DNA of 63,546 bases, the filler included, from Reticulomyxa filosa (Eukaryota > Protista > Foraminifera): assembly GCA_000512085.1 (NCBI GenBank). It is 20 parts of 20 records of this genome, joined end to end, with 100 filler letters (N's around TTAATTAATTAA, not from the genome) between each part and the next. Parts side by side here need not be neighbours in the genome. Positions count along the whole stretch, not along the records: positions 47,136 to 62,139 come from ASPP01005533.1; 19 more parts are not named here. One strand, written 5' to 3'. The notes under the pieces are model-generated. The model made no database searches. It saw nothing but the letters and a program-made list of their open reading frames with translations, and was not told the origin of the DNA. A program made the position numbers and the translations under genes. Within the stretch, counting starts at the first letter, position 1. Each line of letters begins with the position of its first letter. Shown piece after piece: positions 1-63,546 of the stretch.

Positions 1-719
1 AACAACAACAGCAACAACAACAAGACAGCAATGACAAACTCCCATTCCACGCAAAAAACAAATATGTTTGGGAAACTGTCGAAGTGGATGTCAATAAAAA
101 CCAAAACTCTACCAAATATTTGAATTATTTGGAACGGCTCAAACAAAAAGATCCGTCAAGAAAAGAGACTCTCAAACAGAAGAATCATGCCGGAAAACAA
201 CATATTCAACCTTTGTTTGGTTTTTTGTTTGTCTTGTTGTTTTTTTTTTTTTTTTCTCCCCCTCCTCCTCCAATAATTTTGTAAAACGTTTAATAGAAAT
301 GAGTGTATGTGTATAAAAATATGCATATACATATATTGACATATATACATATATGTGTACATGTGACTAAATTAGTATGGACAATCATATTCGAAGACGG
401 CAAAAACACAGAAAATTTTGGCAGTTTTGTAGTTGCATTGTGATTGTTTGTCTCAGCCAACCTTACATCGTTTTGGTGTTCAATATAATATATATTTTTA
501 AAAAGAGCATCGAAAGAAAATTGGCGTAAGAATGCACAACAGTATTGGATGGGATACACAACCAAGGGTGACCATAGTCACGATCGTGTTGACAATTACC
601 GACAAAGTCTTTTGGATAAAAGACGGCAAAATGCTTTGCTTTGGACACAGTTTGTTGCATTTGTTTGTTGTTGTCATACTGCATAATAACTCATATCACG
701 ACGTTCACACAATAGAAAA

Positions 720-2954
720 ATGATGCAAAGAAGCGCTGAACGAAAGCGAATTAATCAAGAAAAAGAAAAAGAGAAAGAAAAAGAAAAGGAAAAGAACAAA
801 GAGGCAACGAAAGAGGAAGAAAAAAAGATAGATACCGAAGCAGAGAATAGCCAGAAGCCTGAGCCCGAACCAGAGCCTGAACCTAAGCCTCAAGAAAAAA
901 AGGTTGAGGAAATACCAAAAAAGGGACAAGAAGAAGAGATTAAAGTAACAGAAAAGGAAAATGTAAATGTGGAAAGAGAAATAATGTCAAAAGTGACCAA
1001 ACACGCACTCGACAATTTTGCGAAAGAAAAAAAGATGCACGAATTAACACAAACGCTTGTTCAAATGAATAACCACCAGCACCTGCAGTTGCGACCACAA
1101 AGTGTTCCAGTGTCGTCTACACCTCCGCCTGGAAGCGTTACGCCATTCCCCGTTGCTCCCGCACAAACTGCTACTCAAAGCGCCTCGATAACTGCAACAC
1201 ATACAAAGACAAATTCCCATAGCAATGCGCACACAAACACAAATACGCATACAGCCACACATGCACCTACGCATACCACCGCTAATCATGCGACCACTCA
1301 TACAAATACGCATACAAATAAAACTGCACCAGCAAACACACACACCACTACACATACATCACGACAACCCAGTACTGGTAAGATTGAAAAAATGGATGCT
1401 TCATCCCATCCAAAACATGCAGCAACAACAACAACAACAACAACAACGGCGACGCCTGCAGTTTCCAAAGCTAATACGAATTCCAAAAGTAATACCAATA
1501 CAGCACCTTCGAATGATGCAAAGACGACCTCGACATCGACATTGAAGAAAGAAAACTCAGCAAAGAAGATCCAAGCAACACCGCAGAAGGACACAAAACT
1601 GTCGGCGATCAAAGAAACCGAGCATGTGAAAGAGGAGTCTCCGAATGCATATGACTTTCAGTCTGTGTTTGAAAGTCGTGCCCATTCGAATGTGAAATCG
1701 AAACGCAATGGGTCCAGACATGTGTCCACCGTCTCGGAGGAAATCAAAACTGACGAAAAACGAGAGGAAACACGTGTCGAAAAGATGAAACGACAAAGAG
1801 AGCAGTCCAAACAATTGTATCAGTTGTACAAGCGACAATACCAAGAAAAGATGAAAAAAGAGCATCGACCTATTCGTCCAAAGCAAATACGTAAACCACC
1901 AAAGGCAAACGATGCACAAACGCCCCCTAAACCTCCGCCGAAAAAAGAATTTAGTGCTGGTTGTACGTATGCGATGAAAGCCATTGGTCGTAGTATCTCT
2001 GACGGCTCACGCTTTACCGGTTTGTTGTGTGGAATTCATTCATTTTTTTTTTTTTTAAAAAAAAAAAAAAAGTAAGTTTTTGCAAGTCGATGACAATACA
2101 TAAAACAACAGGGGCGGCGTTATTCGAGGGCCAACAGACAGAAGTCGCCATCGAGTTGGACATAACAAGCAATCGTAACGAATTAGGCGAGTTTACTGGA
2201 AGAAGAACGCCCTTTGACAACACGTTGGGCAGCAGCGAAGGAAAAGGACGGCTGTGGTGTGATATGGTGTGGAACGAACAGAAAAAAGAGTACGAAGAGG
2301 CTGTCTGCTTCCGATGGGTTGATGAACAACAAGGAGTGATGACCGTATTGGAGTTCAACAGTGCCTGCGATAACTTGGATGTCAAACATTCGTTTTATGA
2401 AGGCCTTATCATGAGATTCCCTGCTTTTGCTGATCCAAATGATGCGGATTTAGAAAATGTCACACAACATGGAACTTTTGATTTTCTGTGCTCTTCCAGA
2501 AGTTTGCCAACTATTCCCTTTTTCAGTCTTACTTGTTTTTCCACATTTTTATTTGATCGTAATGTTTTCCATATTATATCTCATAGGAAGTCACCACAGA
2601 CAAAGTCTAGACTTTGGGTCATTTGGCCATGATTGGCTGTATGCGGATGAAAAAAGTGGAGATGATGAAAATCAAGAAGAGCCTAAATTTGTTCAGAGAA
2701 TGTTTGATTATTCTGAAAAAATTGAAGAGTCAAGAGCAAAAGAAAAACGCGAATCTTTAAGATTACCAGAGGGCGATGACTGGGCTTCCCATTTGTTTGG
2801 AAAACAATATAGTGTTAATGGCTCCAAAAACAATAAAACTGTGCAGTCTCCTGTCGCTGATATTAACTTAGATGCTCTTGACGAGACTCTATCTCGAAGA
2901 ACTTCTTCAGTACGAAGTCGCAGTAAGTCTCCTTTGCCGCCCTCTTCTTCTTAA
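720..2954 (+). CDS. Multi-exon hypothetical protein with E/K-, P- and T/H/N-rich low-complexity regions and an unidentified C-terminal globular domain
   Basis: ORFs 720-2075, 2027-2632 and 2457-2954 can be joined by AT-rich GT-AG introns near 2020-2111 and ~2500-2586. The 5' exons are unresolved. Confidence 0.6.
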
Positions 2955-3966
2955 CTTGTTTTTTTTGTTAAATCATGAGAATTATATCGAAGGGAATTTG
3001 TAGACTAATAAATGAGTTTTTTTCTTGTTCTTTTTTTTGTGATGTCATTTTAAGAGAAAGGTTTTTTTTAATTTTGTGATGAAACAATGCAACGAATATT
3101 GCACGATTGGTTCTGAGTACCACTTTTGTGCTGTTTTTCTCTTTTTTTTTTCTAGCGGGGAAAATGAGGGTGATCTTTTTATGTTGTTATAACTTGAATT
3201 TGTCTGTCAATTGAAAACAAATTGTATCATCACTTAATTAATCTAGTCTTTGTGTAACGATAAAATTTCAAACAATAAAGAGATATTGTTTCAATATCAT
3301 TGAATTTTTTAAGAGTGACACATTGCTTTCATCGAAGTAAACAGAATTCCTTTGTGCGCGAAGAAAAACTCAAATTAATAAAATCCCAATTGCTTCAAGC
3401 TGTCGGAAACATTATCACTAAGAGATTGCAACATTTGAAACTTTTTATGCCAATAGTTATACATTTTTTGAAATATAGATTATTGCATTGGGAATATATT
3501 TAATAAATGATACTAGTAACAACAAGGATTGCTGTTTTAAAACCAAATGATTTTTTTAAATAATCAATATACTAAACTTTAATTCAATTTTTTTTATCAG
3601 TCAAGCTGCTGAAAGATAAAACTAAAAATAACAAAGCAAGAAAAGCAATATAATAAAGTAATGTCTGCAACCAGAACTTTTATCACAACTTTATTCTACA
3701 TTTTTTTGACAACAGAAAAAAAATCCGAGGTAAGACTAGCTGTCACTGAGACTAAGTGTAATACAATAACTTCATCTTCCGTTCAATTGGCTCATTCACT
3801 TTTATAATATCTTTTTTTTAGTATTTTGCACAATTTTGTTTATAGTCGTTGATTTGACGCAGCTAGAAAAAAAATTGTGGCTATTAAACAACGAAGCATT
3901 TCGTAGAATACTTTGTCAGTTGAATGGGAAAAATATAGTGACATTAAAATTGAAATCCTTTTTAAG

Positions 3967-4524
3967 TCAGTAAGTTTCAAAAGAAGCATTTGATTTAGCG
4001 TGGACAGAAAAATAAGGATTTTTATTTAAAAATACAATTTCGTCAGGAGAAACTCTCTTCGCGAGAGATTCGTCTGTATTGGTATCAAATTTTACATTGA
4101 AAGCAACAGATATCCTCTCTGCGATGGTATCGTTGGATGTGTTGTTTGATGAAGGAAAGCTCGGACTAACCCAATGATTTAGCCAGTTGGGAAATAGCAA
4201 TATGTCTCCAATCACCGGTTTGACTTTCAAAGGTTCATTGAATTCTCCAAATGGCAATTGTACATTGCCATCAACCAAACGGGTTCGCGGATCGACAAAA
4301 TATAAGTCCCCACTGCCATTATCATTTCCCACACCACTATCTGGAATATTGATGTACACAACACCACTCAAATCGCTATTAGGATGAAAATGTGGCACAT
4401 TCATATCCATGTGAGTTGACACAGTTGCCCAAATGTCTATAATGTCAATCTTCAATACATTGTTTAAATTCAAATTCACGGACAGTTGATTATCATCAAA
4501 GTAATAAGAATTTTGGAACGACAA
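3967..4524 (-). CDS. Putative 2OG-Fe(II) oxygenase, TIGR02466 / 2OG-FeII_Oxy_5-like (5' end probably truncated by the contig end)
   Basis: Motifs WA...NxPHxHPNSxLSGVVYI, GDLYFVDPR, PxxGDILLFPNWLxHxVxP and RISVAFN are typical of this family. Confidence 0.85.
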   Translation of the reverse strand: MSFQNSYYFDDNQLSVNLNLNNVLKIDIIDIWATVSTHMDMNVPHFHPNSDLSGVVYINIPDSGVGNDNGSGDLYFVDPRTRLVDGNVQLPFGEFNEPLKVKPVIGDILLFPNWLNHWVSPSFPSSNNTSNDTIAERISVAFNVKFDTNTDESLAKRVSPDEIVFLNKNPYFSVHAKSNASFETY

Positions 4525-4565
4525 AACCCATATTCCAACCTTTCACATTTTTTCCCCCCCCCCCC

Positions 4566-4665
4566 NNNNNNNNNNNNNNNNNNNNNNNNNNNNNNNNNNN
4601 NNNNNNNNNTTAATTAATTAANNNNNNNNNNNNNNNNNNNNNNNNNNNNNNNNNNNNNNNNNNNN
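4566..4665. other. Artificial contig-joining spacer (first of 19)
   Basis: N44+TTAATTAATTAA+N44 gives stops in all six frames. The same 100-bp spacer recurs at 5826, 8377, 9537, 17999, 20253, 22669, 25111, 27760, 30200, 31533, 35148, 37282, 39068, 40627, 41735, 44201, 47036 and 62140. Adjacency across spacers has no biological meaning. Confidence 0.99.
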
Positions 4666-5022
4666 TTTTTTTTTAGGTAGACACAAATGATAACTTGCAA
4701 ATCTTGAATTGTTTGTTGCATCAAGTCGTGTTTGGAACATGTATGAGTGCATTCTTGTGATTCCATGTTCTTTACGTCAAGTTTTTTTACAAGGTTCAAA
4801 CCTTGGCACGATTCAAAAAAAAACTGTATTGTACGGTGCTGTTTCCTTTCTCCAACAAGTAAAAAAATTATAATTAAAAATATCACTGCAACAAAAATGA
4901 TATTTAAACTAGAGGCAAGCAGTTTATGTACAAGATGAAATTACAATCCTTAGCTGTAAAGGAAATAAGTTCAATATTTTTTTTTTTTTAAAAAAAAAAG
5001 CGAGAACCGTGAACGGCTTGCC

Positions 5023-5713
5023 ATGTCCATACAAAATACTGTTTCACTATTGACAACAATTTATACCACAAAAGATAATGATGAGCGACGACAAGTATGT
5101 TGTTCTTGTTCCTTTAAAGAGAGTTGGAACTGGACAAGGACAGGAGAAGAGATGTATTTGATTCAAAGTTGTAATAATGTTATGTGTTTGAAAAAAGGCG
5201 GAAACACTACTCGACAAACTGAGAGAAAATCCACTACGTTTTCTGCAATCTCTGTTGGATGTAGTATCGAATCAAAAGGCATCACTGGACGTGAGACATG
5301 CAGCAATTGTATTATTTCGTCGGGTAGGTTGATTCAAGAGTCAGCTACAAAAATAAAGGGATAGATAAATAAACAAAAAGTAACAATACAATGATAAATG
5401 ATTATGTGTTGTTTGTATATATATGTGTGTGTGTGTGTGTGTGTATGAATACAAGTATGTCGAGCCGAATAAAAAATATTTTGATGTGATCCCACGAGAA
5501 GAATGGGAGTCGTTTGAAAAAGTGCTAATGACACTGTTGACGCAAGAGTCGGAACATACCGTGTACACAGCCATCAGCCAAGCCGTAGGAGTCTTTGCCT
5601 CCCGAGTAGTGCCTCAAGGCAGCTGGAAGAACTTGCTTTCCACAATGGTCCAATTGTCACAGTCTTCTGACACGTTTCATCGAGAAGGATTTTTGATTAT
5701 TTTGGATTGGTAA
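5023..5713 (+). CDS. Importin-beta family (importin-5/Kap121- or importin-4-like) N-terminal HEAT region, partial
   Basis: Spliced reading: MSIQNTVSLLTTIYTTKDNDERRQ|AETLLDKLRENPLRFLQSLLDVV...VRHAAIVLFRR|...EEWESFEKVLMTLLTQE...QGSWKNLL, with GT-AG introns. Confidence 0.75.
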
Positions 5714-6802
5714 TCATATTACAATTCACTAATAATGATAACAGTGATAATAATTATATGTAACATATTATTATTATTATTAATTATAATTATTATTATT
5801 ATTATTATTATTATTGTTATCATTANNNNNNNNNNNNNNNNNNNNNNNNNNNNNNNNNNNNNNNNNNNNTTAATTAATTAANNNNNNNNNNNNNNNNNNN
5901 NNNNNNNNNNNNNNNNNNNNNNNNNAGAAACAAAGCCTGTAGAAACAAAGTGATAACACCATGTTCGCTCATTTTTTTCGTAATAATTGAGTTTTGTTTT
6001 TTGTCCTTTTTTTGCAATTCCGAAACAATAAAATAAAAGAAAATAAAAATAACATAAAAATAAATGATAAAAATACAAAAATAATAAAAGGAGAAAACAT
6101 TCTTTTCTCTTTTTATCTTGATTTCACTGAAACACAGCGACAATCAATGACTTCTCACTTTCGTTATTTTTTTTCTTTTTAGAAAGAAAGAACAACCCAA
6201 AAAAAAGACACTCCTACTTTTTTTTCCATTCATTCGAACCAATAAATATTTCTTTCGGAAAAGTCTTGGAACCAGACACTGAAAATGTTAATAGTTTAAA
6301 CCAAAATATAATTTGTTTTTTGTTCATGAGCGCATGGTTCAAGGGACTTTTTTCTCCTTTAGTAACTTGCTGCAGTCTTAAAAAGTATAAAAATGAATGA
6401 TCACGCGCCATTGAACAAGATCAGTAACAAAATGCAGACAACTATTAAGCAATTGAAAGTAAAAGCAAAGAAAAAAACGCATACACAAAAAAGTACGTTA
6501 AAAAAACAGAATGAAAGTTGATGAAGTCTGGCCAAAGCCTGATGTGTCTACTTTCTTTTTAATTTGTATTACATCTTTCATCGAGACACAAATTATCTAA
6601 GGGAATACACTTGCAAATGTTTATATTGATTCATTTTAGGACGATCTTTTTTGATGTTGATTATAATATTATTGGTATATTCTTCACTTGTCAATTTTAC
6701 ATAATTTAATATCATTCATAACATTTATAAATATTTATTTAAGGAATACTAAATATAAATGTAAAATCTTCGCAGTTAATTTGAAAACTACAATCGACAG
6801 CT

Positions 6803-7161
6803 AAAAAAAGAACTTCCCTAAATGAACACATATGAACGTTCATGCATTTCTTCACGAAAAATCAACTTATTCAAAATTCTTTTTTAAATAATATCTACGC
6901 ATCGTGGAGAATCCAAAAACATATTTTGTTTTTAATAAAGTGTAGAAACATACAAAAATCATTTAATTCTGAAAATTTTCAAAAAATGAAAAAAACATTA
7001 GTTTTTAATAAAAGTGTAGAAAACCATACAAAAATTGTTAAATACATTTTTGGATTCTCCACGATGAGTAGATATTATTTAAAAAAGAATTTTGAATAAG
7101 TATTGATTTTTCATGAAGAAATGCATGAATGTCATAGGTTCGTTTTAGTGAGATCTTTTTT
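6803..7161. mobile_element. Foldback/MITE-like element with ~120-bp inverted arms
   Basis: 6803-6926 is the near-exact reverse complement of 7040-7161 (e.g. ttcatgcatttcttca..., cttattcaaaattcttttttaaataatatctac..., catcgtggagaatccaaaaa). The spacer carries two direct copies of gtttttaataaa(a)gtgtagaaa...catacaaaaat. Confidence 0.75.
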
Positions 7162-7579
7162 CATTACAAGTGGGACAAAGCTGATACACAAAAATGGTAT
7201 CTTATGAAGGGTATAGATTTTTTACGTCAAAAATAAATATTATCTAAAAATTTTTAAGAGTCTTCAGGTGTTTTAAAATGCATTTTATTTTTTTCTACAA
7301 TTACAACATTATTAATTTTTTTATTTTTGCGTTTTTATAATTTTTTTGGTGTTTATTTCATGAAATTTTTATTTTTTGTATTTTTTTATGTTTTTTTTGG
7401 TATGTTTTTTGAATTAGTAGTTATAATAAAAAAATATTTGAAGAAGAGACAAAAATATGAACTCTTTTTTAAATTAACAGTTTTTTTGAATTTTTTACAA
7501 ATCAACTTATGTTAAACTGCAAGTTCTTAATAAATTCAAAAAAAGGAAATATTGAATTTTATAATTAAAGTTTTAATGA

Positions 7580-7850
7580 CTTCATAGTTCCAAACCTTTC
7601 AAACTTTGAAGAAGTTACCCACTTTACTTGGGCAATCTCAATGTGTGCACACAAACACGAACTCCTCATTTGTGGATGTTATCAACAGAGACTTGTTATT
7701 CTTGTATACAATCAAAAACAAATACAAGTTTATTTGGAGTATCCAAGTGATTTGATTGCTATCTTTGTTGTTGTTATCTACAAGTTTCACTACCTTCTAA
7801 TTCAACATCACTTTGTTGTCCTTTGGTGGATATGGTAACATATCTTAGAC
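7580..7850 (+). pseudogene. Decayed kelch-like propeller gene fragment
   Basis: FQTLKKLPTLLGQSQC / AHKHELLICG..., homologous to the start of the 33903 gene but frameshifted and internally deleted. Confidence 0.7.
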
Positions 7851-8754
7851 AATACGATTTGAAAAAGAATCAATCAAAAGAAGAACATGAAAATGAATGC
7901 AACTACAATCACAATTGCAAGCCGAAAAATTACAAACAGTTTTGTCATTATGTTTGAGTTCTTTTTTTTAAATATTTCCCTTTATTCAATTATTACAATT
8001 ATTGAAAAAAGGAATAATTAAGAAAAATAAATTTGAAAAGTAATGCAGAAATTGAAAAACTAAAAGAAAGTGATAACGAAAAAAGCAAAGAAATTCAACA
8101 ACTTAAACAATGTTAAAGTGCATTTGACATTCGCATCATCAGATTGGAAGAAATACTAAAAAGCAACAATATTGTAGTTTTTAAATATGAAATTGATTTT
8201 ATAATAAGTTTTTTCTAGTTTGATCAAAAATATGATTTTTTCAAAGTATTGAAAATAAGAAATTTTTAAATCTTTTTGTTTTAATGTTAGGAATCTTCAA
8301 GTCACGTAGATACTTTTTAAAAAAAGAATTAGCCTTGATCTTTCGTAATTTTTAACAAAATTTTGAAAACTTTTTTNNNNNNNNNNNNNNNNNNNNNNNN
8401 NNNNNNNNNNNNNNNNNNNNTTAATTAATTAANNNNNNNNNNNNNNNNNNNNNNNNNNNNNNNNNNNNNNNNNNNNTATCACATTTTTCTTTTGCTTTTT
8501 TCAACAGCCAACAGAAGTATTAATCTGTATGTTGTTGTAAGTAATTTACTGTATATTAGTTGTGGAATGGAAATACTGCGTGTAAAATAAATATCAACAA
8601 ATTTCTCTGCTGACAAAAGATATGCATTTACTGGCCCCTTTTGTATATACAAGACCTTAGCAATTAATGCATATTTCGGTAAAAAACTCACAAAAAAAAA
8701 TTGAAATAATATCAACAATTTTTTTTACTGTAAAAAAAATTTATACACAAGAGT

Positions 8755-9536
8755 TCATCCCCAAACACGAATGTGGCCATTTCTTGAACCATAACACAAA
8801 TAAATATCGCAATCACCACTTGTGTTTTCATTGTCTTTTTCTGTCTTTTTCAATGATACAAATTTAATACAGAATATTCCATTATCTTCTTTGTCATCTC
8901 CATCAATAATACTCAATTCCTTCTTATTTGATCGAATGTCCCAAAAACGAATTGCATTATCCAATGATCCAGAACATATCACATTCGAATTGCCACCAAC
9001 CTTGATATCATCAACTACAAATGGTGAATATTCAACACAATTTACGCCATCTGTATGTTTATTGAACATTTGAGTTTGTTTACCGGATCGAATATCCCAC
9101 AAACGAACGCTGTTATCAGATTATCATATATTTGCATCACCAATTCCTGATCCATATTTTACACTCCAAATTAAATCTTGATGTCCTTTGAATACAATTA
9201 ATTGTTTGATTGTTTCAATATCCCATATTCGAATGGTCTTATCAAATGATCCAGAGCAAAAGGTATATCCATTGCCACCAATTATACCGGTATTGTTATC
9301 ATTCTTGTTACTATTGCTTTGCAATGGTGAAATATCCACACACCATACAATACCTTCATGTCCATTGGAAGAGTGTAATGATTCAGATGTTTCTACATCC
9401 CATAAATGAATAGTTTTGTCTTTGGATCCAGAGCACAAATATCTACCACCACTAAATGGTGAAAATTCAATACCACCGACCCAGTTAGTGTGTCTATCAA
9501 ATACTTGCAGCTGTTGATTATCTTGGATATCCCAAA
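8755..9536 (-). pseudogene. WD40-repeat gene with tandem in-frame stops (5' truncated by contig end)
   Basis: Repeated CSGSxDKTIxxWD units. ORFs 9124-9438 and 8755-9102 share a frame and are separated by TGA TAA at 9121-9126, where the ILSG of the repeat is expected. Confidence 0.8.
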
Positions 9537-10209
9537 NNNNNNNNNNNNNNNNNNNNNNNNNNNNNNNNNNNNNNNNNNNNTTAATTAATTAANNNNNNNN
9601 NNNNNNNNNNNNNNNNNNNNNNNNNNNNNNNNNNNNGTTCCATAACAAGAAGAGCAAAATTTGGTGATAGAAGCATTTTAATGTATTTTAACAATAAGCT
9701 TTTACATATGTGTAATTTATATAATACACAAACGATTTGTGTTCTTTTTGAAACAAATAAGTTTGCAAAACATACACAACATGTCTAAAATTGACACATT
9801 ATGAAGATAATCGATTTTATCCATGAAAAATAAACATTTAAACATAATTCTTTAAATTCATACGTTTAATGTATATTTACAACAATGTTATTAATTTAAC
9901 TAAAATTCAATTTTTATACGCTTTTTAAATTTTTACAAACCAAGGTGTAAACTTTATTTTCATTTATAAAATATTGATTGTGTAAAATTACAAATTAACA
10001 ACTAGTATATGTTTAAAAATATAATAATATAAAATGTTTATTTATCAGATAATAATGAATTCTTTCACGACATGTCACTTTTAAGTATGTTTACTGTTTT
10101 ACTTTACATTACTTTGTGATTATTATCTTTTAATAAACTTTTTTTGGAACTGAGAAAGGCAAATGGACGACAAAAAGTTCTTTTTTTAGGATATAGAACT
10201 TTGTTCGAA

Positions 10210-11346
10210 ATGAGCTGTGACGATTATAATGATTATAGTTATTTCGGCACAAGCAAATGTTGTGGAAAACTGGACAATGAGAAAAAGAAAAAAAAGCGGA
10301 AACGAGGAAAACGAAAAGCGAAAATGGCATATGTGGTAAACAAATGTAGTTGCAACATTTGTAGATAACATCATCCACCAAAAAAAAACAGACAGAAAAG
10401 ATTATAAAGAGAATTACTGAGAATTGGCTTCGTATCTTTAATATCAAATTTGGATGGATTAATGAATTCAACAAGATTGTGGCACAATATGTTTAGGGAA
10501 TGTTCTTTCTTTTTGTTTGTTGTTGACAGAATGTATGTGGGTCAGAATTTGATAGCATAATAGATGGTACATATGTTGATTCATGATATCCCAATATAGA
10601 CAAAGACATTTCGAATGGTGAAAGTATTGCAAGGACATCTCAACGTAATAAATAGCGTAAGCTTTTCACCAGATGGAAAAAAGATTGTTTCGGCATCAAG
10701 AGACAAAACAATTCGAATATGGGATATTGCATCACTGAGACAAATTCAAATGTTTGCGGAGACTAATGAAGAAATGTTTGGAGCGAAATTTTCATCAGAT
10801 GGGAAATGTGTTGCGGCCTATTCTGAAGATAATACAATTCGATTATGGGATGTGCAATCAGGGAAAGAAATTCAAACATTTGATTGTATGGTATCCGATA
10901 TATACTTTTCACCAGATAATCAACTGCTTATATCCCGTCTGATTAATGGCTCCGTTGTTATGTGGAATTTGGAAACTGGAAAAAGAGCGAGTGAATTGGA
11001 AAAGCACTCCGATGAAAATAGATCAAGAATGTCACCAGATGGTCAATTTGTTATCGCAAATAGTGGAAAGAACATGATTGGCATAATGGATGCAATGTCT
11101 GGAGAAATTGTACAAAGATTGATTGGACATGGTCATTATGTTAGCGATATGAGGTATTCATCTGATGGTCAAACTATTGTGTCTTGTTCATGGGATAAAA
11201 CAATTCGGTGGTGGGATGTGGCATCGGGGCACGAAATACAAATTTTGAAGGGACACTCGGATTGGGTGACAAAAGTAGATGTCTCCCCAGATGGAAATTG
11301 TATTGTGTCAGCTTCTTGGGATAGAACAATTCGAGTTTGGAGATAA
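10210..11346 (+). CDS. WD40-repeat protein with upstream WxR/GWI linker mini-exon
   Basis: Exon 10392-10490 reads TEKIIKRITENWLRIFNIKFGWINEFNKIVAQY. Exon 10600-11346 has ~6 GH...WD repeats. The first exon is uncertain. Confidence 0.88.
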
Positions 11347-11976
11347 TTCAATCAAAATAAATAAATAAATAAATTGTTGCACATGTGCAAGTGATGGAAA
11401 AAGAGTTGTTATTCAATATTTTTATTGAGGAAGTGAAAAATCAGAAACCATTTTCTTTTTCTTATCACGTTTATATAAATTTCTTTACATAAAGCTTGAA
11501 AATAACGTTTCTCAAAAATACTACCAAATGCACTTAAATGTGAAATTTATAAAATAAGTCGTTTTTTAAATAAGAAAACAGGCAATGGAAATAAATCTAT
11601 TTGAAAACTATATTCAATTTATACACGGAAACATCATTTGTTTTAATCATGCTTTATATTAGACAAATCCAATGAGATTTAGATTTAACAATACTTAAGA
11701 ATATTGGAGTGTCTCCATTTAACCGCTTTCTTTGCAAGAAAAAAAAAAACAGACCTGTATATGGTTTCCAGTGTTAAAGTTCATAACACTCATATTAAAA
11801 AAGGTAAAGTTCCATTATATAACCCTTATTAGTTTTAAGTTATTTTTTTGCGAAGAGCATTAAAAAGAATGTGTTTAGTAAATACATGACTTAAAAAAAA
11901 AAAAAAGGGAACCCCCAGAAAAAAAAACGCGACAACAAGAAATATTTATCATGTTGCGATTTCCGACTAGTAACAA

Positions 11977-12509
11977 TCAGTTACCATCAACAGAAGAACT
12001 TTGCAAACTCTTCAACTGTGCTTTAAGAATTTCGATTTCTTTTTCTTTTTCTTGCATTGCTTTTTGCAGTTCCGCATTCTTTTCTTTCAACTTACTCGCG
12101 TCATTGTCCTTTGATTTTGTTATAGTGGTTTAATTGCCATTCGTTTTATAGTAACTTTATTAAAAAAAAAAATAGATTTTTTTTTAGTAATCCCCCCTCC
12201 TTTATAAAAAAAAAGAGTTTTTTTTAACTTTATCTATAGGTCCTGCCCCCAAAAATGTTTTTATGTACTCCAGCGCGTTGTCAGGTTTTTCCGGGTTTTC
12301 GTACAGACCCATCAATAAACGTGTCAATTGATCAATCACTCCCGCTTTTTCTAAGTATTTTTGAAATTCTTCACGCTGGGGTATACCGTCTGCTGTTTGC
12401 TTTTATTCATTTGTTTTTTGTTTCATTTTTGATTTGGTTTGTCGCTTGCAAACGTGTGCTTTTTTCAACTAACAAAATATTATACCTTTTCAGGTTGTTT
12501 TTGTGCCAT
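11977..12509 (-). CDS. MYCBP: c-Myc-binding protein / AMY-1 homolog (3 exons)
   Basis: Manual translation: MAQKQPEK|QTADGIPQREEFQKYLEKAGVIDQLTRLLMGLYENPEKPDNALEYIKTFLGAGPIDK|DNDASKLKEKNAELQKAMQEKEKEIEILKAQLKSLQSSSVDGN*. This matches the MYCBP signature REEFxxYLEKxGVxDxLTxxLxxLYExPEKPxNALEY plus a coiled coil. Confidence 0.9.
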
Positions 12510-13199
12510 TGCTTCTTTTGTAAGTTTTTCTTAGTTTGTTCTTTTGCAGTAAATAAAATGCTTTGTCAATGACAATAAAAAAGAATTTTTGGGATCAACT
12601 TGGGGCTGCTCTTTGTTTAAAACAGTTTGTTTTCTTGAGTACTGTTGTTCGCGATAATCTTTGATACAAAATGGAAGATGACTTTGAAAGTAACAAGTTA
12701 TTGTCTATCACAAAGAAGATATTTTTGTACTGTAGTTTCTTTCTTTAAGACTTACGCAGTATTTTTAAAAAATGGAACACATCAAAGACCACTTTATGGA
12801 AGTAGTCGATTTTTCATTCAGATAATATTTTTAAATTTATTTTTAAATGCTGTAACATTGCCGTTATCGATTTTTGTAAAAAATTGATTTTTACAAATGA
12901 GAAATGTAAAACATTCTATTAGACAAAATGCCTCACGTTTGAACTTCAGAACAATAAACCTAACAATCTGAACTCTCACTTATATGAGTTTTGAAAACGC
13001 TTTATTGAGATAAAATTAAACTTTTGTACAATTTTGTGAATGTAAATAGCTTAGGGAAACCAATAACTGGCACTCATCAAACAATAATATAAGACTTCGT
13101 TTTGTCATATCGATCCAATAAATATTTATTGTGAGTCTACAAAAAGGGTCACATTTAAAAAATAAAAAATCGACGTCAACGTGGAATAAACAAAGAAAA

Positions 13200-16100
13200 T
13201 TAACAAATAGCAGCGTCGCTTTCAGGAATGCATTCTTGTGTACTTCTGTCGGGCAATTGCAATTTATTTAAAACAATATTGTCGAAATGATGCTTGACGT
13301 CTTTTGACCCGAGTACACACTGCACCCTTGACCATTCGCACATTGGTTCAGATCTGACCGAACGACATCCGATTGGTCTTGGCAGACTTGTGTGATTAAC
13401 AATCATTTAAATGTTAACAATATTTTTTAAAAAATAGTAATAAGTCGAGTTTACTTTACAAAACTTTCGGAATTGGTCAAAATTTAAAGGCTGAATAATC
13501 CATTTTTCTTTTGTGTCATTCCACACGATTCTCTCTCTTAGCTGTTTATGACGTTTTTAAGTCAAAAAATTAATAATGACAAAACTAAATTATTCAAACT
13601 ACTTAAAAAGATTTAAAAAACAAGAGAAAGTTTCACCAAACTTTTTGCACTTCGGCCGCAGGAATAAAACATTTTATAATTGCATCTTTAAGCTTAATTT
13701 GTTTATCCAACACCCGAACTGTTTCTAATAAGTCTTCTCCTATATGTCAAAAGATAAAAAAGTTCATAAGTCTGAACTTTGATAAAAAAAAGGGGAAAAC
13801 ATGATCATCATGCCTCGTATGTCTATCGGATGCAAAAAAGAGAAACCAACTTTTGTGCTGAAATTGGGCTTGTGTATCCTCTATTTCCTCTGTTAGATTG
13901 TTGTACATGTGCAACAACTTTTTAAGCTTGTTGGTTTTGTCGTTCAGTTCCGCTTCTTGTGATTCATACTTTTCTTTTAATTTCATGTTCTCAGACTTTT
14001 GTTGTCGAACAATTCTTTCATATTTTTCCTGCTGCAATTTTTTCTTGTTCAGCTCTTCTTTTCGCTGTGATAATGTTATTTCTTCTCTTGCAGCCTCTTC
14101 AGTCACTACCTTATTGCTATCAATTATCTTTTTCTCCAATTCTTCTAATTTCATTTTTAATTGCTCTTGCATCTTTTTTTAAATGGAAATTATAATTTAA
14201 ATAATTACAAATTTCTTGTTATAAAAATAATTTATACAAAATAATTAAAACCTGTTTTTTTTCTTCCAACACTTTTGTTTTCATTTGAATTTGCGCTTCA
14301 GTTTCTTGTTTTTTTTGCAGTTCCGCACGAGCTGCTGCTTCCAATTGTTCTGTTTCTTTTTGCATTTTGCGTTGCAATTGTCTTTGCAAGTTTTGTCAAA
14401 ACATTCAAACATTCATTTTTTTTATAATTAAAACTTCACACAAACAAACAAAATTTGAAACTGTTTTTCAAATTCATTTTGCTTTTCCACTTCTTCCAGT
14501 TTTTCTTTGACAAGTTCTTTATTTCTTGCTGTTGTTTCAGTGGGCACTTCTCTACTGTCTGCACGAAAAGGAATGTGAATATCTGTTTTCGTTGTTGCAA
14601 TTTCTTTTAATTGATCTTTTAATCTAAATTAAAAACAACAAATAAATTATTAGAAGTTTAATTGGTTTATAAAAAAAAGAAAAAATACGAAAATATAAAT
14701 GATAACAAAGCAATTTGTTGTTGATATTGTTTTAAAAGTGCGTCTTTGGGGTCCTCGTTAATTTGTGGTTTATTTCGAATTTTCTTTGCTCGACTTGCAA
14801 ATCGCAATGTGCTCAGTGTTTCATCCAAGTTGTAATCGGCTGGCCCAATGTTTGCAATCATCACTGTTTTCGAGTTACCTCCTAATGAATCTTGTAAGAT
14901 CCTGGTTAATTTGGAGTCGCGATAAGGTATATGTTTGGCTCTTTTGTTTTATTTTGTGAAACCCAACAACAGCTATTGAACTCCGAACTTTTTTAAATTT
15001 ATTAAAAAAAAGAAAAAAAAGCAATAGATATGAGGAACTTTCTTTTTTGCGTGAGTGCAAAGATAAGATTGCCCAGGGCCGAGAGAGACAAGTTGATATT
15101 GACAGCTTCAGTAAACTGGAGTCCCGTGGCTTGAGTTTTGGATTGCCTTTCACTTCCTGCCAAATCTACCAAATGCAGCTTACCTGCTCGAATATGAGCA
15201 TCGCCTTCGTTGGGGTTACTTGCGTTGAGTTGCGAACAGGTTTCCATGTATAACGTAAAAATGGAGTGTGATCGTGACGAGTCACGATTCATCCTCGTTT
15301 CCGCTGTGTGTCGATTTTGCTTTCCTTTTTCCAAATACTTGTATATATCTTCGATTGTTGACACATCTTGCATCGTCAGTCCCTTTATTTGGAGTACATA
15401 TGCGGTGAGTAGTTAATATATAAACATCGCATCTTTTATTATTATTTTAAAAAAGAGTGGCTCTAAAGTTAACCTTGATGTAGACTCCAGTGTCTGGATG
15501 CTCCTTTAACTCCAAATTTGTTCGATTTGGGTTTAATAAATCCAAAATGTTGTCATTGTATATTTCAATAAACGCAATTCGAACTAAATATTGCTGTGTT
15601 CAAATATATATACATATATATGTATGTGTATATACGTACATATGAACGTATACGTGCCCCGAAGTGTGAAAGCAAATGCACGTGTATTTTTTTTCGCCCT
15701 CCCTTTGTGCATGCGTACACAAAACTCGATCTCTTTGGAGTGCAATGGTGTTAAAGACTGGCTCCAAAGATCTCGGAATAATGCCACGCAAAGTGTTGCT
15801 TGTGTAATGATTTCCATTGCCTTCCATTGTAAATGTCTTCCCAGTTCCTGTTTGTCCATATGCAAAAATAGTGCCGTTGTAACCTTCTAGCACGCTATCC
15901 ACAATGCTACGCCCAGTAGCGTGATAAACTTGCTCTTGCGTGCACTTTGGACCGAATGCATAGTCAAATGTAAATTTGCGCTCGGTTGTTGTCTTGTCTT
16001 TGTTCACTCCGCATAAACGAAGATATACCTCTCCAGTTTCTTCTTTCACCTGTACCACTCTTCAGAGGGCAAGAAAAAAAGGAGAGAAGAAAAAAAAAGA

Positions 16101-16287
16101 GTTACTCCTTATCATGCAAAAAAAAAAAGATAATAATAATTATACTGTAAGTCCAAATGAACAAACGCAACTCCTTGCAGCCTTTTGCTATCTCAGAGTC
16201 ACTCAAAGAGCGACACCGGACAACCACTTGTACAGACTCGGAATTTGTGGAGGACGTGCCTGGCTTGGATAATGATTCATGTGACAT
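13200..16287 (-). CDS. Kinesin-2 (KIF3-like) motor subunit, multi-exon
   Basis: [40 protein letters not shown] (P-loop), [58 protein letters not shown], then a coiled-coil stalk and KIF3-like tail. Confidence 0.92.
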
Positions 16288-16798
16288 TTATTTTGCTGGC
16301 TTTTACGTTTACTGATCAAACCTTTTTTCGTGTTTTCCGTTTTTTCCTTGTGACGTCATAAAGGTTCATTGACATTTCAAAAAATTATCCTTTTTCGTTG
16401 AAATATTTTTTAATTTTTAATATCAAAAGTCATTTTGTTAATTGTTTAATTACAGAAACAATCTATAAACTAAAATAAAAAACAGGTATGAATCTGTTTC
16501 GCGTCGAAGAATTTGTTCATACCCGAAAATTGAAACAGAATGCGGAACTCCTTTTTATAGTTTAACGCGCATTTAAAAGTTCAAAAGTTTTTTTATATTA
16601 CGTTTCAAGATTATTAAAATTTTCTAAAACGTTGAACGAAGAAATAAGCAATAAGAAGTAGGAAAAGATATAAGAAAATGTTTGAAGTAACATTTGTGTC
16701 GGTTTAAATTTAAAATTCAATTATTTTTTTTTTAAGCAAACGAACAATAAAGAAAAGTGTGGAACGAAAGGGGATAAGATGGTGCAGAGCATATTCTG

Positions 16799-17640
16799 TC
16801 AGTCAATATCCATTTTGTTTTCTTTGGAGACATTGGAAGTAGTTACAGGTTGTCCACTGGCGCCTTTGTTTGCATTTTTATTGCCTTTATTTTGGTTTTG
16901 ATTTTTGTTTTTGTTTTTATTTTTATTTTTATTTTTGTTTGCGTTTGCATTTGTATTTTTCTGTGCGTTGTTGTCTTGGTTTGCCGACTATATAATTACA
17001 ACACACAAATGACGAAAATGATAAAAAAAAAAACAATAAGCATTGACCCTCACAAAAAAAAAACAAAACCCCTTCCTCTCACATAAATGTAATGTACTCC
17101 AAAAAAAAAAAATAATAATAATAAAAAAAAAGACATAACAGGTTTGTCCGACTTTTCATCCGAATCAGCAGAAGCAGGACCAAAGGAAGGCAATTGCGGG
17201 GGTTGATAAAAGGCAGGCAGCGTGCCTTCAAAGGACTGTCCCAACAAGGTCTGCAGTTCGCTGTCTTGAATTTGGAACTGGGGAATGACTGACGACATGT
17301 CCAAAGGAAGCCCGCAGAGTTGGACGACGCCTTGGGGCGTGAGAATGGCCGTGAACTTGAATTGCGCGACATATTCGCCGCCCTTTTCGGCCAGCACCGG
17401 ATAGGGCTGCACGAGCGAGTGGCTCTTGCACTCGGTTATGCCAAACCGAAACCTCTCCGTCTCAAAGCTGCGCATCGTGAAAGGGAACGTAGGATGATTC
17501 TTGTTTATCGCACGAATCAAATCTCGCGACGTTTTCATCTTCAAGTTCTGCACATCAATTTCCACATTCCGTTTAAATATCGTGCATTTCTCACCTCTTT
17601 CAATCGCTTTGCCACGTCCTACAAATATATTATTATATAT

Positions 17641-17671
<31 letters not shown>

Positions 17672-17909
17672 TTATACAATATATACATATATATATACAT
17701 ATATTTAAATAACCTGTAGACATCATAATGTCAATGCCAAATACTTGAAATTCTTCAAAATCAAATTCGTTGACTCTTCGTTCTGGCGTGGACTTTAACA
17801 GGATTGCGTTTTCGTGGTCCAGCACGTATTGTCGCATTTCATGCGACAGCACACTTTCCATCGGCTCGCATTTGAATGCCTCTGCACACTTTGTCACTGC
17901 TGCTGTCAA
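16799..17909 (-). CDS. PA2G4: Proliferation-associated protein 2G4 / Ebp1 (M24 fold), 3' part
   Basis: VLSHEMRQYVLD, FEEFQVFGIDIMMSTG, LKMKTSR, FPFTMRSFE, GITECKSHSLVQPYPVL, YVAQFKFT. The last exon is N/K-rich and ends KMDID*. Confidence 0.9.
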
Positions 17910-17954
17910 ATGATAATTCTATTTTATTTATTTTTGTTCAATTTGTTTGCTGTA

Positions 17955-17989
<35 letters not shown>

Positions 17990-18098
17990 TTTTTCAAANN
18001 NNNNNNNNNNNNNNNNNNNNNNNNNNNNNNNNNNNNNNNNNNTTAATTAATTAANNNNNNNNNNNNNNNNNNNNNNNNNNNNNNNNNNNNNNNNNNNN

Positions 18099-19960
18099 CT
18101 TGCTGAATCGCGAAAAAGAACGTGAACCCACACAGGAACTCGCCACGAAGGTCGCCGAACTGCCCAAAACTGCATTGTCCACGGTCGAGGCCGTGGCCGA
18201 CGATCGCGTGTCTGAAGAGGCCATATGTCGTGTGTGCTTGGACACGAGCAGAGCTCCATGGGAGGGTCGTTGGGATTCAGCGACACGCCCGAAATGTTGC
18301 AGACCTTTTTTTGGACCAATTCCAAAAACGACACCAACTTCCGATTTTATCAGAACACATTGTCAAGAAGCTGCTGTCCGAACGCGATCGCAAGAAGACA
18401 GATCTTGGTCAAGGACGTTGCCAAGCAACTTGCTGTACGAGGTTCGCAAACTGGAGTAATCTCAAAGATGATAAAAAAAAAAATACTTGGATTGCTTTGT
18501 CGACCTGCCCATACAAGATCTCGAAAATGACGACTTTGATCTCAGCGTGTATCTCATCGGCGAGGATGGCGACGAAGACGAAAGCACCGTTGATGAAGAC
18601 GCAAAATCGAAAGATAAGGAAAATAATTCAAAATCACAGCAGCAGCAGCAACAGCAACAACAAAAGAAAAAACAAGTCACGTCAGAGACACCTGAATTCC
18701 ATCCTAAACGATACAGAAATGTCGGAAACCAACTTTTCATTTGCACTGCCTCGCGAGATTAAGGTGGGAGGGGACATGCTATTCCGCACGTGGCACGCGC
18801 AGAGTCTATGCGACAAGCAGGACGCGTCAAAAGTCGAGCAGTTTCCGCTATTCTTGGATGTCGATGTCGTTGTCGTCATCGCAAACGTGTACGAGCCTTC
18901 GGCCATTTCGCTGTTGTGTGGGCCCTGATCAACATAGTGCGATGGATGGCTACGTGGCAACGGTGTGCGAACTCACGACAAGCAAGTTTTTATCACAATC
19001 AATGGACGTGCGAAATCCAATTCTCAACGTATACGGGACATCATAGCCCAATCGCAATCGAAGAAAGGACATGACTCGTCTCGAATTGGTGAAACAGCTA
19101 GCTGTTCCATGCCTTTATTATAAACCCGCTCACAGGCGTACAACTATGACCAATCACATTTTGGCTTGAATATAAGTGTCCCTTATCTTCTTCTTCTTCT
19201 TCTTCATCTGTACGAAAAATTCCGCACGGTCGTGGACAAGGTGATGCATTTTAGGGCGATACCAAACTGTGCCATGCTCTTGGTCAAACGTGCTCGCATT
19301 TGCTCCAATGGAAGACCAAATTTTGTTTCTGGCAAGCTTCGCATTCTTGGTGTTCTCCTGACGGCAAAGGAAATAATAATTTTGGGATTCATCAATGAAT
19401 AAAGAGGGAGGAGGGTACATGACAAAAAATTCAATGTCGCGTTGGAGTTACCAACGGTGATCGTGATAAAAGGTCGAAACAAGAAGCAAAAAATGTCAAA
19501 GTTAGCGGGTAATATTCGTAAAGGTGTCGTGAAAATGGATTGGCGGGACTCGAACTCGATAATTGATGAATCAATGATTGTAATGGAAGAAATAATCCAA
19601 GTTCACAACAATAGCAAAAAAGACTCTACTTACCTTGTATTACCATATTTATGCGTGTTTCAATACAGCGTACCGAAAAACAGTGGCGTACTTGTTCGTC
19701 AACGTTAGTGAATGGAAGCAATGATGAAATATCTTTGTCTTCAATCGCTTTTTTTGGTATCGTCCAAAGAACGAGAACGCGATGAAGAAGCAGAAATGAA
19801 GAACGACAAAAGCCGAGCATGGACACATAAAAAAAATGCGTAGTGGTGAATTTCGTTAACGTGTGAATCTGGGAAGAGATTTGTGTCGTGCGCTATCTCG
19901 CAATGTGGAGTTATCCAATGAAAACATTATTGGAATTGAGTTTGGATAAGTTGGCGTCAT
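18099..19960 (+). pseudogene. GC-richer, multiply frameshifted coding remnant of unknown family
   Basis: Protein-like stretches alternate between frames (e.g. DLPIQDLENDDFDLSVYLIGEDGDED, FPLFLDVDVVVVIANVYEP) with internal stops and no obvious introns. Confidence 0.4.
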
Positions 19961-20358
19961 AATGCATGCAGCATTGATGAAACTGTACGAGGAAAGACAT
20001 ATTTTCAAAAGTTAGCTTTAATTTATTTGTTTATATTTATTCTTGCATTGTTTTAATTTTATCTTATTCACTCTAGTACGCTACCGAATACAATTTTCGT
20101 TGTGGAATAATCTAGGGCCAGTGGTATAGTTTTTATTTATTTGCTTTTGAAAAAAAAGTCATTGAATTTTGTTTTTGATGATTAGAAAGCAAACTGCCTG
20201 CAACAACAATAACGATTTCGATGACAACAACACTTTCGCAAGCGTCATAACCNNNNNNNNNNNNNNNNNNNNNNNNNNNNNNNNNNNNNNNNNNNNTTAA
20301 TTAATTAANNNNNNNNNNNNNNNNNNNNNNNNNNNNNNNNNNNNNNNNNNNNCAACAC

Positions 20359-20390
<32 letters not shown>

Positions 20391-20398
20391 AACGAATA

Positions 20399-22373
20399 AT
20401 GCAAAGTTTAGAGTTCCCCACAGGACTCTATTTTTCAAAGGAAGAACAGACAGAAGAAAAATCTCCAATGGTCAAAGAGAAAGAGAGCGATACAGGCTAC
20501 TTTGAGGTATACAAAGCGAATGCTTTGGCCGAAGCTAACGAATTGGAAAAAATAGGGAGACAACAAGAAAAGCTTATTTCCCAACATTATGATATCAACC
20601 CCAAAGAAACAGAGCTCGAATTACAAGAAAAAATGAAAAAGTGCCTTCTTCCAGATTACACTGCCAAACAAACAATAAGTGATTTTATTTCCAAAACGAA
20701 TACGTTTAGTCGCAAATGCAATGAACTTAAACAAGAGATTGAATTCACCTTCCAAATTTGGACGAGTACAATAGATGTTAAATTTTTCTTTTATTGATCA
20801 TTTTTTTTTTTTTTTTTTTTCAAAATAGAAAAATCTTATTGTTGTGAATGTTCGTATGATAAAATACACACACACACACACACATAGCTAACATCTCACA
20901 AAGTAACAGAGAAACCAGGCAAAGAAATAACTCAATTACAAGAAGCAATAAACGCACTATCATTGCAAGCAAAACAAAAGATGCAGGTACGTTACACGTT
21001 ACAAAAAAAAAAAAAAGAGCCAAGGATGCATTCTAAATGTACACATTTTTTTTTTTTTTTTTTTTCCGATAAAAAAAAAGAAAACTGAGAGCATTGGAGT
21101 AGTAATCAAGAAATTACAAAGTATTGATATAAAGAGTGTCAACAAATTGACAAAGGAACTATTATCATCTCCTCCAAGCGAAAAATTGGGAGATCGAAAT
21201 ACGATGTTTCACGTTGTGAGCGCAATTTTTGGTGGCTGCATATTTTATGACTCGACGACAGATACCTCCAATGACTTGTCCTTGTCATTGGGCCCTTTTG
21301 AGCAAAGGCCGTTAGTATTGGAATTGCATGATTTAACTGGACTGGATGTGACAACAACATGCAAACAACACATACATCAAATTGTAATGGAGATGCACAC
21401 TGCAATTCAAAAAAAACGCAGACATCCACTCCTGGAACAACTTCAGTTTCAAATTTTTTTTTTATGTCCTGGTTCGAATTTATTTATTGATAATAATAAT
21501 AAATAAATAATTAATAGAAATAAGTTGGCAAGAGTACATCAAGTGCAAGGAGAGCGTATTCAAATTGTCGAGGTATTTTTAGGAAGTTTTTGTGCTAAGT
21601 ATACCATTGACGATTTAGATCAAACCACATTAGAGCAAATGCTCAATTCAGACCTCGCTGGGAGACTCAGGGTAGAGTTTCCTTCTTTCAAAGACTTAAA
21701 AATTCATCCACTGTTTTTTACACCCGCCTTTGACGTGGCCATGTTCGACAACAAAGGAAATAAAGATTTTGCAAATGAAAACTCGAGTTTCACTCTTGGG
21801 CCAACAGGTTTACAAAAAAAATATCAACAACCAACTGGATGGACTCGGTATGGATTAAAGGTGTTAGGAAAATATGAGAACGATACATGGTTGCACCCTT
21901 TCAGAGTTAAGCAGTCTTCTATTTTGAATTTTTTAAACTTGTACAATATTAGTATACATTGCGTTCAATTCAAAATTAAACCAATTGAGGCCTGAGCAAA
22001 AAAAAACAACTTAAAGAATACAGGAAATTGGTGGAGAGGCTATCATGGTACAGGACATGCATATTGTGAAAATGTTACCCCTCTGAACGCTCTGGCCATT
22101 ATTTATAAAGACAAGTTTAAGAAAGCTAGACATACTGTACATGGTCGCGGTGTGTATTGTTCACCAGATCCCGCTTTTTATCCACGTGGAAGCTCTTATC
22201 TGGGTCGCGGCACAATTAATCTTGTGCAGGGGACAAAAAACTTTGAGTTCATGTTTCAAGTTGCGGTGAAACCTGGAGCAGACACTTTAACCAGCGCCTC
22301 CACTGCCAATATTTGGGCTGTGCAAAATGTAGATGATATCCGTGTGTATGGAATATTAGTGAGAGATTGTTGA
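20399..22373 (+). CDS. Multi-exon protein with C-terminal NEURL4-like PARP/ADP-ribosyltransferase domain
   Basis: YQQPTGWTRYGLKVLGKYENDTWL...WWRGYHGT...HGRGVYCSP...FMFQVAVKP...DIRVYGILV. Exons are separated by GT-AG introns. Confidence 0.8.
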
Positions 22374-22768
22374 ATAGGCTAACTACCTGTTTACTGCTGT
22401 AAAATTGTTAAATGGCAAGAGTAGTGTTTGTATTTTTATCAAATTGTTTAAATGAAATGAGAGAATTGTTAAATTATGTCTCTATTATTCAAAAATAAAT
22501 AATAGAAAAAATGTGACAATGTATTTTATTTGATAACTTCATCTTATATATTTATTCAAATTAACTGATACATTAACTTCAATCTATGACGATATATAAA
22601 TACTTATGCAATGTTTGAGATTCCATTTGTAATACAAAATATTATCTTTTTCTTGAAAAATCCAAAACNNNNNNNNNNNNNNNNNNNNNNNNNNNNNNNN
22701 NNNNNNNNNNNNTTAATTAATTAANNNNNNNNNNNNNNNNNNNNNNNNNNNNNNNNNNNNNNNNNNNN

Positions 22769-23390
22769 ATTTTTGATAACTTTTGTTTTTCCAATTATTA
22801 TTAGTTGTTGAAATGGAACACAGACTATTCTAAATATAGGCTCATTACTTTCAAATTCTTTCATCACAGCTTCATCTGATTCAATAATATTGTTCTCCAT
22901 ATTAACCAATTGCAGTTTTAAATTTTCTTTGTAGATCTTTTGGAATTTATCTGATTCTAGACAATTATAAATTTGACAAAAGAGTTCTTTAAATGTCAGT
23001 TCTTTCATTTTTATCAATTCTTTTTTTTCATCAATCAGCACATACGCTGTAAACTATTTATATGTATTGTAATTCGAATTACAAAACAACATTAGAAAAG
23101 AGCATAATTGGTTAACTTCCTCTTCTTTGCTGTCTTGATTAGTCTATTTGTCCAAATAACACACATATCAGTGCACATTAACAATGACAAAGTTTAAAAA
23201 AATAACGTAACAAAGTCAAGGTAAAAGTCAATGGAAAAATAAATATGATCAATATCATCTTTTGTGATTTCATCTTTCCATTTGCATTCGCTCAACAACC
23301 ACACACCAAACTGTTCATTTGGCATTGTTTTAAACTTTCGATCATATCTGTTTTATCTTTTTGTTCTCTTTGATTCCACCATTTCTTCCA
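22769..23390 (-). CDS. 5' part of a lineage-expanded multi-exon protein (truncated by contig end)
   Basis: Short exons plus an ORF with KELIKMKELTFKELFCQIYNCL...IIESDEAVMKEF...KTKVIKN running into the gap. Confidence 0.5.
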
Positions 23391-23505
23391 TTTTATATAT
23401 TTTTCCTACATTTTATTTTGTTGTTTGAGAAATATCTGATGTATCAAACACAAACAAAACAAAGCAAAGACAAATTTAACATTTAAATCTTTCTTTATTT
23501 TTTGT

Positions 23506-25094
23506 TCATTTCTGGTGTCCTATTTCAAAAAAAAAAAGACACAAATTGTAATGTATTAAAAAGACAAACAAAATATAATATTTATATTTCACCAGATTTT
23601 TGGAGGGAATTTCCTTTGCATGATCAGATTTGTACTCGTCAGTTTCTTCGGTCGTTTGTTTGGCTTCCTGTTCATTCGATTGTGCACTTTGTTGATCAAT
23701 TGGAATAATTGCACATCTGTATTTGTCAGCCTCCTTGACCATTCGTGTAACGTCCTCCCCATCCGGTCGTCCAATTTGTTGGTTGATTTGCACCCTTTTA
23801 GTGTTCGATTCACGATTCTTATCCTTTGCAGACACGAACAAGACGCTATTGGCATCCAAATCGAAGGTGACTTCAATGCGAGGAACACCTTTTGGAGCAG
23901 GTGAAATTTCCGTCAATCCGAATTTGGCCAACAGATGATTGTCCTTGGTCAATTGTCTATTTCCCTCGTACACTTGAATTAACAAGCCAGATTGATTATC
24001 AGCATAAGTGGTGAACATATGTGTAGTTTTGCAAGGGATGGATTGATTGCGAGTGATCAATTTAGTCATCACACCACCCGCAGTTTCAATTCCCAATGAC
24101 AATGGAGCCACATCCAACAACACCACATCATTTGCCCCATTCATTTGTTCTCCATTCAAAATAGCAGCTTGAATAGCGGCACCAAATGCAACGGCTTCAT
24201 CAGGATGGATAGTCGTGCAAAGTTCTTTTCCATTAAAGTACTCCTTAATCAATTGTCTTACTTTCGGAATTCGAGTGGACCCACCGACCAATATGATATC
24301 ATCAATGTCCGATTTGCTCACTGCACCATCCTGCAACACTTTGTGATGGAATCCAAACATAAACGAAAGTAATGCATGCACAAGTCTTCAAATTTGTCTC
24401 GAGTGATCGAAGACACAAAATCAATCCCTTGATAAAGAGAGTCCACCTCCACGCTCGCTCGAGTGGCAGAGCTCAACATGCGCTTTGCATGTTCGCATTG
24501 CACTTGCAATCTTGCCATTGCTCGCTTGTTTTGAGTGATATCCAATTTATGTTTTTTCTTGAATTCGTCTGCGAAAAATGAGATCAAAGCGTGGGTGAGA
24601 TCTTGGCCTCCCAAATGAACATCACCAGCAATAGCCTTCACTTCAACCACTTCTTCATCAATTGACAACAAAGATACATCACAAGTGCCACCGCCCAAAT
24701 TTAACACTAACACCTTTTGTTCCTTTGTACTTCCACTTTTGCCTTGGTTCAATCCGTATGCCATTGCTGCCGCAGTTGAGTCATTGACAAGACGCAGCAC
24801 TTTCAATCCTGCAATTCTTGCTGCCTCTATCATTGCTTGTCGTTGACTGGTATTGAAATACGCTGGAACTGTCATAACTGCATTGCTCACTGGACAGCCC
24901 AAATACAATTCGGATATTTTTTTCAGGTATTGCAATATCATTGATGACACTTCCTCTGCAGAAAATCGCTTTGTCTCACCCTTATATGATACCTCTATTG
25001 CTGGTCGGTTTTGTGCTTCTTTCACTACTTTGAATGGCAAAAATTTCATTTCTGCTTGCACAATTGGATCATCAAATCTATTACAAAATCGCAA
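23506..25094 (-). CDS. Divergent cytosolic-type Hsp70 with one -1 frameshift at ~24340 (possible pseudogene)
   Basis: [94 protein letters not shown]. The lid region is truncated and there is no EEVD. Confidence 0.9.
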
Positions 25095-25865
25095 AAAAAA
25101 AATAAATAAANNNNNNNNNNNNNNNNNNNNNNNNNNNNNNNNNNNNNNNNNNNNTTAATTAATTAANNNNNNNNNNNNNNNNNNNNNNNNNNNNNNNNNN
25201 NNNNNNNNNNTGGCAGGGGCAATGACGACGTACCAGTGGCCATATTTCAAACAAAAGGTAAACACTTTTTTTCAATTATCTTTTGTCTATTCCTTTGATG
25301 TTCAACGTATAAATAATAGTTTATGTGCGTTTGTTCAAAATAGGCTGGCTGTGATGAACAACAACAAAAAAAAAATTGTAAAATCAACCCTGTCTCCGAA
25401 AGGAGAAAAAAATGTTTGTTTTTTTTTTGTTTTTTTTAAACATATATTTATTTTCTGTGTGTTTTGATATAGGATCACCGTCCAAACATTGTATTTGTAT
25501 TCAATTCTATGTACATACAAATTTGGGGTTGAACTCTAACCCGCATCACAAATTAGTGATAAATGTTTGTTTATGTTTGTATAAATATATTTTTCTTTTT
25601 TTATAAAATGTTGTTTTGTGTGGCAAAATAGGAATTCCCCCGCACAACAATATTTTTATTTGTTTATTTATATTTTTATTTGTTCAATATTCTTCCAAAA
25701 AAGTTTGTTAGTGTATTTTTATAGGAAAATTGGAGCTCGAGATCCTGTTAACATGTTAAGTTTGTTTTTTGTTCAATCTTTAAAAAATTATAAAATAATT
25801 TTGTATGTGTTTGTACAGGCAAATCAGTCCAAAAAATGTATGTTATTTTTAAAATAGTGGAATTT

Positions 25866-25990
25866 GAAAAAAATGAATGGTAAGGGGGAAGTGAAAAAAA
25901 TGGATGATGAGGGGGAAGTGAAAAAAGTGAATGATAAGGGGGGAGTGAAAAAAAGAATGATAAGGGGGAAGTGAAAAAAGATGATAATAA
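25866..25990 (+). repeat. Minisatellite, ~26-bp unit (gaatgataagggggaagtgaaaaaa), 4-5 copies
   Basis: Directly visible tandem array. Confidence 0.85.
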
Positions 25991-28454
25991 AAAGTGATAA
26001 TAATGAAGAAAAAAATTTGATAAGAAAAAAAAAGGAGACAAGAAAAAGAAAAATAAAGAAAAAAACGTGACAATTATATTATTGATAGAAAAAAAAAATA
26101 GAAAAGAAAATGAAATAAAAATTAAAAAAACGTGACAATTATTATATATTTTGTGAGAAAAAGAAATAATTAATGAAAGAAAAAAAGTAAAAGAAAGAGA
26201 AAATAAGAAAAAAAAATAAGAAAGAAAAAAACAAATATTTTAATTTTTTAAATATTTTATTGGAGCGTTGACTCCACAGGCAATAAGTTAAAGTTAAGTA
26301 AATAATTTTTTTAATATGTGTTTTTAAAAAAACAAATATAAACATAACATGACATTATAGACTTTGAGTACACTGTGTATTGCTTGTACACAATATGTAA
26401 TAGTATGTGCCAATCAAGATTCCTTCTGAACAGAAGTATTATTTTACGACGAGCGTGCGTGTCGTAGAAATGGTTTTGAATCGCGAACACTGCGATGCAG
26501 AAATGAATATTGGTTACAATATGGTGGTCACACAAACGCAATTGAATTAACTACTGAGTCGAGCAAGTGTATTTATTTTGGCGAATAATTGTGCTGATAT
26601 TGTGGTTGATGGTGGCAATAAGTATACGTCTGTCTATTAGTAAATAGGTGTTAGTGACGCGAACTTACTGCAAATGAACTGCATCGGCAGAGTATGGCAA
26701 GCGGTAGTGATGGTAGAACGTATATATATTTTTGTCCAAGAAGAACCAGTTTGTTGGACGTACCGCTTTGCAGATCAATTGCGACCATATCGAGTATTGT
26801 CCTTTTTCATTGGCAATTACATTGGATGGAGTAGTGAATTTGACCATATATCTATAACGATGGATATGACTGCATATTGTGGACAATGTCGAGATTTTAA
26901 CATGTAGTATTGCGCACATTTTCCTTCGGATGAAGTGCAGCTTGTATTTGTCGAATATCAATATCTTCGTCTAACATCAAGCGCAAGTCCGTCAGAATAA
27001 TTTTCCATTGTGCGGTGTATCAACACAGACATGGATTATCGCATTGCAGACACAAAAAGAACTATTAAGACAATGCGATCCAATGTCCGGTACCAAACAG
27101 CAGAACACTCAAGTTTTTGGATATCCAATGATGAACTCGTCTTTGCAGTGGTGGTGTTTTCAAGTCCAATATAATCCTTTGTCCAATGAGAAGAAAACGA
27201 TGATACTATGTAGCAGCTCGTATGCATGTGGTAACATATATTTGTGGCAAGCATGTGAGTTTATTTTGCTTTGGTCGGAGGTCGTGGAGTATATAATAAC
27301 AACTCGTTGAAAGCGTAATGGAGTGTGTAATTTTGGGATCATCCAGGCAAACGAGTACAATTATCGACATTTTCAGCATCTGGGTATGTTTACAAATTTG
27401 AACACTGTCTCATAGATGCTCCCACACCGAAGGCGCGATTAAACAATCATTACCATCCTTGTGAAGCAAGCTAATTTCATCCCGAATAAAATAATAATCA
27501 AGCATTAATACGAGATCAACTTCACACGTCGAAATATTGCCATCAAAAAGGAGATAGCACCAGCTTAATTGATATAATCGTTGTTGTCATCGACATGTAC
27601 AAAAAAGTTCAAATGTGGGTATGTTCATATTAACAAGTTGAAAGAATCAGAGACAAGCATTTACTGAAATAATCCACTTCCCTCTTTCTTCAACTTTACC
27701 ATCTCACATCACCTTCCTCCACACTCACAGTAATCTCCAAAGTTATATGTTATCGTTTTNNNNNNNNNNNNNNNNNNNNNNNNNNNNNNNNNNNNNNNNN
27801 NNNTTAATTAATTAANNNNNNNNNNNNNNNNNNNNNNNNNNNNNNNNNNNNNNNNNNNNATCATCTTCATAAGGTGATATTTAGTTTTTTTGCAGCCTAC
27901 TGCAGTATTTAAAAAAAAGGTTAAATATTTATTTTAACGGAGAGAAAAAGAATATTTCAATTGCTGATGAAAAAGAGGAGACAATCACAGCTGATAAGTT
28001 GCTGTCAAACTTTCAAAAGTCAATTAACATAATAGGGCACATCAAAATACACTTTATTTTTTAAAAAAAGAATTAGTTTTAATTGATCATTTCAATCAAT
28101 AAATTTCGCGTTTTATTACAAATCAGTTGTAAGTGTAAATGTCTTTGTTTGTAACAGTTATTTTAAACAACTATTTCTTGTATTTTTAATAAGTTTTATT
28201 TCTTCTCTTTTTCACAATTGTCGAGAAAGTGGATGAAATAAGAGTTTTTTTTTCGCTCCAAATTTGACTAAAAAACTCAAAAAAACACTCCAATTTTTTT
28301 GGATAGGAACATTTAAAAATAACATAAATAACATTTCTATTTTAAAAACATAATTAAAACACTATTCTGACAAAGAGAAGGTCAAGACAAAGGAAACCAC
28401 AGTTTTTTTTGCGACTTTTTTAAAAAACTTGACATCATAATAAAGAAAACTCTA

Positions 28455-30199
28455 ATGCTAGACTTGAATGTAAGAACAGAAGAAGGCCAAGAAAACAAAA
28501 GTGAAACCTTTTCTCTTTCTGGTTGTTATAAAAAAGCTTGGATTTCGTCAACGAACAGACCACAGAAACTAAACAAACTGATTTGTTGTCTTTGCAGTGG
28601 AATTGCAAACAATGCAATAGAATTACAATGCGATGAACATGATAATGCAAAGCATGTTTATTTGCTTGGAGATGAATGTTTACAAAATTATTTGAAAATG
28701 AGTAATGGAAAATGTCCAATTGAACAACATGATCATTGTAAATTTTCAAAAAATAAAGCAATAAGAGAACAAATTTCAGAATTATTGGTAATTTGTCCTC
28801 GACAATATGACTTAAGTAAACATTTACTATCGAACAAAGGAAGAAAAAAAGAAGAAAAAAATGAACTCAGTTTGAAATCAAAAAGTAATTGTAATTTCAA
28901 AGGAAAAATAAAAGACGTGAAAGACCATTTGGATAATTCGTGCGATCTGAATTCAATCGAACAAAGAATTTCATTCGAAGTCCAAAAAAATTTGCACGTG
29001 ACTAATGGGAGAATTGAACAATTGCAAAATGTGGTCAAAAATTTGCAATCACAATTGCAATTTGAAAAAGTTCGAGTTGTTTTGTTATTTTTTAAAAAAT
29101 AAACAAACAAAAAAAGGAAGAATTTAGAGCAATACATTTCGAAAGTAAACAATAAATCAAACAACCGAAAGAAAGTGATAATGAAAAAAACAAACACACT
29201 GAACAACTTAATATACACAATTTTTTTTTGAATATTGTAATAACATAATAGAAGCAAATCAATGATTTAAAACATGAACTAATGAAAAAAGATGCACAAA
29301 TAATTGAATTAACAAAAGATGTTCAACAATTGAAACAAAGTCAAATTATGTTCGAAGGACTTATAAAAAGTAATAAAGATGGACAAAGAAATCAAATCGA
29401 GCAACTCACAATAAATGTATATATACGTATATGTATATTTCATAAACTAGATTTGGACAATGAACAATGAAAACAGTTTCCCGAAACGAGTGAAGGAAGC
29501 GCATATACTACACCATCGTGTCATCCTACTGAAAATGCTAACCAAATTGTCGAACAATCCACCCAGTCAACAACAGTGTCAAATATACAACGCATTCAAA
29601 ATTTAATTGAAGACCATACAAAAAAAGTGCCGAAAAAAAAAAGAGCCGGCATGCTAAGGATCTACGCTGTTTGTGACTCTGAGATAAGTGAGCCAGTCAT
29701 CTCACTCGAAGATGAAGCATATAGTTATTCATTGCATTTTTGTTATATTTTATTTTATCTTTTGGTAACTCAGTGATATACATTTTATAAATATTACAAA
29801 CAAACAAAAAAAAGAATATGCGCTGGAAAAAATTGCTAATGGCATTTTTTATAAGGATTTTAAAGATATTCAGGAGTTTGTGATCTTTAATGTGCACCAG
29901 GGCGACAATATGGAGCAGAGCAAAATAACAACAGATACTTTCATTGCTTTTCATCAACAGTCATCCATACCGAAATACGAAGGAATAATTTTGAATCATC
30001 TCTTGGAAAATGTTAAAGACTCGATCTCGTTTGAATTTGCATCTCATGCGCTAAAAGATATAACACAAATCATTTCGGAAGGACTGGCACAGGAACAACG
30101 CAATATAGAAAGTAGAATTCTACAATTTGAGGACGAACAAACAAGCTTGTCATCAGTTTTGCAAACTTTTCTCGTGGTTCTCAAAAAAAAAAAAAAAAA
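28455..30199 (+). CDS. RING-like/TRAF-zinc-finger protein with coiled coil, multi-exon, 3' truncated
   Basis: CCLCSGIANNAIELQCDEH...ECLQNYL...CPIEQHDHC...LLVICPRQY...CNFKGKIKDVKDHLDNSC, followed by coiled-coil exons. Confidence 0.8.
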
Positions 30200-31669
30200 N
30201 NNNNNNNNNNNNNNNNNNNNNNNNNNNNNNNNNNNNNNNNNNNTTAATTAATTAANNNNNNNNNNNNNNNNNNNNNNNNNNNNNNNNNNNNNNNNNNNNT
30301 GGGACAAACAAACAAAAACGTTTCAGCCAACATATCGATATGAACATATTGGCAATATCACGTGGTACATTGCTCAATAAAATGTGGAAACTGGAAACGT
30401 TGATATTTGAGCAATACATACAATTATGTAACAGCAAGGCAAGCGCATCATCATTGCAAATTTCCAACAATGTGTCGATACGATCAACCAACGATATTAT
30501 ACGTATTTTCCAAAGCACTCTGAGTGCCAATACAAAGCAATCCAAAAAGAGATTACAATCCAAAACGCTGACAATGAGTGTACTTACATTCCATTCGACT
30601 ATACAGTTGACAGCGTACAAATGGATATCAACAGCGGCGACATTCAGGTATAACAGAAAAACAAATGGAAAAAAAAATAGCCATAGAAAAAAAAAATGGA
30701 ATGTATACGTATATAAGAGATATTAAGGGTAGAAGATAGATTGTATATGTTATTGATTTTATTTAGAAATGACATTTAAAAAAAGAAAACAAAACTAACA
30801 GTATATCGAAGAATGGCAAAATGGATGTAATCATAAGCACGCTGCAATGAAATAGATTGTACAACAGCCTGTGTCAGCAACAGACACCAACACTAACTGC
30901 AGCCGCTGCAAATCTTATTTTCACAGTATTGCCTCATCATCCAGGCAAGCATCAATCAAATATTTGCGCTTTGCACAAATTGTCCATAATTTCGCCGCAC
31001 AGTCTTCTGTCGAGCAGTTTTGCACTTGATTGCACTCAATACAAGGATCGTCTGATGGACATATGCCCATGTCGCCAGTCGTTAACAATATCGCCCACAC
31101 AACCAAAGTGCTACACCACCACAATGACACGATCTTTTTCGTCATTTTTTTTTTTGTTTGTTCTTCAATACTATCTTTGCTTCAAAAGATCATCGAAATC
31201 ATCAAGTCCAAAAAAATTCCTTACAATTTTTGTTTCAAAATTACTAAACTATTTATTTATTTATTTTTTAACATTATTTTAACTTCAAATTAAATTTATG
31301 TTTCCATACCTTTTGTTGCTTTAGCGAACTTTTTTCTCCCCTTCCTGTTTGGGGCATGATAATCTTTCTCTTATACAATAAAGAAGAGAGGTTTGCATAA
31401 CGTGCCTACACTTTACTCAATTGCATGCTTACCTTGCTGTTTATCCTCAAATCTTCAAAAACGGGGGGGGGGGGGGGTTCAATGAAGACATTCATACCGA
31501 CAGCACCTTGCTCATGGCCAATGGACATCTTTNNNNNNNNNNNNNNNNNNNNNNNNNNNNNNNNNNNNNNNNNNNNTTAATTAATTAANNNNNNNNNNNN
31601 NNNNNNNNNNNNNNNNNNNNNNNNNNNNNNNNAAATTAAATGAAAGACAAAAATAAAAAAAAACGTAAC

Positions 31670-31900
31670 ATAATTGACAATCAATTTATCGAAATCTTTT
31701 ATCCATCCAAATGTAATGCGCAATATTCGAACCCAATGCTGGATAATGATTTGGATTTTGTTTTTCTCTGGCTAATTAATCACAAGTCCACACAATAAAT
31801 ACAATAAATACAATAAAAACTTGAAGACAATCAACTTTTTAGAAATTGTAATAAAACTTACCACTACTAGTTGAGTTAAAGCTTGTTCAAGAGATGTCAT
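31670..31900 (-). CDS. 5' exons of a linker-mini-exon gene (probably WD40 family), truncated by contig end
   Basis: MTSLEQALTQLVV|PEKNKIQIIIQHWVRILRITFGWIKDFDKLIVNY|gt, with phase-0 GT-AG introns. Confidence 0.75.
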
Positions 31901-32083
31901 TTTGCAATTGCTTGGACAGTCTTTAATGATGTAAAATGAAAAAGTTTAAGTTTTTTTTTTCAAGTTCAACGAAGTGACTTCAAAAATAGAATTTTGCAAT
32001 ATTTAAATTAATTATAACTTTTTATAATCATATTAAGAGAAATAAATAATATAATATTTAATGTTAAAATGAAAATGCAAATA

Positions 32084-33162
32084 CAGTATAATGCAAATGA
32101 AAGTTGACACATAAAGCGGCACCTTATATAGATGATTGATTTTCTTTATTTTTTTTTTTTTTTTAAATATCTACAAATCGTGTAGTTTTAAAATATCATT
32201 TTGAATTTAGTTTTTTATTATATCTTTACTAATTGTTTAAAAAATTTGGATATTTTATTGATTTTTGAAAAGTTAACATTTGCATGTCGTAACAATAAAA
32301 TTTGAGAAATTGCTCAATGTATAGATTGAAAAAAAAAATTAGCATTCTACGTTGCGTAGTTTTTGAGAAAACTCAATTTTTTGAATAATTAAATGTTACT
32401 TTTAAAGTTTGTACATTTGCTTTGTCTACACTAAATATTAGTTTTTTGCTTTTTTTTTGTCAAATACCAAACAATTCAAGTTAATTCAAAAGCTTAAGAA
32501 CTGAAAATTATCATTTGATTAAATCACTTTTTGCATTGTATTCGCTCTGACATTGATTTTATTAAGTTTTTTGCATATTTCTTTATCAATTTTTTCCCAT
32601 TCTAATTTAAATTATTTACAAAGTTCTTTTGATCTGATTGATCCGTTGTTGTATATTTTTATTTTCACTATCCACAATATATTTTTGATTGTGCTTATGT
32701 CTGTATAATTTGATAGAAATCAAATAATTTGTTCAAACCATTCTTTTACTGTTATTGTTTTGTAGCTTGTTGCATTGTCTTGCTGAAATATCTCTATCAT
32801 TTTTACATTTATAGCCAGGTTCTAATACTCTAAATCAAGACAACACTAAATGTTGATGTTTTTATTATTAATTTTCGGTAAGTGGTGCTCCTGGTCTCTT
32901 CCAAGTATGACACCTTCAATCAATACCTTTTAAGTTAATTTTGCTTTCATAAAAAAAAAAGTACTTTTTTCAAATCATTGAATGTCCATTTAAAAAAAAT
33001 AAAAATGATTTAAAAACTTAAATATTGAAATAATTTAGGAAAAATTTAATGAAAAACTACACAATTCCTAGATATTTTTTTAAAATAAAAAAAATTATGA
33101 AGAAAATCAATCATTTCTATAATATATCGTTTTATGTGTCAACTTTCCTTTGCATTCTACTA
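32084..33162 (-). mobile_element. Decayed Tc1/mariner DNA transposon with ~100-bp TIRs and TA target-site duplication
   Basis: The left end TA|CAGTATAATGCAAATGAAAGTTGACACATAAA mirrors the right end TTTATGTGTCAACTTTCCTTTGCATTCTACTA|TA. An internal minus-strand remnant reads IFQQDNATSYKTITVKEWF...DISTIKNILWIVK...LEWEKIDKEICKKL.KSM.ERIQ, the Tc1 transposase C-terminal half. Confidence 0.88.
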
Positions 33163-33902
33163 TAGTAATTAAAAAGGTAAAAGAAAAGGACAATAATAAA
33201 CAAATAAATTCAATAACTTAATGTAAAAATATATATTTGAACAAAATATAATTTTAGAATTAAGATAGCCTTTGTTTGGAATAACCTAGTTTTCATGGAG
33301 GCAAAGATTTCTCTTGCTTAATGTAAATGGTACACATTTTAAGCAGAAAGAAGAAAAAATTTAAAAATATCCAAATTATCTCACACAAAAAAATTATTTC
33401 TAAAGTTCATAAATGTTTTAATTTCCATAATTAAAGACAAATAAACAAAAAATATTTGTCATATTTTATGCTTATAATTTCAATATAAAAAAAAAAGAAA
33501 CGACATGCCAAGAAAAAATCTTGTCAACTCCAAAAAAGTTTTCATATGAAATATTCAAAAGTAAAACAATTTAAATATGACCTTACAATCGTTTGTTTAT
33601 AAGTATTGATTTTGATTTTTTTTGTGAAATTATCAAAATATGGAATTTTTTGTTAAATCTCACACAATATGTTTTTTTCCTTTCTGAACTTAAACAAAAT
33701 GACCTTGCTTTGTTTTTGGAAAAAGGATACAAGATAACAAGTATTTATCTCAAGAATGTATTAAAAATAATCTACATTTTAAAAATAATCTTGTTGATGA
33801 TAATCATACCAATCAATATTGTAATCTTATCATACACTTTTTACAGGTGATTTCCGTTTTTTAAAAAAATCTAAACTACTTCATAGTTCTTACATTAATA
33901 AC

Positions 33903-35080
33903 ATGAGCGATCAAACTTTGAAACCTTGAAGGATCTGCCCATTACACTTTATCAAACTCAATGTGTGTCACACAAACACGAACTCCTTCTTTGTGGAGGT
34001 TATTATGAAAGAGCTTGTTATTCTTATCATAAAATCAAAAACGAATACAAGTTTATCTGTGAGTATCCAAGTAATATTAAATTAATGGGACACTGTGTAG
34101 TGAAACTGATAGATAACAACAACAACAATAAAAACAGAAATCAAATCACTTTGTTGTCTTTTGGTGGAGCAATTAAACATACATTTGTGATGAAATATAT
34201 AAGTGTATGGAGTAATACATCAAATGAATTAAATAATTGCAATCAATGGATTCCTTTTACATACAATAACAATCATCCAATTATGATTGGAAGAGATGGA
34301 GATAATTATTGGGGAGCTCGTGCAGTAATTGGTGGAAGTAACAATCATTTGTTGTTTGTTACTTATTATCAAAGAGATATTAGTGTATTTAATTTAAATA
34401 CATTTCAATTTATTAAACATGATACTTTACCAACTACAGCTTTTCGTTGTATTAATTATCATTGTTTTGTATCAAGGACAGAAAATGAACAAGGACAAGA
34501 AATGATGAAAACAAATAAACAAAATTATCAAATGTTTTTATTTCATAAAAAGATTGGATTATCAATTGAATATGATGAAGATAATAATACTTTTCAATTT
34601 CATCAATTATCTATTGGTGATGATATTGCACCATTCTATCATTGTGCATATATATGTATCAATAATGTTATATTGTTTTTTGGTGGATATGGTTGGAAGA
34701 AGATACCAATTGTTTCAAAATCAGTGCATAAATATTCAATTCCTGAAAACAAATGGATAATATTTGAAAACACTTTACCCAATCCATTGCATCATTGTGT
34801 TGCAACATTGAATGAAGAGGACAATCATATACATATCATTGGAGGAAAAGATAATGAATATACAAAAGTATCAACTCACATGAAGACTAAAGTGATTGCA
34901 TGGGCTCCTCCACAGTTGGTAATAATTTGTTTATTATTTTGATGAAATAAAAATAAATTTGATAATAAATAGTCAAAAAAAGAAATAAAATTTATTATTC
35001 AACATTGGATTCGAATTTTAAAGATAAAATTAGGATGGATTGATGATTTTGATAAAATTATTATGAAATATAGTATATGA
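33903..35080 (+). CDS. Kelch-like beta-propeller protein with C-terminal WxR/GWI linker exon
   Basis: GG-containing kelch-like blades (LLLCGG, LLSFGG, ARAVIGG, ILFFGG, IHIIGG). A phase-0 intron precedes SKKEIKFIIQHWIRILKIKLGWIDDFDKIIMKY (34973-). The ATG at 33903 is out of frame by one base at a T-run. Confidence 0.85.
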
Positions 35081-35247
35081 AATAAATTTTGAAGAAATAC
35101 AATTCAATATGATTTATTTTCCAATTTTTTTTCATTTGTTTTGTTTANNNNNNNNNNNNNNNNNNNNNNNNNNNNNNNNNNNNNNNNNNNNTTAATTAAT
35201 TAANNNNNNNNNNNNNNNNNNNNNNNNNNNNNNNNNNNNNNNNNNNN

Positions 35248-35263
35248 AATAATAATAATAATG

Positions 35264-35306
<43 letters not shown>

Positions 35307-35345
35307 CAATAATAACAATAACGATAACAATAACAATAATAATGA
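35248..35345 (+). repeat. (AAT/AAC)n microsatellite
   Basis: Directly visible at the contig edge. Confidence 0.9.
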
Positions 35346-35349
35346 TATT

Positions 35350-37254
35350 ATGAATAATGAAAAGAATGACTTGAATAGTACCGCAAAAAATAATGGCAAT
35401 GACAGTAATAACAAAACCAAGAATACTTATCCAATGACAATAATGAGTCACAACAACAGCAACACAAGCCACAACAAAGAAGATGAGACACGACAGCGAC
35501 GGCGTTCGGTCTCCAGTCTTCAAAGGCTATACACAGACCGAAACGCTCACCGTCGAAGGTCTGGAGCTGACAAGGGATGACTCCTCGGCAGACAACTCGA
35601 GGGAAAACTCTGAATACGCTGACGCCGTCACCGAGTTGCACATGGACAGACACAAAATGGCGGAGCAGCCAAAGGTCATCGGAAAAGGCCCACCCCCTCC
35701 ACTTGTCATCGAACCCTCCTTCACTCAAGCGCCGTCCGTCGTCAAGTTGCATTCACCAGCAAGTCGAACTGTTTCGCTTCTTTTTTTTTAATAAATAATA
35801 ATAATAATAAAATAAGTGCAAACAACATTGGAGAGACTCTTTTTTTTTTTCAATGCTATATACATATGTATATGTATGTATACACACTCATAATGGTTGC
35901 CACTACATTTGTCACACCTAGTCGGGACCACATTTAGGGAAAATTGGAGAGGATGCGAAAGAAGAGTCCAGTGAACCAATGTCGAAGAGAATCGAGACCC
36001 CGCAAGACATCTTGAAAGAACACGTTACGCACTTTTTGTAACTGGACACAACTTTGTTTTGAAAGTGTGTGAAAAATAAATAAATAAAAAAAAAAGAGGA
36101 AACAAAAGCATATGACATATAATATATGGCATATAACATATAACATATAACATATAACAAATAATATGTAATATATATGAATATATGATGCAACAACATC
36201 CAACACAATAGGGACGTATTCCTGGAGTAATGCCAAGTCCAGTCGGGGCAGAGCTGAGCCGATTCAAAAGACGCCGAGATACAAGGTACTTCAACATGAG
36301 TCGAAAACGCAACACCTTGACCAACACCAAACCACCATTATTGGAGCGAAATGGAAGCGCCACCAACCCGACGTCTCCAAATAAAAGATTCAGTGATTTG
36401 GTGAAAGAGGGTCTAGACAAGCCTGTTGACGTTATCTAATACATGAACAAACAAAAAATATAAATAAATAAATATAATATATATATACATATATATTATA
36501 TTTATTTATTTATATTTTTTGTTTGTTTATATATTCAAACACAGTTCCTAAAAAATGCATTACGCACGAACCAGCTGTTTTCCAGCGTCGACGACGAACA
36601 CCGTGAAAAAATGCTTGACAAGCTTGTGCATTTAATGAAGCCAGTGCAACTGCAACCTGGCGAGGTGCTGATCACACAAGGCGAGACGGGAGACGCGTTT
36701 TACGTGATTGAAAAAGGCAAGTTTGACATATTTGTGAAGGAAGCGGACAGTCTAGAAATCCAAGTGGGCGAGGCGGGCCCGCAGGCTGCCGTGGGCGAGT
36801 ATGCCTTGTTGTATCACACCCCGCGAACGGCCACGCTGAAGGCCACCGAGCCTTCCGTCGTGTGGGGGCTGGAGGCCGCGGACTTCCACGACATTCGTCA
36901 AAAAATGGCCCAATGGAATGTCGAGAGATTCGTTCAAAGAGGAAAATTTTTGAAGAAGCTGCCTATTTTCGGTTGGGTTTTGTTTTTTTTTTTTTGAATG
37001 GCTTTTTAGTCTTTTGTGTTCGGATTGGATTGGGGTCATATATGTATAATATATATATATATATATACATATATGTATATGTATATATATATACACACGT
37101 ACAAACACAACGGACAGCAAAATTGGAAGAGCATGAGCTGTTGAACATTACTCACGCATGCGCGACACAGGTATACCAGCATGAACAAAAGATATTGAGG
37201 CCCGATGTCGAGTGCGATGATGTATTCATTGTACAATCAGTTTCGTCTCAATAA
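35350..37254 (+). CDS. Cyclic-nucleotide-binding domain protein (PKA regulatory subunit/PKG-like), partial, multi-exon
   Basis: LKNALRTNQLFSSVD...LITQGETGDAFYVIEKGKFDIF...GEYALLYHTPRTATLKA (phosphate-binding cassette), then a second CNB domain starting FLKKLPIF. Confidence 0.85.
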
Positions 37255-37381
37255 CAACAACAACAACAACAACAACAACAANNNNNNNNNNNNNNNNNNN
37301 NNNNNNNNNNNNNNNNNNNNNNNNNTTAATTAATTAANNNNNNNNNNNNNNNNNNNNNNNNNNNNNNNNNNNNNNNNNNNN

Positions 37382-37414
<33 letters not shown>

Positions 37415-40400
37415 CATAGCCTTATGTTCAAACATAAACATTTCGCCTTGTACATTTTTTTTTTTTTTGAACTTGGCTTGAATTTTGCCTTTTTTTTTTT
37501 TTTCTTTCAGTTCGTTTTTTTTTTTTTATCTATTGCTATGTTGGATGCTCTTTGGGACACTTTGGGACTTTGTGAATTATCCTTTTTTTTTCGCATCCAA
37601 TGTATTCTTTTTTTCTTTTATTCGATTCCTTTTTTTTTGGACAGTTGTTTAGCTTTGCTTTGTTTGTTTTTGCTTTTGCTTATTTTGGTTGTCTTTTCCT
37701 CGCTTGTTCTGCTCGGTGTTAAGATTGATTTAATTGATCTGTGTTTTGCTTTTTACTTTATTTTGTTTGTTGATTTGCCAAAATTGTTTGGGCTCGCACG
37801 TAGTGGTACATTTTTTTTTTTTTTCCCTCTTTGGCTGACAGACTTGTGATGTGAAAATACAACGTGAGAGGGCTTTGTTTACATACCTCTGCTTTGGTGT
37901 AGTGATTTATTAGGGTTTAGGCCTGTTTGATTGCTTTGTTGACACTTTCAAGGTTTTAAGGTACACTAATCCCAATGGAGCCACATTGAGGGGATCACAG
38001 GTTGAAATTGTTGTTCCATTGTGCTCTAATCATCGTCAAATCATCCATTTGTAATTTCAAAAAAAAATTTTCGTTTGTTGCTCTGTCGATTCAAAAAGAA
38101 GGAATAATTTTCGTTATTGGATATACGACGCTTTTTTTTTTCAAAATCTAGCAATAGATCATTCTTTATTTAAGTTTTTTTTTTGAAGCTGTCATAATTT
38201 TGACCGTTTCCATAAAAAACTATACATTAAACTTCTTTAAAAATAAGTTTTTTGTATGTTGTTATTTTAATTGTGATATCATATGCCTCGCAATTCAACA
38301 TTGGCTTGGATTGGCATAAAATGTGTTTGACAATCTGGCATAAAAAGAAAAAAAAAAAGATATTCTTATATAAGTGCGGACGCTGCAGAAGCATCTTTCC
38401 AAGACATTAGTCGGGATTATTCGATAGTCAAAAATGTGCAAAGATAATGAAAGTGGTCAAAAATGGACCCTTTTAATGGTTTGTTTTTATTTTTTAAAAA
38501 AACATTTGAACGCACTGACATAGCAACAACTTTATAAGCGTTGATAAGTTTTTGGTTGTTGAAGGGGAGAAGCCCTTCGAGATACGACCAAAAAAAGAAA
38601 GTGGTTATTTGCAGCTCAATGTATTATAAAAAGGTGGAAAAAACCCTTCGGAGATTAAGAAAAGTTGGGATCAGCATTGCCACTTTTTAAGTCATTATAT
38701 TTTACCCAAAGAAATTCGAGTTCTTCATCTCTCATTGACATTTTGTTCATTTGATGCAATGCTTCTTCTTTTCCCCACAGGTGGATGTTCTCATATCTTG
38801 AGCTGTTTTATCAAACATATATTTTTTTTTAAATGTTATTTGGTACCTTAAAAAAAAAAAAGTCTTTCTTAACTATTGATCAAGCAAATAATAATGATAC
38901 AACAAAAACAGTGGATAATACAACGCAAAGAAATGGGGATAAGAAAATCGTTGAGTCCATTTCTTTCCGTCTGGTGCTCTCTGTTCATCAATTTTATGTG
39001 CGTTTTTTTAACTGTTGGCCCCTTTTTTCCCCTCCCCCCCCATCTCAACCTTTCTTCGGTGGTTGGTNNNNNNNNNNNNNNNNNNNNNNNNNNNNNNNNN
39101 NNNNNNNNNNNTTAATTAATTAANNNNNNNNNNNNNNNNNNNNNNNNNNNNNNNNNNNNNNNNNNNNTACATCAATGATGCACTTATGGCCATTTACAAA
39201 ACAACAAATGCGATCTAGAAATAAGAAAAAGATTGGTAATAATAATGATCGAACATTAAATAATTATGAAAAAACATTAAATAATTTCAAAAAATGGTGG
39301 AAAAACTATTTTTTCTTCAACTTATTTTAACTATGCTACCATCATTAGTAAAACAATATGGCCTAGAAAGTGGAATCTCGAAAGTACAAGCATCGCTTTT
39401 TTACTCTTGTTTTACTATCCATATTTTATCATCTTCTTCTGCTCTTTTGAAATTTCAGAGTCCTTTGCTCATTTTCATGGCAAAATGCTTATACATTTTC
39501 CCAACTTCCAATCACCAATATAACTGCTATTTTTGTTATAGTTGGTTTTATTGAATTCAAACCCTCTTACTCTTTTTCTTTATCGTCTTTTTGTTCCTTT
39601 CTCTAATACGTACTCTTAACAGCAAGAATAGATTCATATTTTGCACATTGACGCTTAAGCGTGGCTCTTTTGGAGCATTTGGTATGAATTGAAGTATCTG
39701 ATATTTTTTTTTTCTAGCACCAACTCTAAACAATATAAGAGCATATTCCGTATTATCTGCAATTAATTCCAACTATCAGTTTTTCAAAGACATAAGTGAA
39801 AGCCCAACTCGAATCTATCCACATATTTTTGGCTTTCTTTTAGATTTGAATATTAAAATTCAGAAATTTTTTACAATGAATATAATTTGGTGAAAGATGT
39901 TAGATTAGCTGGAGAAACGATGTTGAAATATTAAAAAATCAAAAGAAACAAAAACAAAGTTTGAGGCAAACACTCACGATCTAATTTACCAACTTGGCAT
40001 TGTTTGACTTCATTTCACATTACTTGCTGGCACCGCAACAACTTTCCAAAACTCGATTGGCATGTGTTGTATTCGTTGAGACCTATGTTTATACGTGTGT
40101 ATCCATCATACATGTTTCAAGTATTTTCCAATTACATTATAAAAAAAATTTTAACTTGGAATACAGGTTGCGCGGCTCACCACTTTCAATCAATCATGAG
40201 CACGTTACACGAATATGGACATTTTATTTTTTTCCCAAATTATACGTTATTCAAAGAATAATACCATGATCCATCATCGATTCACGCCGTTGCCATTACC
40301 ATTACCATTATTGCTGGGAATGCACTTCAGCACCAATAGTAATATTAACAGCAACACTTTGCCCATCTCCATTTGCACACCTTCGAATATCTATTCAAAA

Positions 40401-40795
40401 ATTTCAAACAACGCATACCACACACATATAAATAAATAATAAATGTACGTTACACAGATGTTATATATTAAATATGTACATATAAAAAAAACTTTTTCAA
40501 GCAATGGATCCAAGAACTAATTATAGCGTTCAGAACAGGAAAGAGGACAGGCGCGCAAAAACCAACCAAATAACAACTGATCCTTGAGTTTCTTGTGTTG
40601 GAATGCGCGTTGGTTTCAATAATAATNNNNNNNNNNNNNNNNNNNNNNNNNNNNNNNNNNNNNNNNNNNNTTAATTAATTAANNNNNNNNNNNNNNNNNN
40701 NNNNNNNNNNNNNNNNNNNNNNNNNNGAAGAAGAAGAAGAAGAAGAAGAAGAAGAAGAAGAGGATGATGACGACGAGAACGGAAATCAAAGAACA

Positions 40796-41734
40796 ATGAG
40801 AAAAGTAAAGAATGAGATACTGTGGGAACGGTCGAGACAATACGCGATGGACTATGAAAAAGACCGAAATAGGAATGACCCACTGCAAATGAACAGAAGA
40901 GACTTGTTCGGAAGAACGAACATTTCCCCTAGACATCAGCTACCACCTCCTCCTCCACCACCTTCATCTTCTCTTCCTCTTGGCTTGTCGACCAAGAAAA
41001 CCACAGTGCCTCTTGGCTATGGAGCGCTGTACCACGGACAAGCGTCAATGCCGTCTGCAATGGCGGCCAGAACAACAAAGATGCCAAAGATGATGGCCAT
41101 GCAACATCCAACGCGCCAGCAGCACACCAATGCACATGCACCAAGAAATAGCGACATGTACCCCCCTTTGCAAAAGTCGATGTCATTGAAAGTGACTCCG
41201 ACGTACTTGTCGCATTCGAGTTCGAACCTGCTGGCCATGGGCACTACAACAAGAAACGGTGATCCAAGGGACGGTCCCTCGTCGAACAAAAAGATGAAGC
41301 AAAAGACCAAAGAGAAATCAATGAAGACGCGTAAGAGACAGCGTCACCAAAGAGGGTCCAAAAGTATTGAAAACCATTCCAAAACTACCAAACATATGAT
41401 CGGTGCTCTCTTTCAAAGCAAAACCAAACACAATCAGTCTCCCTTTGCGTCGAGTCGGTCGTTGACTAACCATCCCTCCTCCACCCATGGTCACAGCAAG
41501 CAATATCGCGATGTCGTCGTCCCCTCGATGCCTCCTTTGCCACCGTCGTTGCCGTTTCCATTGCCGTTGACGACCACACGAAGCAATAGTAAGAGCAGCA
41601 GCAGCAACAGCTATAGCAACAGCGTGGAACCAAAACAACGCAAAAAAGGCAATCACAATGACGTCAAGCAAAAGGAAGCTGTTCGACAGAAACAAAGCAG
41701 ATTCGAAATTATTGATAATAACAATAATAATAAT
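40796..41734 (+). CDS. Low-complexity S/K/P-rich hypothetical protein fragment
   Basis: Open frame of ~310 codons running to the contig end, with elevated GC and no recognisable domain. Confidence 0.55.
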
Positions 41735-41834
41735 NNNNNNNNNNNNNNNNNNNNNNNNNNNNNNNNNNNNNNNNNNNNTTAATTAATTAANNNNNNNNNN
41801 NNNNNNNNNNNNNNNNNNNNNNNNNNNNNNNNNN

Positions 41835-42031
41835 TCCAAATTTAATGTGTAATATTCGAATCCAATGCTGGATAATGACTTGAATTTCGTTTTTCTCTGG
41901 CTAATTCAATCACAATCCACATACAACAAATATAATAAAACTTGAAGACAACTAACTTTTTTGAAATTTGGAATAAAAATTACCACTACTAGTTGAATTA
42001 AAGTTTGTTCATGATTGATACGAGCTGTCAT
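41835..42031 (-). CDS. 5' exons of a linker-mini-exon gene, paralog of 31670-31900
   Basis: MTARINHEQTLIQLVV|PEKNEIQVIIQHWIRILHIKFG. The intron and upstream DNA closely match 31710-32040. Confidence 0.75.
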
Positions 42032-42599
42032 TTTGCAACTGCTTTTGTTTTTTTGCTTGGATATTCTTCAATGATGTAAAATGGAAAATTTTTACTTTTT
42101 TTCAAGTTCAATAAAGGGACTTTAAAAAATAGAATTTTGCAATATCTCTGTTTTTTCTTAATGAAGAAAAAAAAAAAGAAAATGAATTATAACTTTTTAT
42201 GATTATATTAAGAACAATAAATTATCTTTTTTTACTTATTCAGATATCTAATAATATGCAAATATTTTATTATAAAATTAAATTATGTGTTCAAATGAAA
42301 AAAAATTTATCATGACCAATGAACTAATTACCTTCAACGAAACAAACAAACTAAAGCAAAAGAAAAATAACATAAAATGAAAACCAGACAGAAAAACAAA
42401 GATTTGTTGAAACTAAAGTATCTCTAGTTCTTTTTGGTCAACAATGCTTTGACAGAAATTGGATGTTGCAATTGAACACTCCAGAACAAATTAGTCATTA
42501 TATTAATTTGATTTGCAATCAAGTTGCAAACAGTTCAGTTGACCCCTTTTCTTTTTTTTTTAAATCATAAAAATTCCGTTTACTTTTTTTTTCAATGAT

Positions 42600-43090
42600 A
42601 TAAATTTAAAATATATTATTCTATTGTCCTTTGATCACATACAATTCATTCTTATTTGATTGAATATCCAAAAAAAATTGTTTTATAATGATATGGCAAA
42701 AATTTCACATAATCCACATAATTTGAATGTTCATTGAATAATTGAATTTGTTTGTTGTTATCAACATCACATACACGAACTGTTTTATCATCTGATCCAG
42801 AACAAACGAATTGAATAGTCAATATTATTTACACAATTAGTATGTTCAGTGAATGTATTGATTAATTTGGATGATGGATGATACAGATTAAAATTGATAG
42901 TTGATAATAAAATAGAAGACTCATAAGATTATTTTTTGTGTTAAAGATTTAATTTTTGAAGTAACTGTTGATAATATTGAGTCAATTTGGAATTATTTTC
43001 TTCAATGATTTAATTATTGTTTTTCTTTATCATTAAAATTTTTTTAATTATTTCAATGTTTGCTTGGTGCGGCATTTGTTTCAAACTTCA
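42600..43090 (-). pseudogene. Decayed WD40 gene fragment
   Basis: Minus strand reads KLINTFTEHTNCV...QFVCSGSDDKTVRV*DV..., with stops and deletions. Confidence 0.65.
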
Positions 43091-44300
43091 TTTTTTATTA
43101 AATGATTATTTAAGTCTTGTAATTTTCCTTTAAAATTGCATTTAATGTCACGTGATCGAATTGGACAAGAGTTGTTATTGTTTTAAGAAATAGTTGTAGA
43201 CAATGCCCTTCAGTCTTTACGCTTTCTTCCTTTGCTTGCTTCATTTTTTTTGTTTTATAAAAATGGAGAGATGTTGTTCTCTTTTATGAAGATTTTCTAT
43301 TTAAAAACAATGCATGTTCACAAAAATCAATTACAATTATTCCTTGTTCTTTTTCACCTGTCTGCGTTTGCGGAGGAGTTGGAAAATATTTACACTGGAC
43401 TATCCCTAAACATAAATCATCACTCTCCTTTTTGCCCTGGAGATTCAATTATTATCTGTCCTGCTTGGTGTACTTCTTCCTTCTAAGAATATTGAAATCA
43501 ATGGTCAAAACAGATATTAAAAAAAGTCCTACTGACGTCTGAGTAGTAAAACTTGTGCAATTCAATTGTTTATTCTTTGTATCTATTGAAGACTTCACAG
43601 TTAAATTACTTTGTTGACAATAATTGCTTATTCCTGCAATTTTGTTAAAAACAATTAAAAAGGAAAAATTGAGTTATTTATTTTTAAATCTTCTCTTTGA
43701 AGGACATCTGAACCTCCAGATTCGAAATGACCACTGAAAAAACAAGCAACAGAGTTGAACTAACTATTCAAATCTTCGTTTCAACAAATTAACCTATTTG
43801 CAAAGCACCCTTTTAAGAAAATGGAAATAACAAGGAATTTAAAATAGATATTTAAAAATTACACTTGTATTCGTTTTGTTATTTATTTTAAACAAATGTG
43901 ATTTACAAACAAACATTTGATTTTTGTCTTTATTATTATTCATAAGGTATGTCCAAAAAAAAATTCAAGTGATTAACTTTTTGCTGTCGTTTTCATTTGC
44001 TTTATTAGAAAATTAAAAATAAATAAAGATGTTCAATAATGTTAACCACTTTATAAAAATAGAGTTTCGTGTTGTCCCTTTTTAAACACAACTTTTTTTT
44101 TTGGAGAAAAAAAAAACTCTTAATCATAATAAAGAAAAGGCTAGATAATGTTATCCTTGAACATTGAAAGAAATGAAAAAAAAGTGGAAAATGAAAAAGA
44201 NNNNNNNNNNNNNNNNNNNNNNNNNNNNNNNNNNNNNNNNNNNNTTAATTAATTAANNNNNNNNNNNNNNNNNNNNNNNNNNNNNNNNNNNNNNNNNNNN

Positions 44301-44959
44301 AAAAAAAAAATTGAAAATTTTTACCTGTAAACTTTCTTTATTTTGTTTAGATTTAGTTATTGGTGCTTGAGATTTTTTTCCTACTTTTTGTACTTTGTTT
44401 TGTTTTATTTAGAGTCAATTTTAAGTTTAGTTTCCAATTTTTTTTAGGGAAATTTTTACTCACCTATTTTACTTTGCTTAATTGCATTGTTATTGTTTCT
44501 TTCTTGTACTTTCAGTGAAGAAATTTTGGTATTATCCGGACACTTCACTTTTTGTTTTTGTCTCTGATCAAAATCATTGACACGAACTTGTTGCCCAAGA
44601 TTTTTCGTCGTGGTTGAGGTTGACAATACAAAGTTAGTTGGCAGATTTAGAAGGCTTACCCTATCATTTGAATTTAAAATTTTTTTTTTGCTTGATGGAT
44701 CTATTAAAAAGTTTTATTTATGTGTTTTGTTTTTATTGTAACTTTTTTTTTGAAGCAAAAACTCAGTAAATGCATTTTTTAAGATGAAATTACCTTTTGA
44801 TGATTCACAGGTTAGAAGGTTGTACGAAACATTGCCAAAAAACAACTCAGGGTTACTTTGTTGTTGGCTGTTAGAGGGAAGTACAAATTTTTCGTCCACA
44901 AGTTCTGCGTCAGACCCAATAAAAAACTGAAAAAATACCAATATTAATAGTTTAATCAT
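44301..44959 (-). CDS. Putative secreted hypothetical protein, partial
   Basis: MIKLLILVFFQFFIGSDA has a signal-peptide-like pattern and is followed by further short exons. Confidence 0.4.
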
Positions 44960-45371
44960 TGCAAGCTTTATTTTGCAATTAGCAACAAAAATTTCCAAAA
45001 GGAATGACGTCATTCTATTACTTTCAATCCCTTTTGTGCTGTCATGCTGTTTAAAACGGCTCTGCAAAAGATACGGATCAGAAACAATACAATGAAAGGA
45101 CTAAAGTGTATTAGTTTTTGTGTGATCCAAATTGAAAAATGTAACAAACATCTTTTCCAGGACTAATCCAATCAATTGACGACAAAATTTTTGAAAAAAA
45201 CAATGCAAATTGCCATTTTTTCTCTTGTGATATATTTAATCAAATTATTATTATTATCAAACAAGACAATAAATAATTAAAAAACAAAAGCAAATTTTTT
45301 TAAAAAAAAAACTACAAAAAAGTTCAAAAAAAAAACCAGACAGCGTCCCCTTTCACAGATAATAGAAATAA

Positions 45372-46430
45372 ATGACGTTCAAGTTAGATGAAAAGGAACT
45401 CGCCTGCCGTGTTCGAAAAGCCAATAAAGATGATTTTACTGAAATATTTCAACTTATTTCAGCCGAGCCAAAATATCGGGTGTCTGATCTGGCGTTGACA
45501 GTGTTGTTTAACTTAGTGGTGTTTGGGAGTATGTCGGCAGTGGCAGTGGCGTGTTTTGCGTGGCTAATAATATTCAAGATAATCCAGCAAAAGACATTTT
45601 CGCTGATGACATACGTACTTGTCGCCATTGGGCCCGCATGTGTCGTATATCTCATCGCGTTGGTTCAAGCCTATCTTTTGTTTGCAAGTCGATACAAAAA
45701 AATGTCACACTTCCAAGCATTGAGCAAAGACCCATCAAACGACGAACTGAATGGCTTTGTCAAAGACCGACAAATCTTTATGGCCTTTGCACACAAAAGA
45801 AAAGAAGACGAAACCAGTTTGTTTTTTTAAATTAAATTTAAACTCAATTAAATTAAATTAAATTAAAATTAGATTAAATTAAACATACATTAAAAAAAAT
45901 AACCAGGAAAAGAAGAAGGCCCATGCTTGGGCGTTTTGATAATGACAGCCTATCCGAACTTTTGCGCGAGGATCGGCTTTAATCCCTTGCGATTGAAGGA
46001 GTTCAACAAGTATGCGCAAAGTGCAATGATAGTCGAGTGGCTGGTCGTGAATGAACAATTGCTGAAAAAGAGTGGCCAGTCCAGTGTCATTTATGACTCA
46101 ATGTTGAGGTATGTCTGCGGCGGAGACACTTTGAACGAAAATCGTTATGGCATCTTGGACGACACGAGTGTCAATTATGTACTTTGTGTGTCGGATGAAA
46201 TGTCCATCTGGCAACACCAATGTCTTGTTGAAAATGGCTTTGTTGTTTGTGGTTCCTGGGAAGATTTGCATTTGTTTGGGAGTTTGCCATTTCCTACTCG
46301 TTTTCATTTTTTTCTTAAACCTATGAACGCTGTTGCTTCGGCTTTGCACAAAGAAAAACAAAGGCGAGAAAAACTGCAACAAACCACCACTTCCCAGAAC
46401 AAACAGTCTGTTCAAAGTGAAAAAAAGTAA
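45372..46430 (+). CDS. Membrane-anchored GNAT-like N-acetyltransferase (NAT8/NAT14-like architecture), 2 exons
   Basis: N-terminal VRKANKDDFTEIFQL, a hydrophobic hairpin insert, then FMAF...LGVLIM...IVEWLVV...LVENGFVV matching GNAT beta-strands and the terminal xxxGF motif. Intron at ~45820-45906. Confidence 0.55.
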
Positions 46431-47370
46431 TTGTTTCGTTTGTTCCCATTTTTTTTTTTTTTTAGAAAAAAAAAAACAAATCGCTTTGGAACGTGTGACA
46501 CATTGATTTTTTTTTCCTCGTTCAACTTGTCACGCACTTAGATGTGTTGCTTGATTTTTTTTTGTAATCATCATCAACTTTTATTTTGCTTTATTTCATC
46601 AATTCATAAGCTTTGCAATTTTGCACAAAGTTAGATATCACTAAATTTTGGAGTTTTTTGTTTTACTTGAGGAACGAAAAATGAAAGTTTATTACAAATT
46701 TTTTTAGTATAGATAGTTTTTTTTTTTTGAAACGATCGCTAGCTATCGGTTAACATCCCAAAAAAATTTTCGTGCTTGGTTAAAAGCAGTTTTTACAAGA
46801 TCGAGCAACAAAAAGCGTAATTTTGTTTTTTTTTGAGTTTTCGGAAAAAAACTAAAAATTATTAAAAACCATTTCTCACAAAAAGACCCACAACTGAAAG
46901 AAAACTTTGTCAAGTGTCACATAAAAACTCCAAAAAAAATAAAATTATACATCGATTTTGGGGGAAGGGCAATTGGTAATGTTCTTTTTTTTTTTTTTAC
47001 TGTTTTTTTTTCTTTTGAGACTCTTCCCTTTTTTANNNNNNNNNNNNNNNNNNNNNNNNNNNNNNNNNNNNNNNNNNNNTTAATTAATTAANNNNNNNNN
47101 NNNNNNNNNNNNNNNNNNNNNNNNNNNNNNNNNNNCTGTATTTAACTATGTTGTTTCTTAGAATGAAGAGATAATATTATGTAATTAATTACTTGGAACC
47201 CATAAATATTCTATTGAATCGAAAGTACTCTAAAATATCTTGTGTATAAACTATCTTGAACTAGAAAGTTTAAAAAGTAAATAAATTATCGTAACAATGA
47301 CCAAAAAACCTTTTTTTTTTTGAACTTAGTGAACAACTAAAAAGTCTAATCTCATTGAAAAAGAGAAGAA

Positions 47371-50323
47371 ATGACTTCTTTGAAAGAAACGCAACTCTTT
47401 CACATGTATAAGGACCTATTACATCAAATAAATAAAGCACAAAGCATAAAAGAATTGACAAGATTTATTACACTCTTCAGTTCCAAAGAACTGAAAGAAC
47501 TTATCATGAACAAGCTGAACGTAGAAATAGAAAAGGGTCAAAAGAACGAAAACAGCATTGAATTTTTTTCCATACAAGGCAAGATTCGTGATTTATATTT
47601 ACAAACGGCTTCATTTGATGAAATTTTACCAACAGCCGTGCAAGCGCATATTTTTTCTTTTTTGGATTATAATTCTCTTGAATATTTTCCTTTTCTGTCG
47701 AGATCAATTCATCGTACATTTTGTTTAAATCCTATCTTATTTGAAAAGGTGAAAAAAAACTTTTTTTTTTTTTTAACAAAACAAGACAAAATAAAATTAA
47801 AAAAAAAAGTATACGTTGGAATTTTTTGCATTCGGAGAAAATACTTTCCGGGAAAATATTTGGGAAAATACTCTCGAAAATATTTTAAAAGAAAATAGTT
47901 CCGAAAACAATACTTTCGAAGAAAATACTTTCAGAAAAAGAAGAAATATCAAACATAAAGGAAAGATAAAGAAGTTATGTGTTAAACATAAATCGGAATG
48001 TGTAGTGATTGGAATAGAAGATCCAAAAATATCAAATGGCAATGTAAGTACAGTAGATCAATTGGGTCAATTTCCTTGGTATAGCATTCGTAAATGGCAT
48101 GTGAATGGTACTCAATTACAACTATTATACTCATATTTTGCACAAAGACCAGTGCCACTTTATCAATTTTTGTTTGACTCCAGTTCAGATACACGTTGGA
48201 AAGAATTTGTATCAACTTGGAATGATTTTATTAAGAGTGAAGAGAGTCCATCTGAGAAATGGAACACATTAAATTACAGGGATTTGACCAGAATAAATCA
48301 TGGGCGTATTTACTATGGCCAAGAATTACTTGCACAAAATCATCAAATAGAATCACTTAAGGCTTACATCGATAAAAATATTTTAAAGCGACATGAGTAT
48401 GATTATGTCTCTGATCGTCCAATCTTTCATATCACATACGATACACCGAAGACAACATTTCGCTCTTCCCAATACAGACATAGGCCTAAAGGGCCCATCA
48501 GTGTCCAATCTCCTTTTCAATACAGTTTATAATTTATAGTTAATTTTTTGATATAATATACATAAATACGTGTTTATTGTATATGTATGTACATAGAGGA
48601 CTGGAAAGGTTTAGAAAAGGACTTGCGTGTGCATATACTAAATTTGAATGAAGAAATTTTTTCAAAAAAAGACAAAAACAAACAGTTTGGATATGTCGAT
48701 GATGCAGAAATAAGGTTCCAACAGTCAGTTGAACAGATACAGTATTTCTATGATCATATTTTGTGTATACGAGAATGGTTGGAATCTTTATTTGGATCTT
48801 CTGAAAACTTTAAATTTGGTCATAGTAATTCCACTAGCTTTCAAATAATAATAGTTAAAAAACAAGTCCCACTGAAAGTACACGAGAATGATACATATAA
48901 ACGGAACTCTTTGCAAGTGGGAGATGAATTTTTATATATTTGTAAAGAAGGACAATTAGCAATGAGTAATGCTACACAATATATTGTGTTTGGAGAATTG
49001 ATTGATTTCACAGATGAAAATCAAAATGAAAAAGAGATCAGCAATAACAAATCTGGAAATGGATGGAATATTATTGATCTATTGAGAAAAAATAACGAAA
49101 TTGAAGAACAACAACTTAGTGCAATAATTCCTAACATTTTTTTATTTTGGAAAAAGAAAATAGTTATTAATTATTATATTTTTTTGTTTTTTTACATTAA
49201 AAATAAAAGATATATGTATGTATATATAATAGAAATATGCAAAAGAACAAATCGATTTATTTATTGCAATGCTGGATAAAGCGCGCAAATCGATTCAATC
49301 ATTGGCAGTGACAAATACATTTGATCAACTAATAATTTTTCCAATACTTCCAAATTTAATACATTTACGTTTGAAACACATCAAAATCGGTAGCTGCTTC
49401 AATTCCATTAATGTGAAAGGATTGATGCCACAATTGAAAACGCTCACAGTTGAAAAATTGCTTATTAAATCATGTACATATTGTAATTGGCAACAAACTC
49501 TTGAAGCTGCTGGGTCATGCGATTTTAACCACAACAATGACTCTTTGTCAATATCTTCTTCATTTCCTTCCTTTGATCCCCAACAGAAGCAACAACAAGA
49601 TATTTCCGAAATTAAATTTCTTAATTATTTGCTACTATCTTGTCCAAATTTGTTAGCATTTAGTTATATCGCTGTAAAAATTAATCCAGAAGACACACTC
49701 AAAATTCCATCTACTGTGGAGTGGTTGAGGATAGAAGGCCAGAAATCAGAATTATGTGTTCAATTAGATTTGAGCCAATGCAAATGTATCAATGGATTCA
49801 GTTTAATTATATATTTTTACAAAAAAAAACATGAAATAATTAATAATAATTTAACCATAAACAAAAAGGTTGGGAATATTGTTTTATAAAATGGCCAACG
49901 GAAACAGTACTTAAAATTGGTTGGTTGAAAAATAATAATGGAGATATTTCATATTGGGATAATTTGTTATCATCCAACAAATGTTGTAATGTACAGCTTT
50001 GTGTATTACTAGTAGACCATATTATATTTGATTTTACATCTGATAACTCATTATTCTCTCAATCGCCTTTTGCAGACATTAAAAGGCTTAAACAAACTGT
50101 TGCAAAGAGATCAGGAATAGGTTATGACAATGTAGATTTATTATTTTCGAAAGACGAAGGTATTACCGTACCTAATTCTCTCCAGAAATTAATGTTTCAA
50201 AAAATTGCCGAAATTATGGGTATTCATAGTGCCAAAGTGAAGGAATATCAAAAATGGTTTAACATTGAAGAAGCTTATTGGATTTTCAATTTGTTTTCAG
50301 CTTATATTTTCAATGATATTTGA
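47371..50323 (+). CDS. F-box protein with C-terminal LRR-like region, multi-exon
   Basis: F-box-like SFDEILPTAVQAHIFSFLDYNSL...LSRSIHR. LRR-like LPNLIHLRL, MPQLKTLTV, CPNLLAFSY and LDLSQC. ORFs are joined by short AT-rich introns. Confidence 0.7.
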
Positions 50324-50760
50324 AAAGAAGAATTTAATTCTCTTTTGGTGAAATTGGAATAATTATCTTTGCTTAATTAAATTACTTTTTTTGCAACTAT
50401 TTTTTCCATTGATTTCATGAAATTATTTTTTAAATATATCCAATGAATTTTTATCTACGCAACCTAATGTAACGATAATATATTCCATTATAATGCATGT
50501 GTTCATATTTTTGAAGGTTATATTAATTATACAGAATTTCAAATGCTAATATATTCTTTCCAATAAAAATGTTACATTAAGTTCTTTTTAGATATATAGT
50601 TATCATCAATTGATTTATCATTTCAAATTATGTTTTCATCATTATCAAAAATTGTGTGAGAAAAATAAAAAATAAATTACTTGATGTCAATGAATTAAAA
50701 AACAAATTCAAGAGCTTAATTGAAAATGATTGATAAGATATTTTATTTACAACAAACAAA

Positions 50761-53700
50761 TTACATTTCATTCAAAATAATTTTCATTAAAGGTTCAATA
50801 CTTCTCTTTGAATCCAATTGAATAATGCCATTTTCAATGGCAGAAATGAATTTATCACAATCAAATTTTGCTTTTCTACGAATGACAGTGTTGCAATCAC
50901 TTCCAACGACAATATTATTTAAGGTAATTTTGTGCAACAATTCCATTCGATCTAATAAACGAGTTGGAAGTGAAATTAAAGCATGCTTTTGAGTAATTGT
51001 TAAACATCGTGCTAATGTTTCAATTGATGAATATTGTTCCATTGAATTCGCAAAAAATGTTGCCAATGCATTAATATTTGGTTTTTGTGTTTTATTATAA
51101 CTTGTTCCTGGTAGTGAAACACCAAGCATATCATCTTTCATAATGATTGGTAATTGTTGATCAATATTATCATTTTGAATCATGTGTGCATTTGAAAATA
51201 CATTATTTAATATTGAAATTATGGTATCGTAATATTCCTTTAATATGTTATTTTCTTCAATTAATTGCATAACTTGTTTTTTTTCATCATGTTCATTGTT
51301 GTCATTGATTTTTTCATCATTATTACGCGTATTTTCTAAGTGATAATCATTTGATAATGAATTATTCTCAATAGGTTTTTCCTCAAAATTTTTTTCTTCA
51401 GTTGATAACAATTGTTCCATTTCTATTTTTTTTCTTCATATTCATTCAATATATCTTTCTTTTCTTCTAAATATTCTAATTTTAGATTTTCATGGTGATG
51501 ATGTTTAATAATGTTTTCAAGTTTAATAATTTCAGAACACATCCAAATATTATCATCTTTCACAGTTTGCAATGCCATTGAAATATCTGAAATTGTCTTG
51601 ACTTCATTTAAATTGCTCATTAACATTAATGCCACTGATGCTTTATCACGAATGGTCGAATTTTGATCTTTTGATGCAATTTGTAATTGTTTCGAGACAA
51701 TATCAATCTCATTGGAATTTTGTTTATTATTATTAATCAGTAACTTTAAACATTTAATAATATTAATGGGTTGTTCATTATTCATAATATCATTTACCAT
51801 TTTATCAAATTTTATTAAAAATTGGAATGTATTATGTTTAATTTGTTCAATCAAACTTTGATTCGGAGAATGAAAATTATTACATTGATCATAATAAATA
51901 ACCTCAATTTGATGTAACAATAAATCATTTTGTAATGGATGGTAATGAAGAAATAATGCTTGTGGACAGCATTGAATAATTGTCGGAAATGATGTATTCG
52001 TAAGTATTAACTGCTTGAGTTTAGATTGTGAATTTGGAAGTATCATTTGGGCTAATCCTGTAGAATCAAGTATTGTGCATCCTTGAATAGCTAATATTGA
52101 TAACGCAGCGCTTCCTGTTTCAATTTTATTAATAGCGCAACAGCTATTAAGTTGTAATGATTCTAGATTTGGCGCTTTTAACATTAAACAAGTTAAAGCA
52201 GTAGCATTTATCATTTTCCATTGTTTTAAATAAGGCATTTCAAATAATATTTCTACATTTTTTAATTGCTTACAATTATTTGCTCGAAATGAAATTAATT
52301 TTGGCATTTCAATTTCAGATAATGTAATTAAACTAGATTGATCAAGAATTAATTTAATTAATGATGGAAATGCAAATGACAATTTTCCTTGTAATTGTGA
52401 ACAAGATTTTGCAATCAAAGTTTGCAATGTTTGACATTGTTTTGCAATTATACTTAAATCTTTGTCTTCAATCGTTGTATTGCTAATATCTAACCAAGTT
52501 AAATTGGATATTTCAGAAAATAAAATTCTAATATTCATACTGTCTATACCACGTAAAGATAATTCTTGAAAAGGATGTAACTGTATAATTTGTAATAATC
52601 TTAATTGTTGTTTGTCAGATAATTTGTTCCAATAGAAAGGAAATAGAGCTAGTTCGGAATCGCCTTTTAATATCAATGATTGATGTTCCATTGAAAGTAT
52701 TTCTTCAAATGTCTTAAAATTTCCCAAATACATTTCTTCAGATATTTTTTCTAATTGCTGTTGTTGATAACTCAATTGATTAATTTCTGTCAATGCTTCA
52801 GAGGGTGTTATTTTTAAAATGTCATTCACATGAATTCTATTTAATTGATATCTTTCTAATTGATTTAATCTTTGAACAGGATCTTTATATTGTTTTAACA
52901 CATCATTGTAAATGGCACCAATCTTTGGATGAAGTTTGATAAGGCATTGCAATCCTGTTATATCTGGATAATGTTGTAATAAAGTACGAAGTTTTAACCA
53001 TCGCTTATGTATAGCTGAAGCATCTCCTTTTTTAAAAGGTATTGGTATTGATATTGAATTGTCTTGATTATTCCATTGATAAGTTGTTTCAGATGAAAAT
53101 ATTTTTTTATATTCGTCATTTTGTACTTGTGCATCTCTAAATATAGATTCTAATGTTTGTTTTGCATCTAATAATAAAAATCTTTCTTTTGCAATTAAAT
53201 TTATTGGTTGATGCATATAGTCAAAACAAAATAAAATAGTTTTGATTTGTAATTGAAAATATTCATTGTTTTTATTTGGAATCCAATCAGGTAATAATAT
53301 GTTACTGTTGTTATTATTAATATTTATTAATATATTTTTTTCATTATTTAATTGTTTAATGACATAATTAATTGGCAAATCATTTTTCGGATTAATCAAT
53401 AAAGCAATGAATAACAATTCTGTATAATTTTGATGATCTAATTTATTTAATATATTTAATTCTTTGTCAAATACTTGTTGTAATGATGTAGATCCATGAA
53501 TTATTTCAGAACAAAGTATTGGTATTGAATTAGTATCGTCGTCATCATTGTTGTTATATTTTAAGCATGCCAATTCACTATGACATATTCCATGATTTAT
53601 TATTCTATAATAAAATTGTTCTATTAGATAATTTATTCCTGGCATTTCAGGACAAAATTGAATGCAAATAACTGGTAAGTCATTAGGTTTTAATTTTATT

Positions 53701-56700
53701 GGAATTTTACCTTTTTTTAATTTTCCACTTTCATCTAATAATTGATTAATGATATATTTTTTCAATGGTTTACCATTTCCAAGTAATGAACTAGTAAATG
53801 TAGGTTCATTCATTTCTGGTATTCTATCTTCTGTTAGTTCTTCAAGCATATTTTTCCATCTCTTATTTTCTTCTTTCCAAAATGTTGTTTCTCCACGTTT
53901 ATCTGGTAATCTATGTAATATTGTTAAAATATTATCTAGAAATCTTTGAATATCTTTATTTTCTTTTTGACGAAGAGTTAGGATTTGTCGAAATGCAATA
54001 CGAACTTGTATTCCATCCAACAATTGGTAAATATGTTGATACATTTTTAAATCGCGATGTTTCATTATCAACACATCAATAAGTCTTGATAGACTAGATT
54101 TATTATTTTCGATATCAATGCCTAATTCTTTTTCACAAGTTTCTAATACATTTTTTCTTTGTTTGTATGTTTCATTAAATGCAGGTCGTAATAACGTAAA
54201 CAATTGACAACGAGATATTGGTGTCACATTTGAAAAAGCCTCTTTACTTTGTTCTTTTCGAAGCCATTCTACAATAGATTCATCTGCATTTTTATTTATT
54301 TGCCCTTTTTCCGTTTTCCATTGTTGTATCCGTATATTCCATTGTGGATGATAAGTTTCAATCTCTTGTTGACATCTTTGTAGCCAATCTTTACATAATT
54401 GAGATTTATCAATCACTATTGCATTAAAATTCTCTTTCTCATGTATTTCAAGTTCTTTTATAAATATCAATCTTTCTTCAGGAATAATAATCAAATCTTT
54501 ACATATTTCTAATATCTCTTGTTGTAAATTCGATTGAATACAATGCATTGCCCAATCCGAATTAACAATTGATTCCAAGTATTCCACTGATTCAGCTTAC
54601 CAATAGCAAGATTATATCTTTGGTTTTGAGCTTGTAATTCCAAAGTTAAACTTTTCATATCATGAGGATTCAAGCAATAATAAAATTTGTAATAATCAAT
54701 TGCCTCATCTATTTCATTGAATTTTGCATTTGTCAATATGTCATCGAATGTATTTATTTTAAACATTAATGGCTTTTTCAAAAATAATGGATTTTTTTCC
54801 TTTTCATTCCAATGCTTTATATTTTGATATAACGCCAATAAACTTAAGTACATTTGCTTCAAAGTATCTTGCTCTTTGGAATTTAAGCGATAGGGCTGAA
54901 CTTCCGAGAGGAGCATTTGTGTATTTGCGTTTGTATTTGTATTTGGTTGATACATCCATTCGCAAGATGATTTGTAATGCATTTGTGTTTTAATGCGAAA
55001 TTCTAATGCTCTGTTGATTACATCTTTTAGTAATTGAATGGTTTTATCGCAAAGTACTTTTTCTTTTTGCAATTCATTCAATTGGCCTATTGCATGTCGA
55101 ATCTTTAATCCATGATATAGACTTAATGCCAATGTAATTTGCTGAGGTAATATATACAGGTGTCGTTTTGCATGAAATCCAATATATCCACGTTTTAATG
55201 TGGATGATATTTGTGATAATGGATTAAGATTTTCTACGGCCTGTTGAATAATCTCCAATGAAATATTTTCTTGTAATCGATGCGGTTTCAGCCAGCTTCC
55301 TAAATTTGTATTCAAGCATTGGCGTAGCGATTTTTGATACATTTTAAATAGTTGTTCTGATCCAACAAGAGGCCGACAGCTTAATAAGACTTGACGATCT
55401 ACAGACTCCAATTATGGCTTCTTTGAATATTAGCCAAATTGATTGGCGTGTGTAATAATAGATCTGGAGTGCGATGTGGCATATAAAAATAATCTGCATG
55501 TAATCCATCACGCATAACTTGTGGTGTTTTATTACAGGTAGTAAATAAAGTTAGTAATTCTTCCGGTGTCTCTCCTAAACCAATTAATACGATTTCAAAA
55601 ATTGAACTTACATTTATAAAATACGTACGATTTTCAATGTTGTCTTCTTCGATCAAACAAGCACATTCAATATCAGAATAGGCCGTTGCTTCTTTACGTC
55701 CAAATGACCCTAGCAGCAATAACGTATATTGACAAGGAGGTGGAGATAATCTGTCGATAATAAAACTCCAAACTTTTGCTAAAAATCCGCATATATCTTT
55801 TGTGATTTTTTTTGGTCGCTTTTGACCGAAGAGCTATTTTTATCCATTGTTGTAAATTGCTGCCGAATTTTCATTAAAGAATTGATCCAGTTATCATACA
55901 ATTCGAATGGAATACCTTTTGAGTTGGCAAGATTTGCGACAGAATTCTGATTCGTTGACTCGCTGCATATTTTTGCCATAATAAGGCATTTGGCAAATTG
56001 AAATAATTCAGTGCCGTGATCCAAGCGATCGTCGCATAGCCCATGGCTCGACGATAAAGTGATGACTTTATCTCAATACGCTCAGCCCAAAATAAATGTG
56101 ACAAAATTGCATCACTGAGTGATAACAGACATAAAATAGCAAGTTGGGGAACAGATTGAACCGTTTGGACAATCAATGACTCATATTCAGAACAACATAA
56201 CGACAATTGATTCGAATGATATTCGATTGTCTCTGTTTTCGATAGTGATTTTTTCGGAAAAGATAATCGAATTGCTTGTGCGCGGTCATACTTAGCTTGC
56301 AATGATATTTGAATGTCGGAATTAATAGCAAGATTACTTTGCTTGGGCCAATCAATAGGCGGCTGCACATATGGAACTAATTCGATATGCTCGCACTTTA
56401 TTAATTCATGTTCAGGACGATCACCATTAATTGTAACCATTGATATATCTGATCCATGTTTTAAAAGCCATACAATTGCTTTCATTTGTCCATGACGACA
56501 TGCTTTATGCAATGCTGTATATCCATAATTGTTTGCTCCATTTATATTTAATCCCGGTATTCTATTAAATATCCATTGCAATATCTTATATTGTCCAGCT
56601 ACTGACACTGCATGCAAAATATTACTTCCTTCTTCATTTTCTTCTTTTGTTAATTCAATTATTGCTTCCAAAGATATGTTTTCATTCAACCATTCTATTG

Positions 56701-56980
56701 CTTCTTCCACTTTTTTATTTTGTTCCAGTCCATCTGCCCAATAAAATAAAATATTTTGCTTCATACTGTCACGTGTTTGTAATAATGTCCCTTCCATTTT
56801 TAGCAATTCTGAAGCGCAATTCCATTTCCCAAGTCGCAGTGCATACAATATCAATTTTTGTGAACATTTCATTGGCTCTTTTTGCTGAGTAAGCCAATTC
56901 AAGAGTTCCTTTGGCTTGTCTTGCTTTATCCAGTCTTCTCCTGTTGGAGATGCAGGTATTTCTTTAGGTTTAGTTGCCAT
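50761..56980 (-). CDS. Giant (~2,070 aa) ankyrin + DUF294/GlnD-type nucleotidyltransferase + PI3/4K-like + LRR + HEAT protein, split by five -1 frameshifts
   Basis: Six abutting or overlapping ORFs. Ankyrin: GYTALHKACRHGQ. NTase: PPCQYTLLLLGSFGRKEATAYSDIE. Kinase-like: PEMPG...SEL...ALLINP. LRRs: LxxLxLxxC. HEAT-like: KDQNSTIRDKASVAL. Confidence 0.78.
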
Positions 56981-57375
56981 CTTGTAAAAGAGAGGAAAAT
57001 TCACTTCAAAAAACAAGTTAAAGAGAAATGATGATGATGATGATGATGATGCTGCTCAACAAAAAAAAACTTGATTTGTTTGATATCACTCCTTTTTTTT
57101 TGAACTAGGCAAAAAAAAAACCACTCCGATTTACATTGCAAAAATGCATTTAAATAAGTTCTCACTTTACATTTCTGAAAGTATCTTTTTTGATTCTCAT
57201 AATCAAAATTGGATTCGCAAGATTGTTATCAAATATGGTTATGCTATTTGTTTCAACGCAATATGTATTAATTTTATTCAAAAGTGTAAATCGCTAAAAG
57301 GAGATTTTAATTATGGAAGTGATTGAAGAAAAAAAAAATTGTTTAACCATATGAATAGATTTACACAATTACATA

Positions 57376-59698
57376 TTAAGCAAAGAAATTAACATTATTT
57401 GTTGTAAATATTCTGTTTGTGATAATATTCCATATTCGAATTGTTCCATCCCTAGAAGATGATACAATAGTATTATCATCTATTGAAATATCTATTCCTG
57501 TTATATCATCATGATGTCCTTTTAATCTTTGTTTTTCTACTCCTAAGTTTACATCCCACAATCGAACTGTATAATCTGTTAAACCTGAAATAATAGTTTG
57601 TCCATCTGATGAAAATTTTACATCTGTTACTCTAGCAGGATAGCCACTCATTTTTTTCAATTGTGTTCTTGATTTTGCATCCCATATTCGAATTGTCCTA
57701 TCTGTTGAACAAGATACAAGTTTGGAGCCATCAGGTGAAAATTGAACTTTCATTACATAACTAGAATGTCCTAGCATTTTATTTACTTTATTATTTGATC
57801 TCACATTCCAAATTCTAATTGCAAAATCATCTGACGCTATTGCAATTTGTTGGCCATTTGGTGAAAAATTTACATCATTGATATGATCTAAATTTTCATT
57901 TAATCTTTTTATTTCCTTTCCAGACTCTACACTCCATAATCTTACAGTTTTATCTAATGAGCCAGAAACAATAATTTTTCCATTTGGTGAAAATTGAACA
58001 CTTCTTACATGACGTGTGTGTCCATTTAATTGTCGTATTTCAGTACAAGATTCTACATCCCATAATCGAATAGTATTATCATTAGAACATGACACAACCA
58101 TATTTCCATCTGGTGAAAATATTGCATTTTTAACATGATCAAAATGTCCTTTTAGTTCTTGAAGTTCATGTCCTGATGTAATATCCCATATTTTGATAGT
58201 TTTATCATTTGAAGTTGAAATAATTTTGGTGCAATCTGGTGAAAATTTTATGCTATTCACCGAATTGAAATGTCCTTGAAATACTTTAAATGGTTTAAAA
58301 TAATTTTGCTATATATTTGTGTGTATATAAGTATATATTATCAATAAAAAAAAAAAATAAATAAATAAATAATAATAATAATAATAAATACATACAAGAA
58401 TATATCGTAAAATAATAAGATTAAATTCATCAATCCATCCTAATTCATTAATTTCTATTGAATTCATCCAATATTTAATTATCATTGCAATTTCTTTTTT
58501 TTTCTTTTTTTTATTTGAATTTTATTGATACATTCTTTTACAAAAAAATAAAAATAATACATTTTTGCTTAACTTTTAAGTATTTAATATCTAATCCTTT
58601 GTTCATCTCTTCTAATTCTATTCTTATTTCTTCAAAATCTGCTATTTCTTTATTTTCTATCATCCATTTTTGATTTCCTTCTGTGAAATCACTTATTTTC
58701 ATTTTTATATGTGTTAATAATTTATTATTTGTATCATCTACTCCAAGAATATGTACAAATAAATTATCTTCAGTTAATATTGCAATTGGATATTTCAATG
58801 GAATTGATAAAATTTCTTTGCATTTCATCCATTTGTTATTAATGATTGAATATTTATGGATTTGATTTGAAGTACTACCATAAAAGAGACATCCACCAAA
58901 AAATAAAATGGAATTTTGAATATAACTATATGCATAATAATGAAATGATTTAATAGTGTCACATACACGTAATTTATGAAATTGAAATGTATTGAGTTTT
59001 TCATCATATTCAATTGATAATCCAATCTCAAAACAAAATAACCACATTTCATCCTTCTCTTTGTTTCCATTTTCATTTTCATTCCTTTTTACAAAACAAT
59101 GAAAACTTATATTAATATCAATTGGGAGTATATCATGTTTAATAAATTGAAATTTAGTTAAATCAAATACACTAATATTTTTTGGATTATATGTAATGAA
59201 TAATAAATTATTATTATTTCCACCAATTACTGCACGTACTCCATTATAATTATCTTCATCTTTTGCAATTTGAACTGGATTATTATTATTGTCAATAAAT
59301 GGAAACCATCGATTGTAATTCTTTTTTTTTATAATTTCATTGTCATTATCCCAAGCACTTATATATTTCATTATCAATGAATGTCTTTGTTTTCCACCAA
59401 AAGATAACAAAGTAATCTCATTTATATGTTTGTTTTTGTTATTATTATCTACAAGTTTTACTACACAATGTCCGTCTACGTTAATACTATTTGGATATAA
59501 ACAGAAAAGCTTGTATTCATTTTTGAGTATATGATAGGAATAACATGCCCTTCTTTCATACCCTGCAAAAATAAGGATTTCGTGTTTGTATGCTACACTT
59601 TGAGTGTTTTGTAGTGGAATTGGAAATGTAGCCAAAGTTTCAAAAGGAGCTGTGTGTATATTTGCAATCTCTTCCGTTTTCGTAATACTTTGACGCAT
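57376..59698 (-). CDS. Double-propeller protein: kelch-like exon + linker mini-exon + WD40 exon
   Basis: Kelch exon ~58573-59698. Linker exon 58396-~58503 reads KKKEIAMIIKYWMNSIEINELGWIDEFNLIILRYIL. WD40 exon 57376-58308 has ~7 GH..WD repeats. Introns are phase 0. Confidence 0.88.
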
Positions 59699-59994
59699 CT
59701 TGACAAAGCAAAATATAATTGGTGTTATGATCCGTCTTAATTATTTTGGAGTTTTTTGTACGAATCTTGGGGTTTGTGACCGACAATTTTTTTTTCTTGT
59801 AAAAAAAGTGATAATGTCAATTAATAATTTTTCAATTGCTGTGTTTCATTTCCTAATTTTAATTGTTTTATCCCATGAATAAAATATAACAATTTGATAT
59901 CCATAACCCAACCAAATAAAAAAACATTCAAAAGTACCTGGTCTTGTTCAAAAAAAGATCTATTTTTTAAAAAACATCTTCTGCTTTTGCATTA

Positions 59995-61182
59995 ATGAAT
60001 ACAAGAAATTCTGCTGCAGTACTTTTAGCCAAGAAGAAATATTCGGTACAAATAAATATGTTGATGTAGTTTAACAACAATAAAATGTTCTTTTTTTTAA
60101 ACAAATTAAAACACAGAGCGAAAGAGAAAGCACTTTAATAATAGAGAATTGGATTCGAAATTTGGAAATTTATTGGGGATGGATCAATGATTTTAACAAA
60201 ATTATTGCACAATACGTTACGTTTGTTTATTATGATATTTAAATATTTTTTTTTTTTTTTAACTTTTTTTTTGTAAAATATTAAAAAATGTGACTAGAGT
60301 AAGTATTTCAAACAATTAAAAGTACTTCAAGGACATTCACATTATGTGAACAGTGTAACATTTTCACGAGATAGTACCAAAGTTCTTTCTTCTTCATTTG
60401 ATAAGACATCTCGCATATGGGATATAATAACAGAACATGAAATTCAAGTATTTAAAAATCATTTATTTTGGGTTAATTATGCACAATTTTCACCAGATTA
60501 TAATATGATTTTATCTTGTTCAAAAGATAAAACTATTCGATTATGTGATATTAGAACAGGAAAAGAAATAAGAAGATTTGAAGGACATTCCAATGATATT
60601 ACAAAATCAAATTTTTCATTTGATGGTCATACTATTATCTCAAGTTCATTAGATCGCACCATTCGACTTTGGGATGTGAAATCTGGACAAGAGATTAAAA
60701 GAATGGTAGGACATTTAGAAGGTGTAACCAGTGCTCAATTTTCACCAAATGGACAAATAATTGTATCATCTTCCTATGACAAAACAGTTGCAATATGGGA
60801 TATACAATCTGGTGAAAAATTACAAGAATTGAATGGTCATTCAGATGCTGTATTAAAAGCACAATTTTCATCAGATGGTAATATTATTGTGTCTTGTTCA
60901 TATGATAAAACTATTTGCATATGGGATGTCATGTCAGGAAAAGAAATTAAAACATTAAAAGGACATTTAGGTGGTTTAAGAGATGTACAATTTTCACCTG
61001 ATAATCAGATTATTGCTTCTGCATCATCTGATAAAACTGTTCGTTTGTGGGATGTTCATTCAGGGAAAGAAATGCAAAAATTAGAAGGACATTTAGATTG
61101 GGTAACTTCTGTTGCTTTTTCTAAAGATGGACAAACTATTGTATCATCTTCTCTTGATAAAACAATCCGATTGTGGGGATGA
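59995..61182 (+). CDS. WD40-repeat protein with linker mini-exon (3 exons)
   Basis: MNTRNSAAVLLAKKKYS|SERESTLIIENWIRNLEIYWGWINDFNKIIAQY (60117-60215)|SKYFKQLKVLQGH..., then 7 regular WD40 repeats (60298-61182). Confidence 0.92.
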
Positions 61183-63546
61183 CATTCAATTATATTTTAC
61201 ATAAAATAGCTTTTTTTTTTTTTTTTTGTAAATTGATGAAAGTTTCCAATTTAATACAAATAAAATAATAATGCTTAACATATTTTAAAATAATAATCAA
61301 TTTTAGCTCGAGCGAAAAACTTTGCCATTCTGTGCAACATACAATGATGATATTGTTTTGTAAAAAGATTATTTGTCCATGTCAGTGGTCATCAAACTTT
61401 CCAGATTTTTCGTGATTCGGTAACAATCAAAAGCTATCTTTTTGTAAGGTTTCAATAGAACGATTGTGCAATTAGATTAAATTCTTACATCAGTGAGAAA
61501 ACATGTGGAACACCACATATTGTCAATGTTTGAAGAATTATGAATCATACCACAATGTGAGTTGTGATTAATTCAGATCAAAAGAAGATGATACTCCAAA
61601 AAATATTCTGCCTATTATTTCATCATGATTCAGTAGTAATCAAATGACTCTTTTTTTTTTTGCTTGTGTTAATCAAAACCTTCTTTTTGTAAATATCTTT
61701 ATTTAAGTCATTTAATCTTTGGTGAAGGGACTCCAAATAATCGTTTGTACTTATTCTAATTCGAATCATTTTAAAATAAAACTTTTCCATGTTTGCGATT
61801 CTCAAAAATATCTAGTTCTGCACTTTTGGCATTATGTGTACTACATTCAAAATAAATTTGGAATTAATTTGGTAAAATTTATTTGCAAAAACGAAGCAAA
61901 GGAAAAAAAAAGACAGATTTAACAAAAACTTTTTGCAACTTACGAAGATGAGGAAGTTGATGGATTATTTTTAGCATATCAAAAATGGTACAATGTTTGT
62001 GCTTGTACAAACAGCAAAATGGTTTGTTTTTTTTTTCAAAACCAACCAAACAAAACCAATCAAAAAAAAGAGGAAAGAGACGACGCTCAATGGCAACAAA
62101 TTTTTGTGAGCACACAAGAGTAAGGGGACCAAAAAAAAANNNNNNNNNNNNNNNNNNNNNNNNNNNNNNNNNNNNNNNNNNNNTTAATTAATTAANNNNN
62201 NNNNNNNNNNNNNNNNNNNNNNNNNNNNNNNNNNNNNNNATAACTGTTGTAATTGTATCTTTAAATTTTCACATTCTTTTGTTTTTCTATTTTTTTGTTG
62301 TTTGTTGTTATTTCCACATTCTTGAATAATGTTGGGGGAAAAAAGAGAATTATGTTTTGTAACTGTTCCAATAATTGCTGTGATAGCCTTTTTTCACTTT
62401 CTGAAGATCTGATTTTTGTTTAAAAAAAAAGAGTGTAACTACAAATCATTCAATGAATATAAATATATTTAAGAAATATCTCTCAGTTTTACAAAACTGT
62501 TTCCATTTTTCAATTTCATTTTGAAAATACTTTTCTCTTCTAGTTGATCATATATTATTGTTATTGTGAATACTTCAATTTTTATTTTTTTTTACAAATA
62601 TATACAAAACACATGTCACTCTAAATTTAACCTTTCTAATTCAATCTTTAACTCTTGATTTTTTTTTCTAATTCTATTTTCGCCTTTTCTATTCTTTATT
62701 TTATTATTTTTTTTAAAACAAGCTAATTCTCATTTATAATATTATACAGTAAAAATAAACTGTTTGCGCAAAGCCTTTTCGCTTTCATAATTTTGTTTCT
62801 CTTTGTTCAACAATATTTTCAATTCCCTGTTTTTTTGTTTTGTTTTGTCTTTTTAGTGTTAGTTATTTTTCATCTCTTACTTTCACTGCCACATTATAAT
62901 AAATTCAACTCAACTTGATCTCTTTATGATATAATTGCTTCAATTTGTCTCTGTTGTTTTTTTTTAAAAAAGCTTTGCTCTAATAGTTAACCTTTTATTA
63001 TTATTTATCTTAGTCCAATGTGTTTTTTCCACTTAACTGTTCATCTTGCTTTGAACGCCTTGTTTGCACATAATATAATAATGCACACACGCTCAATACA
63101 ATATACCAAGATCTCTTAGATATCCACTTTGTAGAAACCTTCTCCGGTGGTGTTAATTTATTTTTTTATTTTTTATTTTTTGGAGTCAACAAGTCGATTA
63201 TTTTTTAGAGCCATAAGTTTGTTGTTTTTACTATCGCTCTATATCGTAGTATCTTTGAGTTTTATTTACCTGATTTTTATTGTTAGATAGGAAAGTTTTG
63301 TAAATACTCAGGAAAGCTTTGCAAATACTCGGGCTCATTTTGTTAAAGAATGAATTTTGTAAGAGGAGTAAAATTTTCAAAAAGGGATCAGAAACAAATC
63401 ATTACTCTGATATTTTAAAATAAAAAAAACTTCTTCGATAAGTTTGGACACTGACCAACACCTTCATTTAAGCATTTTTTTCTATGCTGATTTTTTAAAC
63501 TATTTTTCGTTTTTTACTAAGTGGAAGAGAAAATATAAATATTATC

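Follow-up and report, generated by a model that had tools for sequence, protein, structure and literature searches.

An Intronless Gene Family of the Foraminiferan Reticulomyxa filosa with a DrrA-Type Nucleotidyltransferase Domain and Apparently Bacterial Origin

Introduction

How does a giant gene built like a bacterial effector come to lie, without introns, among the genes of a foraminiferan, and what might it do there? The locus is found at positions 56980-50761 (minus strand) of the window, the whole stretch of DNA from the giant freshwater amoeba Reticulomyxa filosa that was analysed (63,546 nucleotides, filler included). The answer proposed here, with slightly better than even confidence, is that it belongs to a nuclear family of at least seven copies whose source was an intracellular bacterium with a giant effector-like protein. 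The family would have been amplified after transfer and kept by selection, and its products may AMPylate proteins at membranes.

Architecture of the Locus and Its Paralogues

The gene comprises ~2,070-2,074 codons in a script read-through that places an X at each of five frame breaks, and was searched in pieces. Its features and flanking genes are as follows.

47371-50323, plus strand: flanking F-box gene with spliceosomal-type introns, e.g. ~47749-47808 (Pfam F-box E 0.008)
50761-56980, minus strand: whole gene, encoding from N- to C-terminus ankyrin (ANK), nucleotidyltransferase (NTase), helical C-domain, linker, pseudokinase, leucine-rich repeats (LRR), HEAT and tail (same order in paralogue L006)
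56423-56800, minus strand: ankyrin repeats, best Pfam stretches 56647-56423, degenerate upstream (Ank_4 E 3.8e-13)
55402-55830, minus strand: Pol-beta-fold NTase core of DUF294/GlnE/DrrA type (motif, Pfam, family profile, paralogue model)
55710-55666, minus strand: NTase motif G-S-x10-D-x-E, GSFGRKEATAYSDIE
55494-55492, minus strand: third conserved Asp of the NTase (alignments)
54815-55399, minus strand: helical DUF294_C (HEPN-like) companion of the NTase, lower bound approximate (Pfam E 0.05; structural match to DrrA and GlnE)
53810-54815, minus strand: helical linker of no known family, conserved among R. filosa copies
52850-53807, minus strand: PI4KII-like kinase fold, catalytically decayed in this copy (sequence; fold via paralogue model)
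51996-52571, minus strand: LRR (Pfam E 0.003; 2e-6 in a paralogue)
51612-51710, minus strand: single remaining HEAT-like repeat (repeat analysis)
50761-51300, minus strand: C-terminal domain of ~180 aa, conserved among the R. filosa copies but not beyond them, with no family match and no Atlas match
57376-59698, minus strand: flanking kelch-WD40 gene with introns between its two parts (Pfam)

The sequence-only reading had described ~6.2 kb of continuous, intronless coding sequence between an intron-rich F-box gene and a kelch-WD40 gene. The lack of introns holds, no intron-sized insertion appearing in an alignment to six paralogues, as does the placement, both neighbours carrying AT-rich GT-AG introns; the continuity does not, given the five one-base breaks. 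The ANK repeats (~56400-56800), NTase motif (~55665-55720), helical DUF294_C-like region, LRRs (~52000-52600) and HEAT-like repeat (~51620-51700) were all recovered where they had been placed. The kinase-like block (~53200-53700) is of predicted PI3/4K-like fold, as claimed, but has lost its catalytic Lys together with two Asp. A weak match to the pore domain MCAfunc (E 3e-4) is absent from the paralogues and is therefore taken as chance.

R. filosa carries at least seven nuclear paralogues, the window gene among them. Those designated L001-L006 share the domain order of the window gene, and L006 forms a single open frame of 2,355 codons. None of the seven copies contains an intron, in a genome that is intron-rich, and whole-gene dN/dS values of 0.19-0.31 indicate purifying selection. 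Repeat content differs, with one HEAT repeat in the window copy versus 8-11 in L001, L003 and L006. The earlier reading overlooked both this family and the pseudokinase status of the window copy.

Frame Breaks and Reciprocal Catalytic Loss

The breaks of the window copy, each of one base, were located by alignment to the paralogues, break 2 also from its open frames.

55920-55930, minus strand: frame break 1
55785-55833, minus strand: frame break 2, within the overlap of two open frames, with a run of eight A inside
55399-55410, minus strand: frame break 3
54553-54562, minus strand: frame break 4
51420-51435, minus strand: frame break 5, at a run of eight A

Introns at these sites are ruled out by the one-base size of the differences from the paralogues, and programmed frameshifting is rejected because the position and sign of the breaks vary from copy to copy. 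Apparent further breaks near residues 1027-1056 were discarded as products of the gene model used for the reference P0005. Over all seven copies (~43 kb), 29 breaks are observed, none shared, together with no in-frame stop, the window copy included, which favours assembly errors. With five substitutions for every break, the expected number of stops is 8.7 (P 2e-4). This test depends on the assumed substitution-to-indel ratio and turns weak when that ratio is set to 2 (P 0.03 with all copies, 0.5 with the window copy). Two sequencing runs yield short contigs only, identical to the assembly, none of which crosses a break. For the five breaks of the window copy, an assembly error or a very recent change is the likeliest explanation.

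The kinase of the window copy has decayed. Its beta-3 Lys is replaced by Gln (53660), its catalytic-loop Asp by Asn (53384) and its metal-binding Asp by Asn (53318), three residues that are intact in L001-L004, L006 and the bacterial kin; judged by these positions, it is a pseudokinase. Of the otherwise invariant sites, 27% are changed in the kinase, as against 7-8% for NTase and linker regions (Fisher p 4e-6), and the NTase is as conserved as in other copies. The kinase has accumulated 60 amino-acid changes and no stop, against 6.1 stops expected (P 0.002); the frame was therefore protected during its decay. Catalytic loss is reciprocal between copies: L004 has lost the NTase motif and retains the kinase residues, and the window copy shows the opposite.

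A bacterial origin is also compatible with the window copy, perhaps with most copies, being a recently dead pseudogene, the breaks being real and the family, once functional, now undergoing birth and death. This is unlikely, though to be reckoned with. Besides five breaks, the decayed kinase and the loss of most HEAT repeats, an AT drift is seen (GC3 0.20; GC-to-AT changes in the kinase 60 versus 17), six of the seven copies carry at least one break, and the neighbouring kelch and WD40 frames carry none over ~3 kb. The R. filosa genome paper is said to report many pseudogenes. However, no copy bears a nonsense change, the frame stayed open through kinase decay, the NTase shows no relaxation relative to other copies, and the 14 breaks of L002 are clustered, resembling a poor-quality consensus.

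Bacterial Relatives and Origin

The same domain order is found, uninterrupted and preceded by Shine-Dalgarno-like sites, in uncultured bacteria. P0158 is an ANK-NTase-kinase-HEAT protein; P0159/P0160 are ANK-NTase-kinase-LRR proteins with a different C-terminal end (CBUA0006_C), present in at least four copies in a soil mini-metagenome of which the medium-quality bin is gammaproteobacterial. An uncharacterised chlamydial protein (WP_194848190.1, Ca. Neptunochlamydia vexilliferae) likewise displays the NTase-kinase-LRR order. R. filosa and P0158-P0160 kinases are ~40-45% identical, and the kinase tree makes these bacteria sister to the R. filosa clade (support 100/99-100). The closest relatives with this domain order are bacterial, and the family was apparently taken from an intracellular bacterium. 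GTDB pattern scans for kinase and NTase and a viral scan gave no match; these scans are insensitive, so their blanks do not indicate absence.

A horizontally acquired or domesticated effector, as proposed from the sequence alone, is partly supported by these relatives, by purifying selection and by the improbability of contamination. In the kinase tree R. filosa is sister to the bacteria and not nested among them, and in the NTase tree it has no firm position, sitting on a long stem that does not join its kinase-tree sisters. Moreover, the next kinase branch is P0161, an intron-bearing eukaryotic contig with a related ANK-kinase-LRR gene, which leaves the direction of transfer unrooted. A eukaryotic or old, patchily inherited family, from which bacteria took the gene via a protist host or whose domains moved both ways, would fit this branch, as it would the eukaryote-like character of ANK, LRR, HEAT and the PI4KII fold and the plant PI4-kinases nearest in the Atlas. 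It has a small probability, given that none of the seven copies has an intron, that the NTase family is mostly bacterial, and that tree tests reject one common eukaryotic clade, both for the kinase (AU p 0.0002) and, with Branchiostoma, for the NTase (AU p 0.024). In addition, no other rhizarian or foraminiferan orthologue occurs among the best 150 hits of a search of 1.84 billion representatives.

Predicted Activities of the Catalytic Domains

The NTase of the window copy matches Pfam DUF294 at 32.1 bits (cut-off 21, E 1.2e-7), whereas its DUF294_C match is weak and is backed by the paralogue structure. It carries the family motif G-S-x10-D-x-[DE]. Its third Asp (55494) is conserved without exception in alignment A5 and almost without exception in A2, and we infer it to be equivalent to DrrA D150. 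Structures were predicted on paralogues, and the window copy is represented by those models. The NTase model (pLDDT 89) best matches the Legionella AMPylase DrrA/SidM (PDB 6yx5, 3nku; Z 28.5 over 309 residues), followed by the GlnE halves (Z 24.4 and 23.7), and displays the helical C-terminal domain packed on the pol-beta core typical of this fold. The family profile also matches DrrA (E 2.8e-14), although a plain sequence search of the PDB gave no real match. Membership of the DUF294/GlnE/DrrA type is thus supported by profile and predicted structure, in line with the GlnD/GlnE/DUF294 class first suggested. The kinase model is nearest to PI4KII-alpha (Z 17.3 versus 12.7 for the next family). 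The closest known systems for this domain are the type II PI 4-kinases (PI4KII-alpha/beta) and the bacterial PI-kinase-fold effectors LepB_N, MavQ and CtkA. Foldseek and VIA both rank PI4KII first; LepB_N and actin-fragmin kinase are among the language-model neighbours. Identity is 16% between the NTase and DrrA and 10% between the kinase and PI4KII, and a fold shared at these levels does not settle the substrate.

GlnD-type relatives uridylylate. Within the same scenario of origin, the NTase might uridylylate, produce a nucleotide second messenger, or serve as a toxic executor held by the repeats in an NLR-like sensor-executor. The Glu of its D-x-E, where DrrA has D-x-D, the variable repeat number and the RNF213-like gene adjoining one paralogue would suit such roles. 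They are nonetheless improbable: the nearest solved structures are protein adenylyltransferases without exception (DrrA and both GlnE halves, Z 23-28), with Hailong HalB (Z 6.3) and MNT antitoxins far below, no NACHT/NB-ARC Pfam match occurs in any gene piece or in paralogue P0157, and PADLOC gave no convincing match, its hits being limited to the ANK and HEAT parts.

Genomic Context

Copies lie beside clearly eukaryotic genes (F-box and kelch-WD40 genes with introns, histone H2A, the RNF213-like gene) on at least three separate contigs (window, L001, L004), which argues against contamination. These surroundings differ from the bacterial genome with a secretion system of an injected effector. 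A Midichloriaceae symbiont or other bacterial DNA mis-joined into host contigs, suggested by the Rickettsiales symbiont sequenced along with R. filosa (10.1101/2022.10.13.511287), the lack of introns and junctions bridged by no read in two runs of short contigs, is scarcely credible against these neighbours, a GC3 of 0.20-0.49 across copies with the window copy drifted to host-like AT richness, and upstream regions that are T-rich and devoid of the Shine-Dalgarno sites of the bacterial kin; contamination is unlikely.

Proposed Function

Functionally, the ANK, LRR and HEAT repeats may attach the protein to a partner or to a target bound at a membrane. Where the kinase is intact, this PI4KII-like domain would phosphorylate a phosphoinositide, or else a protein, on a phagosome or endomembrane. 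Next, the DrrA-like domain would take AMP from ATP and attach it to a hydroxyl group on its target protein; if DrrA is a guide, this would be a Tyr in a small GTPase that acts in trafficking. The window copy would be a dedicated nucleotidyltransferase, with its pseudokinase as scaffold or regulatory remnant. In what is the weakest step of the proposal, the family probably serves the host in steering membrane traffic near bacteria that it has engulfed or that reside in it.

A more specific and tentative suggestion, rather doubtful at present, is that of a surveillance family, in which a protist-domesticated DrrA-type AMPylase and PI-kinase are coupled to variable ANK/LRR/HEAT repeats recognising symbiont or pathogen molecules, and dead-kinase and dead-NTase copies are mutual partners or decoys. 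If true, it would be a host-encoded eukaryotic AMPylase class, beside FICD and SelO, aimed at bacteria of the donor type. These two are the eukaryotic AMPylases named in a 2025 review, in which more are expected (PMC12409994). A nuclear family that carries a DrrA/GlnE-type domain, and that has been amplified and kept under selection, makes a concrete candidate for a further class. The family would also exemplify a symbiont effector retained by its host, and the reciprocal loss of kinase and NTase offers a natural experiment on the activity that the host needs. Legionella applies phosphoinositide phosphorylation on its vacuole. It uses Rab AMPylation there as well (PMC3710099), and the fusion would unite both activities in one protein. 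The bacterial relatives point to an undescribed family of giant effector-like proteins.

Comparison with Known Systems

No published description of the R. filosa family was found in the literature searched. Among the closest known systems, DrrA modifies Rab1b by AMPylation of a Tyr residue (PMC3710099, PMC12409994) and shares the two-part fold and an aligned D-x-D/E motif. It is, however, a Legionella pneumophila protein fused to GEF and lipid-binding domains, whereas the R. filosa NTase is encoded in a eukaryotic nucleus and fused to ANK, kinase, LRR and HEAT. GlnE/GlnD/DUF294 enzymes share the DUF294 match, but the R. filosa protein is devoid of their ACT, HD, CBS and cNMP domains and of a link to nitrogen regulation. 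Novelty of the parts is less than first implied, DUF294-repeat fusions occurring in Neochlamydia and Branchiostoma. Neochlamydia NEX2, an expanded amoeba-symbiont family, places DUF294 among eukaryote-like repeats as F-box/OTU-DUF294-TPR (PMC4209131). It has no kinase, the window gene has ANK and LRR instead of Pfam F-box or TPR matches, and the NEX2 NTases group with Branchiostoma rather than R. filosa. The Branchiostoma TPR-DUF294 proteins (e.g. XP_019620734.1) are likewise eukaryotic nuclear proteins combining this NTase family with repeats, but they carry several NTase copies and no kinase, and form a separate lineage.

Architecture and surroundings of the gene

56980 (ATG) to 50761 (stop), minus strand: intronless gene under study (the window gene), with ankyrin (ANK), nucleotidyltransferase (NTase), pseudokinase, LRR and HEAT regions
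Flanks: F-box gene on one side, kelch-WD40 gene on the other, both with GT-AG introns
50761 to 51300, minus strand: C-terminal domain of the window gene, ~180 aa, with a hydrophobic stretch
57029 to 57052: trinucleotide microsatellite, eight CAT units (minus strand), ~50 bases ahead of the ATG
60346 to 61182, plus strand: another seven-bladed WD40 gene, oriented divergently to the kelch-WD40 one

Pfam identifies ankyrin repeats (E 4e-13) and DUF294 (E 1.2e-7, above cut-off), as well as weak matches to DUF294_C and LRR. The domain anatomy put forward by the sequence-only reading is correct. Its description of the coding sequence as "essentially continuous" has to be qualified by five one-base breaks, which divide the gene among six reading frames. 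The gene was searched as separate pieces, and full read-through, obtained only with X at the breaks, spans 2,074 codons with zero stops. The long frame 54596-51426 matches, at full identity, a portion of a Reticulomyxa filosa protein already annotated. The C-terminal domain is conserved only among the R. filosa copies and has no match in Pfam or Atlas. Repeat genes have expanded in this genome, and the second WD40 gene is a typical example.

A gene family in R. filosa

Six more copies with the same domain order (L001-L006) are found in the same assembly, GCA_000512085.1, and a fragment, P0010, suggests a copy number beyond seven. The copies share 47-69% protein identity, and whole-gene pairwise dN/dS is 0.19-0.31 for pairs with unsaturated synonymous sites. 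None contains introns. L006 can be read without a break over 2,355 codons that begin at the start and include the HEAT repeats, and thus the domains belong to one protein. HEAT repeats number one in the window gene and L004, and 8-11 in L001, L003 and L006. GC3 ranges from 0.20 to 0.49, the highest value (0.49) being that of L004.

Bacterial contamination has to be weighed, since R. filosa was sequenced along with a Midichloriaceae symbiont (10.1101/2022.10.13.511287). It is unlikely, because at least three of the copies adjoin eukaryotic genes: F-box, kelch-WD40, RNF213-like and, next to L004, histone H2A. The RNF213 (mysterin)-like AAA+ gene (L001:3-5190, plus strand; E 6e-61 to human RNF213) lies immediately upstream of the L001 paralogue. 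In animals, RNF213 is an antibacterial ubiquitin ligase.

Nature of the frame breaks

The seven copies display ~29 frame breaks over 43 kb, at unshared positions and of both signs, with zero in-frame stops in the aligned parts; both introns and programmed frameshifting are thereby excluded. Recent pseudogenisation is less likely than assembly error. Random substitutions in this family create a stop in ~6-7% of cases. If each break had come with five neutral substitutions, ~9 stops would be expected, against none seen (P 2e-4); this ratio is an assumed one for R. filosa, and at two substitutions per break the test is weak. Two of the five breaks of the window gene fall within or adjoin runs of eight A. 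In the two public sequencing runs examined, all sequences are short contigs that match the assembly exactly, and none of them spans a break.

Opposite catalytic losses in the two enzymatic domains

The most informative result on function, which had escaped the sequence-only reading, is the loss of catalytic kinase residues in the window gene versus that of the NTase motif in L004. The predicted kinase model of a paralogue (pLDDT 83) matches best PI4KII-alpha (Z 17.3), followed by CotH, ATM, Vps34 and actin-fragmin kinase at 12-13. In five paralogues and the bacterial kin, beta-3 Lys, catalytic-loop Asp and metal-binding Asp are all present; the corresponding residues of the window gene are Gln (53660), Asn (53384) and Asn (53318), respectively. 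Decay in the window gene is specific to the kinase domain: 43 of 162 otherwise invariant sites are changed there, versus 14 of 179 for NTase and linkers together (p 4e-6). The kinase changes show a strong GC-to-AT bias. These 60 amino-acid changes occurred with no stop where six are expected (P 0.002), so the gene was probably still translated and under selection while its kinase died. Conversely, in L004 (1-6757, plus strand) the NTase motif is destroyed and 25% of the invariant NTase sites are changed (p 1.5e-4), while the kinase residues are kept, in a copy divergent over its whole length.

In the window gene, the NTase motif (55710-55666) and the third Asp (55494) are intact. A structure predicted for this region in a paralogue (pLDDT 89) matches best Legionella DrrA/SidM (Z 28.5, 309 residues, rmsd 3.8), a well-studied protein, then two GlnE halves (Z 24.4 and 23.7); the best other chain reaches 8.9. 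The family profile also retrieves DrrA by sequence (E 2.8e-14, motif aligned). Protein AMPylation is the best inference for the predicted activity, because both fold and profile match DrrA, which adenylylates a tyrosine of Rab1b (PMC3710099).

Architecture, selection and residue losses are observed in the R. filosa copies, and the folds on paralogue models. In a putative mechanism, the repeats would bind a target or membrane, copies with an intact kinase would either generate a phosphoinositide mark or act as protein kinases, and the NTase would adenylylate some protein, which analogy with DrrA suggests to be a trafficking GTPase. The window gene product would perform the NTase step only, its pseudokinase acting as scaffold or regulator. 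For a host that feeds on bacteria and houses a symbiont, the likeliest use would be control of phagosomes or symbiont vacuoles; the case for defence, from variable repeat number and one RNF213-like neighbour, is circumstantial.

Relatives and origin

Outside R. filosa, the full domain order is found uninterrupted in the bacterial giants P0158 and P0159/P0160. P0158 (ANK-NTase-kinase-HEAT) lies on a contig with three giant genes in tandem bearing Shine-Dalgarno-like sites. Immediately upstream, a second giant gene (L007:2182-9978, plus strand; 2,598 aa) combines ANK and NTase parts with a catalytically decayed kinase, and this bacterial tandem thus pairs a dead kinase with the intact one of P0158. 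P0159/P0160 (ANK-NTase-kinase-LRR-CBUA0006_C) adjoin insertion sequences; their source is a mini-metagenome of Harvard Forest soil, from a study that reported Legionellales and Chlamydiae in large numbers (PMC7065516). Its medium-quality bin has a GC like theirs and is assigned to the Gammaproteobacteria, and we infer that the contigs belong to it and to Legionellales. One soil bacterium holds at least four such genes (L008:10001-16927, L010, L011, L012), and in one of them the kinase-LRR unit is doubled. Their CBUA0006_C end recurs in a nearby TIR-NACHT-TPR gene. Chlamydiae also possess NTase-kinase-LRR proteins, and DUF294-repeat fusions are already described in Neochlamydia (PMC4209131). 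The literature searched, the R. filosa genome paper not among it, yielded no description of the ANK-NTase-kinase fusion or the R. filosa family.

The horizontal acquisition proposed from sequence is partly sustained by phylogenies, in which many rows carry no taxon label. Kinase trees gather the R. filosa copies into one clade, sister to the bacterial P0158-P0160 (support 100/99-100) but not nested among them; in the NTase tree, they form a single clade on a long stem of unresolved placement. Acquisition from an intracellular bacterium would be the simplest reading, because the NTase family is mostly bacterial and introns are absent. The next branch out in the kinase tree is an intronless ANK-kinase-kinase-LRR gene (L009:10001-16300, plus strand), on a contig with eukaryotic marks (a Ras gene whose GT-AG introns are short, Cut8, a class C GPCR). 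Joining it with R. filosa in one clade is rejected (AU p 0.0002), and it is probably a second, separate eukaryotic carrier.

Lancelet (Branchiostoma) TPR proteins P0006-P0008 harbor three DUF294 NTase domains that group with Neochlamydia at 100/99, likely a separate acquisition in an animal; a single eukaryotic clade of Branchiostoma and R. filosa NTases is rejected (p 0.024). Eleven places on the 231-kb Neochlamydia sp. S13 plasmid record (NZ_AP017978.1) match the NTase region, so the family can reside on mobile DNA in amoeba symbionts.
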